This document shows positions 1-64,000 of a stretch of DNA of 64,000 nt, piece after piece. How positions within the stretch are numbered: the stretch's first letter is position 1; each line of letters begins with the position of its first letter. Below the pieces are notes generated by a model that saw only the letters and a list, made by a program, of their open reading frames with translations, was not told the origin of the DNA and ran no database searches. The DNA is from Dehalococcoidia bacterium. GTDB lineage: Bacteria; Chloroflexota; Dehalococcoidia; Bin125. The DNA is taken from positions 2,952,280-3,016,279 of the forward strand of contig OZ244861.1 of NCBI GenBank assembly GCA_965221065.1, read 5' to 3'. Position numbers and translations under genes: made by a program.

Positions 1-647
1 GGATCGATCGGGTGCCAGATGGCGGCAACGTGTTTGAGGCCCCTTTCACTTGCGATCCCGTGGGCGTGTAGGGCGAGCGCGACCTCAACGCAGTTCGAAG
101 AGCGGTATCCGCCAAACGAGAAGGTGAAGTCCTGGGGTGTTGTCCAGTACGGCTCGTGGCCGTCCTTCCCCGTTTTGGTGAAATCTGCAACTAGGTCGAC
201 GTAGATCTTGCGTTCCCGTTCGCTGTTGATCTCGTTACGAAATATCCAATCGACATCGCGCGGTCCGTCGAGGTAAAACGGCTGCATCTCGTACTCGACG
301 TAGGACGCTACATCAGACAGGTTGGCGGGGCGCAAGTGACAAGCGCGCGTATAGATCCCCTTCCACAGGTGGCTGTTCCAGCGCTTCAGGGTGCGTGCCC
401 TCGCTCTCTGGTCGGACTGTGGACACCGAACGGCGTCAAGGAGAATCAGCACCTTGGCCGCTTCTTCATCCGCGAAATTCCCGAGCAGCGAGGCGGTCGC
501 TTCGTCGCCGTCGTTGGAAGCGCGCTGCGCAACTGCGTCAAGTCTCCGGATGTTGGAGACCAGGTGGTCAATGCCACGCGCGACATCCCGGTGGAACTGC
601 TCCGGTTTCTGGTTGCCCAGGTTTGTGATTGCGGAAGACTGCGCCAC
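1..647 (-). CDS. AbiV-family abortive infection protein (3' end runs off the window)
   Basis: Not in the ORF track. Manual minus-strand translation from GTG at 647 (GGAGG upstream) is open to position 1: MAQSSAITNL...GIDHLVSNIRRLDAVA...ATASLLGNFADEEAAKVLILLDAVRCP...SHLWKG...ERERKIYVD. The EExxK, HxxK and RxxxYVD motifs match AbiV. Confidence 0.8.
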   Translation of the reverse strand, partial: MAQSSAITNLGNQKPEQFHRDVARGIDHLVSNIRRLDAVAQRASNDGDEATASLLGNFADEEAAKVLILLDAVRCPQSDQRARARTLKRWNSHLWKGIYTRACHLRPANLSDVASYVEYEMQPFYLDGPRDVDWIFRNEINSERERKIYVDLVADFTKTGKDGHEPYWTTPQDFTFSFGGYRSSNCVEVALALHAHGIASERGLKHVAAIWHPID

Positions 648-921
648 GGCGCCCTCGCCTCCAGCCGCTTCGTTGGCCAGCTTGCACGTAAATGGCCGAC
701 ACTCGATGCGGGCCCTCTGCTGGTCTCATCGTAGACCGGCGATAGATCGGTGGTCGCCCCGCACGCCGAATCCGCATCTGGGACTCCTGATAGGGTGGCC
801 CGCAGCGCCTCCGGGCCGGGGTACGATCGCGTGCAGGCACTCTCGCCGTCTCTTGGTCCGCCAGCATCGGCACGAATGCGGCAATCCAGAGGTTCAGGGC
901 GGAGGAAAGGGCAGAGCGGGA

Positions 922-2259
922 ATGTCAGTTGAGATTGAACAGGTGATCATCGAGTACTCAGTTCGGGATGTGCTTGGAATCCTGGAACACGAGCCGGTTC
1001 AACCCGATCTCGTCGGCCAGATTACGGCTGTGCAGATTATGAACCGCGTCTCGATCGCGCATCTGTCGATCGAGCGGGCCCTGAAGTTTCTCATCACACG
1101 GGCGGGAGGAGCATGGGAGAAGGATCATCACCTGGGCGACCGACTCCGCGAGTTGATTCAGCATCAACCGAGCTCGGCAGATTTCCTGAACCACGCGTTC
1201 GACGCAGCTGTTCGGCACTACCGCTTCAACGCGAATGCAGCCAATGGAGCCCATCTCAAGTCTCTCGAGTCCTACCTCGATGTTGTCGGCTCCGACAAGG
1301 CCTTCCAGGACTTACGCTACTGGGAGCTTCGCCAATCGCCTGACGAATTGCTGCTCCGGCGACTGCAACTCGCGCTGCACATGGAACTCCTCCGCGCCGT
1401 GCGGGAGCTGCTTCGCGGACGTCCGCCGACCGACACGGTCTCGGCCAGGGTGGAACGGGCAGTGAAACAGGCCATGTTCGCTCCCCTGGTTCTGGCGTAC
1501 TCGCCAGGAAGCCCCAAGGAAGGCTCAGTCAACCTCTACTTGAAGTGGCGTAAGGGATTCGCCTCCTGGAGCGACGCGCTGGCTAACGCTGTCCAGCAGC
1601 AGTTCATGATCGGCGATGAGTTCGCGAGTGGCTTGGTCGCCAAGGCCCACCGTGAGTTGCTCGAACACTCTGATCCGGCCGTGTCATACTTCGCCGGAAG
1701 GCTGGACGTGCTGCCCAGGCAGCCGAGAGACGTTACTCCGCCGGTGGAATGGATCGGAACCCCAGTCCACCAGCGAGGTATCGTCAGCGCTCCGTCCGGA
1801 GCAGAGCTAGGAGAGATTGAGCGCAGGTGGGACGGGCTTTGGAACATTACTCCGTTCCAGAGCGGACCAGTGATAGTCACCGCCAAAGCAGCGAGTCAGA
1901 CCGACGCCCGATGCTATCTGGCGAGACTGTTCACCGCCGTTGCTGAAATGACGGTGAATGGGGAGCAGCGGTCGTTCCGGATCGTAGCGAACGACGAGAC
2001 GTTTATCGAATGGGATCAAGCGCGAGTCGGGTATGCGGACGATTCACCCAGCAGAGACGAGAATCGATTCCACGAGGTCATCTTCTGGGAAGTAGGACAT
2101 GGCCTCAAGATCGATGACCAAGTCAAGATCAGAGTGCGATCGGGATTCGAACGGCGCCTGGTTCACGTGCTAGCGGGAGTGGTCGCGAAGGTGGAGGGCC
2201 ACGTGGCTTACCTCTTCGGAAGCGCTTTGGATGAGGTCGATAAATCGGATGCCGAATAG
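922..2259 (+). CDS. HEPN-like domain protein with unknown C-terminal region (445 aa)
   Basis: Start reassigned to ATG 922 within ORF 391..2259. AHLSIERALKFLI...KDHHL...FQDLRYW follows the HEPN E-x-x-LK / H-x-L / RY pattern. Confidence 0.6.
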   Translation: MSVEIEQVIIEYSVRDVLGILEHEPVQPDLVGQITAVQIMNRVSIAHLSIERALKFLITRAGGAWEKDHHLGDRLRELIQHQPSSADFLNHAFDAAVRHYRFNANAANGAHLKSLESYLDVVGSDKAFQDLRYWELRQSPDELLLRRLQLALHMELLRAVRELLRGRPPTDTVSARVERAVKQAMFAPLVLAYSPGSPKEGSVNLYLKWRKGFASWSDALANAVQQQFMIGDEFASGLVAKAHRELLEHSDPAVSYFAGRLDVLPRQPRDVTPPVEWIGTPVHQRGIVSAPSGAELGEIERRWDGLWNITPFQSGPVIVTAKAASQTDARCYLARLFTAVAEMTVNGEQRSFRIVANDETFIEWDQARVGYADDSPSRDENRFHEVIFWEVGHGLKIDDQVKIRVRSGFERRLVHVLAGVVAKVEGHVAYLFGSALDEVDKSDAE

Positions 2260-2275
2260 GAGTGGGTCTCCGGCC

Positions 2276-2790
2276 ATAGTCGGAACCGGTGGCCGGTGTG
2301 CGCGGGGTGTGGTGTTCCTGGTGCTGTTGGCGGTTGCCGCGTGCCGGGAACGAAGCGCTGAATCCGTCGTGCAACCGTCGGGACAACAACACCACCAACA
2401 ACAAGAGGTGCCCGACCCACCTGAGTTCCCTGCGTTCTGAGTTCCGCCTGTGGACGTGGCCGGGCTTCAGACGTACGAAATCGTGGAAACGCTGATGGAG
2501 CGCTGTGGCGTTGGGTCGGCGTGCGATGATTCTCAAACGGTGGTTGTCGAACACATGGAGGCGGACGGCGCCGAGACCACGTCAGGATTCCGGAGGGACT
2601 GAACCTGAACGAGACCGTGCCCGTCGCGCTGTTGAGCGCACTCGAAGCGCATCGCCTCCCCTTTGCCGCCCAAAAGTTTCGTTGGATTGAGGAATGGCGG
2701 ATCGTCCTGTTCGCGCCGCCTCGAGGAGCCGGCAACGGCTTGGCCTTTCAACCCATAGTGAACGAGCTCACGCTCCACCGGGTCAGCGAG
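2276..2790 (+). pseudogene. Degraded lipoprotein-like gene
   Basis: ATA where a start is expected, downstream of AGGAG. Signal/lipobox-like VVFLVLLAVAAC, in-frame TGA at 2438-2440, then an apparent frameshift near 2580-2600. Confidence 0.35.
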
Positions 2791-2794
2791 CGGG

Positions 2795-3315
2795 ATCCGC
2801 CGGACGAGAGAGTCGCAACGTCGGATCGGCGTCGGCGAGCACAATTCGGCACTGACCGCCACTGTGCTGCGCGCCATCGCAGACGTACTCGGCGAACCGA
2901 TACCGGGCACCACGAGCTTGTCGAGGTTCCGGCTACCGCCGGTGTGTTCGAGGACTTCTCACAGAACAACCGGGACACGTTCGCTAGCAGCCAGCATCCG
3001 CTCGAGCTACAGAAGGATGCGGAGTTGCTGGCTCAGCGGGGACTGCGCATCGCCCTCGTCAATCCGTCGCACGGTGACCTTGTGATCGGCAGTCACGGCC
3101 TCACGGCGGGCCGAACCCTTATCGGTTGGGAGTTCTGGCTGCCGATCCTACCGTGTGTCGCAATCTCGCACTCCAACACACCGAGCGATGTGACGATCGA
3201 GGTCATGCCACGCGCGTTCGTTGAGTGGCACAACCGCACGGCACTATCGACCAGTGAACGCGTGGGGGGATGCCGTGAGGAGACGCTTCGAGTGCTCCTG
3301 CCGTCGTCGGATTAG
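2795..3315 (+). pseudogene. Frameshifted fragment resembling a DUF4238-family C-terminus
   Basis: IRRTRESQRRI in one frame, then LVIGSHG...WLPILPCVAI...VEWHNRTALSTSERVGG in another. No start or N-terminal part. Confidence 0.35.
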
Positions 3316-3732
3316 GGCATCAAACTCGCCATTGCAGGCTACAGTCGGCGGGTTTCGCGGCCCGCTTGTGTGCTCATGTAGCGAAATGGGTCAAGCGCGG
3401 CTCGAACGCGATACGGAGAGCAGGGCGACCGGAGACAGGGGACACGCGGGCCCTCAAACGTAAAGGCGACCGGCCGCTGCTTCGGACGCTGGACCCGCGG
3501 ACACACCCCCGAGAGCCACATCGGAAACGCCAAAGTACGGTCGTGACGCAGACCATGAAGTGTCGCCAGATCTCGGTGATGGGACACGCTAGCTGGTCGC
3601 GAAGGCGGATCGGGCCCAGGTTCCTGGAGTCGGTCGAGGCATATGATCGCTGCTGATCCGAGACTGCGTTCCCGACGGCCGATGGTCCGGTAGCCTTGAG
3701 GTATCTCTCCATCTATCCGACCTGGCACGTTC

Positions 3733-4863
3733 ATGGACCGAGGCCTGTACCTGTTCGATCAGGGTGTGCGAACGGAACATCGGCCCGCACACCGTGCGCA
3801 GTCCGAGTTCGACTTCATGAACCGGTCGGCGTGGCCCGCGTATGTGAACATCCGCGAAGCGCTCGAGCTATGGTTTGAGGAGTACCCAGCCAGCTCACAA
3901 GCCGATCTGCGCGCCCGTTTTCGCACGAGCAACCACAACCACCGAGCCGCGTTCTTTGAGCTCTTCCTCCATCAGCTACTGGCCCGGCTGGGGCTGTCGC
4001 CCGAGGTTCACCCGACACCCGCTTCCGGCAAGGGCCGACCGGATTTCGCGGTCACTGGCGTGAACGGCAGCAGGTGCTACGTCGAAGCGAGCGTTGTCAA
4101 CAAGCTTCGATGGGATTCGGAAGATCCGCTTGAGAACAAGATTCTCGATGCGATCGATGCCGTGGCGGAGCGCCAACCGACCCGGATCGGCGTAGCCGTG
4201 AGCGCCAGGGGGAGGCTGTATCGAAGCCACCGAAGGAGTGCAATCCAGCGGGAGGTTCGGGACTGGCTTGACGGCATCAACCCAAGCAGCCTCTCCCCCG
4301 CTGACTTCGACCAGAACCCCCGTCTACATATCCGGCGAGACGACTGGGTGGCGGAACTCACGGCATTCGGTCCATTGCCGCGGCCCAGCAAACGATTGAT
4401 TCAGGGAGGACCGACGAAGGCCGGGTTCCAAGACGAAGGCGCCTTGCTGTCAGACAGCCTCACGCGCAAAGCGAGGCGCTACGGCGCACTTGACTCTCCG
4501 CTCGTGCTGGCCGTCAACACGGGCAACGTGTTCGCTGATAGCTCGGAGGAACATGATGCGCTGATGCGAGATCGCAACGGGCTCTGGCGGTCAGGCTCAG
4601 CGGGTCGCCGTCAACCAGTTCATGGCGTGCTCTTGTTCCGCGGTCTGGTCCCGAGCAACATGCATGCCGTTGTCGCCCATCTGTACGTCAATCCACACAC
4701 GCAAGCCGGCTTGCCTGAGGAACTGCGCGGGCTCACCAGCGTCCAGTTGCGAGACGGGAAGTGGCAGTTTGAACGAGGCAATAGCTGTGGCGAACTACTC
4801 GAGCTCCCTGGACACTGGCCTGGGGAAGTCACTTCTTCCAGATGGCGCCTCGCCGAGCCATAA
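3733..4863 (+). CDS. Hypothetical protein with PD-(D/E)XK-like nuclease motif
   Basis: 376-aa ORF with FFELFL...RPDFAV...CYVEA, a restriction-endonuclease-like pattern. Confidence 0.55.
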   Translation: MDRGLYLFDQGVRTEHRPAHRAQSEFDFMNRSAWPAYVNIREALELWFEEYPASSQADLRARFRTSNHNHRAAFFELFLHQLLARLGLSPEVHPTPASGKGRPDFAVTGVNGSRCYVEASVVNKLRWDSEDPLENKILDAIDAVAERQPTRIGVAVSARGRLYRSHRRSAIQREVRDWLDGINPSSLSPADFDQNPRLHIRRDDWVAELTAFGPLPRPSKRLIQGGPTKAGFQDEGALLSDSLTRKARRYGALDSPLVLAVNTGNVFADSSEEHDALMRDRNGLWRSGSAGRRQPVHGVLLFRGLVPSNMHAVVAHLYVNPHTQAGLPEELRGLTSVQLRDGKWQFERGNSCGELLELPGHWPGEVTSSRWRLAEP

Positions 4864-5336
4864 CATGTTGCGGCAGGCAATGACGCCTCGCTGGTCGACA
4901 AGCCCCGGTGGCCCGTCCAGCCGACTGCGGAACCGCCCGCGGCTCTCGCCATTGAGGTCGTCGAGGCGGAGCCTAAGGTCGCCGTGGCGCGGAGCGGAGA
5001 CCGTGACGGCGATGCCGCCAACAGCAGTTGCTGTGCAAGTGGGCCGAGCTTGCGTTCAACGAACCCAAGCCGACCGAGTACCGCGGTCGAAGGCCATCTG
5101 CGACTTCGGGCTCGTTGTTCGACCGGGGACGAGCGGCGGGCAGGGCTCTCTGCGGTTGGTGAGCAACCAGCATAGACAGGTCCCTGCGCGCTCCGACGAC
5201 CTGCCCCCATTCACGTGCGAGTCACCTCTTACCCTGTCCATGGACGCACCGATTCGTGGGCTCATTGATCATCCTGGTCAAATCCAGTCCGACAACCGCC
5301 TATCCTGCCGTCATCGACCAGCGGAGGAGACGCCCG

Positions 5337-6170
5337 ATGCTTGACGCTCGTTTGCGCAGCGGCGGCCTCGCAATATGGCTGCTGGTACCGCTGTCGGCTG
5401 TGGTGCCCGCCGGCCTGGCCGTTCTGCACCTGGATGTGGCCGCCGAGTCCGGCGCCAGCGAGACCTATCGCGTGCGCATCGCCGCCCGCTTGACCGATGA
5501 TCAGCGTATCGAGTTCGGCCTGCAGCAGCTGGACCAGGACGACCACCCTGTGTCGCTGTTCCTTGCCGAGGCCCGCTTCTTTCCCCTATCGGTCGACCAC
5601 GAGCGCTGGCTCACCGGCGGCGAGGTCGTCTGTCCGGCCCTCACGCTCGACCAACGCGAAGGCGCGGCCGAGCAGGCCGAGGTCAGTTCGATTCGCTCGG
5701 CCAAGGTGCAGATTCGGGCGCGGATGCATCCCGAGAGGCAGCAGGTGGAGTTCGGTCTGGCCCACCAGATCCCGTACGAGCGGGGCATGGCCGACGATTA
5801 CAGCGAGGTGCTCTTGCCCGAGCGGCGCTTCTTCCCGGGCAAGATCGCACACCAGCGCTGGGTCTACTCGTCGGTGCTGGAGTTCACGATCCACTACGGC
5901 GGCGAGCAGTTGATGGGCGGCGACGCCACGATGGAGCACGCCGACGGCGGTCTGGACGCGGACCGGCCGGGTCCAGCGCCTCCGCTGCTCGAGGTCACGA
6001 TCGAGCAGTGCCTGCCGGAGTTCCATCCCGACAACACCGAGCTCGTCAGCGCGGAGTGCATTCCGCTGATGGTTGAGTACTGCCGGCCGGAACGCGCGGC
6101 GATCGAGTGCGCGCTCCTGCGCCGAGAACACGCGAGTCAGATCGCCGACCTCGAAGCGAATGAACCCTGA
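5337..6170 (+). CDS. Exported hypothetical protein with a tandem 'AR-x-VEF...RFF...RW' module
   Basis: GGAGGA RBS before ATG 5337, N-terminal hydrophobic segment, two internal repeats (RIAARLTDDQRIEFGL...RFFP...RW and QIRARMHPERQQVEFGL...RFFP...RW), Cys-rich tail. Confidence 0.75.
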   Translation: MLDARLRSGGLAIWLLVPLSAVVPAGLAVLHLDVAAESGASETYRVRIAARLTDDQRIEFGLQQLDQDDHPVSLFLAEARFFPLSVDHERWLTGGEVVCPALTLDQREGAAEQAEVSSIRSAKVQIRARMHPERQQVEFGLAHQIPYERGMADDYSEVLLPERRFFPGKIAHQRWVYSSVLEFTIHYGGEQLMGGDATMEHADGGLDADRPGPAPPLLEVTIEQCLPEFHPDNTELVSAECIPLMVEYCRPERAAIECALLRREHASQIADLEANEP

Positions 6171-6480
6171 TCCCTCCGGCCGACGCCGCCTCAGCGCGGC
6201 GCTGCCAGCCCTCGGGGTCCGTGATTGCATCGGTCAGGCTGTCAACTTCGCCGTTGCCGTAGGCCGTGACTCTGACCAGCCCGGAGCCGGTGAGAAGCTC
6301 AAGGGCGAGGAGCGGGCCAGTAGCAGAGAGCATCAGTCCGATCGCCGCCGCAGCAGGCAGGAGGTGAGGCCGAGCAAACACCATCGGGCGGGACCGCGCC
6401 CGCCGGACTGCGAGTGGTCGAGGGCGCACCCGCCTCCGCGATCTGCAAATGCGAGCGTTCGCGCTGAATGTAGTCCAGGT

Positions 6481-9400
6481 TCACCCCTGGTCGGACATCA
6501 GGCCGCCCTCGGTGCCCGCGGCGTCGCCCTCACCCGGCGCGGGAGGCTTGAGGATATCCTCTTGCGCCGTGCCCGACTGGGCGCCGTCGCCGCGCACGCC
6601 GTCGGCCGCGCGCCGCGGGCTGAACGTGACTGTGCCTGTGTTGTGCCAGCGATCCTCGGTCGCGCCGGCGTAGTAGAAGTTGTTCGGCGTGGGGCAGAGG
6701 CGGGTGCTCGCGCCGGCCGGGCGGAAGCAGACGTCGACGTAGTACTTGCCGCCCGAGAGGACGTGCTTGACCGTGATCTGGCCCAGCAGTCGGTTCGTCT
6801 CGCTGCCCGCCGGTCCGTAGACGTTGCTGCTTGCGGCCCAGCGGTTGAGCTTCGTGACATCGGGCGTGTAGAACCGGCCGGAGGGCAGGATGCGGGCGCC
6901 GCCCTGCGGCCGGAAGGCGACCTCGACTCGGCCGGAACTGACCCGCCGCGCCTCCATCCGCCCGGTCACCGTGGGCGGCGCCTGGACGCTGACGGAGAGC
7001 GACCGAGTGGCGCTCAGCTCGGCGTGAGTGGCATCGGTCGCGACGACCGTAATCGTCTGTGTGCCGGCCGTCTGCTGGCAGGTCAGCGTGGCGGAACCGC
7101 CGGTCTGGGCGCTGCCGTCCACGGTCACGCGGTAGGCGCCGGTGCCGCCGGCGGCGGTCCAGGTCACGGTCAGCGCATCGCCGGGCTCGCAGCTGGTCGG
7201 ACTGACCGACGCGGACAGGGTCACGGGATCCGGCTTGGTCTTGATCGTGATCTGGGCCCAGCCTGATGAGCCGCCCCGATTGCTGGCCTGGACGGCGAGC
7301 GTGTAGCTGGTGTTGGGGCTGAGCTTCGTGAACTGGTGGCCGCGCGGCGGCTGGTTGGGCGGCGTGTTGCTCCCGGTCCCGATGCGTACCCGGTAGGAGG
7401 TCGCGCGGGGCGCGCCGTCCCAGCTCAAGGTCAGGCTGTCCTTGGTCGCGGTCGCTCGGAGATTGGTCGGCTTGTCGGGCACCTCCGGCAACGTCGTCTC
7501 CGTGACGCTGCGCCACGGAGACGCGCCCCAGGCGTCGCGGCTGCGCACCTGCAGGCTGTAGCTGCTGTCGGACCTGAGCCCGGTGAACTGGTAGGAAGTG
7601 GTCTTGACGAAGCCGACATCGGTATTGCCGCGCCGGAGGTCGTACTGGCTGGCGCCCGTCACAGCCTTCCAGCTCAGCCTGATTGCGTTTGTCGCGATCT
7701 GTCTGGTCGAGAGCCCACTCGGCGCCGACGGACAGACCGGCGTGCCGCTCGACTGCGCATCAGCTTGCGCGAGCGCGTCTGGAACCGGGCTCGGTGTCTC
7801 GCCGCTCAGCGAGCCGCCCTCCGCGCCCGGACCGGCGTTGGTCGCATCGGGCGTGTCGTCGAGCAGGTGCTGCGCCGACCTACCGTCGCCCGCTGACTCC
7901 TGGGCCGAGGCCGACGTGGAGCGGCTCAGCGTGATCGTGAACTCACTGCCGCTGAACCAGGTCTCCAGCTTGGCGTCGGTGCGCAGGAACCGCTGCGCCG
8001 GAGAGAGCCGCGAACCCCCACTCGCAAGGAAGCTGAGCTCCAGCCGCGAGGGACAGCGGTCGTTCTCGAGCCGCACGGAGAGCTGGCCCAGGCTGTAGCG
8101 GTGGCCCTCGATCGTGGCGCTCACGGTCTCGCTCTGCTTCCAGGCGCCGCTGATCATCGACGGCGGATTGGCGAAGCGCTTCGTGACCGAGACGTCGGTG
8201 CCGTCGGCCAGGCGCAGGCCCAGCTCGAAGCGGTTGTCCGCCAGCCGCCGCGCCCTGAGTGTGGCCTGGACCGTGCCGGGCGGCTTGGTCACGGTCAGCT
8301 TGAGCTGCTGCGTCTGCGTCAGCTTGGTATCGGCGGTGTCGGTCGCGACAACGGTCACCGTCTGGGTCCCGGCCGTGGCCTGACAGGTGACCTTGGCCGA
8401 GGCGCCGCTCTGCTTCGCGCCGTCGACCGTGACCGTGTAGGCGCCGGAACCGCCTGCGACCGTCCAGCTCACGGTGACCTGCCCGCCGGTGTCGCAACTG
8501 GTCGGCGATGCTGACGCCGTGAGTCTGAGCGGCGGTACGGTCACGGTCAGATCGAGCGTCTGCGTCTTGGTCAGCGTCGAGTCGCCCTGGTCGGTCGCGA
8601 CGACCGTGACGGTCTGCGTGCCCGACGCCGCCTGACAGGTCACCGCGGTGGAGGCACCGCTCTGCGATGTTCCGTCGACCGTGACCGTGTACGAGCCCGA
8701 GCCGCCGGCCACCGTCCAACCGACGGTCACCTGGCCGCCCGTCTCACAGCTGTTCGACGAACTGGTCAGCGTCAGGCTCAGTTGCGGGTCCTGGCCGTCA
8801 TCGTCGGCCACCGTCACCGCCGCGCTCTTGGCCGCACCCAGCTGATAGCCGGTACCGCTGAGCAGCGTGACCGTGACGACGCTGTCGTCTTCGTCGTGCT
8901 CGTCATCCGCAGTCGCGACCGACACGGTTGCCGACTTCGCAGCCTTGGCGATGGTCACTTGCGTCGCCGGCGTGCCGCTGATCATCGCGCCGCTCTCGGT
9001 CACCGAGAGCTTGACCTCAAGCGCCGTGGTCAGCGTGCGGTCGCTGGTCACGGTGAAGCTCGCGCTCCCGCCCTCGTCGACCGGCGACACGCCTGCGGCG
9101 ATCGTGATCACGGGCACGGCGGAGGCCTTGGTCTGCACCACCTTGCTGCTCCACTCCGACGCGCCCTGCCAGCTGCGGGCGCGCACCTTGAGCGTGTGGC
9201 TGGTGTCGGCGGCCAGGCCGCTGAAGTCGTACGAGGTCTTCGACGACGCGAGCTGAGTTGACGCGCCATCGCCCACAGCGACGTCGTACTCGCTGGCGGC
9301 GGCGACCTTGCCCCAGCTCAGGCGGGCGCTGCTGCTCGTCAGGTTCGACGCCGCTAGACCGGTTGGGGCGTCGGTGCAGGTCTTCACCGACTGTCGGCGC

Positions 9401-12400
9401 TGCGCGTCGGCTGGCGCCTCGTCGCCCAGCATCAACCCGCCCTCGCGGCCGGGCACGAGACTCGCGCCCTCGGGCGCCGCATCCATCCTGTACACCGCGC
9501 CTCCCTGGCGCACGGCGTCCCTGGAGGGTGTCTCCACCAGCGTGATCTCGAACTTCGATGTGGTCGCCCACAGGTTCGCCTCGCGGTCGACGGGCAGCTT
9601 GTACCTGGTCGGCGTAATCCGCTCACCTTCGGTGGGCAGGAACGTGACCCAGACCTGGGCCGGACAGACGGTGTTGTCCAAGCGAACCGAGACCACGCCC
9701 AGCCGGTAGTCGGTCCCGTCGATCGCAGTGGTGAAGGCGCCGCTCGAGTACCAGCGGCCGGCCACGACGACGGGCAGATTCATGAAGCGCTCAGCCGTCG
9801 TCAGATCCGTCCCGTCCCCGAGCCGCAGCCGGAACTCCACCCGGTTGTCCGACAGGCGCCGCGCCTGAATCTCCGCCGTCACGGTCTGACTCGCGGCCGC
9901 GGTCACGGTCAGCTGCACCTGCCGCGTCGCCGGCACCACGCCGGCCGCCTGGTCAGTTGCGGTCACCGTCACGGTCTGGGTGCCGGGCTGCGCTTGACAG
10001 GTCACGGTGGTCGAGCCGCCACTCTGCTCGACCCCATCAACCGTGACTGTGCGCGTGCCCGATCCCCCCGTCACCATCCAACTGACCGTCACCTCGCCGC
10101 CTGTCTCGCAGCTCGTCGGGCTGGCCGAGGCGTTCAAGGTCAGCGGCGGCCAGGCGCTCGCCGTGAGCTCGAGCGTCTTGGTCTGCGTCTGCGCAGTCGG
10201 CGTGCTCGAGTCGGTCGCCGTCACCACAATCTGCTTCGTGCCGACGGCGTCGCAGTCCACCGCGACCGGACTCGCCGCTGCTGCTGTTCCAGCCACCGTC
10301 ACCGTGTACGGCTCCGTGCCGCCTGAGACCTGCCAACTGAGTTGAGCCTTGTCGCCAACCTGGCACGTGTCCGGCTCCAGGGACGCCGTCAAGGCCAGCG
10401 GCGGCGGGGTCACCTTCAGGCTCAGCGACTGCGTCTGGGTCCGTTTGGTCGGAGCGCTCGAGTCGGTTACACCGACCACGATCTGCTGCTCGCCGACCGT
10501 GTCGCACTCCACCTCGGCCGGACTGGCGTCCGCTTCCTCGCCGTCAATCGTCACCGTGTAGGGCTTCACGCCGCCCGTGACTGCCCAACTCAGCTCTGTC
10601 GTCTCGCCCAGCTCACAGCTGGCCGGCGAGACCGAGGCGGTGAGCTCCAGCGGCGGCGGTACCGGCGTCACCGTCAGCGCCAGCGTCTTCGTCACGCTCT
10701 GCTCAGGCTCGCTCGAATCGGTCACGTTGACCACGACCTGCTGCTCGCCCAGCGGGTCGCATTCGACCTGGCTTGGACTCGCCGTCGCCGCCTGGCCGGC
10801 GACCATCACGGTGTACGGCGCCGTCCCGCCCGTCGCGGTCCAACTCACTTCGGCGTTCTGACCCGCCTCGCAACGCGCCGGACTCACGCTCGCCGACAGG
10901 GCCAGAGCTGCCTTCGGTGTCGTGAACGTCGTCTCCGTCCAAGGGCTGTAACCTTTGCGGGAGTTGCTGTAGGCGCGCATCTGCAGCCGATACCCTTGCT
11001 CGCCGTCCAACTCCAGACCGCTGGCCAGGTAGCTCTTGTCCAGATGGGATGGATAGAGCTTCACCACATTGGACGGGTCTGCCGTCGACGCCAGCTCGAT
11101 CTGATAGATCAGGAACTCGCCGGGGTCCAGCGCTGTCCAGCTCAACTGGAATCCGCTCGTCGTCACCTGCGAGACCTCCAGCGCGCAGGGACCCAGACAG
11201 GCGATCGCCTTGCCCGGATCGGAGGCTGCGCCATCGCTGTTGCGTGCCTCGACGCCGATCTCGTAGACGCCCTCTGCCGCAAGACCGCAGAAGCGCAGAG
11301 CGCGTTTGCTATTCGGCGCAGCGCAATCCTTGTCCCCCGCCGTTCCGATCACCGCCGCATCGATCGGACTGCCCGGACTCACGTCAGCCAGGTCTCCTCC
11401 ATACTCCGCGGCGCCGGCCACCGCAGGCCAACTCACCACCACCGAGTAGCTTCCGCCCGGCGCTCCCGACCAGGCGTCGAACTTAACTTCTGCCTGGGGC
11501 GGCGGCGGCGCGGTCTTCATGCTGGAGGCCACGCTCTCCGGGCTCGACTCGCCCTGCGCCAGCGCCCGAACCATGAACCGATAAATCGTGTTTGGCTGCA
11601 ACCGGGTGACTGTCACCGGCGGTCGACCGGTCTCAACGGTGTCCCTGCCGTCAAGGTCGGCTGGCGTGAAACGCACCCGATACGACTCCGCGCAGACCTC
11701 CGACCAGGTCAAGCTGATCGCTCCGGAGCTGATTCCGCCGGCCTCGGCGAAGGGCACCGAAGGCGCCTTGAGCGGCAAGGCGCAGCTGGCGTTGAGCGCT
11801 ACGGGAGCGCCGACCGTCCGGCCGACGCCGTCGGTGACCGCGATCGTCAGCTCGGACGGGCCGTGGCTCGGCGGACAGCGATAGCCGAATGCCCACGTGC
11901 GGCCAGGATGGTCCTTTGTGCGCGACACGCCCAGTTGATCCGTATAGGCATAGGGCCCGGTGCCGCCCGCGAGGTCGAAGTAGGTGGTCGCCTGCTCCCC
12001 GGCGACGCAATTGCGTATGTGTGAGACGTTGGACAGTGTCAACGGCTGCGTCTCGCTGGCCGTGACTTGCGTTCCGCCGCCGTCGTGGCGCAGCGCCCAC
12101 ACCTCGACCAAGCTACCGCTCTTCACACCCGCCGGACAGCTGACCACGAGCGGAGATGCCGTGGCGCTCTGGTCGTAGGCGAACACAGTCAGCGGAGCGC
12201 CGGAATCGGACGCCAGCTTCCAGCCGATCGAGACTGTGTCGCCGGGACTGCAAGTACCGGGCGCAGCGCTGGGCGCGATCTCGAATTTGACCGGCTTCGG
12301 ACGCGCAATCACCTCTACGGGCAGACTGATCGAACGCGATGGAGCGTTCGCTTGAAGTCCCCAGCGAGCCGTCACCGTAAAATTGGCGGCGCCAGCCGTT

Positions 12401-13815
12401 AGGTTGCACTGCGGCAGCGGTGGCAGACCCTTGAGCGTCGGCGGGGGAACGTGCCCTCCGACGATGGCAACAGTCACGCCACTGCCGCTGTCACCGCCTG
12501 TTGCCAAGTAGCTGATCGGTGGCCTGACGGCACCGGTCAGGCAGTACGCATGGTCGATGCTGGCTGAGAGGATCTGGGGGCACGCCTCTCCGCTATCACA
12601 CCAACCTTTGTTGTCGGACTCGTTCCAAACAGCTACGCCGGTCACATGCGCGGGATCGCCGATCGGATGCTGTACCAGCGCTTGCGCCGACAGATTCGGC
12701 ACACAAGGTGACGCCCAGACCGAGTGGCGCGACGCCGTGGGGGCTGCCAGCGAAGCGTCATCGACAAATGCGCTCAGACCCATCCGAAACGCGGAACTGC
12801 CGACCAGACGATATTCCGACGCTAATCCGCCGCAGTCGCGGACCGCCATCATCATTCGGCGCTTGCCGACATTGTCGAAAGCCTTCGCCGCGCCGATCGT
12901 CGACCAGCCGCTGGTCGTCTTCCGCTGTGCCAGGATGTGCGTCGCGTTGTGACTCAACTCCTCGGCCCCATTGTCGCCCCAATGGAAAGTCGCCGTCACC
13001 TGATTCGACGATGTCACAGTGACATCGCCATCCAACCTGACATCCGTCAACGGGCCGATGTGGTAGGCCTCGTAGAAGTCCCGCAGATCACGACCTGTGA
13101 TCACGCCCGGCGTGCGGCAGTTTGGAGTGTCGCCAGCATATGTCATCACGGAGAAGTGATCGTGCAGAGGGTCGACGGCCCTGTCGTGAAAGTGATCACA
13201 GTTATTCGACGGATCACTATCGGGGTCTGCATAGTCTCCGAGCCCGAGCACATGCCCAAGCTCGTGCACCATCGTCGAAACCACGGCGTCGGTGCGGCGC
13301 CAGAGGATCAGAGAGTAGTCGCTGCTGCCCTTGTGCGAAAAGAGTTTCCGATGATTTTCCTTGTCAGGAGTGGAGATATAGCAGGCGGAATCCTTCAGGC
13401 AGTTTGAGTCAGAGGTCACTGCACGCCGAAGCAGAACATCGAAGGTCTCACTCGGTCTACATGGCGTGAGTGTGCCATCAGAACCGTCGTCCACGACTGC
13501 AAGCAGCTCATAAGGTTGATCGACCGCTTCGTTCCATCGCTTCACAGCAACATTCAGCGCTCCAATCAGTGTCAAATCGGAAGTACAAATCGTCGTCGTT
13601 GCCCCTTCAACGACATGCTGGTTGAGGCGGTTCTTTGCGCCGACCCAGGTGCTGGCGTCGGCATGCGATGCGGGGTTGCGTGGTTCGAAGAACCCGCTGC
13701 TGTGACTCGGCGCAATATGCACCTTGCTCTCGGCTTCATATCCGAAGCCACCCAAGACACCAAACGCCGTGGCAAGTCCAACCGCTACGGCATAGAGGAA
13801 TAGACGAACAGTCAT
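6481..13815 (-). CDS. Giant secreted metzincin-type metalloprotease / adhesin (2444 aa)
   Basis: Signal peptide, HELGHVLGLGD zinc motif with SVMTY Met-turn, six FN3-like repeats, one Calx-beta-like domain, at least seven two-Cys Ig-like repeats and three unrecognised modules. Confidence 0.85.
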   Translation of the reverse strand: MTVRLFLYAVAVGLATAFGVLGGFGYEAESKVHIAPSHSSGFFEPRNPASHADASTWVGAKNRLNQHVVEGATTTICTSDLTLIGALNVAVKRWNEAVDQPYELLAVVDDGSDGTLTPCRPSETFDVLLRRAVTSDSNCLKDSACYISTPDKENHRKLFSHKGSSDYSLILWRRTDAVVSTMVHELGHVLGLGDYADPDSDPSNNCDHFHDRAVDPLHDHFSVMTYAGDTPNCRTPGVITGRDLRDFYEAYHIGPLTDVRLDGDVTVTSSNQVTATFHWGDNGAEELSHNATHILAQRKTTSGWSTIGAAKAFDNVGKRRMMMAVRDCGGLASEYRLVGSSAFRMGLSAFVDDASLAAPTASRHSVWASPCVPNLSAQALVQHPIGDPAHVTGVAVWNESDNKGWCDSGEACPQILSASIDHAYCLTGAVRPPISYLATGGDSGSGVTVAIVGGHVPPPTLKGLPPLPQCNLTAGAANFTVTARWGLQANAPSRSISLPVEVIARPKPVKFEIAPSAAPGTCSPGDTVSIGWKLASDSGAPLTVFAYDQSATASPLVVSCPAGVKSGSLVEVWALRHDGGGTQVTASETQPLTLSNVSHIRNCVAGEQATTYFDLAGGTGPYAYTDQLGVSRTKDHPGRTWAFGYRCPPSHGPSELTIAVTDGVGRTVGAPVALNASCALPLKAPSVPFAEAGGISSGAISLTWSEVCAESYRVRFTPADLDGRDTVETGRPPVTVTRLQPNTIYRFMVRALAQGESSPESVASSMKTAPPPPQAEVKFDAWSGAPGGSYSVVVSWPAVAGAAEYGGDLADVSPGSPIDAAVIGTAGDKDCAAPNSKRALRFCGLAAEGVYEIGVEARNSDGAASDPGKAIACLGPCALEVSQVTTSGFQLSWTALDPGEFLIYQIELASTADPSNVVKLYPSHLDKSYLASGLELDGEQGYRLQMRAYSNSRKGYSPWTETTFTTPKAALALSASVSPARCEAGQNAEVSWTATGGTAPYTVMVAGQAATASPSQVECDPLGEQQVVVNVTDSSEPEQSVTKTLALTVTPVPPPLELTASVSPASCELGETTELSWAVTGGVKPYTVTIDGEEADASPAEVECDTVGEQQIVVGVTDSSAPTKRTQTQSLSLKVTPPPLALTASLEPDTCQVGDKAQLSWQVSGGTEPYTVTVAGTAAAASPVAVDCDAVGTKQIVVTATDSSTPTAQTQTKTLELTASAWPPLTLNASASPTSCETGGEVTVSWMVTGGSGTRTVTVDGVEQSGGSTTVTCQAQPGTQTVTVTATDQAAGVVPATRQVQLTVTAAASQTVTAEIQARRLSDNRVEFRLRLGDGTDLTTAERFMNLPVVVAGRWYSSGAFTTAIDGTDYRLGVVSVRLDNTVCPAQVWVTFLPTEGERITPTRYKLPVDREANLWATTSKFEITLVETPSRDAVRQGGAVYRMDAAPEGASLVPGREGGLMLGDEAPADAQRRQSVKTCTDAPTGLAASNLTSSSARLSWGKVAAASEYDVAVGDGASTQLASSKTSYDFSGLAADTSHTLKVRARSWQGASEWSSKVVQTKASAVPVITIAAGVSPVDEGGSASFTVTSDRTLTTALEVKLSVTESGAMISGTPATQVTIAKAAKSATVSVATADDEHDEDDSVVTVTLLSGTGYQLGAAKSAAVTVADDDGQDPQLSLTLTSSSNSCETGGQVTVGWTVAGGSGSYTVTVDGTSQSGASTAVTCQAASGTQTVTVVATDQGDSTLTKTQTLDLTVTVPPLRLTASASPTSCDTGGQVTVSWTVAGGSGAYTVTVDGAKQSGASAKVTCQATAGTQTVTVVATDTADTKLTQTQQLKLTVTKPPGTVQATLRARRLADNRFELGLRLADGTDVSVTKRFANPPSMISGAWKQSETVSATIEGHRYSLGQLSVRLENDRCPSRLELSFLASGGSRLSPAQRFLRTDAKLETWFSGSEFTITLSRSTSASAQESAGDGRSAQHLLDDTPDATNAGPGAEGGSLSGETPSPVPDALAQADAQSSGTPVCPSAPSGLSTRQIATNAIRLSWKAVTGASQYDLRRGNTDVGFVKTTSYQFTGLRSDSSYSLQVRSRDAWGASPWRSVTETTLPEVPDKPTNLRATATKDSLTLSWDGAPRATSYRVRIGTGSNTPPNQPPRGHQFTKLSPNTSYTLAVQASNRGGSSGWAQITIKTKPDPVTLSASVSPTSCEPGDALTVTWTAAGGTGAYRVTVDGSAQTGGSATLTCQQTAGTQTITVVATDATHAELSATRSLSVSVQAPPTVTGRMEARRVSSGRVEVAFRPQGGARILPSGRFYTPDVTKLNRWAASSNVYGPAGSETNRLLGQITVKHVLSGGKYYVDVCFRPAGASTRLCPTPNNFYYAGATEDRWHNTGTVTFSPRRAADGVRGDGAQSGTAQEDILKPPAPGEGDAAGTEGGLMSDQG

Positions 13816-13820
13816 GGATG

Positions 13821-14843
13821 TTATTCGTTGGGGTTAACTGTCGGCGGCTTACCACGCGATGCGATGAATCTGTCAAGGGCTTCATTGATTGACGCAGATC
13901 CATGGTCAGGCCCAGAGATTGCATCTTCGGCCAGCGACGTCGAGCGTGCAAAAAAGCGCCCAATTTCCTCTCCATGGCGATTGATGTGGATCTCGACTTC
14001 AGAGCCCGCGACATGCAGTACCTGGCCCCAACCACCTCCGTCTGCTTCCCACATATCCCCCGGCAAAATCGTTATGCTCTCAGGAACAGTGAATAGGTGA
14101 CCCTCATAGCGGTAGGTCTTACCTGCATTGAGTCGATACTGATGCCACTCCCCCCCACGCATCGTTCCCGCGCCTCCGAGCTGAAGGACTACGTAGATGT
14201 CGATTGATTCAGCCGCGGTTGCACCGGCGGCATCAGTCACAATGGCGTGGATGGTCTTGAGACCTGAGTCGATCTGAGGGTCCTCGCGGTAACGTCGCTT
14301 TTCCTCATAGTCGTCATAAAACACCTTGCCTGGGTTCGGAGCGCAACTGACCGACGCGACGCCGGTCGCTCCTGCATAAGGCCCGCGTCCGTCCCGAGGT
14401 TCGTTGTCGATCGTCAAATGGTACGGTGCAGTACCGCCCGAGACCGCCCAGCGAACCTGCGTTTCCGCCACCCGTCCATACCCAAGGTCCACGTCTGTGC
14501 GACCGACTGGGTTGCCGTCATCGTCGTACTCGAACACTGAGCCAGAAAAGCCCATGCCGCCGCCGGTTTCGCAGTAGGGATTAGCTTCCAGGGTCAGCTT
14601 CAGCTTCTCGCTCGACTCCTCGGGTTCAGCTTCCTGGGGTTTAGCGGCAGGGTCAGATGTGGCGGGCGGGGTGTTCGACGGTTCCGCCGTCGGCTCCGCG
14701 CTTGCAGCCTCCGGCACCGCTGCCGCCTGCCGACCAATCCCGAGCTCGCGACCGATCATCACGACCGAGACGGCCACGATTGCCGCGATCATCACGAAGG
14801 TGCCCGCTTGTCGGACCCCGAACCGCTTAAGGCGTTCCCCCAC
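13821..14843 (-). CDS. Membrane-anchored hypothetical protein with one copy of the two-Cys Ig-like repeat
   Basis: GTG start after GGGGAGGG, TM helix, Pro/Glu linker, LTLEANPYCETG...WAVSGGTAPY...VSC...VTD. Ends 5 nt before the giant gene. Confidence 0.8.
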   Translation of the reverse strand: MGERLKRFGVRQAGTFVMIAAIVAVSVVMIGRELGIGRQAAAVPEAASAEPTAEPSNTPPATSDPAAKPQEAEPEESSEKLKLTLEANPYCETGGGMGFSGSVFEYDDDGNPVGRTDVDLGYGRVAETQVRWAVSGGTAPYHLTIDNEPRDGRGPYAGATGVASVSCAPNPGKVFYDDYEEKRRYREDPQIDSGLKTIHAIVTDAAGATAAESIDIYVVLQLGGAGTMRGGEWHQYRLNAGKTYRYEGHLFTVPESITILPGDMWEADGGGWGQVLHVAGSEVEIHINRHGEEIGRFFARSTSLAEDAISGPDHGSASINEALDRFIASRGKPPTVNPNE

Positions 14844-15340
14844 TCAGGACACCCTCCCCTTGCTTCCCGGAGATTCACGATATCAGAGCGCTACACAGGT
14901 CCACCCTGGGGCAGTTCAAGGCAAGAGACCTGCCTCGGTCGAAAAGTATCTAGCGTTGCGGTTTTCGGCAAAGATCTGAGGCGAAGCTCCGCTTGCCGAC
15001 TGCATGGTGGTTTCGAAGATTCCCAGGCCTAGCGCTTGGCCGTGCGCATTGTCGGCCTCCGGTGACTTCGCAGCCGTCTCTGTAATCTGGCCTGATGTCG
15101 GCTCCTGAGACCCTATCGATGGCGTCGAGAATCGCTCCGCCTGGCTAGCGCCAACGTTGACTAGGGAACGAAAGCGTCGCGTCTCTCCGGGCGGCCACTA
15201 AGAGCAAGGTGATCGCATCTACCCTCGCCGCTGCGCGCCCTCGCTGCCCTCACGGCCCGTGCCTTGGGCTGAGGAATTGCCTGCCTGGATGTCGCAGTAC
15301 TACCTCCCACACGAAAGTTCGCAGTTCGGTACACGACGGT

Positions 15341-15373
15341 CCACCAACCTGCCACGAACCTGCTACCAACCTG
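15341..15373. repeat. Three tandem 11-bp direct repeats (possible regulator binding site)
   Basis: ccaccaacctg / ccacgaacctg / ctaccaacctg. Confidence 0.7.
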
Positions 15374-15455
15374 AATGCGATCTTGCGTCGTATCAGCGAT
15401 CGAGGCGCAGCTCGTACCGTCACCGCCGTTCGATCCTGGCCCTGACGGCGGTATC

Positions 15456-16913
15456 TCATTCTCCACGACGCTCAGGCCCGCTCGAACTCGCACGCACCGC
15501 CGCTGCGCCGCGGCCAACGGGCACTCTGATCGTCACCGTCGTGCCCTGACCCGGACCCGCGCTAGACGCAGTGATGGTGCCCCGGTGCGCTTCGACGATG
15601 GCGCGGGCGATCGCGAGCCCAAGTCCGGAACCGCGGGTGCCTCGAGATCGAGTCTGTTCGGCCCGATAGAAGCGCTCGAAGATATGAGGCAGCTCCAGCG
15701 GATCGATCCCGATTCCGTCGTCGACGATGGATATGCTCACCACCTCATCCGAGTCTGCTCGTGCGCCGAGCACGACATTCCCGCCCGGATCGACACTGTT
15801 GATCGCGTTGACCACAACGTTGCCAAGAGCCTGGCTCATCCGGCCTCGGTCGACTTCGACCTCGGGACAGTCTGTCGGCATCTCTAGCGACAACGACACC
15901 TCGCGAGCCTGCGCTTGCGGCTGCCAGCGCTCCAGTTCGACGCCGATCACCTCCTCCAGCGGCGTCGCCTCCAGTTTGAGCCGCAGTTCTCCGTGGTCTG
16001 TCTCCGCGAGCCAGTCCAGGTCGGTGACGAGACCGCGCAATCTCTCTACTTCCTGGATGATGTGGTCGGATGCGGTGTCCGCCGACTGCAGCCCGTCGCG
16101 CAACCCGGCGGCCTCCAGCTGAATCACACTCAACGGGGTGTTCAGCTCGTGCGATACATCGTTGACCAACCGTCGCCGCAGCTCGCGCTGGCTCTCCAGG
16201 GTCGAACTCATTCGGTTGAAGGCGTCGCTCATCTGGCCCAACTCGTCCGACGTCGTGACCCGCAGGCTGGTCGTGTCTCCCTGTGCGACCGCCTGAGTGG
16301 CCTCGGTCAATGCCCGCACCGGGGCCGTAATGCGTCTCGACAGCCAGATAGCGAGCACCACTGCCAGCCCGACCGTGACCAGGCCTCCAATCAGGATGAT
16401 GTAGAGCAACGTGCTCAGAAATCCATGAGACTCGTTCGAGAGGAGCTCGTGGTTAACGTCGACATAGACCTGTCCGACCGATTGATTGGAAGCCAGAACG
16501 ACCACCGGCTCGCGGTGTCCGTCCAGACTCGAGGCGCTGCTCCCGGGCGGTAGCTCGTCGAAGTTGTCCAGCACTACCTGCCCGTCTACGTCGACAATGA
16601 CGACCCGAATCGGGTCTTGGTGAAGCAGCTCGACGTGGTTCTCCTCACCGCGCTCAGATTGATCTCGGCGAGCTGCCCCTCCGTAGCTGTAGCCGGCTTC
16701 CGCGAGCACCGCATCGGCGGACTGCCAGCCGCCCGCCTCCGTGTAGGCCTCACCCAGACGCTCGCCAAGCCGGCTCGCCTCATCCTCGCCGATCCGATCG
16801 ACGAACACGCCGAGGCGCGACTCGGTGGCGAGATATGCCACTACGGAACTGATCAGAACCCCGAGGATCACCACCAGCACCGTCGCAGCCGTGATGCGCC
16901 CGCGCAGCGACAT
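15456..16913 (-). CDS. HAMP-domain sensor histidine kinase (BaeS-like)
   Basis: Two TMs, HAMP (DELGQMSDAFN), H-box SHELNTPL, N/G boxes (DDGIG, GSGLGLAI). TGATG overlap with the regulator. Confidence 0.95.
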   Translation of the reverse strand: MSLRGRITAATVLVVILGVLISSVVAYLATESRLGVFVDRIGEDEASRLGERLGEAYTEAGGWQSADAVLAEAGYSYGGAARRDQSERGEENHVELLHQDPIRVVIVDVDGQVVLDNFDELPPGSSASSLDGHREPVVVLASNQSVGQVYVDVNHELLSNESHGFLSTLLYIILIGGLVTVGLAVVLAIWLSRRITAPVRALTEATQAVAQGDTTSLRVTTSDELGQMSDAFNRMSSTLESQRELRRRLVNDVSHELNTPLSVIQLEAAGLRDGLQSADTASDHIIQEVERLRGLVTDLDWLAETDHGELRLKLEATPLEEVIGVELERWQPQAQAREVSLSLEMPTDCPEVEVDRGRMSQALGNVVVNAINSVDPGGNVVLGARADSDEVVSISIVDDGIGIDPLELPHIFERFYRAEQTRSRGTRGSGLGLAIARAIVEAHRGTITASSAGPGQGTTVTIRVPVGRGAAAVRASSSGPERRGE

Positions 16914-17593
16914 CACTCTTCCTCCGACACAAAGCGATAGCCAGCGCCGTACACGGTCTGGATCGGCTGTATGCCTTCGTGGCCGATCCGTCTGCGCAGG
17001 CGGGCGACCTGGCTGTCAATCGCCCGGTCGAAGCCGTCGAACTCGTCCTGAAAGGTCAACGAGATCAACTGATCACGAGTCAGCACCTGATTTGGGTGCC
17101 GCATGAACGTCGCGAGCAAGGCAATCTGCGCCTGGCTTAAGTCGACCGGCTCTTCATTGACTGTGACCGTGCCCGCCGTCTCATTCAGCCTGATGTTCCC
17201 GCTGGTCAGCAGCTGCTGCACCTTGCCCCGCGCGCGCCGCAGCACGGCCTCCGATCGGGCGATGACTTCCTTGGGATCGAACGGCTTGACGATGTAATCG
17301 TCGGCCCCGCTATCCAGTCCAACGATTCGCTGGGCGGGAGCTTCCCGCGCGGTCAGCATGATGATCGGCACGTCCGATTCCTGGCGAAGGATCCTGCACA
17401 GGTCAATGCCGTCCAGGCGTGGCAGCGTGAGGTCCAGGATGATCAGGTCCGGCGCCAGGCGGCGGGCCTGATCCAGCCCCGTCTGACCATCATGTGCGAC
17501 GTCGGCCGTGTAACCGGCTCGCTCGAAGTAAATCTGTACCCATTCGGCGATTCTGGTGTCGTCTTCAATGATCAGGACTTGGCCGCTCATCAT
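16913..17593 (-). CDS. OmpR/PhoB-family response regulator
   Basis: IIEDD...ILDLTLP...GADDYIVKPF receiver and winged-helix IQTVYGAGY. Confidence 0.95.
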   Translation of the reverse strand: MMSGQVLIIEDDTRIAEWVQIYFERAGYTADVAHDGQTGLDQARRLAPDLIILDLTLPRLDGIDLCRILRQESDVPIIMLTAREAPAQRIVGLDSGADDYIVKPFDPKEVIARSEAVLRRARGKVQQLLTSGNIRLNETAGTVTVNEEPVDLSQAQIALLATFMRHPNQVLTRDQLISLTFQDEFDGFDRAIDSQVARLRRRIGHEGIQPIQTVYGAGYRFVSEEE

Positions 17594-17713
17594 CGTTCCT
17601 TGCGCCGATTCCGCAAGGACGCGACGCCCGGCGAGGGCGCCGCGTCCGCCGAGTCGGAACTGCGCGGATTGTATTCCTTGCAGCTCCCGCTCATGCGCGG
17701 GGCAGGGTCGGTC

Positions 17714-18841
17714 CTAGTCGTGGCCGCCGCGCTCTCCGCCCGAGCCATGTTCGCCGCCTGACTCGCCATTGCCGCCGTGCTCCTCACCGGACTCACCATC
17801 GCCGGATGACTCGCGGCCCTCACCGGACTCGCCGCCTTCACCCGAGTGAGGCTGCGGGCCGGGACCATTGCAGTCGAAGACCTCGAGGTGCACGACGTAG
17901 CCGTCGAACGAGACGCCCGCGAGCCCTGGTTCACTGGCCACCGACAGGCTGGTGGTCACCTCTTGTCCCGGCGCCAGGTCGCCGATCACGTCGGGTCCCA
18001 GCTCGCCCACGGTTCGCGTACCGGATTTCAGGTGCGGTTCCGATTGCACAAAGCAAAGCGTCTCGCTGAGCGTGTTGCGCACGGTCGTGTGGATCGTCCC
18101 CGCAGCCTGGTCGAAGCTGGCGTCCACGGCGATGCCGCCGAGCACACCACTCCAGCGTTCGTCAAGCGCCGTGATCGGGCTCGACATCTCCGCTTCGCGG
18201 CTCTCGCGGCCGGCTTCCCCGTGTTCGCCGCCGCCTTCGCCGCTCCCGACCTCGGCGTGCGTGGTCCAGGATTGGAACGTCTCCGGCGTCGAAGGCAGGA
18301 CAATGTCGAGCGTCTCACCTGGCGCGAGGTCGGTCGGCGTCGTCGGGCCGAGCTCCGCCCCGTTGTCCAGGTGCACTTCGACCCGCACTCGGGTCAGGAC
18401 CGTGTCACTCGTGTTCTCGACGATCCCGCGAAAGGAGTTCGATGCATCATCGAACTTGAGCACCAGCCGTGCCCCGCCGCGGACTTCATCGAACGTGGCC
18501 CCGCGAGCCAGCGCGTCGGCGCGGTTGGCCTCGCCGCCATCGGAGTCGCCCGACTCACGACCGCGCTCGCGCGCTTCGTCGTGTTGGCCGCTCTCGCCGC
18601 CGGATTCGCCCCGACTGCCGTGTTCGCCGCCGGCCTCGCGGCTCTGTTCTCGGTTGCGATCGTGTTCTCCTCCCGATTCGCTTCCTCTCTGTTCGGACGT
18701 TTCCTGGCTGGTCACGGCAGGCTCGTTGCCGCGGCCATCGTCCGCTCCGGAGGCGCAGCCGATCAGGACTGCCCCACCGACCACGGCTCCCAGGATTGGA
18801 CCGATCACGACGGTCCTCTTCAGCAGCTTCGCGAGTGTCAT
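17714..18841 (-). CDS. Lipoprotein with two FxLYD-like beta domains and Gly/Glu/His-rich repeats
   Basis: Lipobox VLIG-C, two homologous domains (ExH...ELGP...DLAPG...HxEV), repeated GGEH/ESG tracts. Confidence 0.75.
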   Translation of the reverse strand: MTLAKLLKRTVVIGPILGAVVGGAVLIGCASGADDGRGNEPAVTSQETSEQRGSESGGEHDRNREQSREAGGEHGSRGESGGESGQHDEARERGRESGDSDGGEANRADALARGATFDEVRGGARLVLKFDDASNSFRGIVENTSDTVLTRVRVEVHLDNGAELGPTTPTDLAPGETLDIVLPSTPETFQSWTTHAEVGSGEGGGEHGEAGRESREAEMSSPITALDERWSGVLGGIAVDASFDQAAGTIHTTVRNTLSETLCFVQSEPHLKSGTRTVGELGPDVIGDLAPGQEVTTSLSVASEPGLAGVSFDGYVVHLEVFDCNGPGPQPHSGEGGESGEGRESSGDGESGEEHGGNGESGGEHGSGGERGGHD

Positions 18842-19115
18842 TGCGCTCTCCTTTCATGAAGATGCTGCGTTGACACTCACAATCGAGACGAATTGTTGCC
18901 GAAATATGTCAGCCCCACGATGAGCCCAGGTGATCCTTACTTGACCGGTTCTGCGTTCCCGTACACCTGTTGCTCACACATCTGTAGGATTCAGTGTGGG
19001 AACGACACGTCAACTCGAGGACGATGCTCGGCGACGAACGGGTCCTGGCCAATCGCCAACGCGCTACGGATATCGCCGACTGGAGCCCACCTGTCGACCC
19101 AGAGCGAACCGGTCC

Positions 19116-19289
19116 ATGTTTGAGTTCTTCCTCATTCTGCTCGTCGTCATATGGCTCGGCTTCGGCGCGGCCGCGCTGGTCCGGCTCAACGGGCATCTGC
19201 ACATCTTGCGATCCGTGGATATCGCCGTCCTGACGCTCGGACCGATGGGCTTGATGATTGCCCTCGCGGCCAGGCTCCGCGCTCAATGA
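19116..19289 (+). CDS. Small membrane protein (57 aa)
   Basis: MFEFFLILLVVIWLGFGAAALV..., two hydrophobic segments. Confidence 0.5.
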   Translation: MFEFFLILLVVIWLGFGAAALVRLNGHLHILRSVDIAVLTLGPMGLMIALAARLRAQ

Positions 19290-19330
19290 AGCGGTAGTGC
19301 TCAACCGCAGGCACGCGTGGGCCGCGGCTT

Positions 19331-20086
19331 CTACGTAACCCCCGAGCGCTGGCCAGCGTCCGCGATTCCCAGCGATTCCGCCAGTGGAGCGACCGGAATC
19401 GCGGCTTGCACCACCGCATGCTCGATCGCCTGTTGCCAGGACTGCGCGACTGGTTCCAGCTCTTCGGCGTTGAATCGACCCTCCCGCATCGCGAATGAGT
19501 CGGCGGGATACACGACCGCATCCACCGGTGGGCCAACGTCGGCCGAGCTCGCCTCGGTTGAGTGAAACGAAAGCATCCCCAGTCGCAGCGCCTCTTCCAG
19601 CGAGGCTTCATAGCGCAGCGCGCGATCAAGAATCGGTTTGCCGAAGCGCGTTTCGCCGATGATCAGATACGGCGTACCCCGCGAGACTTCGACCCAGTTG
19701 CCTTGCGGATACAGCAGATACAGATGCGGCGATTCGTCCTCCGTCAACTGGCTGCCCACGATGCAATGAAGGTCGAAATGCAGGCCGGCCTTGATCAGCC
19801 AGTCGTTGTCCTCGTTGTAGACGCGGCGGATCTCTTCGGCCAGAGCGTTCACGGCCTGGTACGAGCGCGAAATGTGGCTGCCGTTCTGTCGCAGCCGCTC
19901 CTCGAAGTAGGTAATCGCCTTGTCCCGGACCGAACGCAGTCCGCTCGAGAGCACGAACATCGAGTGCCGCTCGCCCTGGTGCACCGCGATCTTCTTCGCC
20001 GTCGAGACCTCCGAACCGCTGGTGATCCGCGTATCGGCGATCGCGACGAGTCCATCCTCGCACTTGATCCCCAGGCAGAACGTCAT
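19331..20086 (-). CDS. Anbu proteasome-type (Ntn) peptidase
   Basis: N-terminal MTFCLGI (Thr nucleophile), ADTR, LYPQGNW, IGETRFGKPILDR. Confidence 0.9.
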   Translation of the reverse strand: MTFCLGIKCEDGLVAIADTRITSGSEVSTAKKIAVHQGERHSMFVLSSGLRSVRDKAITYFEERLRQNGSHISRSYQAVNALAEEIRRVYNEDNDWLIKAGLHFDLHCIVGSQLTEDESPHLYLLYPQGNWVEVSRGTPYLIIGETRFGKPILDRALRYEASLEEALRLGMLSFHSTEASSADVGPPVDAVVYPADSFAMREGRFNAEELEPVAQSWQQAIEHAVVQAAIPVAPLAESLGIADAGQRSGVT

Positions 20087-20087
20087 C

Positions 20088-21065
20088 TCAGCCCCGTTCT
20101 ATCGTCGCTTGTCGCTGTGTCTGGACTCCGCTGGGCTCGGCGCGGAAGACATCGTCCATGATCGCCCGATCGATATCAATCAGTCGTGTCTGGAAGAAAT
20201 CCAGGAACTCGTGCATGCCCTCGTCGATCAGCTGCTCCATATCCTTCACGCCAAGGTCCAGCCGCAACAGGGTGATACCCCGCTCGGCGGCGGCCCGCCG
20301 GCGCTTAGGCGTCTCCGCCGTCGCCTGCTGGAAGTGACGCTGGAGCGCCTGCACGCAGAACGACAGGCTGCGCGGGAACTCCTGCGAGAAGATCAACAAC
20401 GCCGCCACCTGAATGCCGTCGACTTCGCTGTTTCCCATTCGGCGGTACGCCTCCCGCGCCGAAGCCGAGCGCAGCACGGCCGTCCACTGGAAGCGGTCAA
20501 AGGCGCCGCCGACAGAATCTTCACCGGGCAGCAGGATGTGGTACTTCGCGTCGATGATCCGGCTGGTCATGTCCGCCCGCTCGAGATACATCCCGCAGCG
20601 GAACCACTCCCGCCCTTCGTCTCTCAGCACGGTGTTGTCGTACAGCCCGAGGATCGTCTGGGTCCGTCGTTGGGTCTCGCTGCAGAACTCGTGAATGTCC
20701 CTCGCGATGTATTGCTTGCGCAGCGCGAGAAACAGGTAGAGCGCGTTGATCTCCTCCCACACTTCCCGCGAGATGTGTTCCCGCAGTCCCCGCGCCAGCT
20801 CCCGAGCGCGGACGAGTGTCGAGCGCAGCGAGGCCGGGTTGTCCAGCGAGTAGATCAGAAACTCCGAATGGGTCAGAGCCGGAGCATCGACCAACGTGTC
20901 CCAGAAGAGCTGGTTCGACGCCGTCGTGCTGACCAGGCTGTGCCAGATCTCCTGACCGCTCTCGAGCATCACCTCATGCTCCACCCGCGCCATGCGGGCG
21001 ATGTTCTCGGCCCGCTCCAGGTAGCGGCCCAGCCAGTACAGGTTGTCGGCCACGCGACTGAGCAT
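20088..21065 (-). CDS. Alpha-E domain protein (DUF403)
   Basis: MLSRVADNLYWLGRYLERAEN and a second YLERADMTSR motif, FPRS. Confidence 0.93.
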   Translation of the reverse strand: MLSRVADNLYWLGRYLERAENIARMARVEHEVMLESGQEIWHSLVSTTASNQLFWDTLVDAPALTHSEFLIYSLDNPASLRSTLVRARELARGLREHISREVWEEINALYLFLALRKQYIARDIHEFCSETQRRTQTILGLYDNTVLRDEGREWFRCGMYLERADMTSRIIDAKYHILLPGEDSVGGAFDRFQWTAVLRSASAREAYRRMGNSEVDGIQVAALLIFSQEFPRSLSFCVQALQRHFQQATAETPKRRRAAAERGITLLRLDLGVKDMEQLIDEGMHEFLDFFQTRLIDIDRAIMDDVFRAEPSGVQTQRQATIERG

Positions 21066-22525
21066 TAGCCGGGCTCCTCGTTCAGCACCCAGGTGTCCTT
21101 GCTGCCGCCGCCTTGCGACGAGTTGACGATGTACGACCCCGGTCGTAGCGCGACCCGGGTCAACCCCCCGGGAATCACCCAGGTCTCGTCCCCCGATAGC
21201 ACGAACGGACGCAGATCCGCGCGCCGTGCATGGAGTTCGTCGTCCTCGAAGGTGGGGATGGTGCTGAACTCGAGCAGCGGCTGCGCGATCCAGTTGCGAG
21301 GTTCAGCCTCCACCTGCGCGAGCGTCTCCTCGAGTTCCGCGCTGGATGCCTGCTCACCGATCAGCACGCCGTATCCGCCCGAGGCGTTCGCGGGCTTGAT
21401 CACGAGCTCCCGCGCCTGAGCCTGGATGTGGTTCAGCTCGCTGGGAATCAGCGGCGAGTAGGTCTCAACGTTTGGCAGAATCGGATCTTGGTCCAGGTAG
21501 AAGCGAATGATCTCCGGCACCCAGCGGTACACCACCTTGTCGTCGGCGACCCCCGCGCCCGGCGCATTGACCAGGGTCACATTGCCCTTCAGGTAGGCCC
21601 GTATCAGTCCCGGAACGCCCAGTAACGAGTCCTCCCGGTACACCGTCGGATCGAGGAAGTCGTCGTCGATCCGACGGTAGACGACGTCAATGCGCTCCAG
21701 ACCGGTCGTTGACCTCAGGTAGACGTAGTCGTCCTCTCCGACCGTCAGATCCGAACCCTCGACCAGCGGAATCCCCATCTGGTTGCTGAGGAAGGAGTGC
21801 TCGAAGTACGCGGAGTTGTAGATGCCCGGTGTGAGCAGCACGGCGCGCGGCGGGTCGCCGCTGTTCGCTGGCCGCACCGAGAGCAACATGTCCATCAGTT
21901 GGTGGGGATAGTCGGCGACGGCGCGCACGCCCCAGCGAGGGAACAGGTCAGGCACAACCCTGAGCATCACCGTGCGGTTCTCGAGCACGTAAGACACGCC
22001 CGACGGCGTTCGGAGATTGTCCTCCAGCACGACGAATCCGCGCTGCTTGTCGCGGACGAGATCGCAGCCGGCGATGTGGGCGTAGACGCCGAGCGGAGGT
22101 TCGAATCCGGCCATCTCCGGCTTGTAGCCCGGCGAACTCAGGACTATCTCGTCCGGAACCACCCGCTCCTTGAGAATCCGTTGCTCGCCGTAGATGTCCA
22201 GCAGGAAGAGGTTCAGCGCTTGCAGACGCTGCTTCAGCCCCGCCTCCACGCGTGACCACTCCCCCGCTCCGATGACCCTCGGGATCAGCGAGAACGGGAA
22301 GATTCGCTCGGTCCCCTCTTCCTCCGAGTAGACGTTGAAGGTAATCCCGGCGCTCAACAGCGCGAGGTCTGCCCGCTCTTCGCGTTGCTGGTGCTCCTCC
22401 AGCGACCAGCCCTGGAGGACTCCCCCCACTTCTCGGTAGTCGTCTCTGAACGCCCCGGCATCGTCGAACATCTCGTCGTCCGACGCGCCGATGGCCTCGT
22501 AGCCCTGCAAGAGATCATTCGTCAT
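21065..22525 (-). CDS. Circularly permuted type 2 ATP-grasp protein
   Basis: EDNLRTPSGVSY, NSAYFEH, YRRIDD, GVADDK, GGLTRVAL...VNSSQGGGSKDTW. Confidence 0.93.
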   Translation of the reverse strand: MTNDLLQGYEAIGASDDEMFDDAGAFRDDYREVGGVLQGWSLEEHQQREERADLALLSAGITFNVYSEEEGTERIFPFSLIPRVIGAGEWSRVEAGLKQRLQALNLFLLDIYGEQRILKERVVPDEIVLSSPGYKPEMAGFEPPLGVYAHIAGCDLVRDKQRGFVVLEDNLRTPSGVSYVLENRTVMLRVVPDLFPRWGVRAVADYPHQLMDMLLSVRPANSGDPPRAVLLTPGIYNSAYFEHSFLSNQMGIPLVEGSDLTVGEDDYVYLRSTTGLERIDVVYRRIDDDFLDPTVYREDSLLGVPGLIRAYLKGNVTLVNAPGAGVADDKVVYRWVPEIIRFYLDQDPILPNVETYSPLIPSELNHIQAQARELVIKPANASGGYGVLIGEQASSAELEETLAQVEAEPRNWIAQPLLEFSTIPTFEDDELHARRADLRPFVLSGDETWVIPGGLTRVALRPGSYIVNSSQGGGSKDTWVLNEEPG

Positions 22526-22594
22526 GCACGATCCTCATCGGGCCAAAGGCTACCGCAGCGCCGGCCTCGGACCGGGGTTGTCGCGATGCGATCC

Positions 22595-22614
22595 CATCAA
22601 CGTCACATCAACGT
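22595..22614. promoter_or_regulatory. 9-bp direct repeat with 11-bp period upstream of the Anbu operon
   Basis: catcaacgt at 22595 and 22606. Confidence 0.3.
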
Positions 22615-22712
22615 GGGTCCGGATCGAACCGGACAGCGTCGGCCTGAATCGGCGAACCGCTATCCGCGCGACCTGCGCCGCGCTGCCCAACGCCCCCGGG
22701 GTCGGTGCCTCG

Positions 22713-23447
22713 CTAGCTGTCGGTCAATGCTCGATCGGCGCACCAGAGCAACCCGTTGCGGACCAGCCGAGCGAAGGACGGGTGCTCCCACGTGCGCGGA
22801 TCGTGGCCGAGCTGGCTGCAGAACACCCTCGAGTCTCGGTATTGGTGCGTCCAGGCGAGGGTGCGCATCGAGTTCACATTCTCTGTTGTCAGCAGCACGT
22901 CGCAGTCGTCGCCGCAGTCGGCGATCGCGTAGGTTTCGTCCTGGATCGAGAAGTCGGCCAGTCCGGCCGACGCAGGATGCTCGGGATTGACCTCGATCTC
23001 GTAGGTGCTCTCCCACGTGTCGTCGACCTCGATCCGGCGGTCGGGCATCCCGATCGCCTCCGACCACAACCCGCCCGTTCCCCAGTTGAGCAGCGCGTGA
23101 TGCATGACGAATACCGGCATGCCCGAGTCAAACATGCGCTCCAGACTGCTCACCGTCTTCCCGTCGGGCTCGTCGCGCAGCATCGTGTAGAACAGCGTCA
23201 CGTCGTAACCGTCGCGCATGTCCTGGTCGTCCGACGGCGGCTCGGTAATCCCGTGATCGCCGCGCAGGTCGGGTCGGCTAATGCGGTGTCCGTCCTCCAT
23301 GAACGAGTCATTGCCGGCCCCGAACAGCCACTGATCGAAGTGATGCACATAGGCGTCGATGCCGTCGAGTCCGTTGAAGAAATCGATGAACGGCCGCACG
23401 TGGAAATAGTGTCCACCGGTCAGGACAGCGACTTTGAGATTGGTCAT
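22713..23447 (-). CDS. ThuA-like domain protein
   Basis: VLTGGH, VMHHA, HP...DETY, AWT, VFCSQLGH. Confidence 0.85.
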   Translation of the reverse strand: MTNLKVAVLTGGHYFHVRPFIDFFNGLDGIDAYVHHFDQWLFGAGNDSFMEDGHRISRPDLRGDHGITEPPSDDQDMRDGYDVTLFYTMLRDEPDGKTVSSLERMFDSGMPVFVMHHALLNWGTGGLWSEAIGMPDRRIEVDDTWESTYEIEVNPEHPASAGLADFSIQDETYAIADCGDDCDVLLTTENVNSMRTLAWTHQYRDSRVFCSQLGHDPRTWEHPSFARLVRNGLLWCADRALTDS

Positions 23448-23501
23448 GGCAGCATCCGTTTCCTTGATCCTTGCTGCCGAAGGTAGCGATTCCTGCGTGG
23501 T

Positions 23502-23825
23502 TCAGTCGCCGGACCAGTACCCCGGATCGGAAGGGAAGACCGTCGAGGTTCGAGTGATCTCAATGTCGCCCTCCAGCGTGTCCGCCGCCGCCGACCAGAC
23601 GGCGTAGTGCGGCGCCGCGCGGTGCGCGTCGAGCGCCGCCTCGTTCTCGTAGACCTCGTAGAAGTAGTAGGTCAGGTCGTCCGAGGCATCCTGCAGCACA
23701 TTGAATCGGTGGCAGCCGGGCTCGTCTCGCTCCGAGCCGAGGCAGTCAACCTCGATCGCATGCAGGAACCGCTCGCGCCCCTCCGGCTTGACCCTCACCT
23801 TGACCCAGATCGCGATGTTGCTCAT
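23502..23825 (-). CDS. ABM-family (putative quinol monooxygenase / LsrG-like) protein
   Basis: EPGCHRFNV, YEVY, AHRAAPHY. Confidence 0.85.
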   Translation of the reverse strand: MSNIAIWVKVRVKPEGRERFLHAIEVDCLGSERDEPGCHRFNVLQDASDDLTYYFYEVYENEAALDAHRAAPHYAVWSAAADTLEGDIEITRTSTVFPSDPGYWSGD

Positions 23826-23927
23826 GTGCTCCGCTTCCGTTCCTCAATCGTGGCCGTTGCGGGGTTCAGGCTACCCGCTGGGCTGTAGCTTGTTGCCTAC
23901 AGCGAATCCGAGCGGAAGGCGAAGAGG

Positions 23928-24968
23928 ATGAGCAAGCTCTCAGAAGACCCACGCATCGACCCAAGGCTCAAGGCTCTGTTCGGCGAGTTCGATCTCCCGC
24001 CTTCGCCCAACTTCGCCAACCGCGACGAGGTGCTGGCGCAAGCCAACAGTGCCGAGAGCATGGCCATGCGCCAGGGCCTCGCCGACTTCTTCGCCCTCTG
24101 CGACACCGAAGAAATCGCGCCGTCGGATGGCCTGACGATCACGACCGAGACCTTCACCTCGTCGCCCGACGGCAACACGATCAACATCCAACTGATCAAG
24201 CCGCAGGGCAACGGACAATCCGACGGACCGTTACCCGCCGTCTACTACATCCACGGCGGCGGCATGGCCTCAATGTCCTGTTACGACCCCAACTACAGGG
24301 CCTGGGGGCGAATCATCGCCCAGAACGGCGTCGCCGTGGCCATGGTCGACTTCCGCAACTGCGTCACCCCGTCCTCCGCGCCCGAGGTCGAGCCCTATCC
24401 CGCCGGTCTCAACGACTGCGTCGCCGGTCTGAAGTGGGTCTCCGCAAACGCGGAGTCCCTCGGCATCGACGCCTCAAGGATCATCATCGCCGGCGAGAGC
24501 GGTGGAGGAAACCTCACCCTCGCAACCGGGATGAAACTGCTGCGCGACGGCGACATCGGTCTCGTCCAGGGCCTCTACGCGCTCTGCCCCTACATCGCCG
24601 GAAGCTGGCCCCGTGACGACCTGCCCTCGACGATCGAGAACAACGGCATCCTGCTCGACCTGCACAACAACCAGGGAGCGATGGGCTACGGGATCGAGGC
24701 GTTCGAAGCCGAGGACCCGCTGGCCTGGCCGCTGTTTGCCTCGTCAGAGGACGTGATCGGCCTGCCGATGACCGTAATCTCCGTGAACGAATGCGATCCG
24801 CTGCGCGACGAGGGCATCGCCTTCTACCGCCTGCTGCTCGAGTCCGGCCAGCCCGCCCGGTGCCGTCAGGTCATGGGCACGATCCACGGCACCGAGGTTT
24901 TCCCCATGGCCTGCCCGGACGTGTCGAGAGACACCGCCCGCGACCTCGCTGCGTTGGCGATTGGCTAG
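23928..24968 (+). CDS. Alpha/beta hydrolase, hormone-sensitive-lipase family esterase
   Basis: HGGG oxyanion motif, GESGG nucleophile, DPLRDEG, C-terminal HG. Confidence 0.92.
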   Translation: MSKLSEDPRIDPRLKALFGEFDLPPSPNFANRDEVLAQANSAESMAMRQGLADFFALCDTEEIAPSDGLTITTETFTSSPDGNTINIQLIKPQGNGQSDGPLPAVYYIHGGGMASMSCYDPNYRAWGRIIAQNGVAVAMVDFRNCVTPSSAPEVEPYPAGLNDCVAGLKWVSANAESLGIDASRIIIAGESGGGNLTLATGMKLLRDGDIGLVQGLYALCPYIAGSWPRDDLPSTIENNGILLDLHNNQGAMGYGIEAFEAEDPLAWPLFASSEDVIGLPMTVISVNECDPLRDEGIAFYRLLLESGQPARCRQVMGTIHGTEVFPMACPDVSRDTARDLAALAIG

Positions 24969-24974
24969 CCCGAC

Positions 24975-25787
24975 TTAGAACGGCTTGTCGCCCTTGACCG
25001 TGACGCGGATCCCGCTCCGCGACTCCGGGTAGTAGTCCCAGATCGCCATGTGCTGCGTGCAGCGGTTGTCCCACAGCGCGACCGAGTTGGCCTCCCACTG
25101 GAAGCGGCACTGGAAGTTCACGTTCTTCACGTGCTCGTAGAGGAAGCCGAGGATCGCGTCGCTCTCCTCGATCGGCAGCTCGATGATCCGCTTGGTGAAG
25201 CTCGAGTTGACGAACAGCGCCTTGCGCCCGGTCACAGGATGCGTCCGAGCAATCGGGTGCACCGCGCGCGGTGACTCGCGCTGCGGCTTGTGCTCGCCGT
25301 ACTGCCCCGAATAATCGGATGCGTGCAGAGCGGTCAGCGGCTCGAGTAGCGCCTGCATCTGCGACGAGAGCCCATCCCAGGCCGCGTACATGTTCGACCA
25401 GCAGGTGTCCCCGCCCTGGGTCGGGATGCTGTGGATGTGCAGGATCGAGGCCATCGGAGGCTCTTCGTCGGCCGACACGTCGGAGTGCCAGCGTTCGCCA
25501 TTGTTGCGGAACGAGTCCTTGTCGGTGTGGATCCGCATCAGCTCCGGGTTCCCATGCTCGTAGGGCGCAGCCGGATGAATGTGCAGGTCGCCGAACATCC
25601 GCCCGAACGTCAGGTGCTGCTCCGGAGACATCGCCTGATCTCGAAAGAACAGCACGAGGTGCTCCATCCACGCGTCATGGATGAACTGAAAGGTCTCCTC
25701 ATCGATCGGCTGCGTCAGGTCGACGCCATGAACAGTGGCGCCAATCGTCGGCGTCAGCGGTTCAATTGAGATGGCGGACGTGGACAT
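24975..25787 (-). CDS. TauD/TfdA-family Fe(II)/2-oxoglutarate dioxygenase
   Basis: WHSD, GGDT, HPVTGRK, WDNRCTQH. Confidence 0.93.
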   Translation of the reverse strand: MSTSAISIEPLTPTIGATVHGVDLTQPIDEETFQFIHDAWMEHLVLFFRDQAMSPEQHLTFGRMFGDLHIHPAAPYEHGNPELMRIHTDKDSFRNNGERWHSDVSADEEPPMASILHIHSIPTQGGDTCWSNMYAAWDGLSSQMQALLEPLTALHASDYSGQYGEHKPQRESPRAVHPIARTHPVTGRKALFVNSSFTKRIIELPIEESDAILGFLYEHVKNVNFQCRFQWEANSVALWDNRCTQHMAIWDYYPESRSGIRVTVKGDKPF

Positions 25788-25832
25788 AATGTACCTCGAT
25801 GATGCACTGATCTGGCTGAGACGAAGATAGCG

Positions 25833-26309
25833 CTACTCGTCCTCGGGCCGGATCAGCGTGACGGTGCCGTTGACGTAGCTGAGCTCAAAGTCGCCGGGTC
25901 GAATGGCGTCTCGTCCAAAGATGGAGGGCAGAGACCAATTGCCTCCAGGCGCTTGATCTCGTGGGCTCGGTTCTGCCAGCCAAAGCGGCACCTCCAAGCG
26001 AATCTCGGCACCTACTTCGTCAATGAGGATCAGTACGGCGTCCTCAAGCTCCACCGCGTAGTAGCCCGATTCGCCGACGCCTTCGATCATCGTGGCATCG
26101 TCTACGCCGCGAAAGTTTGTCGCGGTCAAACCTGCGCCGAGCAACTCAAGGCTGTCCCTGGGCATGATGCAGGTGACGTCCGAGCCTGTATCGACAAAGA
26201 AATCAAGCTCATGTCGAATCCCGCTCAGTTCGACGATCGCATTGACGAACGGCGCCGGGTTGGCGGGATCCCAGAGCGCGTTCAACCAGCCGCGGACCTG
26301 TCTGGTCAT
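25833..26309 (-). CDS. Clan AA (retropepsin-like) aspartyl protease
   Basis: FFVDTGSD and SIFGRD motifs. ATG 26309 overlaps the upstream stop (ATGA). Confidence 0.8.
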   Translation of the reverse strand: MTRQVRGWLNALWDPANPAPFVNAIVELSGIRHELDFFVDTGSDVTCIMPRDSLELLGAGLTATNFRGVDDATMIEGVGESGYYAVELEDAVLILIDEVGAEIRLEVPLWLAEPSPRDQAPGGNWSLPSIFGRDAIRPGDFELSYVNGTVTLIRPEDE

Positions 26310-26614
26310 CGAGCTTCGGCCGGGGACCGTCCGATCAGCGCTCGCGGGCTTCTCTTGGGCGGCCAAGCCCAATTCATCCCGGCGCGGGTGAAATCGTCAA
26401 GTTTGTTGAGATGGTCAATGAGCGATTGACCGTCGGTGTATGCGACCACCTGATTGCCACCGTAGACGACGATCATGTGATCAGGAAACGCGGCCACTAA
26501 CTCGTCCCGATGCGCCTCCCAGTACTCACGGTTACCCTGACGCTCCGCGCGATGCTCCTCAAGCGTCCAGGAATCCGTCGGCCGACCAGCCTTCGGCTTT
26601 GATTCAGTCGTCAT
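26306..26614 (-). CDS. Small DUF5678-like protein coupled to the aspartyl protease
   Basis: GGAGG RBS, NREYWEAHRDELVAAFPDHMIVVYGGNQVVA. Confidence 0.6.
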   Translation of the reverse strand: MTTESKPKAGRPTDSWTLEEHRAERQGNREYWEAHRDELVAAFPDHMIVVYGGNQVVAYTDGQSLIDHLNKLDDFTRAGMNWAWPPKRSPRALIGRSPAEAR

Positions 26615-26717
26615 CTTCATCCTCCCGATCCCGATTCTAGGGCCTGGCACGCCTGCGGAGCGTCGCCAATCCGCTATCTTTGACGCGCAAACCAGAGCGT
26701 TGGTGAAGGGAACGATC

Positions 26718-28580
26718 ATGGCACTTGGCGGCTTTGCGAATCACGTGGCGCGGGTCAATCTGACCGACCGCAGCGTCTCCTACGAAGGCATCAACGAAGA
26801 CGACGCGCGCAAGTACATCGGCGCTCGCGGACTTGGCGTCAAGTACTTGCTCGACAACGGTCCCGAAACCGATGCCATGTCGGCCGACAACATGCTGGCC
26901 CTCGTCAACGGACCGATGACCGGCACCGAGGTGACCATGTCCGGACGCCTCGCGTTCGTGACCAAGTCTCCGCTGACCGGCACCGTGACCGACTCCCACA
27001 TGGGCGGTTGGTCGGCGGCCCGCCTGCGCTGGGCCGGCTTCGACGCGATCCTGATCACCGGTAAGGCCGACTCCCCGGTCTACCTCGAGGTCGAGGACGG
27101 CGAGGTCGAGATCAAGGACGCCTCCGACATCTGGGGCAAGGGCATTCACGACACCGTCGCCCACTTCGGCTCCGAGAGCGGCAACCGGACCGACGTCTCG
27201 GTCATGTCGATCGGCCAGGCCGGCGAGAACGGCGTGTTGTTCGCCTCATTCCTCAACGAGGACGACCGCGCCGCCGGCCGAGGCGGCACCGGTGCCGTCG
27301 CGGGAATGAAGAACCTCAAGTGCGTGGTCGTACGCGGCACGCGCGCGGGTCGCTGGCGACCCGAGCAGGGCGAGCCGCGGCAGAAGTTCCGCGAGGCCCA
27401 GGGTCAGCACCTCAAGCTGATCATGGAGTCGCCCGTCACGGCGCCGTCCTCAGTCAACGACGACGGCTCGCTCAAGGACGGCTCCGGCGCGCTCTCTGCG
27501 TTCGGCACCAACGTCCTGATGAACGTGGTCAACTCGATCGGCGGCCTCGGCACCAAGAACTCGCAGATGACGCAGACCTCCCCCGAAGCCGCCAACGCCG
27601 TCTCCGGCGAGACGATGCGCGACGACTTCCTCACCGCCGAACCGACCTGCCACGCCTGCCCCGTTGCCTGCAAGAAGGAAGTTGAAATCACCGACGGTCC
27701 GCACGCGGGCCTGAAGATGGAGTCCTTCGAATACGAACCGGCCTGGTCGCTCGGAGCCAACTGCGGCAACGACGACCCCGCCGTAATCGCCAAGGTCATC
27801 GACCAGTGCAACGACTACGGCATGGACGCGATCGAGATCGGCAACGTCCTCTCGATGTACATGGAAGCCTCCGAGCGCGGCTACGTCGACACCCCGCTCG
27901 ACTGGGGCGACGGCGCGGGCATGGTCCGCGTGACCGACGAGATGGCCATGGGCTCCTCCTCGATCGGCCAGACCCTGGGCCAGGGCACGGCCAAGGCTGC
28001 CGCTGCCTGGGGACACTCCGAGATCTCGATGACCGTCAAGGGCCAGGCGGTACCCGCCTACGACCCGCGCGGTCTCAAGGGCGAGGGCCTCGGCTACGCG
28101 ACCTCAAACCGCGGCGCCTGCCACCTGCGCGGCTACACGCCCGCCTCCGAGCTGCTCGGCATCCCCGTCAAGACCGACCCGCTGGACTGGGACGGCAAGG
28201 GGCCGCTGCTCAAGATCTTCCAGGACCTGCACGCCTTCTCCGACTCGCTTGACCTGTGCAAGTTCTCCGCCTTCGCGGTCGGCGCGCCCGAGTACGCCGC
28301 CCTCTACGAAAACGTGGTTGGCCTGCCGATGTCCGAAGAGGACGTCATGGTCGCCGGCGAGCGCATCTACAACCTCGAGCGTCACTTCAACAACCTGGCC
28401 GGATTCGACGGCAGCGACGACTCGCTGCCCGAGCGCTTCCTCACCGAACCCGCAACCGGCCCCGCTGAAGGCCACGTCTGCGAACTCGACCAGATGAAGG
28501 AGCAGTACTACGACGCCCGCGGCTGGGACGACGGCGTCGTCGGCGAAGCCAAGCTGCGCGAACTCGAAATCATCTCGTAG
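26718..28580 (+). CDS. aor: Aldehyde:ferredoxin oxidoreductase (tungsten-type AOR family)
   Basis: KSPLTG, AAGRGGTGAV, CHACPVAC, EYE, GMDAI, RGACH, LDLCKF. Confidence 0.93.
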   Translation: MALGGFANHVARVNLTDRSVSYEGINEDDARKYIGARGLGVKYLLDNGPETDAMSADNMLALVNGPMTGTEVTMSGRLAFVTKSPLTGTVTDSHMGGWSAARLRWAGFDAILITGKADSPVYLEVEDGEVEIKDASDIWGKGIHDTVAHFGSESGNRTDVSVMSIGQAGENGVLFASFLNEDDRAAGRGGTGAVAGMKNLKCVVVRGTRAGRWRPEQGEPRQKFREAQGQHLKLIMESPVTAPSSVNDDGSLKDGSGALSAFGTNVLMNVVNSIGGLGTKNSQMTQTSPEAANAVSGETMRDDFLTAEPTCHACPVACKKEVEITDGPHAGLKMESFEYEPAWSLGANCGNDDPAVIAKVIDQCNDYGMDAIEIGNVLSMYMEASERGYVDTPLDWGDGAGMVRVTDEMAMGSSSIGQTLGQGTAKAAAAWGHSEISMTVKGQAVPAYDPRGLKGEGLGYATSNRGACHLRGYTPASELLGIPVKTDPLDWDGKGPLLKIFQDLHAFSDSLDLCKFSAFAVGAPEYAALYENVVGLPMSEEDVMVAGERIYNLERHFNNLAGFDGSDDSLPERFLTEPATGPAEGHVCELDQMKEQYYDARGWDDGVVGEAKLRELEIIS

Positions 28581-28595
28581 AAGCGCCCGCTTCCA

Positions 28596-28646
28596 CTCTC
28601 CCCCCGCCGCAGGCGGGGGGAGATGTCGCGGAGCGACAGAGGGGGC
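28596..28646 (+). repeat. REP-like double-hairpin element, type A
   Basis: ctctccccccgccgcaggcggggggagatgtcgcggagcgacagaggggg; related copies at 54979 and 63281. Confidence 0.8.
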
Positions 28647-28661
28647 ACGTCCGAGCAGACC

Positions 28662-28934
28662 ATGATCATCCGCTTTTACGCGACGCTGCGGCCGCTGGTC
28701 GGTGGTCGCAGCGTCGAGTTGTCTGACCCACCCGAGACAATCGGCGGCATCCTCGAGCGTCTCGCCTGCCAGTACGAGGGGCTCCAGAATCAGCTCTTCG
28801 ACGAGGACGGCGCCGTCCGCCGCTTCGTCGCCATCATGGTCGACGGCCGAGACATCCGCCACATCGACGGCCTGCAAAGCCGGGTCAACCCCGACAGCGA
28901 ACTCGACATCTTCCCACCCGTCGCCGGCGGCTGA
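28662..28934 (+). CDS. moaD: MoaD/ThiS ubiquitin-like sulfur carrier
   Basis: RFYATLR...DIFPPVAGG with C-terminal diglycine, directly after aor. Confidence 0.88.
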   Translation: MIIRFYATLRPLVGGRSVELSDPPETIGGILERLACQYEGLQNQLFDEDGAVRRFVAIMVDGRDIRHIDGLQSRVNPDSELDIFPPVAGG

Positions 28935-28963
28935 TCTCGAGATTTCTACATACCATCGAGCGC

Positions 28964-29374
28964 ATGAGGATCGGGTTGCCAAGCCTACTCAGGGTCCAAT
29001 CATGGCCACTGAGCCTGCGCGCCTTTCTGTTCGGCTTCACGCTGGTCGCCATCGTGGTCGCCATCATTGCCGCGTTCGCAACTCCCTGGCCGACCGGGAT
29101 CCCCGAGGCCTTGCGCACACAAGTGGAGGCCACCGGCGCGGCTCGCGGTCAATACCTCGCCCAACAGGAAGCCAAGCGCAACGCTGTGAGTGAGGCGCGT
29201 CGCCAGGCTTCCGCGGAGATTGCCGGTCTGCTCGGGAGCGACAACTTCGATCGCGGCTACCAACCCACGTATCGCTACGCCTGGAACGACGCCATCAAAC
29301 GGCTCAGTCGGCAAGTCCCAAGGCAACGACTCCACGAGGAGGAACACAGTCAGTGGATTGAGTTGCTGAGATGA
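28964..29374 (+). CDS. Membrane-anchored hypothetical protein
   Basis: N-terminal TM helix then helical region; TACCAT-7nt-ATG. Confidence 0.6.
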   Translation: MRIGLPSLLRVQSWPLSLRAFLFGFTLVAIVVAIIAAFATPWPTGIPEALRTQVEATGAARGQYLAQQEAKRNAVSEARRQASAEIAGLLGSDNFDRGYQPTYRYAWNDAIKRLSRQVPRQRLHEEEHSQWIELLR

Positions 29375-29856
29375 GCCTCGGAGCCCCGCTCACACCGCCG
29401 CCGCACGGTCCGCGAAATCTCGTCAGGCTGGTCATGTGGCGATCGCCGCAGGAGGCCGTGAAGCGAACGTTGGCCTGGTTCCTGATCGGAGCGGCCATCG
29501 CCGCCTTGCTCGGTTGGGTGCTATTGGAGGCGTTGCCCGACGCCCTGCAGACGTCCGCGCGCGACATCCGCGAGATCAGACAACAGGCCCTTCACCATGC
29601 CTACGTCGCCGAGTACGACGATGCCTATGCAGCTGCTGTGGCTGATCGAGTCACATTCGAGCTCGCGCAACTCGTGCTCGAGTCCCGCCGCGACGCCGAT
29701 TCAGCATGGGCCGAGGGCGTCCACCGGGGCTGGGCGGAGGGTTGGAACGATGCCCTCGATGCAATGCTCGCCGCTTCGATTGAAGCCGGGGCAGAGCCGG
29801 ATTCGCTCGAGTTGAACGCCCTCAATGGCGCTGCAAGGCGAACCGCAGGCCGTTGA
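29371..29856 (+). CDS. Membrane-anchored hypothetical protein
   Basis: One TM helix, AWAEGVHRGWAEGWNDA GxxxG repeats, 4-nt overlap with the previous gene. Confidence 0.6.
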   Translation: MSLGAPLTPPPHGPRNLVRLVMWRSPQEAVKRTLAWFLIGAAIAALLGWVLLEALPDALQTSARDIREIRQQALHHAYVAEYDDAYAAAVADRVTFELAQLVLESRRDADSAWAEGVHRGWAEGWNDALDAMLAASIEAGAEPDSLELNALNGAARRTAGR

Positions 29857-29935
29857 CTCCCGTCGTCGCCGGCGCTGCAAGTTGCCTGCACCACAGCAGT
29901 GCCATCGAGATCGGTCACGGGCATACTCTGAATCC

Positions 29936-31369
29936 ATGACCCGAATTCTCATCCTCGGAGCCAGCGGCTACGTCGGCGGACACCTCGCGCCGCGGCTCGC
30001 GTCCGAGGGCTATCACGTCCGCGCCGCCGCGCGTCGGATTGATGCATTGCGAGCCCGCGGCTGGGACGCTGTCGAGTGCGTCCGCGCCGACGCGCTCGAG
30101 CCCGACTCCCTGCACGACGCGCTCGAAGGCGTCGACGTGGCCTACTACCTCGTTCATTCCATGGCCTCCGGCAGCAACTTCTCCGACCTCGATCGGCGCG
30201 CGGCCGCCAACTTCCGCGACGCGGCCGCCCAGGCAGGTCTCAAGCGGATCATCTACCTCGGCGGTATCCAACCCTCGAACGGCGCGTCGCCGCACCTGGC
30301 CTCGAGGATGGAAACTGGAGAGGTGTTGCGCTCAGGCCCGGTGCCCGTCACCGAGTTGAGAGCCGGAATCGTCGTCGGGCCCGGCTCCGCCGCGTTCGAG
30401 GTCATCCGCGACCTCGTCTATCACTTGCCCCTGATGCTCGCGCCGCGCTGGGTCAACTCGCGCAGTCAGCCGATCGCTCTCGACGATCTGCTCGACTACC
30501 TCGCGGGCCTGCTTCGACTCGACGAACACGGCGAGTCGCACATCTACGATGCCGTCGGCCCCGAGACCCTGAGCTACGGCGACCTGCTCCGTCAGTTCGG
30601 TCGCGTCGTCGGGCGCACCGTTCGCATCGTCTCCCTTCCCGTTCTAACCCCCAGGCTGTCGTCCTATTGGCTGGATCTGGTCACGGCCGTGCCGGCGAGC
30701 ATCGCCCGTCCCCTCATCGACGGTCTCAAGCACGACCTGATCTCGGAACGGCCGAACGAACTGCGGGACCTGATCCCGATCCGCCAGCGCTCGTACCGCG
30801 AGGCGGTCCAGCAGGCAATGGAGCAGGAGCAGGCCGCCGCGCTCACGATCCGCTGGACCGAGGGCGGCTTCCGCTATCGCCGGCAGCGACACGACGTGTC
30901 CTGGTACGACAAATCGGTCCGCGTGTCGGTCGACAGCTCACGCTCCACGGAGGAAGTCTGGCGCGACATCAGCTCGATCGGCGCCGATCGCGGCTGGTAC
31001 GTCGCCACCTGGATCTGGAAACTGCGCGGGCTCATCGACCGCGCCATCGGCGGCGTCGGGATGCGACGCGGACGCCGCCATCCGACGCAACTGCGCGTCG
31101 ATGATCCGCTCGATTTCTGGCGCGTCGCCGCCGTCGAGCCCGGACGCAGCCTGACCCTCGTCGCCGAGATGAAACTGCCCGGCTCCGCGGTGCTGGAACT
31201 CTCGGTGGATCCCGACGGCGCCAAATCGACCACCGCGCTTCAGGCGCACTTCCATCCCGCCGGCATCTGGGGCCTCTGCTACTGGTTCGGCCTCTGGCCA
31301 ATCCACATCCTCATGTTCAGACGCCTGGCAATGGCGCTCGCCGAAGGTCCGGGGGACCGTCCACGCTAG
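29936..31369 (+). CDS. Atypical SDR oxidoreductase with DUF2867 C-terminus (YbjT-like)
   Basis: GASGYVG, YYLVHSM, GSAAFE, DFWRV, EMKLPG. Confidence 0.9.
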   Translation: MTRILILGASGYVGGHLAPRLASEGYHVRAAARRIDALRARGWDAVECVRADALEPDSLHDALEGVDVAYYLVHSMASGSNFSDLDRRAAANFRDAAAQAGLKRIIYLGGIQPSNGASPHLASRMETGEVLRSGPVPVTELRAGIVVGPGSAAFEVIRDLVYHLPLMLAPRWVNSRSQPIALDDLLDYLAGLLRLDEHGESHIYDAVGPETLSYGDLLRQFGRVVGRTVRIVSLPVLTPRLSSYWLDLVTAVPASIARPLIDGLKHDLISERPNELRDLIPIRQRSYREAVQQAMEQEQAAALTIRWTEGGFRYRRQRHDVSWYDKSVRVSVDSSRSTEEVWRDISSIGADRGWYVATWIWKLRGLIDRAIGGVGMRRGRRHPTQLRVDDPLDFWRVAAVEPGRSLTLVAEMKLPGSAVLELSVDPDGAKSTTALQAHFHPAGIWGLCYWFGLWPIHILMFRRLAMALAEGPGDRPR

Positions 31370-31379
31370 GGTTGAGCGC

Positions 31380-31697
31380 ATGACCCACGCAGTCCGCGAA
31401 CTGACCCTCCGCGCCGTCCCGATCTGGCTCTTGCGCCAGTACCTCGAGCAATTGGGAGCAACGGAAATCGAGCCGCCCGCTCCCGGTCCCACGGATCCTG
31501 ACGGCGTCGTCCCGCCCGACGCCGCGATGTCCGGCGACGGCTGGACCGTGATCTGGCGCTCCGAGCAGCGCCAAATGCACCCTCGACTGCCGACCATGAT
31601 GGATGAGCACTACTTCGTCTTCACCGCCGAGTCGGAACAGGCGGTGGAGGAGCTGCTCGACCGCTTCATGATGAAGGCCCAGCGCGGCGGCGGCTAA
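31380..31697 (+). CDS. DUF1952-like (MoaD-related C-terminal domain) protein
   Basis: VPIWLLRQYLEQLGA...GDGWTV...AQRGGG C-terminus. Confidence 0.6.
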   Translation: MTHAVRELTLRAVPIWLLRQYLEQLGATEIEPPAPGPTDPDGVVPPDAAMSGDGWTVIWRSEQRQMHPRLPTMMDEHYFVFTAESEQAVEELLDRFMMKAQRGGG

Positions 31698-31748
31698 CGA
31701 CTGTTCATTTCATCACACCGACCATCCTCGCTCGGACTCGAAACGCGA

Positions 31749-31769
31749 TATAGTTAGAACACATGATCT
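31749..31769 (+). promoter_or_regulatory. -10 hexamer next to a putative LexA (SOS) box
   Basis: TATAGT at 31749-31754, then AGAAC-ACAT-GATCT (one mismatch to AGAAC-N4-GTTCT). Confidence 0.5.
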
Positions 31770-31791
31770 CAATGGCCGAGGAGGTGTCGAG

Positions 31792-31938
31792 GTGGCTCAA
31801 CAGCAAGACAGGATGGTAGCGCGCAGTTGTCAACCCGAAATACTTGCCGCGAACCAGCAGCCCGGCGCCGCGCGAAAACCGAACGTATCCGAACATATCC
31901 GAACAGGCTCTCGCTGCCCGAGCCGAAAAAACACCTGA
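31792..31938 (+). CDS. Putative 48-aa small ORF or gene remnant
   Basis: GAGGAGGTG RBS, GTG start, MAQQQDRMVARSCQPEILAANQQPGAARKPNVSEHIRTGSRCPSRKNT. Confidence 0.3.
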   Translation: MAQQQDRMVARSCQPEILAANQQPGAARKPNVSEHIRTGSRCPSRKNT

Positions 31939-32051
31939 AAGAAGCTGAAGAAACCTGAAAAAACCTGAAAGGCAAAACCGACGATCCTCAGCGTATGACT
32001 GAAGATCCGCTCTCGTTCCCGTCAGGAAAAAAAGTTCCCTGAAACCTGAAA
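31879..32051 (+). repeat. A-rich tract of 10-bp-phased direct repeats
   Basis: CCGAAC at 31879/31889/31899; CTGAA at 31935/31945/31955/31965; CCTGAAA at 32038 and 32045. Confidence 0.75.
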
Positions 32052-32138
32052 GCCGCGCTTACGTCGCTCGCGAACGAACCAGGCCCCGACCGTCGGACCT
32101 ATCATGGCCGCTGACGAGGACCGCTGACGGAGGCCGAC

Positions 32139-33356
32139 ATGCCCGGACCGCTTGACGGAGTACGCGTCTTTGACCTGACCCTGTGGATGGTCGGACCCTG
32201 GGCCTCGACGCAGCTCGGAGCCCTGGGCGCGGATGTCATTCACATCGAGCAGCCGTCCATCGATCCCCGCACCCTTGGCGCAGGTGTGCCGCCGACGATC
32301 AATGGCACGTCGATCGGCTACATGACCTGGAACCAGAACAAGCGCGGCCTGTTCCTCGACCTCAAGTCCCCCGCTGACCGGCAGACCGCCTACGAGCTCC
32401 TGCAGACCTGTGATGTGTTCCTGATCAACATGCGCCCCGGCGCTGCTGAGCGGATGGGCGTGGGCTACGAGCAGGTGAAGGCGGTCAATCCCGACATCAT
32501 CTACACCGCCATCACCGGCTGGGGCGAGATCGGCCCCATGCGCGACAAGCCCGGCGCCGACGTCCAGGCCCAGTACTTCACCGGTTTCTGGTCCGTCAGC
32601 GGCGCAGAGGGCGGCCGCCCCGAGGTCTATCGCCACATGGCCCAGATTGACGCCACGACCGGCAACGTCGCCGCACAGGCAGTCCTGATGGGGCTGCTGG
32701 CGCGCAAGCGAACCGGCCAGGGGCAGCGCATCCACGTCGGCATGGTTCGCGCCGGCATGGCGCTACAGAGTGGACGGATCGCCGAGTACCTCAGCACCGG
32801 AGCACTGCACCAGCCGCAGGGCTCGGCCGCGTTTGCGACCGCGCCCGACCAGGCCTTCCAGTGCCAGTGGGGCGACTGGATCGGCGTTTCCGTCACCGGC
32901 GAGGACGAATGGCAGCGGTTCGCATCGGTGATGCGAGACTCGGAAGCGGAAGTCGAGGGGATCAACGACCTGGCGAGCGATCCGCGCTGGACCACCAATC
33001 GCGATCGTGTAGCCCGACGCACAGAGTTGGCGGCACTGCTTCAGGCGGGATTCCTGCAGCGACCCAGGCACTACTGGATGCTGCGACTCAGCGCGGCTGG
33101 AGTCCCCTGTGGCTACCCGATTTCCTTCGAGACGCTCCAACACCACGCCCAGGCCATCGAGAACCAGTACCTGCGAGAGGTCGAGACCTCAGGCTGGGGC
33201 AAGGTCTGGACCGGCGGCGCGCCCTGGGAGCTTTCACGCACGCCCGCCCGCTGGTTCGGCGCCTGTCTGCCGGGCGAGCACACCGGCGAGATCCTTGATG
33301 AACTCGCCGCGCGAAGAGCGACGGCCGACGAGCCGACGCCGGTGATCGGCGACTAG
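32139..33356 (+). CDS. Family III CoA-transferase (CaiB/BaiF)
   Basis: PLDGVRVFDL, LGADVIHIE, NQNKRG, AQIDATTG (catalytic Asp position). Confidence 0.92.
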   Translation: MPGPLDGVRVFDLTLWMVGPWASTQLGALGADVIHIEQPSIDPRTLGAGVPPTINGTSIGYMTWNQNKRGLFLDLKSPADRQTAYELLQTCDVFLINMRPGAAERMGVGYEQVKAVNPDIIYTAITGWGEIGPMRDKPGADVQAQYFTGFWSVSGAEGGRPEVYRHMAQIDATTGNVAAQAVLMGLLARKRTGQGQRIHVGMVRAGMALQSGRIAEYLSTGALHQPQGSAAFATAPDQAFQCQWGDWIGVSVTGEDEWQRFASVMRDSEAEVEGINDLASDPRWTTNRDRVARRTELAALLQAGFLQRPRHYWMLRLSAAGVPCGYPISFETLQHHAQAIENQYLREVETSGWGKVWTGGAPWELSRTPARWFGACLPGEHTGEILDELAARRATADEPTPVIGD

Positions 33357-33357
33357 G

Positions 33358-34524
33358 GTGCCGGGTCCGCTGGACGGCTATCGCGTGATCGAGATCGCCG
33401 AGGGTGTCGCCGGACCGTACACCGCGATGTCGCTCGGCGACGCGGGGGCGGATGTCGTCAAGATTGAGCCGCCCGACGGAGATCGGTCCCGTGGTTGGGC
33501 GCCATCCGCTGGTGAAGATTCCCCCCTGTTTCTGGCGCTGAACCGCAGCAAGCGCGGAATCGTGCTGGACTGGTCGTCGGAAGAGGACATCGAGACGGCC
33601 CGTCGCCTGCTCTGCTGCGCCGATGTCGCCGTGGTCGACAAGTACGGCCTGCCGCCCCAACTTGGCTGGGAGCAGCTCGATGCTCCCGGTCTCGTCTACT
33701 GCGCCATCTCCGGCTTCGGGCCGCAGGGCCCCTGGGCTGATCGACCCGTATCTGAGATCGCCGCCCAGATGGCCAGCGAGGCGACGTCGTCGCTCGGCAA
33801 CCTTGGCGAAGCCCCGGTTCGTCACGGCAGCGACATCGGCTCCGTCTTCGCGGCCAACAACGCCATCCAGGCGATCTGCGCCGCCCTCTACGCCCGCGAC
33901 GACAGCGATCCGGCCAATCCCGCCGGCGGCCAGCGCGTCGAGGTCTCCCTCTTCGGCAGCCTCATCGCGATGCGCTCCACCTTGTGGGTCGCATTATCGA
34001 ACGCCGACGAGTGGTGGGGATTCCACCTCGACAGCTACGTCAAGCCCCCCGACCACGGATACCAGTGCCGCGACCTGCCGATCTACTTTTCGCTCGCCCG
34101 AATCCGCGGCGAGGCGTTCGAATCGCTGATCGACGAACTCGGCATGGACTGGGCGCGCGAACATGCCGACTACGAGAAACTGCGCGCCGACGGCGCCGGC
34201 GGAGCGGGCCGCTACTCGGCAGAACTCAAGCCGCTCTGGGAGCGAGGCTTCGCCAACTTCGACGCCGAACAGGTCATGGAGATCGTCGAACGCCACGGAG
34301 GCTGGGCCTTCCCAATGCACGACTACGAGCGCCTCAGTAAAGACCCGCAAGTCGAAGCCGTCGGAGCCCTCTTCGATCTCGAACAGGCCGACGGATCCGT
34401 CATGCGCCACGTCGCCCCACCCTGGGACTTCGAAGGAACGCCTGTCCCGACGCCAACGCGCCCGGCGCCACGACTCGGCGAGCATCAGGACGAGGTGCTG
34501 GGCGAGCTGGCTGCCCGGTCGTAG
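33358..34524 (+). CDS. Family III CoA-transferase-like protein (possibly non-catalytic)
   Basis: PLDGYRVIE, GADVVKIEPP, NRSKRG, APRLGEH; DIGSVFAA at the expected Asp site. Confidence 0.88.
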   Translation: MPGPLDGYRVIEIAEGVAGPYTAMSLGDAGADVVKIEPPDGDRSRGWAPSAGEDSPLFLALNRSKRGIVLDWSSEEDIETARRLLCCADVAVVDKYGLPPQLGWEQLDAPGLVYCAISGFGPQGPWADRPVSEIAAQMASEATSSLGNLGEAPVRHGSDIGSVFAANNAIQAICAALYARDDSDPANPAGGQRVEVSLFGSLIAMRSTLWVALSNADEWWGFHLDSYVKPPDHGYQCRDLPIYFSLARIRGEAFESLIDELGMDWAREHADYEKLRADGAGGAGRYSAELKPLWERGFANFDAEQVMEIVERHGGWAFPMHDYERLSKDPQVEAVGALFDLEQADGSVMRHVAPPWDFEGTPVPTPTRPAPRLGEHQDEVLGELAARS

Positions 34525-34965
34525 CTACATGCTCGCCGGGCGAAACACCGGCAGCGTGATCTCGTCATCCACCGTGCGGAAGTCGACCTCGACAGCTAGG
34601 TCGCAACTGACGTCCTCATCCTTCACGTCGACGAGAGTCGAGTACATGTAGGGACCCTCCTCAAGCTTGATCAGCGCGACGGTGTACGGATACTCGTCGG
34701 GCGACCAGCCGGGGAAGTACTTCTGCCACATGCGGATCCAGGACCAGACCGTGCCGTGACCCGAGATCGGCCGCCACTCCCAGTCGTCCTGGAGGCAGCG
34801 TGGACACGCCTCAGCCGGCGGGAACCAGGGCAGATCGCAGATGTTGCAGAACTGAATCTGCAGCACACCCTCGCGGCAGCCGTCCCAGAACGGCTTGGTC
34901 AATTCGAGCACCGGAGGCAACGGCTTCTCGTAGCTGAGTTCCGGTGATTGCGATTGCGTGGTCAT
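34525..34965 (-). CDS. DUF35 Zn-ribbon/OB-fold protein
   Basis: CNIC...FPP...CPRC, PYTVALIKLEEGP, PVFRP. Confidence 0.9.
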   Translation of the reverse strand: MTTQSQSPELSYEKPLPPVLELTKPFWDGCREGVLQIQFCNICDLPWFPPAEACPRCLQDDWEWRPISGHGTVWSWIRMWQKYFPGWSPDEYPYTVALIKLEEGPYMYSTLVDVKDEDVSCDLAVEVDFRTVDDEITLPVFRPASM

Positions 34966-34977
34966 CGAGCGTCTCCC

Positions 34978-36153
34978 TTAGTCCCCGCGGCGCAAGATGT
35001 GTCCGGTGGCCAGCGGCGCGGCGCAGGCGTAGAGACCGTATTGCGCGTCGTCTACCTGTCGCTCGCCGCACTCCTGCCGGAGCTGTCGGACCGCCTCGAC
35101 ATGCAGCGCCCAGCCCTGCATGTAGGACTCGCTGGTGTGTCCGCCGCCGGTGTTGAGCGGCAGCTCGCCGCGCAGACCGATCCGCTCCGGCGTAATCCAG
35201 TCGCCGCCCTCGCCCGGTTCGCAAAAGCCCATCCCCTCGAGCGTGAACAGCATCGTCGGCGTGAAGTTGTCGTACAGCTGCGCGAACGCCAGATCGTCGC
35301 GCTGGGCGTCGGAGATCGCAAACAGGTCGTCAGCGATCTGCGACATCGGCTCGTGCCAGAAATCGTCGGCGACGTAGACAGGGGTGATGTCGGACGCCTG
35401 CGAGGTCGCGTGAATCAGCACCGGCGTGTGCTTCAGGTCGCGCGCCCGCTCGGCCGACGTGACGATGAAGCAGACGCCACCGTCGTTGATCAGGCAGTAG
35501 TCGAGCAAGCACAGCGGCTCGGCGATGTAGCGAGCGCCCTCGTAGTCGTCCATCGTGATCGGCCGTTGCATTACGGCGTTCGGATTGAGCGCCGCGTTGG
35601 CGCGGTTCGAGATGGCCAGGTGGCCGAGCGGCTCCGTCGTCGTGCCGTAGCGGTATTGGTGTCGACGGAACATCATCGACGTCACCGCGCCCGGCGAGGT
35701 CATCCCGTACGGCGCCTCGAACATCGCCTGGGTCGAGATGCCACGGCTCTCGCCGCCGTACTTCGCGCCCGCCGAGCGTCCGTTGTTGCCGTAGATGCAG
35801 GCCACCACGTCGGCCATGCCATTAGCGACGGCCAGCGCCGCGTATTGCAACGCAATCCCGGACTGCCGACCCTCGCCCGGCAGCACATTGACAAAGCGCG
35901 GATGACGCAGGCCGATCATCTCGCACATCCGCCCGTAGTGCGGCAGCCGCGAGACGATCACACCGTCGACCTCCGTGCGCCTCAAGCCGGCGTCCTTGAG
36001 CGCCTCTCTGAACGCGATCAAACCGAGCTCGTAGGCAGAGCGCTCAGGGTCGAGGTCGCGGTAAATCGCCCCAAACTCGGTCGTGCCGACGCCGACGATC
36101 GCCGTCTTGTCCTGGAGATTGCGAAGATCGCTTCGGTCGGGTTGGCTGCTCAT
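34978..36153 (-). CDS. Thiolase-fold protein, Ltp2/SCP-x-like
   Basis: AIVGVG, LDYCLINDGG, QLYDNF, NTGGGHTSESYMQG; paired with DUF35. Confidence 0.88.
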   Translation of the reverse strand: MSSQPDRSDLRNLQDKTAIVGVGTTEFGAIYRDLDPERSAYELGLIAFREALKDAGLRRTEVDGVIVSRLPHYGRMCEMIGLRHPRFVNVLPGEGRQSGIALQYAALAVANGMADVVACIYGNNGRSAGAKYGGESRGISTQAMFEAPYGMTSPGAVTSMMFRRHQYRYGTTTEPLGHLAISNRANAALNPNAVMQRPITMDDYEGARYIAEPLCLLDYCLINDGGVCFIVTSAERARDLKHTPVLIHATSQASDITPVYVADDFWHEPMSQIADDLFAISDAQRDDLAFAQLYDNFTPTMLFTLEGMGFCEPGEGGDWITPERIGLRGELPLNTGGGHTSESYMQGWALHVEAVRQLRQECGERQVDDAQYGLYACAAPLATGHILRRGD

Positions 36154-36170
36154 GCCGCGAGTCTAGGGCG

Positions 36171-37085
36171 TCAATTGAGGCCCAGAACCGGTCGAGCGTT
36201 CTCCACGAGCACCCTGTCCAGCTCGCTGTCGGTCAGGCCGCTGCGCAGCAGTTGCAGGACCTGCGGCTGCTGATCCGCGCCGGGCGCGTCCGAGCCGAAC
36301 AGAACTCGCTCGACGCCCAGCCCGCGGATCAGCCGCGCCGCATCTTCCAGCGCGCACGCCCGGCGGCCGTCGCGGCAGGTGAAATGGCCGTCGTCGAAGC
36401 CGCCGGCCGTATCGAAGATGACCTGCGGGAAGCGTCTGGCAATCTCAATTCGCTGATCCCAGTAGGCGCCCGGCATGTGGGCCATGATGAACTGCAGCCG
36501 GGGGAAGCGTTCGAACACGGGGATGAAGTGGTCGGGCATCCCATACACATCGGCTCCGGGACCCCCGCGCAAGGCTCCGGTATCGCTCAGGATCGGCAGA
36601 CCCAACTCCTCCAGCCGCGCGTAGAGCGGCATCATCCGTTCGTCGGCAGGGAAATAGCGGCCCAGACCGGGGTGCATCTTCACCCCCCGCGCGCCCAGCG
36701 CCACGCCGCGCTCGAGCTCTTCCATCAACAGGTCCGTCTCGACCCACGTGCCGATGTCGCAGCAGAGGAACGTGCGGATCCGAGCGTCCTCGGCCTGCCG
36801 ACCGAGCGTCCAAGAATTGAAACTGCGTACCCGATCGTGGAGCATCGCCAGCAGTTCCTCTGCCGTGGCGTCAGGCCGGCGCTCACGTTGCTGCTCGAAC
36901 ATCTCCGGTACGACCATGTAGTTCAACCCGACGATCGCCTCGACGTCGTTGCGGGTCATGTATTCACCGCAGGCGTCCCCATTAGCCCAGCGCCACTCAA
37001 GTGGCAGGCCGCGCCGAGGGAAGACGATCGCCTCCTGCTCGGCCGTGCGGCAGAGGTGGACGTGGACATCGATCACGGTCGGCAT
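36171..37085 (-). CDS. Amidohydrolase-2 family protein
   Basis: IDVHVH, GVKMHP, MAHMPG, LFGSD. Confidence 0.88.
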   Translation of the reverse strand: MPTVIDVHVHLCRTAEQEAIVFPRRGLPLEWRWANGDACGEYMTRNDVEAIVGLNYMVVPEMFEQQRERRPDATAEELLAMLHDRVRSFNSWTLGRQAEDARIRTFLCCDIGTWVETDLLMEELERGVALGARGVKMHPGLGRYFPADERMMPLYARLEELGLPILSDTGALRGGPGADVYGMPDHFIPVFERFPRLQFIMAHMPGAYWDQRIEIARRFPQVIFDTAGGFDDGHFTCRDGRRACALEDAARLIRGLGVERVLFGSDAPGADQQPQVLQLLRSGLTDSELDRVLVENARPVLGLN

Positions 37086-37094
37086 TGGCTCACC

Positions 37095-39269
37095 TCACGG
37101 ATGCTTCGGGAGTCGGGCGGCGAGGAAGTCGGCGTAGTGCAGCGTCTGGTGGCTGGCGCCGCTGGAGTTCGCGCCGGCCCGGAGGTGAATGACACAGCCA
37201 GGATTATTGGTGATCAATGTGTCGCACCCTGTATCCGCAATGCAGCTGAGTTTGCGTTCGAGGATGCCTGCTCCCACCTCGGGCGCTGCGAGCGAAGTCA
37301 GACCGCCAAACCCGCAGCAGACATCCGGCTCGTCCAGCGGCAGCGCCGCCTCACCGGTCAGTCGTTCGACCAACGTGTCGATCCGCGCCCACGCGTCTCC
37401 TCGGTTCGATGTCTGACAAAACCGATGCGCGGTCCATGCCCCTACCTCGCCCTTGCTCAGACAGCCGTCGGGTAGCCGCCCCGGCCCCTCGAGCCAGTCG
37501 GCCAGGTCATGAACTCGATCACTGACGGCAGCCGCGCGATCTCGCCACTCAGCATCGTCGGCAAACAGGCGCGGCCAGTGGTCCTGCATTGAAATGACGC
37601 AGCTCGGCGCGGGCGTGACGATCTCACGCTCGCTGTCTTCGAGCGCCTCGATCGTATGCTTCGCCATTCGACGAGCGTTGTCCCAGTCGCCCGCGTCAAA
37701 GGCCGGAAGTCCGCAGCAGTGTTGCGACTCCGGCAACTGGACCGACGCGCCACCCGCTTCGATCAGCTTCGCAGTCGAGTCAACCGCAGTCGGCAAGAGT
37801 CGGTCGGCGAGGCACTGGGTAAACAGATCGACGGTCTGCCCAGCGGCGGGCGAATCGGCGAGCCGCGGTTCGGGGGCGCGACTCTCGACAAGCGACCGTC
37901 CCGGCCGCATGGGCAACGCCGGGATGGAGCGCCAGCGGAGCCTCCTGGGCAACGGTGCGTGTAAGTGATCACGCCGGACGAGACCAATGAGCCGCGCAAA
38001 CCCCGACCCGAGGGCAGCGAGGCCCATCATGTGATGGAACAGTCGCGGCCTGGCCCAGAGCCGCAGCGCGACGCGCTCCCAGAGCGGCGCATGGCCTGCC
38101 TGATGTGATCGGTGTCGAATCTCGAGGATTTGTTTGGGCAGCGGTATGTCGACCGGGCAGACCGTGTGGCAGGCGCCGCAGGAGACGCAGAGGCCCTGCG
38201 GCCCCGCGGCGTCTGCGATCCCGTGGTGAAAGGTCGTGTTCACCAACCCGATCGCGCCGGTGTAGATGTGGCCGAACGTGTGCCCGCCGACAACCTGGTA
38301 GGGCGGACACACGTTGGCGCAGGCCCCGCAGCGGATACAGCGCAGCGCGTCTGCAATGACATCGCTGTCGCGCATGGCGCGGCGGCCGTTATCGAGCAGG
38401 ATGATGTGCATCTCCTTGCCCGGCTGAGCTCCGGTGATGCACGTCGTGTACGTGCTCAAGGTCTGCGCAGTGGCTGAACGAGGCAGGAGTTGCAGCTGAC
38501 GCTCGGCATCGTTCCAGGACGGGATCAGCTTCTCGATCCCCGCGGTCACGAAATGCACGTCGGGCAGCGAAGTCGCGAGCCGCATGTTGCCCTCGTTGGT
38601 CACGACCATGATGCTTCCGGTCTCGGCGACCAGCGCATTCGCGCCGGTCAGACCGGCGCCGGCCGAGAGATAGTGCCGACGCAATCCATCGCGGGCACTG
38701 GCAACCATCGCCGGGATGTCGTCGGGATCAAACTCGCGTCCCAGCTCTTCCCCCAGAATCTCGGCGACGTACTGGCGCTTCTGGTGGATCGCCGGCATGA
38801 CGAGGTGAGACGGCCGCTCCTCGGCGAGCTGCAGCAGCCACTCCCCCAGATCGGTCTCGATCGCCGTAACGCCCCGTTGCTCAAGCTCGTGGTTGAGTTC
38901 GATCTCTTCCGACACCATCGACTTGCTCTTGACGACGAGGTCGACGCCGCGCGACTTGCAGACAGCCGCGATGTAGTTGACCGCTTCCTCCGCGGTGGAC
39001 AGCTCAATCACCGTTGCGCCGGCAGCCTCGGCATTGGCGCGAAACTCGGCGATGTAGTCGTCGATCCGCTCGAGGGTCGAATCCTTGACCGCCGCGAACT
39101 CCCGGCGCAGTTCGTCGAATGACCGCTCCGTGCGCTGCTCCAACCGTCGGACCTGCGCATCGCGGCTCTCCCGCCAGGACCGCTGGAAGGCCAGCAGTCG
39201 CGGCTTGAGATCGGGGTCGCCGACCGACCGCCGATAACGCTCCTTGAACGGCGCGGTCGACGCGCTCAT
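37095..39269 (-). CDS. lutB: LutB-LutA fusion (LUD domain, 2x4Fe-4S, two CCG domains)
   Basis: Start ATG 39269. VKSKSM, ETDLGE, CIRCGAC...CP, CVSCGAC...CP, then QHCCG and VCCGFGG. Confidence 0.88.
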   Translation of the reverse strand: MSASTAPFKERYRRSVGDPDLKPRLLAFQRSWRESRDAQVRRLEQRTERSFDELRREFAAVKDSTLERIDDYIAEFRANAEAAGATVIELSTAEEAVNYIAAVCKSRGVDLVVKSKSMVSEEIELNHELEQRGVTAIETDLGEWLLQLAEERPSHLVMPAIHQKRQYVAEILGEELGREFDPDDIPAMVASARDGLRRHYLSAGAGLTGANALVAETGSIMVVTNEGNMRLATSLPDVHFVTAGIEKLIPSWNDAERQLQLLPRSATAQTLSTYTTCITGAQPGKEMHIILLDNGRRAMRDSDVIADALRCIRCGACANVCPPYQVVGGHTFGHIYTGAIGLVNTTFHHGIADAAGPQGLCVSCGACHTVCPVDIPLPKQILEIRHRSHQAGHAPLWERVALRLWARPRLFHHMMGLAALGSGFARLIGLVRRDHLHAPLPRRLRWRSIPALPMRPGRSLVESRAPEPRLADSPAAGQTVDLFTQCLADRLLPTAVDSTAKLIEAGGASVQLPESQHCCGLPAFDAGDWDNARRMAKHTIEALEDSEREIVTPAPSCVISMQDHWPRLFADDAEWRDRAAAVSDRVHDLADWLEGPGRLPDGCLSKGEVGAWTAHRFCQTSNRGDAWARIDTLVERLTGEAALPLDEPDVCCGFGGLTSLAAPEVGAGILERKLSCIADTGCDTLITNNPGCVIHLRAGANSSGASHQTLHYADFLAARLPKHP

Positions 39270-39775
39270 GCGAGCACCGCCACCATAAGTCGGCTCGGAC
39301 CCTGCACACCGATGGTCAGCGAACGCTCGATGTCGGCGGTGCGCGACGGCCCGGTGACGAACGTGGCATAGGCGGCCGCGCGCGGCTGCTGCGCGAGCCA
39401 GCGGAAACCATCCGACAGTTCGTCGACGATATCCGACTCGGCGACGGCGACAATCAGATGCCTGGTCAGAAGCGAAACGGCCCGGTCGATCGGCGCCGGC
39501 TCGAGTAGTAGTACTGATCCAGTCTCCGCCACGGCCAGAGTTGCAACAGTGATTCCTACTGATCGATCGGCGATCGAACGCAATGGTTCGTTCTCGTCGG
39601 GCAACTCGCCTTGTTGTAGATGTGCATGGGCGGCCGGCGCGACAACCGGCGTTTCGTCGCTGAGCGATATAGCGTACTGCCAGATGTCGTCCCACGTTCG
39701 GCACGGCGCGAGTTCGCCCTGCGCGGCCCGCAGGCCGTCCGCGAACAGTGCGGTGCGCTCGCTGGTCGTCGTCAT
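39266..39775 (-). CDS. lutC: LutC/YkgG (LUD domain) protein
   Basis: AETGS, TGPSRTADIE...GVQGP. Confidence 0.88.
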   Translation of the reverse strand: MTTTSERTALFADGLRAAQGELAPCRTWDDIWQYAISLSDETPVVAPAAHAHLQQGELPDENEPLRSIADRSVGITVATLAVAETGSVLLLEPAPIDRAVSLLTRHLIVAVAESDIVDELSDGFRWLAQQPRAAAYATFVTGPSRTADIERSLTIGVQGPSRLMVAVLA

Positions 39776-39861
39776 GGGCGGAGTCTAACAGCCGACCCGA
39801 TATGGGGATGTATGCTCAGGGCGGACCGACGGTCCGTTCAGCGATCGACGGAGGCCAGGCC

Positions 39862-41016
39862 ATGATTGAACTGTCTGAGGCACAACAGTTAATTCAACAA
39901 ACAGTACGCGACTTCGCGCGTGCCGAGATCGACCCGATCGCCGACGATATTGATCGAGAGGACCGATTTCCCACGCATCTCTGGCCCATGCTGGGCGAAC
40001 TCGGCCTGTTAGGCGTGACGATTGAAGAACAGTACGGCGGCTCCAACGCCGGATTGCTGGCGGGCGTAATTGCTACTGAAGAGATCGCGCGGGCGAGCGC
40101 ATCAATAGCATTGTCGTATGGTGCGCATGCCAACCTGTGCGCCAACAACATCGAGACCAACGGCAGTGAGGCGCAGAAGGAACAGTATCTGCCCGGGCTC
40201 TGCGACGGCACCCAGATCGGCGCGCTGGCGTTGACTGAGCCGGAGGCCGGATCCGACGCGATGGGCATACGTACGACCGCCGTGCGCGACGGCGACGTGT
40301 ATCGACTCAACGGGTCGAAGATGTTCATTACCAACGGCTCCGTCGCCGACACGCTCGTGCTCTATGCCAAGACGGATCTCGAGGCCGGCTCAGCCGGCGT
40401 CACGGCCTTCATTGTCGAATCGGCATTCGATGGATTCAGCGTCGGACAGGTGTTGGACAAGGTGGGACATCGCGGCTCACCGACCGCTGAGCTGCTCCTG
40501 GAGGACTGCATCGTCCCCGCCGCAAACGTGTTACGCGGTGAAGGCGCGGGCGCGGGCGTGATGATGCAGGGCCTGGCGGTCGAGCGCGCATTCCTGGCCG
40601 GAGAGCCATTGGGCATCGCCCAGGCGGCACTGGACGAAGCGGTCGAGTACGCCCGAACCCGCAGGCAGTTCGGCCGGCGGATCGGCGACTTCCAACTCAT
40701 CCAGGCCATGCTCGCCGACATGTACACGGAACTCGAGGCCGCTCGCTGGCTGGTCTACCGCACCGCACACGTGGTGGAGGAATCCGCAGCGAAGGGCATG
40801 CGCAGCAACAAGGAGGCAGCCGCGGCGATCCTGTACTCAGCCGAGATGTCAAGCCGAGTGGCCGACAAGGCAGTTCAGGTCCACGGCGGCTACGGCTACA
40901 TGAGCGAAAGCCGCGTAGCCCGCTATGTCCGAGACGCCAAACTGCTGGAGATCGGGGCGGGAACGTCCGAGATTCGCCGGATGCTGATCGGTCGGGAGTT
41001 GATCGGTCCGGAGTGA
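39862..41016 (+). CDS. Acyl-CoA dehydrogenase (isovaleryl-CoA dehydrogenase-like)
   Basis: ALTEPEAGSD, NGSKMFITNG, RRQFG, HGGYGY, EIGAGTSEIRR. Confidence 0.93.
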   Translation: MIELSEAQQLIQQTVRDFARAEIDPIADDIDREDRFPTHLWPMLGELGLLGVTIEEQYGGSNAGLLAGVIATEEIARASASIALSYGAHANLCANNIETNGSEAQKEQYLPGLCDGTQIGALALTEPEAGSDAMGIRTTAVRDGDVYRLNGSKMFITNGSVADTLVLYAKTDLEAGSAGVTAFIVESAFDGFSVGQVLDKVGHRGSPTAELLLEDCIVPAANVLRGEGAGAGVMMQGLAVERAFLAGEPLGIAQAALDEAVEYARTRRQFGRRIGDFQLIQAMLADMYTELEAARWLVYRTAHVVEESAAKGMRSNKEAAAAILYSAEMSSRVADKAVQVHGGYGYMSESRVARYVRDAKLLEIGAGTSEIRRMLIGRELIGPE

Positions 41017-41044
41017 CTAAAGACCTCGGTCACGGTGGGATCCC

Positions 41045-41572
41045 TTAGGACCCGAGCAAGATCGTTCGGCCCTGCTGATACGCATCCAGCGCCCGTGCCT
41101 GCAGACCCTCAGTGCCGGCGCTCCCGATTGGATGATCGACGAGCGCGTAGCGAAAGTCCGGCATTCCGAGCGTCTTGGCGATCATCCGACCGGTCGGATC
41201 GAAGGGGTGAGTGCAGAGCACCAGACCCGGCTTACCGGTCTGCTCGAACGTGATCCCGTCGTGCACACTGCACGTTGAGCAGGAGCCTCAATCGCCCACC
41301 GCCGTGATCAGGAAATCGACGTCGTTGGCGATCCGTTCCAGGACCTGCGGATCGGCGATCCGACTGGCGTTGCGCTTGCCTGAGTCGATCACGATCTTGC
41401 AGCCTGCTTCACGTTCGAAGACCTCGGCGGTATAGCGCAACAATCTGTCGGCGTTGACCTTGCCGTTGGAGAACAGCCCGATGTTGAGGCCGTCCAGCCT
41501 GGTCAGGCGAGGCGCGGCCGTGTAGCCCGTCGGCGTTGGCTCGCCCGTTGGGTCCAACAATTCCAGTGCCAT
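41045..41572 (-). CDS. UGSC-family selenoprotein (175 aa, Sec at the UGA 41288-41290)
   Basis: ATG 41572 reads ...ITAVGD-tga-GSCSTCSVHDG...HPIG... in one frame to the stop at 41045, joining two ORF-track fragments. Confidence 0.88.
41240..41287 (-). promoter_or_regulatory. Candidate bacterial SECIS hairpin
   Basis: CGUGCA-GUG-UGCACG stem-loop starts 13 nt after the UGA. CUGCUC (41282-41277) can pair with GAGCAG (41245-41240). Confidence 0.55.
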
Positions 41573-41592
41573 GAACGTCTCCGATATCAGGC

Positions 41593-42657
41593 TCAGCAGT
41601 CGAGGCAGACGCCGATCGCCGTGGTTTGGTAGATCGAGTTGCGGCCTCGACTCCACGACGGCAGGAAAGCGGAGTGTCCTCCGGCCTCGCCGCCCGCGAC
41701 GACGAGCAGAATGTCGTCCGGGCTGCGTCCGCGATGGAAGCGCCCCAACCTGCGATCGTGGCCGCGCTCGCCCTCGGAGAGACCGTCTTGGTCGAGTCCG
41801 GGCGGCCACTTGCCGTTGCTCAGCATGTCGTCTGGATCCCGGCTGGCTTGCTCGAAGAGATATGCCTGCACATCCCGCTTGGACATCCCGCCCGACGCAG
41901 CGATCTGCGCATGCTCCGGCGACATCACCACCAGCGACTGGCCATCGGTCAGCGCTCCCAGCGAGCCCATGGCGTCGGCGAACGTGTCGAGCAGGCGCTC
42001 CGGGTCGCTGGTGTAATGATTCTCGACGTTGTAGAAACCGGACGCGGCGAAAACGGTCGCCGTCGAAACCTCCGGCGGGAAGCCCAACGACTCGTGCAGC
42101 GGCTCCCAGGGACTGTTGAGGATGTTCTCCGAGATGCAGCAGGAGTACTTGCCCGGCCAGCCGGTGGTCGAGCGATCGGAGATGCCCGGAATCATCTGGA
42201 AGATGTTCATGATCACCAGCCGGATCGCACGTCCGATCGTCGCATTGGCGCGATAGCCGGGTCCGAACACGTTGACGCTGGCGTTCATCCCGATCTCGTC
42301 GCGGATATCGCCCGAGACGATCACGACCGGTGCCGAACCGCCGGTGCTGGCCGTCGATCCGTGGAAGTTGTACGCGTCCTCGTTCAGCCCCTCGAGCGCA
42401 GCGAGCACGGTCGGGAAGTACTGCGGTAGACAACCCGCCATCACCGCATTGACAGCGGCCGACTGCACGCTGCATTCCCGTCCGGTTGCCGGGTGACGGG
42501 CGACGATCTCCTCAGGCGGCCGTCCGGCCGCCATGAGGAAGCGCTCGACCCGCTCGCGTACCGGCGGGACAACCGGCAAGCCGTCGGTCCAGCCCTGTTC
42601 ATAGCAATAGTCGATGGCGGAGAGTTCGTCGTTGAGGATGTGAGTCTCGGTGGTCAT
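41593..42657 (-). CDS. Uncharacterised UGSC-associated protein with C-terminal CxxC
   Basis: GWTDGLPVVPP, NAVMAGC, RANATIGRA, ISEN...PW, SPEHA; ends GVCLDC. Confidence 0.85.
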   Translation of the reverse strand: MTTETHILNDELSAIDYCYEQGWTDGLPVVPPVRERVERFLMAAGRPPEEIVARHPATGRECSVQSAAVNAVMAGCLPQYFPTVLAALEGLNEDAYNFHGSTASTGGSAPVVIVSGDIRDEIGMNASVNVFGPGYRANATIGRAIRLVIMNIFQMIPGISDRSTTGWPGKYSCCISENILNSPWEPLHESLGFPPEVSTATVFAASGFYNVENHYTSDPERLLDTFADAMGSLGALTDGQSLVVMSPEHAQIAASGGMSKRDVQAYLFEQASRDPDDMLSNGKWPPGLDQDGLSEGERGHDRRLGRFHRGRSPDDILLVVAGGEAGGHSAFLPSWSRGRNSIYQTTAIGVCLDC

Positions 42658-42789
42658 GGCCTGAGTCTAGGGCGTTGCTTTGGGAGGCCGGCACGTCAAT
42701 CGACTTAGTTCGTCCGTACAAAGTGAGCATCTAAACTGGCCTAGCGGCGCGTCCGGAGCGGCTCCTGACGGGTCTCTGAAGAGGCGGCG

Positions 42790-44454
42790 ATGGCGGAGCG
42801 AAACGGCTCGGGCGCTCGCGGCGCGGACGTTCGACGGCCGAGCGACGACCGACCTCTGGTCACCGGACCGTCCCTCGGTCCGATCCCCTATCACTGGGTC
42901 GCCGCGATCGTGGTCTGTGTCGGCACCTTCCTCGGTGTCATGGACAACACGATCACGAACATCGCCTTGCCGACCCTGAAGGACGAGTTCGACCGCTCCC
43001 TGGACGATGTCATCTGGGTCGCCCTTTCCTTCATCGTGGTCAGCACCGGGCTCTCGCTGACCATGGGACGCCTCGGCGACCTCTACGGTCGCAAAAAGCT
43101 CTACGCGTGGGGTTTCGTGGTCTTCACGATCGCCACGTTCCTCTCCTCGATCTCCGGCTCGTTGGAAGAGCTGGTCGGAACGCGCGTCCTGCAGGCGATC
43201 GGTTCCTCGATGACCATCGCCAACGGCGCGGCGATCATCACCGCTTCCTTCCCGCCCTCGAAACGCGGGACGGGCTTGGGCCTGATCGTCTCCACCGTCG
43301 GAGCCGGCGCCGCGGCCGGACCAATCCTCGGCGGTCTGCTGATCGACTTGCTCGACTGGCGCGCGATCTTCTGGACGCGCGTGCCCTTTGGCCTGCTCGC
43401 CGCGTTGCTCGCCTGGCGATTCCTGAAGGACGCTCCCAGTCACCAGCGACCCAAGGGCCTCGATATCCCCGGTGCGGTGCTGCTCTTTGGCATGCTGGCC
43501 TGTCTCACGTTCGGCATCAACCGCGCTCGAGACCTCGGCCTGACGTCGACCCTGGTGACCGTGGTCATAGCGGCCGGGCTGGTCTTCCTCGTCTGGTTCG
43601 TCATCGTCGAGCGTCGCTCTCCGTCGCCGGTCGTCGATCTGGGCCTGTTCAAAGGACGGGGATTCTCGTTCGGCATCCTAGCGGCAATCCTCCAGTTCTT
43701 CGGTATGAGTTTCACCTTCTATCTCGTGCCCACCCTGTTGCAGGACGGACGCGGCTTCACGGCGACCGAGACCGCCCTGATGATGATGCCGCTCTCCCTG
43801 ATGATGCTGATCATGTCCCCGGTGTCGGGCCGCTTATCCGACCGCTTCGGATCACGCCCGCTGACGACCGTCGGCATGGTTCTGGTCTGTCTCGCGCTGT
43901 TCCTGCTCTCGCGCACGACGGCGGACACCTCACCGGTCGACTTCGCCATGCGCATGATGCTGCTCGGCATTGGCACGGCGACTTTCGGTTCGCCGAACAC
44001 GTCGGTGATCATGTCGGCGGTGCCTCCCGAACGGCTCGGCACGGCATCCGCCTCCCAGACAACCGCACGCACCTTCGGCAACTCGTTCGGCACCTCCGTC
44101 GGTGTGGCGGTGATGACATCGGTCGCCGCCAGCTTCGCGCTCAACAACGGGGTCTCGGCCGAGAGCGGCGAAGCGATCACGCAGGGCTTCCGAATGGCGT
44201 TGCTGGTGGCGACCATCGCAGCTTCTCCGGCGATTCTGCTCTCATTGCTCGGGGGACAGCGCGGCGTCCGGGTCGTCGCCGAGAAGGCCGCGGAGGGCGT
44301 ACAGGTCGTGCGCGAGGCGATCGAGATTGAGATATCGGCAATGGTGCCGCTGTTCCGTGGCCAGAAGACGCTGCCGCATCGCGAGATTGGCCTGAACGGC
44401 GTACAAGAGCAGCGGCCGGCCGCCCCGGTCCCGGTGGAAGAGGAGACAACGTGA
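42790..44454 (+). CDS. MFS transporter, DHA2 (14-TM) family
   Basis: MDNTITNIALP, GRLGDLYGRKK, GPILGG...WRAIF. Confidence 0.93.
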   Translation: MAERNGSGARGADVRRPSDDRPLVTGPSLGPIPYHWVAAIVVCVGTFLGVMDNTITNIALPTLKDEFDRSLDDVIWVALSFIVVSTGLSLTMGRLGDLYGRKKLYAWGFVVFTIATFLSSISGSLEELVGTRVLQAIGSSMTIANGAAIITASFPPSKRGTGLGLIVSTVGAGAAAGPILGGLLIDLLDWRAIFWTRVPFGLLAALLAWRFLKDAPSHQRPKGLDIPGAVLLFGMLACLTFGINRARDLGLTSTLVTVVIAAGLVFLVWFVIVERRSPSPVVDLGLFKGRGFSFGILAAILQFFGMSFTFYLVPTLLQDGRGFTATETALMMMPLSLMMLIMSPVSGRLSDRFGSRPLTTVGMVLVCLALFLLSRTTADTSPVDFAMRMMLLGIGTATFGSPNTSVIMSAVPPERLGTASASQTTARTFGNSFGTSVGVAVMTSVAASFALNNGVSAESGEAITQGFRMALLVATIAASPAILLSLLGGQRGVRVVAEKAAEGVQVVREAIEIEISAMVPLFRGQKTLPHREIGLNGVQEQRPAAPVPVEEETT

Positions 44455-45929
44455 GCCATGTGATTGTCGTCGGAGCCGGCAACGCCGCCCTCTGCGCTGC
44501 GCTCGCGGCCCGAGAACACGGAGCCGACGTGACGGTCGTCGAGAAGGCGCCGGAGGGCGAGCGCGGCGGCAACACCTACTTCACCGGCGGCGGCTTCCGC
44601 TTCCCCTACGACGGCATGGACGACATCCTGCGCATCATCCCCGACCTGAGCGACGCGGAGATCGAGCGAGTCGACGTCGGCGCCTACCCGAGCGCGCAGT
44701 TCCGAGACGACTTGGCGCGGGTGACCGATGGCCTGATTGACGATGGCATGGCCTCGGCTCTCGTTCGCGAGGCCGCGCCGACCATCGAATGGCTCCACCG
44801 TCAAGGCGTCAAGTTCACCCTGATGACAGGACGGCAGGCGAACGACGTCGACGGCAAGCTGGTCTTCTACGGCGGACTGACGGTCGAGGCGGTCGGCGCA
44901 GGCAAGGGACTGTCGGACCAGGAGTTCGCTGCCGCCGAGCGGGTCGGCGTTGACATCCGCTACGACGCAAAGGTCGTGAACCTGCTCCGCGACGGGCGCC
45001 GCGTTCGCGGCGTCGAGCTCTGGACCGAGGACGACGTTGAAGAGCTCGAGGCGGACGCAGTTGTCCTGGCGGCCGGTGGGTTTGAAGCGAACATCGAGAT
45101 GCGCACCCGTTACCTCGGTCCCGGCTGGGACATGGCTAAGGTGCGCGGATCCCGGTTCAACACGGGCGACGCCATCCAGGCTGCGATCGACGCCGGCGCG
45201 CAACCCTTCGGTAACTGGTCCGGCGCGCACGCGGTTGCCTGGGATCTGAATGCGCCACCCACCGGCAACCGGATCGTCGCCGATCTCTACCAGAAGCACT
45301 CATACCCGTATGGGTTGATCGTCAATCTCGACGGTGAGCGCTTCGTCGACGAAGGCGCCGACATCCGCAACTACACCTACGCCAAGTACGGCCGCGCCAT
45401 CCTCGCGCAGCCCGAGCGGGCGGCGTTCCAACTCTTCGACCAGCGCACCGCGCATCTGCTGCGCGACGAATACCACGTCCGACAGGTGACCATGGCCCAG
45501 GCCGACACCATCGCAGATCTCGCCGAGTCGCTCGGTGTCGATGCCGACGGCCTGCAGCGGACGATCGACGACTACAACAGGTCCTGTCCCGAGCACGGAA
45601 TCGACGGCTTCAATCCGTCAACCCTGGACGGTGTCGGAACACGAGGTGTCAACCCACCGAAATCGAATTGGGCGTTGCCCTTCGATTCCCCGCCCTACCT
45701 CGGCTACGCGGTGACCTGCGGCATCACGTTCACGTTCGGCGGCCTCAAGATCGATCCTCGCACCGCACAGGTCTTGGACACCGAGGATCGTCCAATGGCC
45801 GGTCTCTACGCCGCCGGAGAGCTGGTCGGCGGATTGTTCTACAACAACTACGCCGGGGGCTCCGGTCTCATGGCTGGCAGTGTCTTTGGACGAATCGCGG
45901 GACGGAGCGCCGCCGTTGAACGCGTCTGA
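44451..45929 (+). CDS. tcuA: FAD-dependent tricarballylate dehydrogenase TcuA-like flavoprotein
   Basis: VVGAGNAA, RGGNTYFT, AAGGFEAN, GITFTFGG, GELVGGLFY. Confidence 0.8.
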   Translation: MSHVIVVGAGNAALCAALAAREHGADVTVVEKAPEGERGGNTYFTGGGFRFPYDGMDDILRIIPDLSDAEIERVDVGAYPSAQFRDDLARVTDGLIDDGMASALVREAAPTIEWLHRQGVKFTLMTGRQANDVDGKLVFYGGLTVEAVGAGKGLSDQEFAAAERVGVDIRYDAKVVNLLRDGRRVRGVELWTEDDVEELEADAVVLAAGGFEANIEMRTRYLGPGWDMAKVRGSRFNTGDAIQAAIDAGAQPFGNWSGAHAVAWDLNAPPTGNRIVADLYQKHSYPYGLIVNLDGERFVDEGADIRNYTYAKYGRAILAQPERAAFQLFDQRTAHLLRDEYHVRQVTMAQADTIADLAESLGVDADGLQRTIDDYNRSCPEHGIDGFNPSTLDGVGTRGVNPPKSNWALPFDSPPYLGYAVTCGITFTFGGLKIDPRTAQVLDTEDRPMAGLYAAGELVGGLFYNNYAGGSGLMAGSVFGRIAGRSAAVERV

Positions 45930-46653
45930 GCGAGGTGAGGCACTGCTGCGTGAAATCCTGGACTCGTCCGAAGTGCTGATGACGCCGCAGTTGCGAAAGA
46001 TCGCACGACGAGAGGCCAAGGAGCTGAAGTCGGCGTCCGGCGAAGACGTGCTCGAACTCTGCAACCTGCTGATCGAACACGGCGGAAGCGGCCGCGTGCG
46101 ACGCCCGGAACACGGTCCGGCGTACGAGACTCGCATGGTGGCCTTCAACCTCGTATCAATGCACCGCCCAGCATTCGCGCTGTTGAACTGGCGAGAACTC
46201 GAGCGGCTGGGGCGCACCCTGGACGGCTGGGCCTCAGTCGATCACTTCGCCCGCAGACTCAGCGGTCCGGCCTGGCAACGCGGTCAGATCACCGACGCGA
46301 GAGTCCGTCGCTGGGCGACGTCATCCGACTTCTGGTGGCGACGCGCAGGGCTCGTCTCCACCATCGCTCTCAATGAGCGTCACCTCGGCAAGGGCGACGC
46401 CGCGCGGACCTTGGCAATCTGCGAGTTCTTCGTCGACGACCGCGCGGAACTGCACGTCAAGGCCCTGAGCTGGGCCTTGCGCGAGTTGGCAATCCGAGAC
46501 CCGGACGCCGTCATCGAGTACATCATCGACCGCGAAGATCGCCTCGCCCCAAGGGTGCTCCGCGAGGTGCGAAACAAGATCGAGACCGGTCACAAAATGG
46601 CCAGGCCTTCAGAAGCCATGCAACGCCGGATGCGTGAGCGTCGCCCAGACTGA
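45916..46653 (+). CDS. DNA alkylation repair (AlkD-like HEAT-repeat) protein
   Basis: WASVDHF, FWWRRAG, KALSWALREL, RVLREVRNK. TTG start after GGAG is tentative. Confidence 0.8.
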   Translation: MNASERGEALLREILDSSEVLMTPQLRKIARREAKELKSASGEDVLELCNLLIEHGGSGRVRRPEHGPAYETRMVAFNLVSMHRPAFALLNWRELERLGRTLDGWASVDHFARRLSGPAWQRGQITDARVRRWATSSDFWWRRAGLVSTIALNERHLGKGDAARTLAICEFFVDDRAELHVKALSWALRELAIRDPDAVIEYIIDREDRLAPRVLREVRNKIETGHKMARPSEAMQRRMRERRPD

Positions 46654-46711
46654 GCCACCCCGCCCGGCGTGCCCAAAAGGCGTGCTCAGACAGCGTGCTC
46701 GGAAACTGCGA

Positions 46712-48274
46712 TCAGACGCAGGTCGGCCAGCTGGCAAGCTCCCTCGTCTCGCCCCTCCGTGGTGGAATGACCGGGAAGCGTTGGAGGCTCTCCAGCAGCC
46801 AGCGGCGCGTGTCGGCAGGGTCGATGATCTCGTCGAGGTTCATGATCCCGGCCGCGCCCCAGGGCTCGTGGCCCAGGGTCCATTCGTCGATCAGCCGCTG
46901 ACGTACGGCGTCGGGCTCGGCGGCTTCGGCGATTTCGCGTGCATGGACCACGTTCACGCCGACCCCGGGATCCATGAAAGAAATCTCCGCTCCGGGCCAT
47001 GCCGTGATTAGTGAGTTGTCCATGCTGTTGCCCGACAGGGAGAAGTACGCCAGCCCGAACGCCTTGCGCAGCACAACCGTCATCCGAGGGACCGTCATCT
47101 GGCCCAGCGCTTCCATGAACATGATTGCCTTGTTGAGCAGACGCGCATGCTCGGGCTGCGAGCCGACGATGAAGCCCGGCACATCCTGCAACCAGACCGT
47201 GGGGATGTTGAATGACTCGCACATGCACACGAACTGCGTGCCCTTGTCGCACGTGTTGGGGTCCAGTGCGCCCGCGTTGAACATCGGGTTGCTGGCCATG
47301 ATCCCGACCGAGTGACCGCCGATCCGGGCCAGGGCAGTGATCAAGGAACGACCGAAGCGCGGCTTGAACTCAAGCATGTCACCGTCGTCCACGATCCGCT
47401 GGATCACGCGGTGCATGTCGTACGCGCGCTGGCGACGCGTGGGTACGAGGTCGGCGATCCTGGGGTCGGGCTCGGCGTACTCGTACCCCTCGCGAATCGG
47501 AGGCAGTTCCCAGCAGTTCGACGGCAAGTACGAGAGAAACTGCTTGATCTGCTCAACCGCCTCCTCCTCTGTCTCCGCCGACTGGTCGATCTGACCGGTC
47601 AAATCGAGATGGATGTCGACCCCGCCCAGATCCTGCAGCGTGATCAACTCGCCCGTGGCGATCTCAATCACGCGGGGCGACGAAACGTTGAGCGCAGATC
47701 CTCGCACCTGGACGGTGAAGTCCGAGTAGGCGCTGTGGAAGCTGGAACCCCCGAACGACTCGCCAACGATCGCCGTCGCCATCGGAATCCGGCGGCGCCG
47801 TCGCGCGGATTCTATGCCCGGTGGGATCTTGCTGAAACCCTCCGAGCCGAGCGCGTCCGGCAGGCGGGCGCCTCCAGTCTCACCGAAGTAGACATGGGGC
47901 ACGCCCTGCTTGAGCGAATGCTCATAGATGCGCTTCATGCGCTTCCCGCCGACCACTGACGATGATCCGTGCAGCACCGTGACGTCGTCGCCAACCGCGG
48001 TCGCGGGACGTCCGTCGATCGTTCCCCACCCGCCGATCTTGCCGTCGCCGGGTGTCCGTTCGCGCACTCCCTCCTGTTCGGAGAAGGCAAAGGTCCCGAT
48101 CTCGCGGAAGCTGCCCGCTTCAAACAGCTTGTCCAGGCGCTCGCGTATCGTCAGCCGACCCTTGGCATGCTGGCGGGCGATGCGCTCGGTCGAGCCCATC
48201 TCCGAAACGATCTTCTGCCGCCGCATCAGGAGGTCTTCGCGGAATTGCTGCGGAGTGAGCGGGTTGACGGCCAT
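46712..48274 (-). CDS. Acyl-CoA carboxylase carboxyltransferase subunit
   Basis: GRLTIRERL, TGGARL, LGG...H, QDVPGF, RKAFG, DEIIDPADTR. Start ATG 48274. Confidence 0.9.
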   Translation of the reverse strand: MAVNPLTPQQFREDLLMRRQKIVSEMGSTERIARQHAKGRLTIRERLDKLFEAGSFREIGTFAFSEQEGVRERTPGDGKIGGWGTIDGRPATAVGDDVTVLHGSSSVVGGKRMKRIYEHSLKQGVPHVYFGETGGARLPDALGSEGFSKIPPGIESARRRRRIPMATAIVGESFGGSSFHSAYSDFTVQVRGSALNVSSPRVIEIATGELITLQDLGGVDIHLDLTGQIDQSAETEEEAVEQIKQFLSYLPSNCWELPPIREGYEYAEPDPRIADLVPTRRQRAYDMHRVIQRIVDDGDMLEFKPRFGRSLITALARIGGHSVGIMASNPMFNAGALDPNTCDKGTQFVCMCESFNIPTVWLQDVPGFIVGSQPEHARLLNKAIMFMEALGQMTVPRMTVVLRKAFGLAYFSLSGNSMDNSLITAWPGAEISFMDPGVGVNVVHAREIAEAAEPDAVRQRLIDEWTLGHEPWGAAGIMNLDEIIDPADTRRWLLESLQRFPVIPPRRGETRELASWPTCV

Positions 48275-48353
48275 GCGGGACTCCTGTGGGATACGACGGT
48301 CGGACGGGGGCGGGCCTGGTTCGCAGTGACGATATCGGCTGGCCGGGGTAGGT

Positions 48354-51329
48354 TCACTCAGCCGGTTCAGACAATGGCGGCAGCACAACCGGTTCTGCGT
48401 CCCCGCTGGCGGTTCGAAGAATGTATGACTCCGCCACCTCGACTCCCGTCGCGCCGAGCATCGAGGCGTAGTGCTGCACTTGGCGCTCGTACGCGTCCCG
48501 TCGTTCCGGCGGAATGTACTTGTCGGACTTGTAGTCGACGAGAACCCAACCGGCCTCATCACGGAAGAGCAGATCGGCAACTCCTTCCGTGATCGTCGTC
48601 TCTGACCCGTCTGTCTCAATCGTGGCCAGCGGCAGCTCTCGATGAACAACGTCGGACTCTGCCGCCCGCCGGATCAGGGGCGAGGCAAGACACCGCTCGA
48701 CATGTTCGAGAACTGGTTCGGCCGGGATGCGGTGTCTGCGGCAGATGCGCCGCGTTCGTTGCCGGCTGACATCGAGATCGTCGAAGTCGGCAGCTTCCAG
48801 CGATTCGTGAACAGCCTGGCCGAAATCGAGCGGATCGATCGACGAGTCCACGCGAACGGCGTCGCCGGCATCCATCTCAGGCTCGTCCGACCAGTCGACG
48901 TGATGCGCTTGCGAGGGCGTCAGCGTCCTGATCGTTCGCATCGCACCCGATACGCCGGCTTCGTGCCGCTCAAGCCATTGTTCCCGTAGATCCTCGACCG
49001 GCGGGACGTGGAGTTCAATCGGTGGCGCCGGAACGGCATCGAACGCTCGCGGAGAGAGAACGAGGACGTTTGGATCTGCATCCCGAGCGAGCCAGTCCGG
49101 CGCGGCCTCGTCGATGAACGTGTGGAACGACTCTCGTCGCGAAATGCTCTCGGCCGGATACGACGGCAGGATCAACCAGTCGCGAGCCCGAGTCGCCGCC
49201 ACATAGAGCATGCGTCGCGCCTCGGCGTCGGAGTAGGCGCGGTCCCGGAGCTGTGCGGCGGCGTAGCCCGGCGTAAGGAACGGCGTACGGTCCTCGCCCA
49301 GCTTGAACTCCAGCCGCTCGTTGACTCGGTCAACGATGAAGTCACGACCGAACGCTGGCTGGTCTTGCAGCTTGGGCACGATCACGATCGCGAACTCAAG
49401 CCCCTTGGCCTGGTGGATCGTCAGGATGCGAACCGCGTCATCGTCGGCCTCGGTCGTCGGTGACTCGGACTCGGGCAGGTTGCGCACGCCGCGCTGTGAC
49501 AGCCAGCGGACGAACGGACGCAGGCTGTCGTCTTCGTTGTCGGAGAAGTGCGCCGCGCGCTGAACCAGCATGCGCAGGTTGGCCTGACGCTGACGCATCT
49601 GTGCCGAGCGACCGCCGACCGCCTGGGCAACGAGCAGCCCCGACGCTCGGATCACGTGGTCGATCAGCTCCGGCAGGCTCAGTCTGCGCAGATCCTGCCG
49701 CAGGCCGGCGAGGTCGGCGATCGGCTCCTGCAACCGGCCTCCGTACTCATCTGGAAGGAGCTCGTCGGCAAGCAGGATCGGCTGGTCCCCGAGTGCATCG
49801 CGCAGTTGGAGCAGTTCGTCATCCGACGCAGCGACGAGTGCTGACTTGAGCACCGCGATGGCCGCCGCCTGGTCGGTCGGATCGTCGAGGGCTTGTAGCA
49901 GGTGAGCGACGGCGCGAATCTCAGGTTGCTGGTAGAAGCCCTGGCCGCTGTCGAAGTGATACGGGATGCCGGCCTGGTCGAGCGCGGCGGTGTAGAGATC
50001 TGCCCCGGTGCGTGTGCGCACGAGCATCGCGATGTCGCGGTACTGCGGAGCCTGCACCTCTCGGTCGTGCGGAAGTTGACCCAGCGCGGAAGCGCCCTCG
50101 TGCATATGGCCAATCAGATTTGCGATCAGTCGTGCTTCAGCGCCTCTGGCCTCGGGAGCGCGGTCGAATGTGCGATTGCTGGGAATCACGGCGACGGCCG
50201 GTCCACCCTCCGTTCGGTGCGGCGAAGTCGACTCCCAGCGAGCCTGCGCTCGGGGATAGTCCTCGTTTGACTTGAGCACGCGGGCGACGACGCGGTTCTG
50301 CCACTCAATGAGCTGCGGCCGCGCGCGGAAGTTCACGGTCAGGCTCGCCGTTGCGCACGTCTCGGGAGCGGCCCGGAATATGTTCCGCACCTGCTCGTAG
50401 ATGTCGATGTCTGCCCGCCGGAACCGGTAGATCGATTGCTTGGGGTCACCGGCCAGCACAAGACGTCCCGGTCCCGGTCGCGCCTCGGTCCAGTCCGCGG
50501 TGTCCGGCTCCGACGCCAGCAGCAGTGCGATCTGTGCTTGCAGCGGATCGGTGTCCTGGAACTCGTCTATCAGGACGGCCCGAAATCGCTCGCGCAGTTC
50601 GTGCCGCGCCTCTGCCGAGCGGACCAGCAGGTCCCGAGCCTCCAGCAGCAGGTCGTCATACGTCAGGACGCCCTCCTCCCGCCGCTGCGCCGCGTCCTGT
50701 GCGATGAAATCTTGCAAGGCGTCGCTGAGATCTGCCAGCGCCGAGTCGCGCTGCCGTTGATCCGGCGCGAGGTCGTCTTCGGATTCCGCGATCTGCCCCA
50801 ACCACTGCAGATCGCGATTGCGAGACAGTTGCTCGGCGGCGAACTGAAGTTCGCCCAGTTCGAGACCGAGGTCGAGGATGCGCTGCAAGGGTTCCTGGGG
50901 CGCCGACCCGCCCCACAGCCAGGTGCGCCATGACTGTGCGAATCTGAGGTCGGCCTGAAGCTGGTCGAGGACGCGGAAGTCGGGGTCAAGCCCGGCATCG
51001 ATCGCCCGGCTTCGCAGGATGTCCGAGGCGAAGGCGTGGATCGTCTGGATGTGAGCCGCATCGACATCGCGCAGGGCGTCGTGCAGACCAGCAATCGCAA
51101 GTTCGGACCGAATGCGCTCGCGCAGCTCTCCCGCGGCCTTCTCCGTGAATGTGATCGCGACGATCTCGGACAACGACCGTCCGCTGCGCACGAGGTTGAC
51201 CACACGCGCGACGATCACCGAGGTCTTGCCCGAGCCCGCTCCGGCCTCTAGGAAGAACGAAGTGGACAGCTCATTGACGAATCGCTCGCGCACATTCCGG
51301 TCGGCGGGAGCACGTTCAGGCGGGGTCAT
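48354..51329 (-). CDS. addA: AddA-like UvrD helicase-nuclease
   Basis: AGAGSGKT, TFTEKAA, DEFQD, GDPKQSIYRFR, HQAKGLEF, YVAATRA, GVADLL...VDYK. Confidence 0.9.
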   Translation of the reverse strand: MTPPERAPADRNVRERFVNELSTSFFLEAGAGSGKTSVIVARVVNLVRSGRSLSEIVAITFTEKAAGELRERIRSELAIAGLHDALRDVDAAHIQTIHAFASDILRSRAIDAGLDPDFRVLDQLQADLRFAQSWRTWLWGGSAPQEPLQRILDLGLELGELQFAAEQLSRNRDLQWLGQIAESEDDLAPDQRQRDSALADLSDALQDFIAQDAAQRREEGVLTYDDLLLEARDLLVRSAEARHELRERFRAVLIDEFQDTDPLQAQIALLLASEPDTADWTEARPGPGRLVLAGDPKQSIYRFRRADIDIYEQVRNIFRAAPETCATASLTVNFRARPQLIEWQNRVVARVLKSNEDYPRAQARWESTSPHRTEGGPAVAVIPSNRTFDRAPEARGAEARLIANLIGHMHEGASALGQLPHDREVQAPQYRDIAMLVRTRTGADLYTAALDQAGIPYHFDSGQGFYQQPEIRAVAHLLQALDDPTDQAAAIAVLKSALVAASDDELLQLRDALGDQPILLADELLPDEYGGRLQEPIADLAGLRQDLRRLSLPELIDHVIRASGLLVAQAVGGRSAQMRQRQANLRMLVQRAAHFSDNEDDSLRPFVRWLSQRGVRNLPESESPTTEADDDAVRILTIHQAKGLEFAIVIVPKLQDQPAFGRDFIVDRVNERLEFKLGEDRTPFLTPGYAAAQLRDRAYSDAEARRMLYVAATRARDWLILPSYPAESISRRESFHTFIDEAAPDWLARDADPNVLVLSPRAFDAVPAPPIELHVPPVEDLREQWLERHEAGVSGAMRTIRTLTPSQAHHVDWSDEPEMDAGDAVRVDSSIDPLDFGQAVHESLEAADFDDLDVSRQRTRRICRRHRIPAEPVLEHVERCLASPLIRRAAESDVVHRELPLATIETDGSETTITEGVADLLFRDEAGWVLVDYKSDKYIPPERRDAYERQVQHYASMLGATGVEVAESYILRTASGDAEPVVLPPLSEPAE

Positions 51330-54300
51330 ACGCGCTGCCGTCGCAGGGTCTCGAGCGACCGCACCAGATCAGCATTCTGCCGCGACTTGTGCTGGTAGCG
51401 GAGACCGATGTCGGCCGTACAAGACGACTCGACCGGACACCGTGCGCAGTTCGGCCGGTCGCGCGTTGGATTGCCGGGACAGGCGATGAAGTGCCCGGCC
51501 TCCAGTTGATCCGCGATCGTCGCCAGCACGTCCCGCAGACGTTCGCCATCGCTGGGCGCGCCGCGTCCACCGGCGCCGGTCAAGGCCTCCCCGCGCAGCG
51601 TCTGCGACTCGAAGTTGCCCCGATGCGTCACCGATCGATGCTCGACCTCGGCTTGCGCGATCGGTACCCCTCGCTGTGTCAGGGCGCTCAGCGCAGCGAC
51701 CGACAGGAACGATGAACCGTTGACGAATCCGCGCACATCAGGCAGCGACCGACCGGTGAAAAAGGACAGCGCTCGTTGACGCCCGCCCGCGTGCTCGTCG
51801 ATCCGGTGAATCAGTCCGCGTAATCGAATCTCCCGACCTCCGGCGACCCGAATCGGCGCATCATCGAAGCTGACATTGACCTCAAGCGGGCGCCAACCCT
51901 CGCGCGCGTCCGCAGCCTCGCGTCTCCGAGCGCGATCGAGATCACCGAGCGTCTCGTTGCGGATCGACGAGACGACCGCGGTCGGCCCCAGCAGCCCGGC
52001 CTCCGCGGCGTGGTCGAGGATGCGCCGCGCAATCGTGCCCATAAACTGTGGGGCGTCCGCGTATTCGTACCAGGTGTGGTCGGACTTGTAATGCTCGTAC
52101 TCCCGAACCCAACTCGACAGGATCTGCCGGACGATGCGCCCGTGAGCGTCCCGTCGAGGCCGGTCTGGCCGTCCGCCCTCCACGCTCCCGCCGACTCCAA
52201 CGATCTGCATCAGGAAAAAGCGGTACGGACAGACGACAAACGTCTCCAGATCGCCCGCGCTCCAGGATCGATCGAGCGGTCGCCAGTCTTCGGGCAACTC
52301 AGATTCCTTCAGCAGGCCGTCGAATTCTGTGAACCGGGGAGCGTTGCGCTGCAACCGCGCCTGCTCGGCCGGCTCGGCCCCGGGCCACATCTCCGCCAGC
52401 ACCGCGCGGATGTCGACCCGTGATTCCGACAACACCTCGAGGTCGAAGCTGCGCTCATCAGGGACGTCGAGAACGCGGTCCAACCCCCGATCGCCGCCCT
52501 CCTCCGAAGTCCTTGAGGCCAACGGCGCAGCATTTGAGATTCGCTCGATCCGGCCCTGTTCGGCGAGCGCGGCTTCACTCTGCATCACACTTGAACCATC
52601 CTCGCCGCTGCTGGCAGACTCGAGGATCAAAGACGAGGCGCGTGCCGGACCGCCCGTCGCACTGCTGCGCCGGCTCCACGACGCGGTGAACTGATCCGTC
52701 GCCGCTCGACGCATCAGTGCCCAGGCGTGGCGATCGCTGTCGCCACGGTCCCGCTGCAGCGCGAGTGCATCGGGAATCCTGGCGTTGATCGCCGTTCGTT
52801 CGTCATCGGTGAGCAACGGGTCCTCGCGTCCGACCGCGGGGAACACCCGCTCGGCGACGCCGGCCGCAAAGATCGCCCGGTAGCGGATGCCGCGCGCCGG
52901 TCCGGTCGCGGCCCCGACGTTCACGCCGCCGATCAGCCGGCGAGGGTCGCGAACGACCCGGGAACTGAACGCCCGATTGATCGCGGCCAATCCGCCGCGA
53001 GCCGACCAGGGCGTGTCCAGAGCGTCGTTTCCCGCCAACTGCTCGAGGACATCGCGCGCCGCAAGCATTAGGGCATGCTGTTCCGACTCCTCGTCCGCTT
53101 CCGGCGCGACATAGTCGTCGAAGGCGTCGAGCAGCGTGTCGCTGGCTTCGCCCCACGAGCTCGCCTCTGCCAGCTCCCGACCGCGCTCGCTCAGATCTCC
53201 GAGCAGGTGGGCGAAGTCGGCCGCCTCGTCCGACGGGCTCGACTCCTGCCAGCGATCCAGTCGCTCGCGCATCTGGTAGAGCCCACGCCCGAGGCCCGAG
53301 TCCAATGCAACCCGCTCCCAGCTTCCCATTCGCCGATCCACCCCGACCAGCCCATCCCGCAGAGCCCGATGCGAAAGCCAGTCCAGCAGCGCGCCCCGTT
53401 CGACGGACTCGGGATCAAGCAGCACCCGGGTCAGCGACGTAGACGCATGTCCGACCGGCGTCCGTGCGAGCTGCCGTCCCCCGATCCGCCAGCTCGGGAC
53501 GCCGGCGCGCTCCAACGCGGCGCAGATCCGATCGTCGGCCGCGGCGCCTTGCTGATGCAAAACGGCGACCCGGTGGAACGGCACCTGCTCCCGTCCCAGC
53601 TGGAGGATTCTCGCCGCGATCTCGTCGGCTTCGTCGGTCGGATCGCCGACGCTGAAGTACCCGTCCTCGGCCAACGCTTGAGGCGCGAGCGAGGAACGAA
53701 TGACGTTTGGGCTGAGCTCTCGCTGAAGCGTCGCCAGCGTGTGTGCGGCGGGCGACGCGGTGTCCTCCGACGGCAGCACGAGCAGCATGCGGACGCTCGT
53801 CGACTCCGCCAGCCGGGCCAGCAGGAGACGTTGGATGCGGGTCAGGTCATAGACACCCGAAACCAACAGCGGCGCGCCGCCGAGCGCTTCGCGGAATGCA
53901 TCAGGAGGTGTCGACCCGCCCACCGCATCCTCGTAACGCGATGTCCGGTCGGCGCATTCGCGAACGAGCTCGCGCCAGGCAGCGAAGATGCGCTTCAGAT
54001 CGCCGTCGGGAAGGTCGTCCGGCGAGAGCGCAGCCTCGCGCAAATCTGTGAGCGTGCGCAGAACGGCTGTCGGGATCCCCGGCGCGTCCGGGTTGAGCCG
54101 TTCGAGTGGGATCGAGCGCAGCATTCGGCTGACCGCCGCGAGCTCGGCCCCGGGAGGCCAGGCCTGGCGTGGTGGGGCATCTCCGAGCTGTACCGCCGCA
54201 CCGGCGAGGTCCACAGGAGTGAACCCGTACACGGCCGCCAACGCGCCGCCATTCGCTTCGCTGAGCATGCGCTGCGCAGACAGTCGTTGCAGCGCCGAGC

Positions 54301-54409
54301 CGTGGAGGATGTTGAGTCGTTCCAGCGGCCCGGAGCGCGCCGAGACGAGTTGGCGCAGTCGAAGATCGTTGGCGGAAGGATCCGGCAGAATCTCAATCGT
54401 CAGCGGCAT
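51326..54409 (-). CDS. addB: AddB-like subunit with Fe-S Cys but a degenerate nuclease motif
   Basis: Inactive-helicase-like N-terminus, CPYRFF and CARCP...C; overlaps addA by 4 nt. Confidence 0.8.
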   Translation of the reverse strand: MPLTIEILPDPSANDLRLRQLVSARSGPLERLNILHGSALQRLSAQRMLSEANGGALAAVYGFTPVDLAGAAVQLGDAPPRQAWPPGAELAAVSRMLRSIPLERLNPDAPGIPTAVLRTLTDLREAALSPDDLPDGDLKRIFAAWRELVRECADRTSRYEDAVGGSTPPDAFREALGGAPLLVSGVYDLTRIQRLLLARLAESTSVRMLLVLPSEDTASPAAHTLATLQRELSPNVIRSSLAPQALAEDGYFSVGDPTDEADEIAARILQLGREQVPFHRVAVLHQQGAAADDRICAALERAGVPSWRIGGRQLARTPVGHASTSLTRVLLDPESVERGALLDWLSHRALRDGLVGVDRRMGSWERVALDSGLGRGLYQMRERLDRWQESSPSDEAADFAHLLGDLSERGRELAEASSWGEASDTLLDAFDDYVAPEADEESEQHALMLAARDVLEQLAGNDALDTPWSARGGLAAINRAFSSRVVRDPRRLIGGVNVGAATGPARGIRYRAIFAAGVAERVFPAVGREDPLLTDDERTAINARIPDALALQRDRGDSDRHAWALMRRAATDQFTASWSRRSSATGGPARASSLILESASSGEDGSSVMQSEAALAEQGRIERISNAAPLASRTSEEGGDRGLDRVLDVPDERSFDLEVLSESRVDIRAVLAEMWPGAEPAEQARLQRNAPRFTEFDGLLKESELPEDWRPLDRSWSAGDLETFVVCPYRFFLMQIVGVGGSVEGGRPDRPRRDAHGRIVRQILSSWVREYEHYKSDHTWYEYADAPQFMGTIARRILDHAAEAGLLGPTAVVSSIRNETLGDLDRARRREAADAREGWRPLEVNVSFDDAPIRVAGGREIRLRGLIHRIDEHAGGRQRALSFFTGRSLPDVRGFVNGSSFLSVAALSALTQRGVPIAQAEVEHRSVTHRGNFESQTLRGEALTGAGGRGAPSDGERLRDVLATIADQLEAGHFIACPGNPTRDRPNCARCPVESSCTADIGLRYQHKSRQNADLVRSLETLRRQRV

Positions 54410-54474
54410 GGGTCGTCAGGGTAGTCGTGCCAGTTGCGTTAAACGCATGAAGCGGGGGCCGCTCTTGCGAGCTG

Positions 54475-54510
54475 CCCCCGCCCCAACCGGTCCCCGCGGA
54501 GGGGGATGGG
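54475..54510 (-). repeat. REP-like element, type B (degenerate)
   Basis: Reverse complement cccatccccctccgcggggaccggttggggcggggg. Confidence 0.4.
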
Positions 54511-54554
54511 CCGTCGGTCCGCCGCCTGCCCAATGCCTGAGCAGCGGCAGGCTG

Positions 54555-54893
54555 CTAGACGGCGGCCGGTCCCCGTTCACGGGTGCGTACGCGGACCGCG
54601 TCCTGGACGTCAAGCACAAAGATCTTGCCGTCGCCGATCTGGCCGCTGGCCGCGTTCTCGACAATCGCGTCAATCACGTCGTCCAACGGCGTCGTGTTGA
54701 TCACGATTTCGATCTTGATCTTGGGCAGGTAGTCGACCTGCACCTGCTGTCCGCGAAACTCCTGGACCACGCCCTTCTGGGCGCCCCGTCCGCGAACTTC
54801 CGAGATGGTCATCGAGACAATCCCGATGGCCTCGAGCGCCGTGCGAACGACCGACAGTCGCTCCGGCCGGATGATGGCGATCACCATTTTCAT
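54555..54893 (-). CDS. glnK: P-II nitrogen regulator
   Basis: 112 aa, AIIRP, GAQKG, LPKIKIE, GDGKIF; downstream of amt. Confidence 0.93.
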   Translation of the reverse strand: MKMVIAIIRPERLSVVRTALEAIGIVSMTISEVRGRGAQKGVVQEFRGQQVQVDYLPKIKIEIVINTTPLDDVIDAIVENAASGQIGDGKIFVLDVQDAVRVRTRERGPAAV

Positions 54894-54978
54894 GATCGGT
54901 TGCCTTTCCTGTTTCTGCTCCCCGCTCCCCGAGGGAGAAGGGCGCCTCTATTGTGCCGGTTCCCACGCTGCCCTTTCG

Positions 54979-55030
54979 CTCTCCCCCCGCCGCAGCGGGG
55001 GGAGATGTCCCGAAGGGACAGAAGGGGGGC
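54979..55030 (+). repeat. REP-like double-hairpin element, type A
   Basis: ctctccccccgccgcagcggggggagatgtcccgaagggacagaaggggggc; a type B hairpin lies at 54920-54942. Confidence 0.8.
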
Positions 55031-55044
55031 ACGCCGACGTTGCC

Positions 55045-56559
55045 TCAGTCGCCTCCGCTGCCTGCTCCGCCGCTAGCGGCCGAGCCGACTGCCGGCAGCT
55101 CCTCGCCCGCCGAGACCTCCACGGCCACGCCAGGTGCGACCGTCGGGAACTCGGGGTAGGCGCCGATGCCGTGCTCTTGCACGTCGAGTCCGGCCAGTTC
55201 CTCGTTCTCCGGGACTCGGAGACCGATGGTGTTCTTGATGACGAAGAACAGGATCCCGGCGGTCACGGTGACCCAACCGAGAATGGCGAGCACGCCGATC
55301 AGCTGCTCGAGCAGGGCGCGGAAGCCGCCGCCCATGAACAGACCGTGGCCGGGAGCGCCCCAGGCCTCGGCCGCGCCGGCGGTCGCGAACAGGCCGACCG
55401 CCATCGTGCCCCAGACGCCGCACGTGCCGTGCACGGAGATCGCACCAACCGGGTCGTCAACCTTCACCTTGTCGAAGAACTCGACCGAGAAGACGACGAG
55501 CGCGCCGCCGATGGAGCCGATGATCAGGGCGGCCCAGGGCTCCACGAAGCCGCAACCGGCGGTGATCGAAACCAGTCCGGCCAGCGCCCCGTTGAGCGTC
55601 AGACCGAGGTCGGCCTTGCCGTAGCGGAACTTCGCGACCGTCACGGCGACAATGGCGCCCGCGCCGGCGGAAAGTGTGGTGTTGATGGCGATCCAGGCGG
55701 CCTCAGTCGCCAGTCCACCCGAGAGTCCAAGGGTCGATCCCGGGTTGAATCCGTACCAACCGAACCAGAGGATGAACATGCCCAGTGTGGCCAGCGTCAT
55801 GTTGTGGCCGGGGATGGCGCGGATTTCAGAGCCGACGTACTTGCCAATCCGAGGGCCAACCAGGATGGCGCCCATCAGTCCGGCCCACGCGCCGACCGAG
55901 TGAACCAGCGTCGAACCCGCGTAGTCCATGAAGCCGCGGTCGCCGAGCCAGCCGCCGCCCCAGCCCCAGTGAATCACGATCGGGTAGATGATCCCGGTAA
56001 CGAACACCGTGTAGAACAGGTAGGCCGAGAACTTGGTCCGCTCGGCCAGCGCGCCGGAGACGATCGTCGCGGCGGTTGCGGCAAAGGCCCACTGGAAGAA
56101 GAAGACGGCCGCCTCGGAGACGCCGTCGGTCTCGGTCAGCCCGCCCAGTGCCGGGAAGAACGAGTCGCCGCCGATGAATCCGCCCTGCGAGCCGCCGAAG
56201 GCGAAGCCGAAGCCGACCGCCCACCAGACGACCGCGCCGAGCGAGGCGTCGAGCACGTTCTTCATTAGGATGTTTGCCGTGTTCTTGACACGCACGAACC
56301 CCGCCTCGAGCAGTCCGAAGCCGGCCTGCATGAAGAACACGAGGATGCCGGCGATCACGAACCAGATCGTGTCGACGGCCAGGATGATGTCGGCCAGCGC
56401 GGCGGCGTTCTCTTCAACGCTCTGGCCATACGCAATGCCGAAGGTGGCCAACAGGCCGGTGAGGATACCGAGGAACAACCCCAGTCCAGGTTTGCGGACC
56501 GCGCCAAATGAGAGCGACGGGGTCCTGACGTTACCGGCTAACGTGCGGGCTATTGTCAC
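55045..56559 (-). CDS. amtB: Ammonium transporter
   Basis: FFMQAGF, DYAGSTLVH, WFGWYGFN, DDPVGAISVHG. GTG start after GGGAGG. Confidence 0.95.
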   Translation of the reverse strand: MTIARTLAGNVRTPSLSFGAVRKPGLGLFLGILTGLLATFGIAYGQSVEENAAALADIILAVDTIWFVIAGILVFFMQAGFGLLEAGFVRVKNTANILMKNVLDASLGAVVWWAVGFGFAFGGSQGGFIGGDSFFPALGGLTETDGVSEAAVFFFQWAFAATAATIVSGALAERTKFSAYLFYTVFVTGIIYPIVIHWGWGGGWLGDRGFMDYAGSTLVHSVGAWAGLMGAILVGPRIGKYVGSEIRAIPGHNMTLATLGMFILWFGWYGFNPGSTLGLSGGLATEAAWIAINTTLSAGAGAIVAVTVAKFRYGKADLGLTLNGALAGLVSITAGCGFVEPWAALIIGSIGGALVVFSVEFFDKVKVDDPVGAISVHGTCGVWGTMAVGLFATAGAAEAWGAPGHGLFMGGGFRALLEQLIGVLAILGWVTVTAGILFFVIKNTIGLRVPENEELAGLDVQEHGIGAYPEFPTVAPGVAVEVSAGEELPAVGSAASGGAGSGGD

Positions 56560-56620
56560 AGAAGCCTCCCTTCCCGAGTTCCGGTATGGACGCAACCTAT
56601 GGAAGCTCCGACTTGCGGCG

Positions 56621-56700
56621 GTTTCACCTGAGTTGCGGTCAGATGTCGGTTCCGTTGCGCGTACGTTTCAGGCGTGTGCCGGTTGTTTCGCTGGTGTTTC
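56621..56700 (-). promoter_or_regulatory. 11-bp-phased GAAAC/GCAAC array upstream of amtB (GlnR-box-like)
   Basis: Plus-strand gtttc/gttgc at 56621, 56632, 56654, 56665, 56685, 56696. Confidence 0.6.
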
Positions 56701-56715
56701 GGCTAGCATCCGCAC

Positions 56716-57126
56716 ATGGGACCGCGACTGATCAAGGCACTCACCCGCTTTCAGCAACCGATCTTCACGCTCATGCGTGGGCGCTACCAGGGCCCGCCAA
56801 CCCTTCGTCTGTGGACGACCGGACGCAAGACCGGCCGCGAGCGTTCAGTCCTGCTGCTCTATCTCGATGACGGGCCCCGGGTCATCGTGGTCGCCTCCTT
56901 CGGCGGACACTCCGAACATCCTGAGTGGTGGAAGAACCTGATTACCGAGCCGGCGTGTCGAATCTGGTCGGCGAATCGCGGTTCCGAGGAGATGGTGGCC
57001 TCGGAACTGAAGGGCGAAGAGCGCGAAGAGGTGTGGCAGCGACTGCTCTCGATGTACTCGCCGTACGCCGCCTACCAGGAGAAGACCACGCGTCGGATTC
57101 CGCTGATCGCCCTCACGCCACGATGA
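56716..57126 (+). CDS. F420-dependent nitroreductase (Ddn family)
   Basis: TTGRKTG, VASFGG...PEWWKNL, YQEKTTRRIP. Confidence 0.9.
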   Translation: MGPRLIKALTRFQQPIFTLMRGRYQGPPTLRLWTTGRKTGRERSVLLLYLDDGPRVIVVASFGGHSEHPEWWKNLITEPACRIWSANRGSEEMVASELKGEEREEVWQRLLSMYSPYAAYQEKTTRRIPLIALTPR

Positions 57127-57151
57127 CGCCGCGCTAACAACACCGGAGTTG

Positions 57152-57568
57152 ATGATGAACCGTCGAGTGATGGTCGCGGCGATGCGAATACAAGACCTGC
57201 TGTTCTCGCTCACGGGCGGGCGAGGCATGGGCATGCCCTTGCTCAGACTGACCACGACAGGCCGCAGCAGTGGACAACCGCGTTCGGTCCTCCTGCTCTA
57301 CCTCGACCACGAGAGTGGGCCGGTCGTGATCGCATCGGCCGCCGGGGCCGACGCTGATCCGCAATGGTGGAAGAACCTGCAGGCCAATCCGTCTGCAACA
57401 GTGCGCAGCGCCGAGCACGGTACGATCGCGGTGACCGCCAGCGAGCTCGACGGCGACGATCGTGAGCAAGCTTGGCAACAGCTGGTCTCTGAGCGTCCTG
57501 TGTACGCTCGCTACCAGGAGCAGACAGAGCGACGCATCGCCCTCGTGACCCTGTCGCCATCCGAATGA
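57152..57568 (+). CDS. F420-dependent nitroreductase (Ddn family), tandem paralogue
   Basis: TTTGRSSG, IASAAG...PQWWKNL, YQEQTERRI. Confidence 0.88.
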   Translation: MMNRRVMVAAMRIQDLLFSLTGGRGMGMPLLRLTTTGRSSGQPRSVLLLYLDHESGPVVIASAAGADADPQWWKNLQANPSATVRSAEHGTIAVTASELDGDDREQAWQQLVSERPVYARYQEQTERRIALVTLSPSE

Positions 57569-57625
57569 CGCCTGCTGATACGCTTGTCATAACGTCTGGC
57601 AGGAACCGCGCGAGTCGCGCATAGT

Positions 57626-59176
57626 GTGGTGGACCGATTGAGTTTCATTCAGCGTTTGCTAGGTAAGTCGGGCGCCACGCAGAGCGCCGAACCCTCTGGA
57701 CCAGCATCCCCGCCTCAAGCTCCCGAGTCCCGGGCAAGTTCCGCCAATGGCGCTGCGCCGCCCGATGCACGTCCCCGACGCCGGCGCCGCAAACGCAAAC
57801 CCCGCGCAGCTACTGCCGCGCAAACCCCAAGCGCAGCGAGGCCTGCTGGCGCGTCGGCGCCGACTGCAACGACGCAGCAACCCGATTCCCATGCGCCACC
57901 GACATCCAGGCGCCGTCGCCGCAGTCGGCGCAAGCGCACCGCCGGAGGCAGCGGCCCGCCGGCCCCGCAGACTGCCACTCAGAAAGCGCTGCTCTCCGGC
58001 GGCTACAAACTCCCGGCGCTGAATGAACTCGACCAAGTCTCATCGCAGGACTGGCCGGCGGCCTTCTCGGCGTTGGGCCTCTCGGATCGGATGCTCTCCG
58101 CATTGACCGCGCTCAGGTTCGAGGAGCCGACGCCGATCCAGGAGCAATCCATCCCTCTGCTCATGAATGGCCGCGACGTAGTCGGACAGGCGCAGACCGG
58201 CACCGGCAAGACCGTCGCGTTCGGACTGCCGGCCGTCGAGGTCTGCGATCCCGATCTCGGTGAATGCCAGGCAATCGTCCTCACTCCGACTCGTGAGTTG
58301 GCCCAACAGGTTGGGTCTGTGCTCGACTTCTTTGCCCGGGCCGCCGGACTCGAGGCGACGGTGCTGATGGGCGGACGCCGGTTATCGGACGACTTCGCCA
58401 ACCTCGAGCGCCGCCCCCAGATCGTCGTCGGCACGCCGGGTCGGGTCATCGATCACCTCGAGCGACGCACCCTCCGCCTCAACCGCGTGCGCATGGCCGT
58501 ACTCGATGAGGCCGACCGGATGCTCGACATCGGCTTCTACCCCGACATGCGCCGAATCCTGCGTCGCAGCCCGGACGACCGACAGACAGCGCTCTTCTCA
58601 GCCACCATCCCAACCCCAATCAAGTCCCTCATCCACCAATTCATGCACGAACCGGAGCACGTCCACATCGCCCCGGAAGTCGCCACCGCCGAGGGCATCT
58701 ACCAGCGCTACTACGAGGTCGCCGACCGCGACAAGATCCGCGCGGTCGAGGAGCTCCTGCCTGAGTTGTCGGGCCGGACGCTCGTGTTCTGCAACATGAA
58801 GGTGACCGTCGATCGGCTGGTCAGCCGTCTGCTCGACCGAGGACTCAACGCCGACGCGATTCACGGTGATCGCGACCAGCGCAAGCGTGATCGCGTCATG
58901 GGTCAGTTCCGCTCAGGCGACCTGCAGTTTCTGATCGCCACAGATGTCGCCGCGCGCGGACTCGACATCCCCGACGTGCAGCACGTCGTCAATTTCGACC
59001 TCCCTCAGACGGCCGAGGACTACGTCCACCGGGTCGGCCGAACCGGCCGCGCCGGAGCCGAAGGCTCCGCGATCTCCTTCGTCGGAGAATGGGACTTCGA
59101 TCAACTCGAGAAGATCCTCAAGCTCGTCGGAGAAGACCTCCAACGCGGCGAACTGGAACTCTACTCATCGCAATAG
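57626..59176 (+). CDS. DEAD-box RNA helicase with basic disordered N-terminal extension
   Basis: PTPIQ, AQTGTGKT, PTRELA, TPGR, DEAD, SAT, ARGLD, HRVGRTGR. Start uncertain. Confidence 0.93.
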   Translation: MVDRLSFIQRLLGKSGATQSAEPSGPASPPQAPESRASSANGAAPPDARPRRRRRKRKPRAATAAQTPSAARPAGASAPTATTQQPDSHAPPTSRRRRRSRRKRTAGGSGPPAPQTATQKALLSGGYKLPALNELDQVSSQDWPAAFSALGLSDRMLSALTALRFEEPTPIQEQSIPLLMNGRDVVGQAQTGTGKTVAFGLPAVEVCDPDLGECQAIVLTPTRELAQQVGSVLDFFARAAGLEATVLMGGRRLSDDFANLERRPQIVVGTPGRVIDHLERRTLRLNRVRMAVLDEADRMLDIGFYPDMRRILRRSPDDRQTALFSATIPTPIKSLIHQFMHEPEHVHIAPEVATAEGIYQRYYEVADRDKIRAVEELLPELSGRTLVFCNMKVTVDRLVSRLLDRGLNADAIHGDRDQRKRDRVMGQFRSGDLQFLIATDVAARGLDIPDVQHVVNFDLPQTAEDYVHRVGRTGRAGAEGSAISFVGEWDFDQLEKILKLVGEDLQRGELELYSSQ

Positions 59177-59188
59177 AAGAGCTCCTAT

Positions 59189-59223
59189 CCCCTCTCCCCG
59201 AGGGAGAGGGCTAGGGTGAGGGC
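59189..59223 (+). repeat. REP-like element, type B
   Basis: cccctctccccgagggagagggctagggtgagggc between convergent genes. Confidence 0.7.
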
Positions 59224-59237
59224 CCGCTCTCACCCGG

Positions 59238-60056
59238 CTAGCGAATCTGCCACCCCGAGTGTTGCCACATCCGGCGAGCCTCCCCGTGGATCTCCGAGCG
59301 GGCCGCAATCAGCCCCTTGACCGACGGCTCCACTTGATTGAACTGCAACGCCTTCCCTTCGATATCGGTCACGGTCGCGCCCGCTGCCGCAAGCAGCGCC
59401 GCGCCGGCGGCCAGATCCCACTCGCTCCGCCGACCCGGCGTAAAGACCAGGCAGCCCTTGCCCGTCGCCAGCAGCGCCATCCGGTAGGCGATCGAGCCCA
59501 CCGGCATCACCTTCGTCCCGTCGGGAACCGGCGGCAGGTCGCCGTAGTGCCACTCGCCACGTCCGACCAGCATGTAGCTCTCCGAAAGCGACGCAGCATC
59601 CTCAAGACCGAAGCGTTCCTCGTCCGAGTCGACCGTCGCCGCGTACATCTCGTCCGCGTCGGGGTTGTAGACCACGCCGAGCACGGCCTCGCCGTTGTAG
59701 GCCAGAGCGATGGAAACCGAGTATTCAGGCACGCCCTGCAGAAACTCGCGGGTCCCGTCTAGCGGGTCGACAATCCAGACACGCCGATGCAGCAACCGCT
59801 CGCGGTCGTCGTGCGCTTCCTCCGACAGCCAGGCATCGTCGGGGAACGCCCCGAGCAGCGTCTCGCGCAGCGCGCTATCGACCTCGACATCGGCTTCCGA
59901 GACCACCTCGTAGCCGAATCCCCGACCGCTCCAGTGTTGGCGATCGTTGCTCTGCTTCCAGCCGTAGCGCGCGCCCGACTCCTGGTAGCGCCGCAGGATC
60001 TCGCCACCGCGACGGGCAGCCTCCTGGGCGGCTTCGAGTTCGGCACGGAAGTCCAT
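59238..60056 (-). CDS. Inositol monophosphatase / CysQ family protein
   Basis: LSEE, WIVDPLDGTREF, EWDLAAG. Start ATG 60056. Confidence 0.9.
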   Translation of the reverse strand: MDFRAELEAAQEAARRGGEILRRYQESGARYGWKQSNDRQHWSGRGFGYEVVSEADVEVDSALRETLLGAFPDDAWLSEEAHDDRERLLHRRVWIVDPLDGTREFLQGVPEYSVSIALAYNGEAVLGVVYNPDADEMYAATVDSDEERFGLEDAASLSESYMLVGRGEWHYGDLPPVPDGTKVMPVGSIAYRMALLATGKGCLVFTPGRRSEWDLAAGAALLAAAGATVTDIEGKALQFNQVEPSVKGLIAARSEIHGEARRMWQHSGWQIR

Positions 60057-60071
60057 ACGCGAGCGTTCGTT

Positions 60072-60104
60072 CCCTCTCGCTATGGGAATGGGTCGGGGTG
60101 AGGG
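60072..60104 (+). repeat. REP-like element, type B (degenerate)
   Basis: ccctctcgctatgggaatgggtcggggtgaggg. Confidence 0.5.
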
Positions 60105-60111
60105 TTCGCCG

Positions 60112-61080
60112 CTAGAAGCCCGCCTGCTTGTCGACCTCGCCGACGAGTTCTCGATTGCCTCGATAGCGGCGCAGGTTTTCGCAGAACCGCTCAAGGTTGC
60201 GGCCTGCTCGGAGCTGCGACGCGCCCGCCGTGTGCGGCGTCATCACGATGTTCTCGATCTCGAACACGCGATGATCCGTCGGCAGCGGCTCGCCCTCCAC
60301 GACATCGAGCGCCGCTCCGCGCAGGTGGCCAGACTCGACCGCGTCGATCAGCGCCTCGAGTTCGATGATCTCGCCGCGCGTCACATTCACAATCACGGAG
60401 CCAGGCTTCATCTTGGCGAACGTCTCAGCGTTGAACAGGTGCCGGGTCTCGGCCGTCAGCGGCGTGCACACGGCGACGACGTCGGACTTCTCCAACAGCG
60501 TGTCGAGCTGGTTCATGTGTCCCACTACTGGAACGATCGGCGTGCCGCGCACCGCGACCGCATCCACGGCGCGGACGTTCATCCCGAACCCATTCGCGCG
60601 CTCAGAAATGGCGCGTCCGGTGCCCCCGAAACCGACAATCCCCATGGTCAGGCCTGAGAGCTCGAACGCGGCCCGTCGCATCGGCACGCGGCCGCCCCAG
60701 GCCTCGCCCTTGAGCGTCATCGCCGGCTTCAGCGAGCGCGCCAAGGCCAGCAACAGCGCGAACGCATGATCCGCAAGGTGCGGACCGACAAGGCCCTTCT
60801 CGCCGGTCAGCTGGATGTCGGCGTTCTTGAAGTCGTCGAACAGGTAACCGTCGACCCCGGACGCCGTCGCATGGACCCACTTGAGCTCCTTCGCCTCCGC
60901 GAACAGCTCAGGCGTGAGATAGCCGAGCAGCACCTCCGCGTCGGCGATCATCTCCATCGCGTCCTCGCGATTGTTCGCGACCACCACATCGGCGTCCGGA
61001 CCGGCGGCGGCGCGGATCGTCTCCAGTTGCGCCTCGCTGACCTTGGGCAGCGTCAGTCCGGGCATCACGAGTACGCGCAT
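60112..61080 (-). CDS. D-2-hydroxyacid dehydrogenase
   Basis: GFGGTG, PLTAET, NVTRG, ALDV...EPL, TPHTAG. Start ATG 61080. Confidence 0.92.
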   Translation of the reverse strand: MRVLVMPGLTLPKVSEAQLETIRAAAGPDADVVVANNREDAMEMIADAEVLLGYLTPELFAEAKELKWVHATASGVDGYLFDDFKNADIQLTGEKGLVGPHLADHAFALLLALARSLKPAMTLKGEAWGGRVPMRRAAFELSGLTMGIVGFGGTGRAISERANGFGMNVRAVDAVAVRGTPIVPVVGHMNQLDTLLEKSDVVAVCTPLTAETRHLFNAETFAKMKPGSVIVNVTRGEIIELEALIDAVESGHLRGAALDVVEGEPLPTDHRVFEIENIVMTPHTAGASQLRAGRNLERFCENLRRYRGNRELVGEVDKQAGF

Positions 61081-61233
61081 AATGGTCTTCGCTCCAGTGT
61101 TTGGTCGGGGCGCGCCGTGTGCGCGCCTTGGGTGCGCTGGGTCGGCGCCAGCGGTCAGGGTAACACCGGCGGCCATCCTGCAAGTCCCACGTAGACTGGC
61201 TCCCGAGTCCGATTTCGCAGATGAGGAGCAAGT

Positions 61234-62166
61234 ATGGCTGATGTGCAGTTCGGGGCGCAGGTTTCGGCGTATCTGACCTCCTGGGACCAAATTCGCGCCG
61301 TCGCGCAGACCATGGATGCGGGCCGCTACGACTCGATCTGGTTCGCCGACCATTTCGTTCCACCCAATCGCGGCAAAGAAGTCGAGGGGCGCGAGGCCTT
61401 CGAGGCCTTTTCGCTCGCGGCCGCGGTCGCCGTAGCGACCGAGACCCTGCGCATCGGTCACCTGGTGCTCGGCAACACATACCGAAATCCGGGACTGGTC
61501 GCAAAGATCGCCGGCTCGGTCGACAACATCTCCCACGGTCGCTTCACGCTCGGCATCGGAGCCTCCTGGTTCGTGCGCGAGCATCAGGCCTACGGCTGGG
61601 ACTTTCCGCCAATGAAGGAGCGTCAGGACCGCTTCGAGGAAGCGTGCAAGATGTTGCGCAGTATCATCCACAGCGACGGCGCCAACATCACATTCGATGG
61701 GCAATACTATTCGCTCGACGACGCACCGCTATCGCCCGGGAGCTACAGCAGTCCAATCCCGATCCTCGTCGGTGGAACCGGGCCGAAGCGAACGTTAAGA
61801 ACGCTCGCGTTATACGGTGACATCATGAACCTCGACGGCTGGGCCGGCCGCGGCATGTCGGTCGAGCTACTGAAGGAGAAAGTTGACATTCTGCACGCAC
61901 ATTGCGGAGACATCGGCCGGGACCCGGCCGAAATCAAGATCACAGCGCTCATGCCCTGTTTGTTGACCGACGACGAGGCAGCCGCCAAGGAGTGGGAAGA
62001 GCGTATCGGTCCCGGCACGCTAAACGGCACAGCCGACAAGATCGTGCAGCGTATCGGAGAGTTCCTCGACTTCGGTATCGACGAGATCATGTTCGGCCGT
62101 CGAGGAGATAACGATCCCGAGTACTTCCAACGGTTGGATGATCAAGTGATTGCACAGTTCCGGTAG
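61234..62166 (+). CDS. LLM-class (probably F420-dependent) oxidoreductase
   Basis: WFADHF, LVLGNTYRNP, SHGRFTLGIGA, ILVGG. Confidence 0.9.
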   Translation: MADVQFGAQVSAYLTSWDQIRAVAQTMDAGRYDSIWFADHFVPPNRGKEVEGREAFEAFSLAAAVAVATETLRIGHLVLGNTYRNPGLVAKIAGSVDNISHGRFTLGIGASWFVREHQAYGWDFPPMKERQDRFEEACKMLRSIIHSDGANITFDGQYYSLDDAPLSPGSYSSPIPILVGGTGPKRTLRTLALYGDIMNLDGWAGRGMSVELLKEKVDILHAHCGDIGRDPAEIKITALMPCLLTDDEAAAKEWEERIGPGTLNGTADKIVQRIGEFLDFGIDEIMFGRRGDNDPEYFQRLDDQVIAQFR

Positions 62167-62217
62167 GTAACAACAGTAGTAGTAACCTCATCGGAGCTGG
62201 AAGTAGAGGAGAGAGGT

Positions 62218-63219
62218 ATGAAATTCCGACGTATGGGACGCACCGGCCTGCGGGTATCGGAGATCTGTCTCGGCACCATGACGTTCGGCTTCCAGACTGA
62301 GGCCGATGAGGCATTCCGAATCATGGACGCCGCCTTCGATGGCGGGGTCAACTTCATCGATACCGCGGACGTCTATCCCCTCGGTTCCGACGATGTCGGT
62401 ACCACCGAATCGGTTGTCGGCCGTTGGCTCGCCGGACGACCGCGCGACCAGGTGGTGCTGGCCACCAAGTGCGTCGGCGCGATGGGCCCTTCGCCGAACC
62501 AGCGAGGCGCCTCCCGGCAACACATCCTCTCAGCGGTAGACGAATCGCTGCGCCGTCTCGGCACCGACTACATCGACCTCTATCAACTGCATTCACCCGA
62601 CTGGTCGGTGCCGATCGAGGAGACGATGCAGGCGCTCGACGACCTCGTACGTTGGGGCAAGGTGCGCTACGTCGGCTCGTCGAACTATCGAGCCTGGCAG
62701 CTCGCGCTGGCGCTGGGCGCCTCCGACCAAGCCGGAATCACGCGCTTCGACTGCGACCAACCGCGCTACAACATCCTCTGGCGAGACATCGAGTCCGACC
62801 TGCTGCCCCTCTGCCGCGACCAGGGCGTCGGAATCATCGCCTACAACCCACTCGCCGGAGGCTTCCTGACCGGCAAGTACCGCAACACCGAGGACCTGCG
62901 CGAGGACACCAGATTCACGTTGGGCAACGCCGGCCCACGCTATCGAGCCCGCTACTGGCACAAAGTCCAGTTCGAACAGGTCGCCCGCCTGCAAACCTAC
63001 TTCGCCGACCGAGACATCAGCATCACCCACGCCGCCATCGCCTGGGTCCTCGCCCAGGACGGAATCACCTCCGCCATCGTCGGAGCGTCGAGAGCCTCCC
63101 AGATCGAAGACTCCCTCAAATACGCAGAGATCGCCCTCACCCAGGACGATCTCGACTTCTGCGATCAACCCTGGTACGAAATCCCCCGCCCAACAGGCCC
63201 GGAAGTCGCGATGCGGTAG
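62218..63219 (+). CDS. Aldo/keto reductase
   Basis: LGTMTFG, DTADVY, ATK, DYIDLYQLH, GKVRYVGSSN, PLAGG. Confidence 0.93.
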   Translation: MKFRRMGRTGLRVSEICLGTMTFGFQTEADEAFRIMDAAFDGGVNFIDTADVYPLGSDDVGTTESVVGRWLAGRPRDQVVLATKCVGAMGPSPNQRGASRQHILSAVDESLRRLGTDYIDLYQLHSPDWSVPIEETMQALDDLVRWGKVRYVGSSNYRAWQLALALGASDQAGITRFDCDQPRYNILWRDIESDLLPLCRDQGVGIIAYNPLAGGFLTGKYRNTEDLREDTRFTLGNAGPRYRARYWHKVQFEQVARLQTYFADRDISITHAAIAWVLAQDGITSAIVGASRASQIEDSLKYAEIALTQDDLDFCDQPWYEIPRPTGPEVAMR

Positions 63220-63280
63220 GTGCTGTCGGTGCCGCTTCCGCCCCGATGCGACATCTCGCTGAACGGAAGGGCGCGATGAG

Positions 63281-63320
63281 TTCCCCCTTTGGGGGAGCTG
63301 TCGCGGAGCGACTGAGGGGC
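63281..63320 (+). repeat. REP-like double-hairpin element, type A variant
   Basis: ttccccctttgggggagctgtcgcggagcgactgaggggc. Confidence 0.65.
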
Positions 63321-63339
63321 CCTCCGAGCGACCGGAGCC

Positions 63340-64000
63340 CTACAACCACACCGCCTCATGCGACCCAGGCTTCACCGTCCGACCCCACGTCGGCGTCATG
63401 TCGCTGAACTGGATCGGGAAACTCAGCCGAGTCAGCATCCCGTAGTCCGATTCCACCTCTTCGCTGTACTTGTCGGCTAGTCGATAACCCTCATCAAGGT
63501 CCGCGTCTTCTATCTGGTGAGGCGTCCCCAGCCTCAGGAACCACGCCGCAGTCTGACCCAGCGCGACCCTGACGTGCCAACTGCCTCCCTCGATAGACCG
63601 CCGCCTGAGCGCCTCCAGTGCTCCGTAGGCGCCCCAGTAGCCCGTGCCGTAATCGTTCAGCGCGATCGCCGGCCCGGCGCCCATCATGCTGCTCATGTCC
63701 TTCTGTTGAACGTGGTGTATGCCCGAAGCGGCCTGGACGTTGCCGTCGAAGCCTCGCCGCTCCTGCCAGGGGCCGAACTGTCCGTAGGCATTTTCGGATA
63801 TGTAGATGATCCCGGGCCGACGCTCGGCCAGGGCTTCCGGACTGAGTCCTCGCCGGGCAAGCGACTTGGCGCGATATGACTGGCTGAAGATGTCCGCGCC
63901 GTCAAGCAGATTCCAGAGTGTCTCGCGACCCTCCGCGGTGTCGAAATCGACGTGAGCGCGACGTTTGCCGTGTCCGGTATCGGCCTGCGCCGCCTGCATG
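63340..64000 (-). CDS. Family III CoA-transferase-like protein, C-terminal part (5' end outside the window)
   Basis: GHGKR, ADIFSQSYR, GPWQERRGFD, NDYGTG. Confidence 0.82.
   Translation of the reverse strand, partial: MQAAQADTGHGKRRAHVDFDTAEGRETLWNLLDGADIFSQSYRAKSLARRGLSPEALAERRPGIIYISENAYGQFGPWQERRGFDGNVQAASGIHHVQQKDMSSMMGAGPAIALNDYGTGYWGAYGALEALRRRSIEGGSWHVRVALGQTAAWFLRLGTPHQIEDADLDEGYRLADKYSEEVESDYGMLTRLSFPIQFSDMTPTWGRTVKPGSHEAVWL

Follow-up and report, generated by a model that had tools for sequence, protein, structure and literature searches.

A UGSC-family selenoprotein and its upstream partner probably work as one redox enzyme in a Dehalococcoidia bacterium

Two neighbouring genes of a Dehalococcoidia bacterium probably encode the two parts of a single redox enzyme, since homologues of the pair are always found adjacent or fused to one another. 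The genes lie on the minus strand of a 64,000-nucleotide stretch of contig OZ244861.1 (the window), whose numbering is used throughout. We propose, with a probability of about 0.55, that they make up an operon encoding a thiol/selenol oxidoreductase of two parts. The product of the upstream gene (hereafter the partner) would be the substrate-handling subunit, equipped with a near-invariant Cys pair, and the UGSC protein encoded downstream would be its dedicated selenol/thiol redox module, a division of roles that we consider slightly better than an even bet. The features of the locus are as follows.

42657-41593, minus strand: partner gene, 354 aa, with a GWTDGLP motif and ending in ...IGVCLDC (from the ORF listing)
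42430..42432, minus strand: codon of the near-invariant Cys76 of the partner (NAVMAGC); 96% of 69 stand-alone representatives have Cys here
42136..42141, minus strand: codons of partner Cys173-Cys174 (KYSCCISE), Cys at 174 in 94%, followed by the near-invariant Glu177
41596..41607, minus strand: codons of the partner C-terminal C351-L-D-C354, an addition specific to its clade
41573..41592, minus strand: intergenic spacer of 20 nt, with GGAG at 41582-41579, 6 nt ahead of the ATG
41572-41045, minus strand: UGSC-family gene, 175 aa plus a TAA stop, with a single TGA read as U
41290-41288, minus strand: predicted Sec95 codon (UGA), TGA in 80/80 related loci
41281-41279, minus strand: UGSC C98 codon, in the frame with TGA as U
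41272-41270, minus strand: UGSC C101 codon, in the frame with TGA as U
41274-41260, minus strand: predicted SECIS apical hairpin, CGUGCA-GUG-UGCACG, from comparison of pairing, synonymous sites and covariation

Translation table 11 breaks the UGSC gene at its TGA, giving ORFs from 41288 and at 41045..41266. With TGA translated as U, a single frame of 175 aa runs along the minus strand (...ITAVGD-U-GSCSTCSVHDGITFEQ...), and translation thus confirmed the claim of a first-pass annotation that the split ORFs are a single frame crossing one TGA, with the motif GD-U-GSCSTC. Its description of a WTDGLP-type gene ending in CLDC 20 nt upstream was equally accurate, with 20 nt separating the partner stop codon from the ATG at 41572. 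The spacing between the two genes is 20-62 nt in most close relatives. A promoter and terminator consensus scan gave no match.

Comparison with homologues shows the downstream gene to be a genuine UGSC-family selenoprotein, with predicted decoding of the UGA as Sec. In agreement with the family assignment made in the first pass, its product matched PF24696 with an E-value of 8.6e-47 (159.9 bits vs. a cut-off of 25) over nearly its full length (residues 4-172 of 175 against positions 1-170 of the 172 in the profile). The score against NCBIfam NF041046, obtained with C substituted for U, was 119.4 bits, a near miss of the curated equivalog cut-off of 125 that leaves membership of the Pfam family unaffected. 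The TGA is kept in each of the 80 related loci and is followed in frame by GSCSTCS[VL]HD, with protein identities of 47-94% across it. A Cys takes its place in 11 of 13 TGA-free homologues (9/11 full-length fused forms and 2/2 stand-alone forms), the outcome of an alignment that the first-pass annotation had suggested as a check. The genome has four UGSC paralogues, with one TGA each at the same codon, and a TGA is present in 17/19 UGSC matches from a sample of genomes of the phylum. A search for the Sec machinery, also suggested beforehand, found all of selA (537.8 bits), selB (327 bits, or 351 including a C-terminal stretch), selD (350 bits, itself with one TGA) and a tRNA-Sec (70.2 bits) above curated cut-offs in profile searches of the genome; ARAGORN reported a tRNA-SeC with the anticodon TCA. 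Four genes for PrdB-like UxxC selenoproteins are present as well.

The gene has the same motif and UGA position as the 'UGSC-containing protein' of Zhang and Gladyshev (PF24696, NF041046), and nothing differs in the protein. The excerpts of the literature on which we draw describe UGSC as a major family of aquatic selenoproteins with no known function and, as the first-pass annotation had remarked, report no demonstrated activity. The excerpted part of the 2008 GOS survey counts 255 Sec vs. 21 Cys forms, placing UGSC fifth of 51 families, and mentions one 'UGSC/Unknown_1' fusion (PMC2398784). This fusion may already show the partner described here. What is added to the family in the present work is its pairing with an undescribed family of ~350 aa, the anatomy of its SECIS and the interchange of redox modules.

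The predicted SECIS element is a hairpin with a 6-bp stem and a 3-nt loop (GUN; here GUG), located 14-28 nt past the UGA, with the loop G 22 nt from the U of the UGA. The same region doubles as codons T100-C101-S102-V103-H104-D105. Folded as a single sequence, the 68-nt region is unremarkable (z -1.23, with 22/200 shuffles equally good), and the 19-nt hairpin alone reaches -7.4 kcal/mol (z -1.89). Unlike this single-sequence fold, conservation of the hairpin is far above chance once sequences are compared. The stem is 100% paired across 69 distinct orthologous sequences. Across 80 distinct sequences, the codon entropy at +5 (ACG), +6 (TGC) and +7 (AGT) is zero, compared to 0.5-1.35 bits for the other invariant Thr, Ser and Cys codons. 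Compensatory double changes were seen at 3/6 pairs among 12 sequences that include diverged paralogues, a result matched by 0-1 of 500 shuffles. This set was chosen by hand and consists of the window gene, 3 of the 68 other orthologues, 2 of the 3 other paralogues in the genome and 6 genes from the phylum sample; it excludes locus L108, where the hairpin is 2 nt off, five fused U-S-T-C genes whose hairpin differs, and the unpublished G038. The G-loop hairpin that the first pass had placed at a SECIS-like distance is thus upheld by pairing, frozen synonymous sites and covariation.

The hairpin is found at the same site in all four UGSC paralogues of the genome, and one fused UGSC subtype has a GGUC loop. 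The longer lower stem predicted from the single sequence was rejected: its pairs 11-53 and 14-50 are broken in 17 and 23 of 69 sequences, respectively, and no covariation beyond that of shuffles was detected in this stem across the 69. An Rfam search gave no match to a SECIS family, and two chance miRNA matches only. The element resembles the E. coli fdhF-type SECIS in being an in-gene hairpin past the UGA, with a loop G and U about 20 nt from it, but differs in that its conserved part is very short and in being a predicted element with no Rfam match.

The hairpin also has consequences for how the second Cys of the motif is read. The first-pass annotation had pointed to a UxxC motif with a further Cys three residues on; C101 is indeed present in the sequence, but more distant forms do not conserve it: W, A or G stands at this position in Cys forms, as it does in two of the genome's paralogues. 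In the paralogue comparison, its codon varies jointly with its pairing partner in the stem. Because the C101 codon lies within the SECIS stem, an RNA constraint may account for the invariance of this residue in orthologues.

The partner gene is directly upstream of UGSC, on the same strand, in 76/80 UGSC loci, and the remaining 4 end at a contig edge. These loci span Chloroflexota, Alpha- and Gammaproteobacteria and Entotheonella. Within the genome, all four UGSC paralogues adjoin at least one of six partner paralogues. In the phylum sample of 151 genomes, UGSC was found in 13 and the partner in 16 (12 and 15 of 150 without the unpublished G038), with the partner present in 13/13 of the UGSC genomes. 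The first-pass view of the two genes as a functional pair that co-occurs elsewhere is borne out by 76/76 testable loci and 4/4 paralogues. Counting against the proposal, three sample genomes have the partner without UGSC: G007, G051 (weak partial matches only) and G104. No redox domain was seen among the ORFs flanking the partner in the examined stretches of G007 and G104, where three G104 ORFs were scanned with Pfam.

Among 62 partner-family members of at least 400 aa, Pfam identified a fused UGSC domain in 38, Redoxin/AhpC-TSA in 4, FeThRed_B in 2, Thioredoxin_8 in 2 and Pyr_redox_2 in 1. The fused TrxR-like domain retains CAVC and the FTR-B domain CPC/CPC/CHC, and both partner Cys residues are kept in 6/6 placed non-UGSC redox fusions. 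Further members, as well as one paralogue in the genome, carry an N-terminal strand-D-CxxC domain that is invisible to Pfam. The same fusions recur among the Atlas structure neighbours of homologue P0028 (66% identical). Taken across homologues, these data show an obligate pairing and an interchange of redox modules. As the fusion partners are thioredoxin-fold, FTR-B and TrxR-like domains, they suggest that electrons move towards the large protein, a direction that we infer in preference to flow from the tail to Sec.

By profile comparison, the partner is a member of an undescribed family without a Pfam model, which is now defined. Searches with the partner gave no match in Pfam (up to E 10) or NCBIfam (E up to 0.01), its profile gave a single chance match in the PDB (a designed protein, E 2.3), and the Atlas structure neighbours of P0028 revealed no family over the aligned part. 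The family has 7971 relatives at E<=0.001 among 8000 scored candidates, and 5043 representatives at 50% clustering. D25, R136 and R143 are invariant, and position 177 is Glu in 99% of representatives. Both conserved Cys are found in 127/147 representatives, with 20/147 having no Cys at one column, a point against the proposed relay; tandem-duplicated forms have the Cys at 173 rather than 174. Three of the six partner paralogues in the genome lack one or both conserved Cys and keep D25, R136, R143 and E177; one Cys-less paralogue is fused to a CxxC domain.

The terminal CxxC of the partner is present in 51/76 related loci and missing in 25 that keep an identical U-G-S-C-S-T-C. It occurs in about 6% of the 69 stand-alone family representatives and in 0/29 fused forms with tails or linkers that were inspected, and the CLDC tail extends only about 6 residues past the last conserved strand. 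The tail's absence from so many loci and from the inspected fused forms speaks against the first-pass proposal that this dithiol recycles the Sec/Cys site. It argues that the C-terminal CxxC is no general recycling site, the conserved Cys of the partner being internal (C76, C174).

The MFS, TcuA-like, acyl-CoA dehydrogenase and LUD genes of the neighbourhood are syntenic only in relatives at >=65% identity. The suggestion that the substrate is tied to the divergent MFS-tcuA-like operon accordingly lost ground. The genes that recur beside 39 more distant loci encode TctC receptors (14), luciferase-like monooxygenases (9) and MFS transporters (5). A luciferase-like monooxygenase also adjoins one UGSC paralogue locus of the genome (locus B) and the G104 partner, and an MFS gene and an acyl-CoA dehydrogenase gene are found again at another (locus C). 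Neighbouring genes serve as leads only, because related loci cannot be counted as independent and the gene families concerned are very large. The two invariant Arg residues of the partner suggest that the substrate may be a small anionic or polar compound.

In the mechanism that we propose, SelB and tRNA-Sec would decode the UGA as Sec95, guided by the small SECIS hairpin. The U95-G-S-C98 redox centre would be placed after a beta-strand, as predicted from the pattern of the sequence only. The 354-aa subunit would handle the substrate, with D25, R136, R143, E177 and usually a Cys pair formed by C76 and C173/C174, and UGSC would act as its private electron relay, in the role of the thioredoxin-like domain of sister proteins. 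The Sec95 selenol would attack a disulfide or oxidised Cys of the large subunit, C98 would resolve the resulting selenenyl-sulfide, and a general cellular reductant would re-reduce UGSC. In the CLDC clade, the tail of the large subunit may be a local shuttle between the two centres. These roles of the partner Cys pair and tail we infer. 'Thioredoxin-like' denotes a functional analogy only, because no significant similarity of the UGSC profile to thioredoxin-fold domains was seen: hhalign against four Redoxin domains gave a probability of 0.4%, though CxxC and UxxC align, and Pfam gave no thioredoxin-type match up to E 10. A UGSC profile search against the PDB gave chance matches only (aldehyde dehydrogenases at E 0.03 or worse).

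Thioredoxin-fold modules serve client reductases in Trx-MsrA-MsrB fusions, AhpF-AhpC and TlpA-type reductases. The UGSC pair resembles these systems in having a small CxxC/UxxC module adjacent or fused to a larger enzyme with conserved Cys, but differs from them in its use of Sec and in the lack of significant thioredoxin-fold profile similarity. C-terminal redox tails are found in the R1 subunit of class Ia ribonucleotide reductase (a Cys pair) and in mammalian thioredoxin reductase (GCUG). By analogy, the terminal CxxC-like pair of the partner could shuttle electrons between an outside reductant and an internal active site; unlike those tails, it is specific to a clade (51/76 loci, about 6% of the family).

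In GrdB and PrdB, of the glycine/sarcosine/betaine and D-proline reductases, a UxxC selenoprotein works with a larger substrate-binding polypeptide encoded alongside it (the GrdE and PrdA proproteins). UGSC likewise is a UxxC selenoprotein with a larger adjacent partner, and the two could form a composite site, in which the large protein binds and positions a small substrate, Sec95 attacks it as nucleophile (as in GrdB/PrdB) and C98 resolves the adduct, with recycling by C76/C174, the CLDC tail or an outside thioredoxin. This arrangement, which is the direction taken by the first-pass annotation in general form, strikes us as rather unlikely. Besides the common UxxC motif, it draws support from the strong preference for Sec over Cys in the UGSC family (255 vs. 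21 in the GOS excerpts, and 17/19 matches in the phylum sample), as is usual for a residue acting as catalytic nucleophile. Cys-less paralogues of the partner retain the other invariant residues and still lie beside UGSC or a fused CxxC domain, a pattern that fits a Sec or Cys of the redox module acting on bound substrate better than reduction of a partner disulfide. However, sister proteins swap UGSC for generic disulfide-reductase modules (TrxR-like, FTR-B, Redoxin), and we know of no direct attack on small substrates by these modules; the CxxC tail is missing in 25/76 loci and in the inspected fused forms. Homology of UGSC to PrdB/GrdB was also rejected, with an hhalign probability of 0.2% against the four PrdB-like proteins of the genome and no PF07355 match at E 10. 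UGSC is far smaller (175 aa), and its partner has no Gly_reductase-type match. In a bolder form, which we hold to be unlikely, the pair would be a new class of Sec-dependent substrate reductase, whose selenol enters an Asp/Arg/Arg/Glu pocket to attack a small anionic compound. If true, this would be a third glycine/proline-reductase-like system, with no sequence relationship to the other two and a wide distribution among aerobic aquatic bacteria, and the partner family (~5000 clusters) would be a new enzyme superfamily able to run on modules that are Sec-based, thioredoxin-like or linked to ferredoxin or NADPH.

A role other than that of an oxidoreductase is very unlikely. The Sec/Cys centres would then bind or pass on metal, sulfur or selenium species, as a relay or chaperone or in an Fe-S-type site on U-x2-C-x2-C and C120. 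U95-x2-C98-x2-C101, with C120 and C58, both near-invariant within the orthologous group, is reminiscent of a motif that binds a cluster or metal. In favour of this idea we also count the excerpted part of a review that takes up metal-binding roles of selenoproteins. The Fe-S-type motif was nevertheless dropped, as C101 is not conserved beyond orthologues; moreover, the C101 codon belongs to the SECIS stem and covaries with its pairing partner, and every alternative module found in fusions is a disulfide reductase. There is next to no chance that translation truly stops at the TGA or that the gene is broken, leaving two short unrelated ORFs and no selenoprotein. The table 11 split and the non-significant single-sequence fold agree with such a stop, as does the absence of any RNA run covering the stretch among the sequencing runs listed, but it is contradicted by the TGA at the same codon in 80/80 loci with 47-94% identity across it, by the four paralogues with one TGA each at that codon, by the Cys in TGA-free homologues, by the conserved and covarying hairpin and by the complete Sec machinery.

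We thus favour a two-part oxidoreductase in which UGSC would be the dedicated redox module of the partner. For about twenty years UGSC has been listed as one of the most abundant selenoprotein families in aquatic metagenomes, without a function. Its gene illustrates cleanly how a SECIS hairpin can fix three codons and thereby impose a seemingly 'conserved' Cys on the protein. The loci include those of cultivable carriers, such as Reyranella massiliensis 521 (L086). Through the pairing, the frequent fusion and the replacement of modules, an orphan selenoprotein becomes a testable two-protein system.

The first-pass annotation had described a gene split in two by the ORF track, a single TGA through which one frame gives GD-U-GSCSTC, and a WTDGLP gene 20 nt upstream that ends in CLDC. 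These observations on the gene pair were confirmed: translation table 11 breaks the frame at the TGA, translation with TGA as Sec (U) gives ...DFLITAVGD-U-GSCSTCSVHDGITFEQTGKP..., and the upstream gene and its tail are read directly from the sequence. The features are as follows:

42657-41593, minus strand: partner gene, 354 aa, GWTDGLP motif, C-terminus ...TTAIGVCLDC
20 nt between the partner TGA stop and the ATG at 41572, minus strand: intergenic spacer, containing GGAG
ATG 41572 to TAA 41047-41045, minus strand: UGSC gene, single in-frame TGA, 175 aa if this is read as Sec
41290-41288, minus strand: Sec codon TGA of UGSC, translated as Sec
41274-41260, minus strand: SECIS hairpin C19-G-U-G-C-A / G-U-N / U-G-C-A-Y-G33, all cells paired in 69 distinct orthologous sequences

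A 395-aa ORF in the UGSC frame, overlapping the partner gene, was rejected as an artefact of high G+C content.

The small protein is a member of the known selenoprotein family UGSC. It matches Pfam PF24696 over its full length (E 8.6e-47) and scores 119.4 bits against NCBIfam NF041046 ('UGSC family (seleno)protein'), just below the curated 125. In the portions of the literature available to us, it appears as a predicted selenoprotein without assigned function, guessed to be thioredoxin-like (PMC2398784; PMC1976440; PMC9312934; PMC13188914), and the accessible text of the GOS ocean survey ranks it among the most abundant selenoproteins, with 255 Sec vs. 21 Cys forms (PMC2398784). Searches by family names and identifiers returned, within the same partial texts, no publication on a UGSC activity or a partner gene, save one sentence on a 'UGSC/Unknown_1' fusion in the GOS paper (PMC2398784), where Unknown_1 may be the partner family. 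The earlier description of a predicted family with no demonstrated activity is thus borne out, as far as these texts go.

A TGA occupies the Sec codon in all 80 related loci, taken from one-genome-per-species contigs, and the frame continues past it as GSCSTCS[VL]HD. These loci span Chloroflexota, Alpha- and Gammaproteobacteria and Entotheonella, among others, with protein identities to the window UGSC of 94% down to 47% (27 aligned relatives). Where the TGA is missing, Cys takes its place in 9/11 full-length fused homologues, seven of these nine having CxxC, and in both stand-alone forms found (P0272, P0273). The 3.14-Mb single-contig genome encodes selA, selB, selD and tRNA-Sec, all above curated cut-offs, the tRNA having a TCA anticodon (ARAGORN). 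Both results are in line with the Sec reading first proposed. Among the sequencing runs listed for the stretch, none was of RNA. The selD match (L010, G000:C1:3105740-3106681, minus strand) itself contains one in-frame TGA, and selenophosphate synthetase is probably also a selenoprotein here.

Four PrdB/GRDB-like genes (PF07355, model positions 205-345) lie outside the window in the same genome, at the loci L101 to L104:

L101:1438-2682, L102:1246-2571 and L103:1387-2715, plus strand: PrdB/GRDB-like genes, PF07355
L104:790-1956, minus strand: PrdB/GRDB-like gene, PF07355

In each, a TGA falls in ...LTPV-U-P-x-C-[TS]..., a hairpin lies directly past it and the frame continues to ...WVPFPLGRPLG...; they are probably further selenoproteins, of 389-443 aa.

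The G-loop hairpin proposed after the UGA was not significant as a single-sequence fold (z -1.23), whose long lower stem is not conserved in the 69 orthologous sequences, and Rfam gave no match for the SECIS region. Unlike this fold, comparison across homologues was decisive for the predicted SECIS. Among 80 distinct sequences, codon entropy is zero at Thr ACG, Cys TGC and Ser AGT, which form the 5′ arm and loop, while all other invariant degenerate positions vary (for example, Thr 1.30-1.35 bits, Ser 1.0-1.2 bits). Diverged UGSC genes preserve the hairpin by compensatory changes, from C-G to G-C in one own paralogue and in genome G044, and from U-A to G-C and G-C to C-G in G013. In 12 chosen sequences, three of six pairs were compensatory and 98.6% of cells were paired, matched by 0-1 of 500 shuffles. 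A fused UGSC-partner subtype with the motif GVGH-U-S-T-C (L126 and L128-L131, from genomes G122, G027, G001, G140 and G013) has a different, longer hairpin of about 9+3 bp, its GGUC or GGUU loop lying at the same distance, ~20 nt past the UGA. The second Cys three residues on, C101, is present here as described, but gives way to W, A or G in sequences whose hairpin is different or unnecessary; since the hairpin encodes T100-C101-S102, this Cys is probably imposed by the RNA. The core motif, as judged from these alignments, is UxxC.

The partner had no Pfam match (to E 10), no NCBIfam match and no PDB sequence relative, and belongs to a large family: of 8000 candidates scored, 7971 were within E 0.001, and clustering at 50% left 5043 representatives. 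Across 69 representatives that are stand-alone proteins, D25, P28, R136 and R143 never vary; conservation is 99% for E177, 96% for C76 and 94% for C174 (sometimes at 173), and about 6% carry a CxxC at the C-terminus. For a 66%-identical homologue, the Atlas model is confident (pTM 0.92) and has predicted structural likeness only to its own family.

The co-occurrence implied by the first-pass annotation holds widely. The partner gene is directly upstream of UGSC on the same strand in 76/80 loci, the other four ending at a contig edge; in two loci one gene intervenes. Each of the four own UGSC paralogues (one TGA each) touches at least one of six partner paralogues, in either gene order. In a 151-genome phylum sample, which takes in the unpublished genome G038, UGSC occurs in 13 genomes and the partner in 16, including all 13 with UGSC. 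A UGSC domain is present in 38/62 partner-family members of at least 400 aa; our own profile search located it at either end. Gene calls run through the Cys fusions; those of Sec fusions are cut at the Sec codon or start after it. At L063:3923-5458, no stop seems to separate the partner frame from the UGSC frame that it enters, by natural fusion or assembly frameshift, the partner match ending at residue 322.

The mechanism first suggested, in which the partner's terminal CLDC dithiol recycles the Sec/Cys site, is only partly right. The tail exists in 51/76 loci, but is clade-specific: it is absent in 25, mostly Reyranella-type Alphaproteobacteria with an identical UGSCSTC motif, and none of the printed fused forms has a terminal CxxC. 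It therefore cannot be the general recycling site, and may be a local shuttle in the window's clade.

UGSC would instead be the electron-relay module of the large partner protein, with fold, contact geometry and electron direction all inferred. This reading comes mainly from long members in which other redox domains replace UGSC. These are Redoxin/AhpC-TSA at the N-terminus, the FTR catalytic chain (CPC/CPC/CHC), a thioredoxin-reductase-like flavoprotein at the C-terminus (CAVC) or, in further members, a strand-D-CxxC domain not detected by Pfam. All six placed non-UGSC fusions retain both partner Cys. An unlikely alternative, to which we would give roughly one chance in four, is a composite active site where the Sec or Cys of the module itself would react with the substrate. 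The own locus C (L118, G000:C1:402000-415000) speaks against the relay and suits this alternative; it encodes on one strand Trx-TPR, a CxxC-domain-partner fusion, UGSC (Sec), two partners, MFS and acyl-CoA dehydrogenase: the fusion lacks both Cys, the next partner has C76 only and the last neither, yet all three retain D25, R136, R143 and E177. Thioredoxin-like-partner fusions (P0243, P0270, P0221, L111) share a conserved single-Cys PGCG[AS]+ linker motif, which precedes the GWTDGLP-type motif by about 40-60 residues.

The proposed substrate link to the divergent MFS-TcuA-like pair is not supported beyond close relatives, to which this synteny is limited. More distant loci have TctC receptors, luciferase-like monooxygenases and other MFS transporters as neighbours, which are leads on the substrate, not evidence; MFS and acyl-CoA dehydrogenase genes flank both locus C and the window's locus. 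The monooxygenase genes (PF00296) recur by the pair (L078:5548-6765, L116:85-939, L119:8499-9494, L119:3042-3881), in 9/39 distant loci and in two copies at own locus B; one also lies beside the UGSC-less partner of genome G104, a partner that is itself followed by an NMT1-like binding protein. Within the window, genes of lactate-utilisation type (37095-39775, minus strand; a LUD-domain/4Fe-4S/CCG fusion protein and a LutC-like LUD protein) lie just past the convergent acyl-CoA dehydrogenase gene and are syntenic in 33/80 related loci. A DNA alkylation repair enzyme (PF08713; 45880-46653, plus strand) follows the TcuA-like FAD protein, with a ~50-nt overlap in the ORF list.

What is new here is an obligate two-part system, made up of UGSC and a previously undescribed partner family, with interchangeable redox modules.
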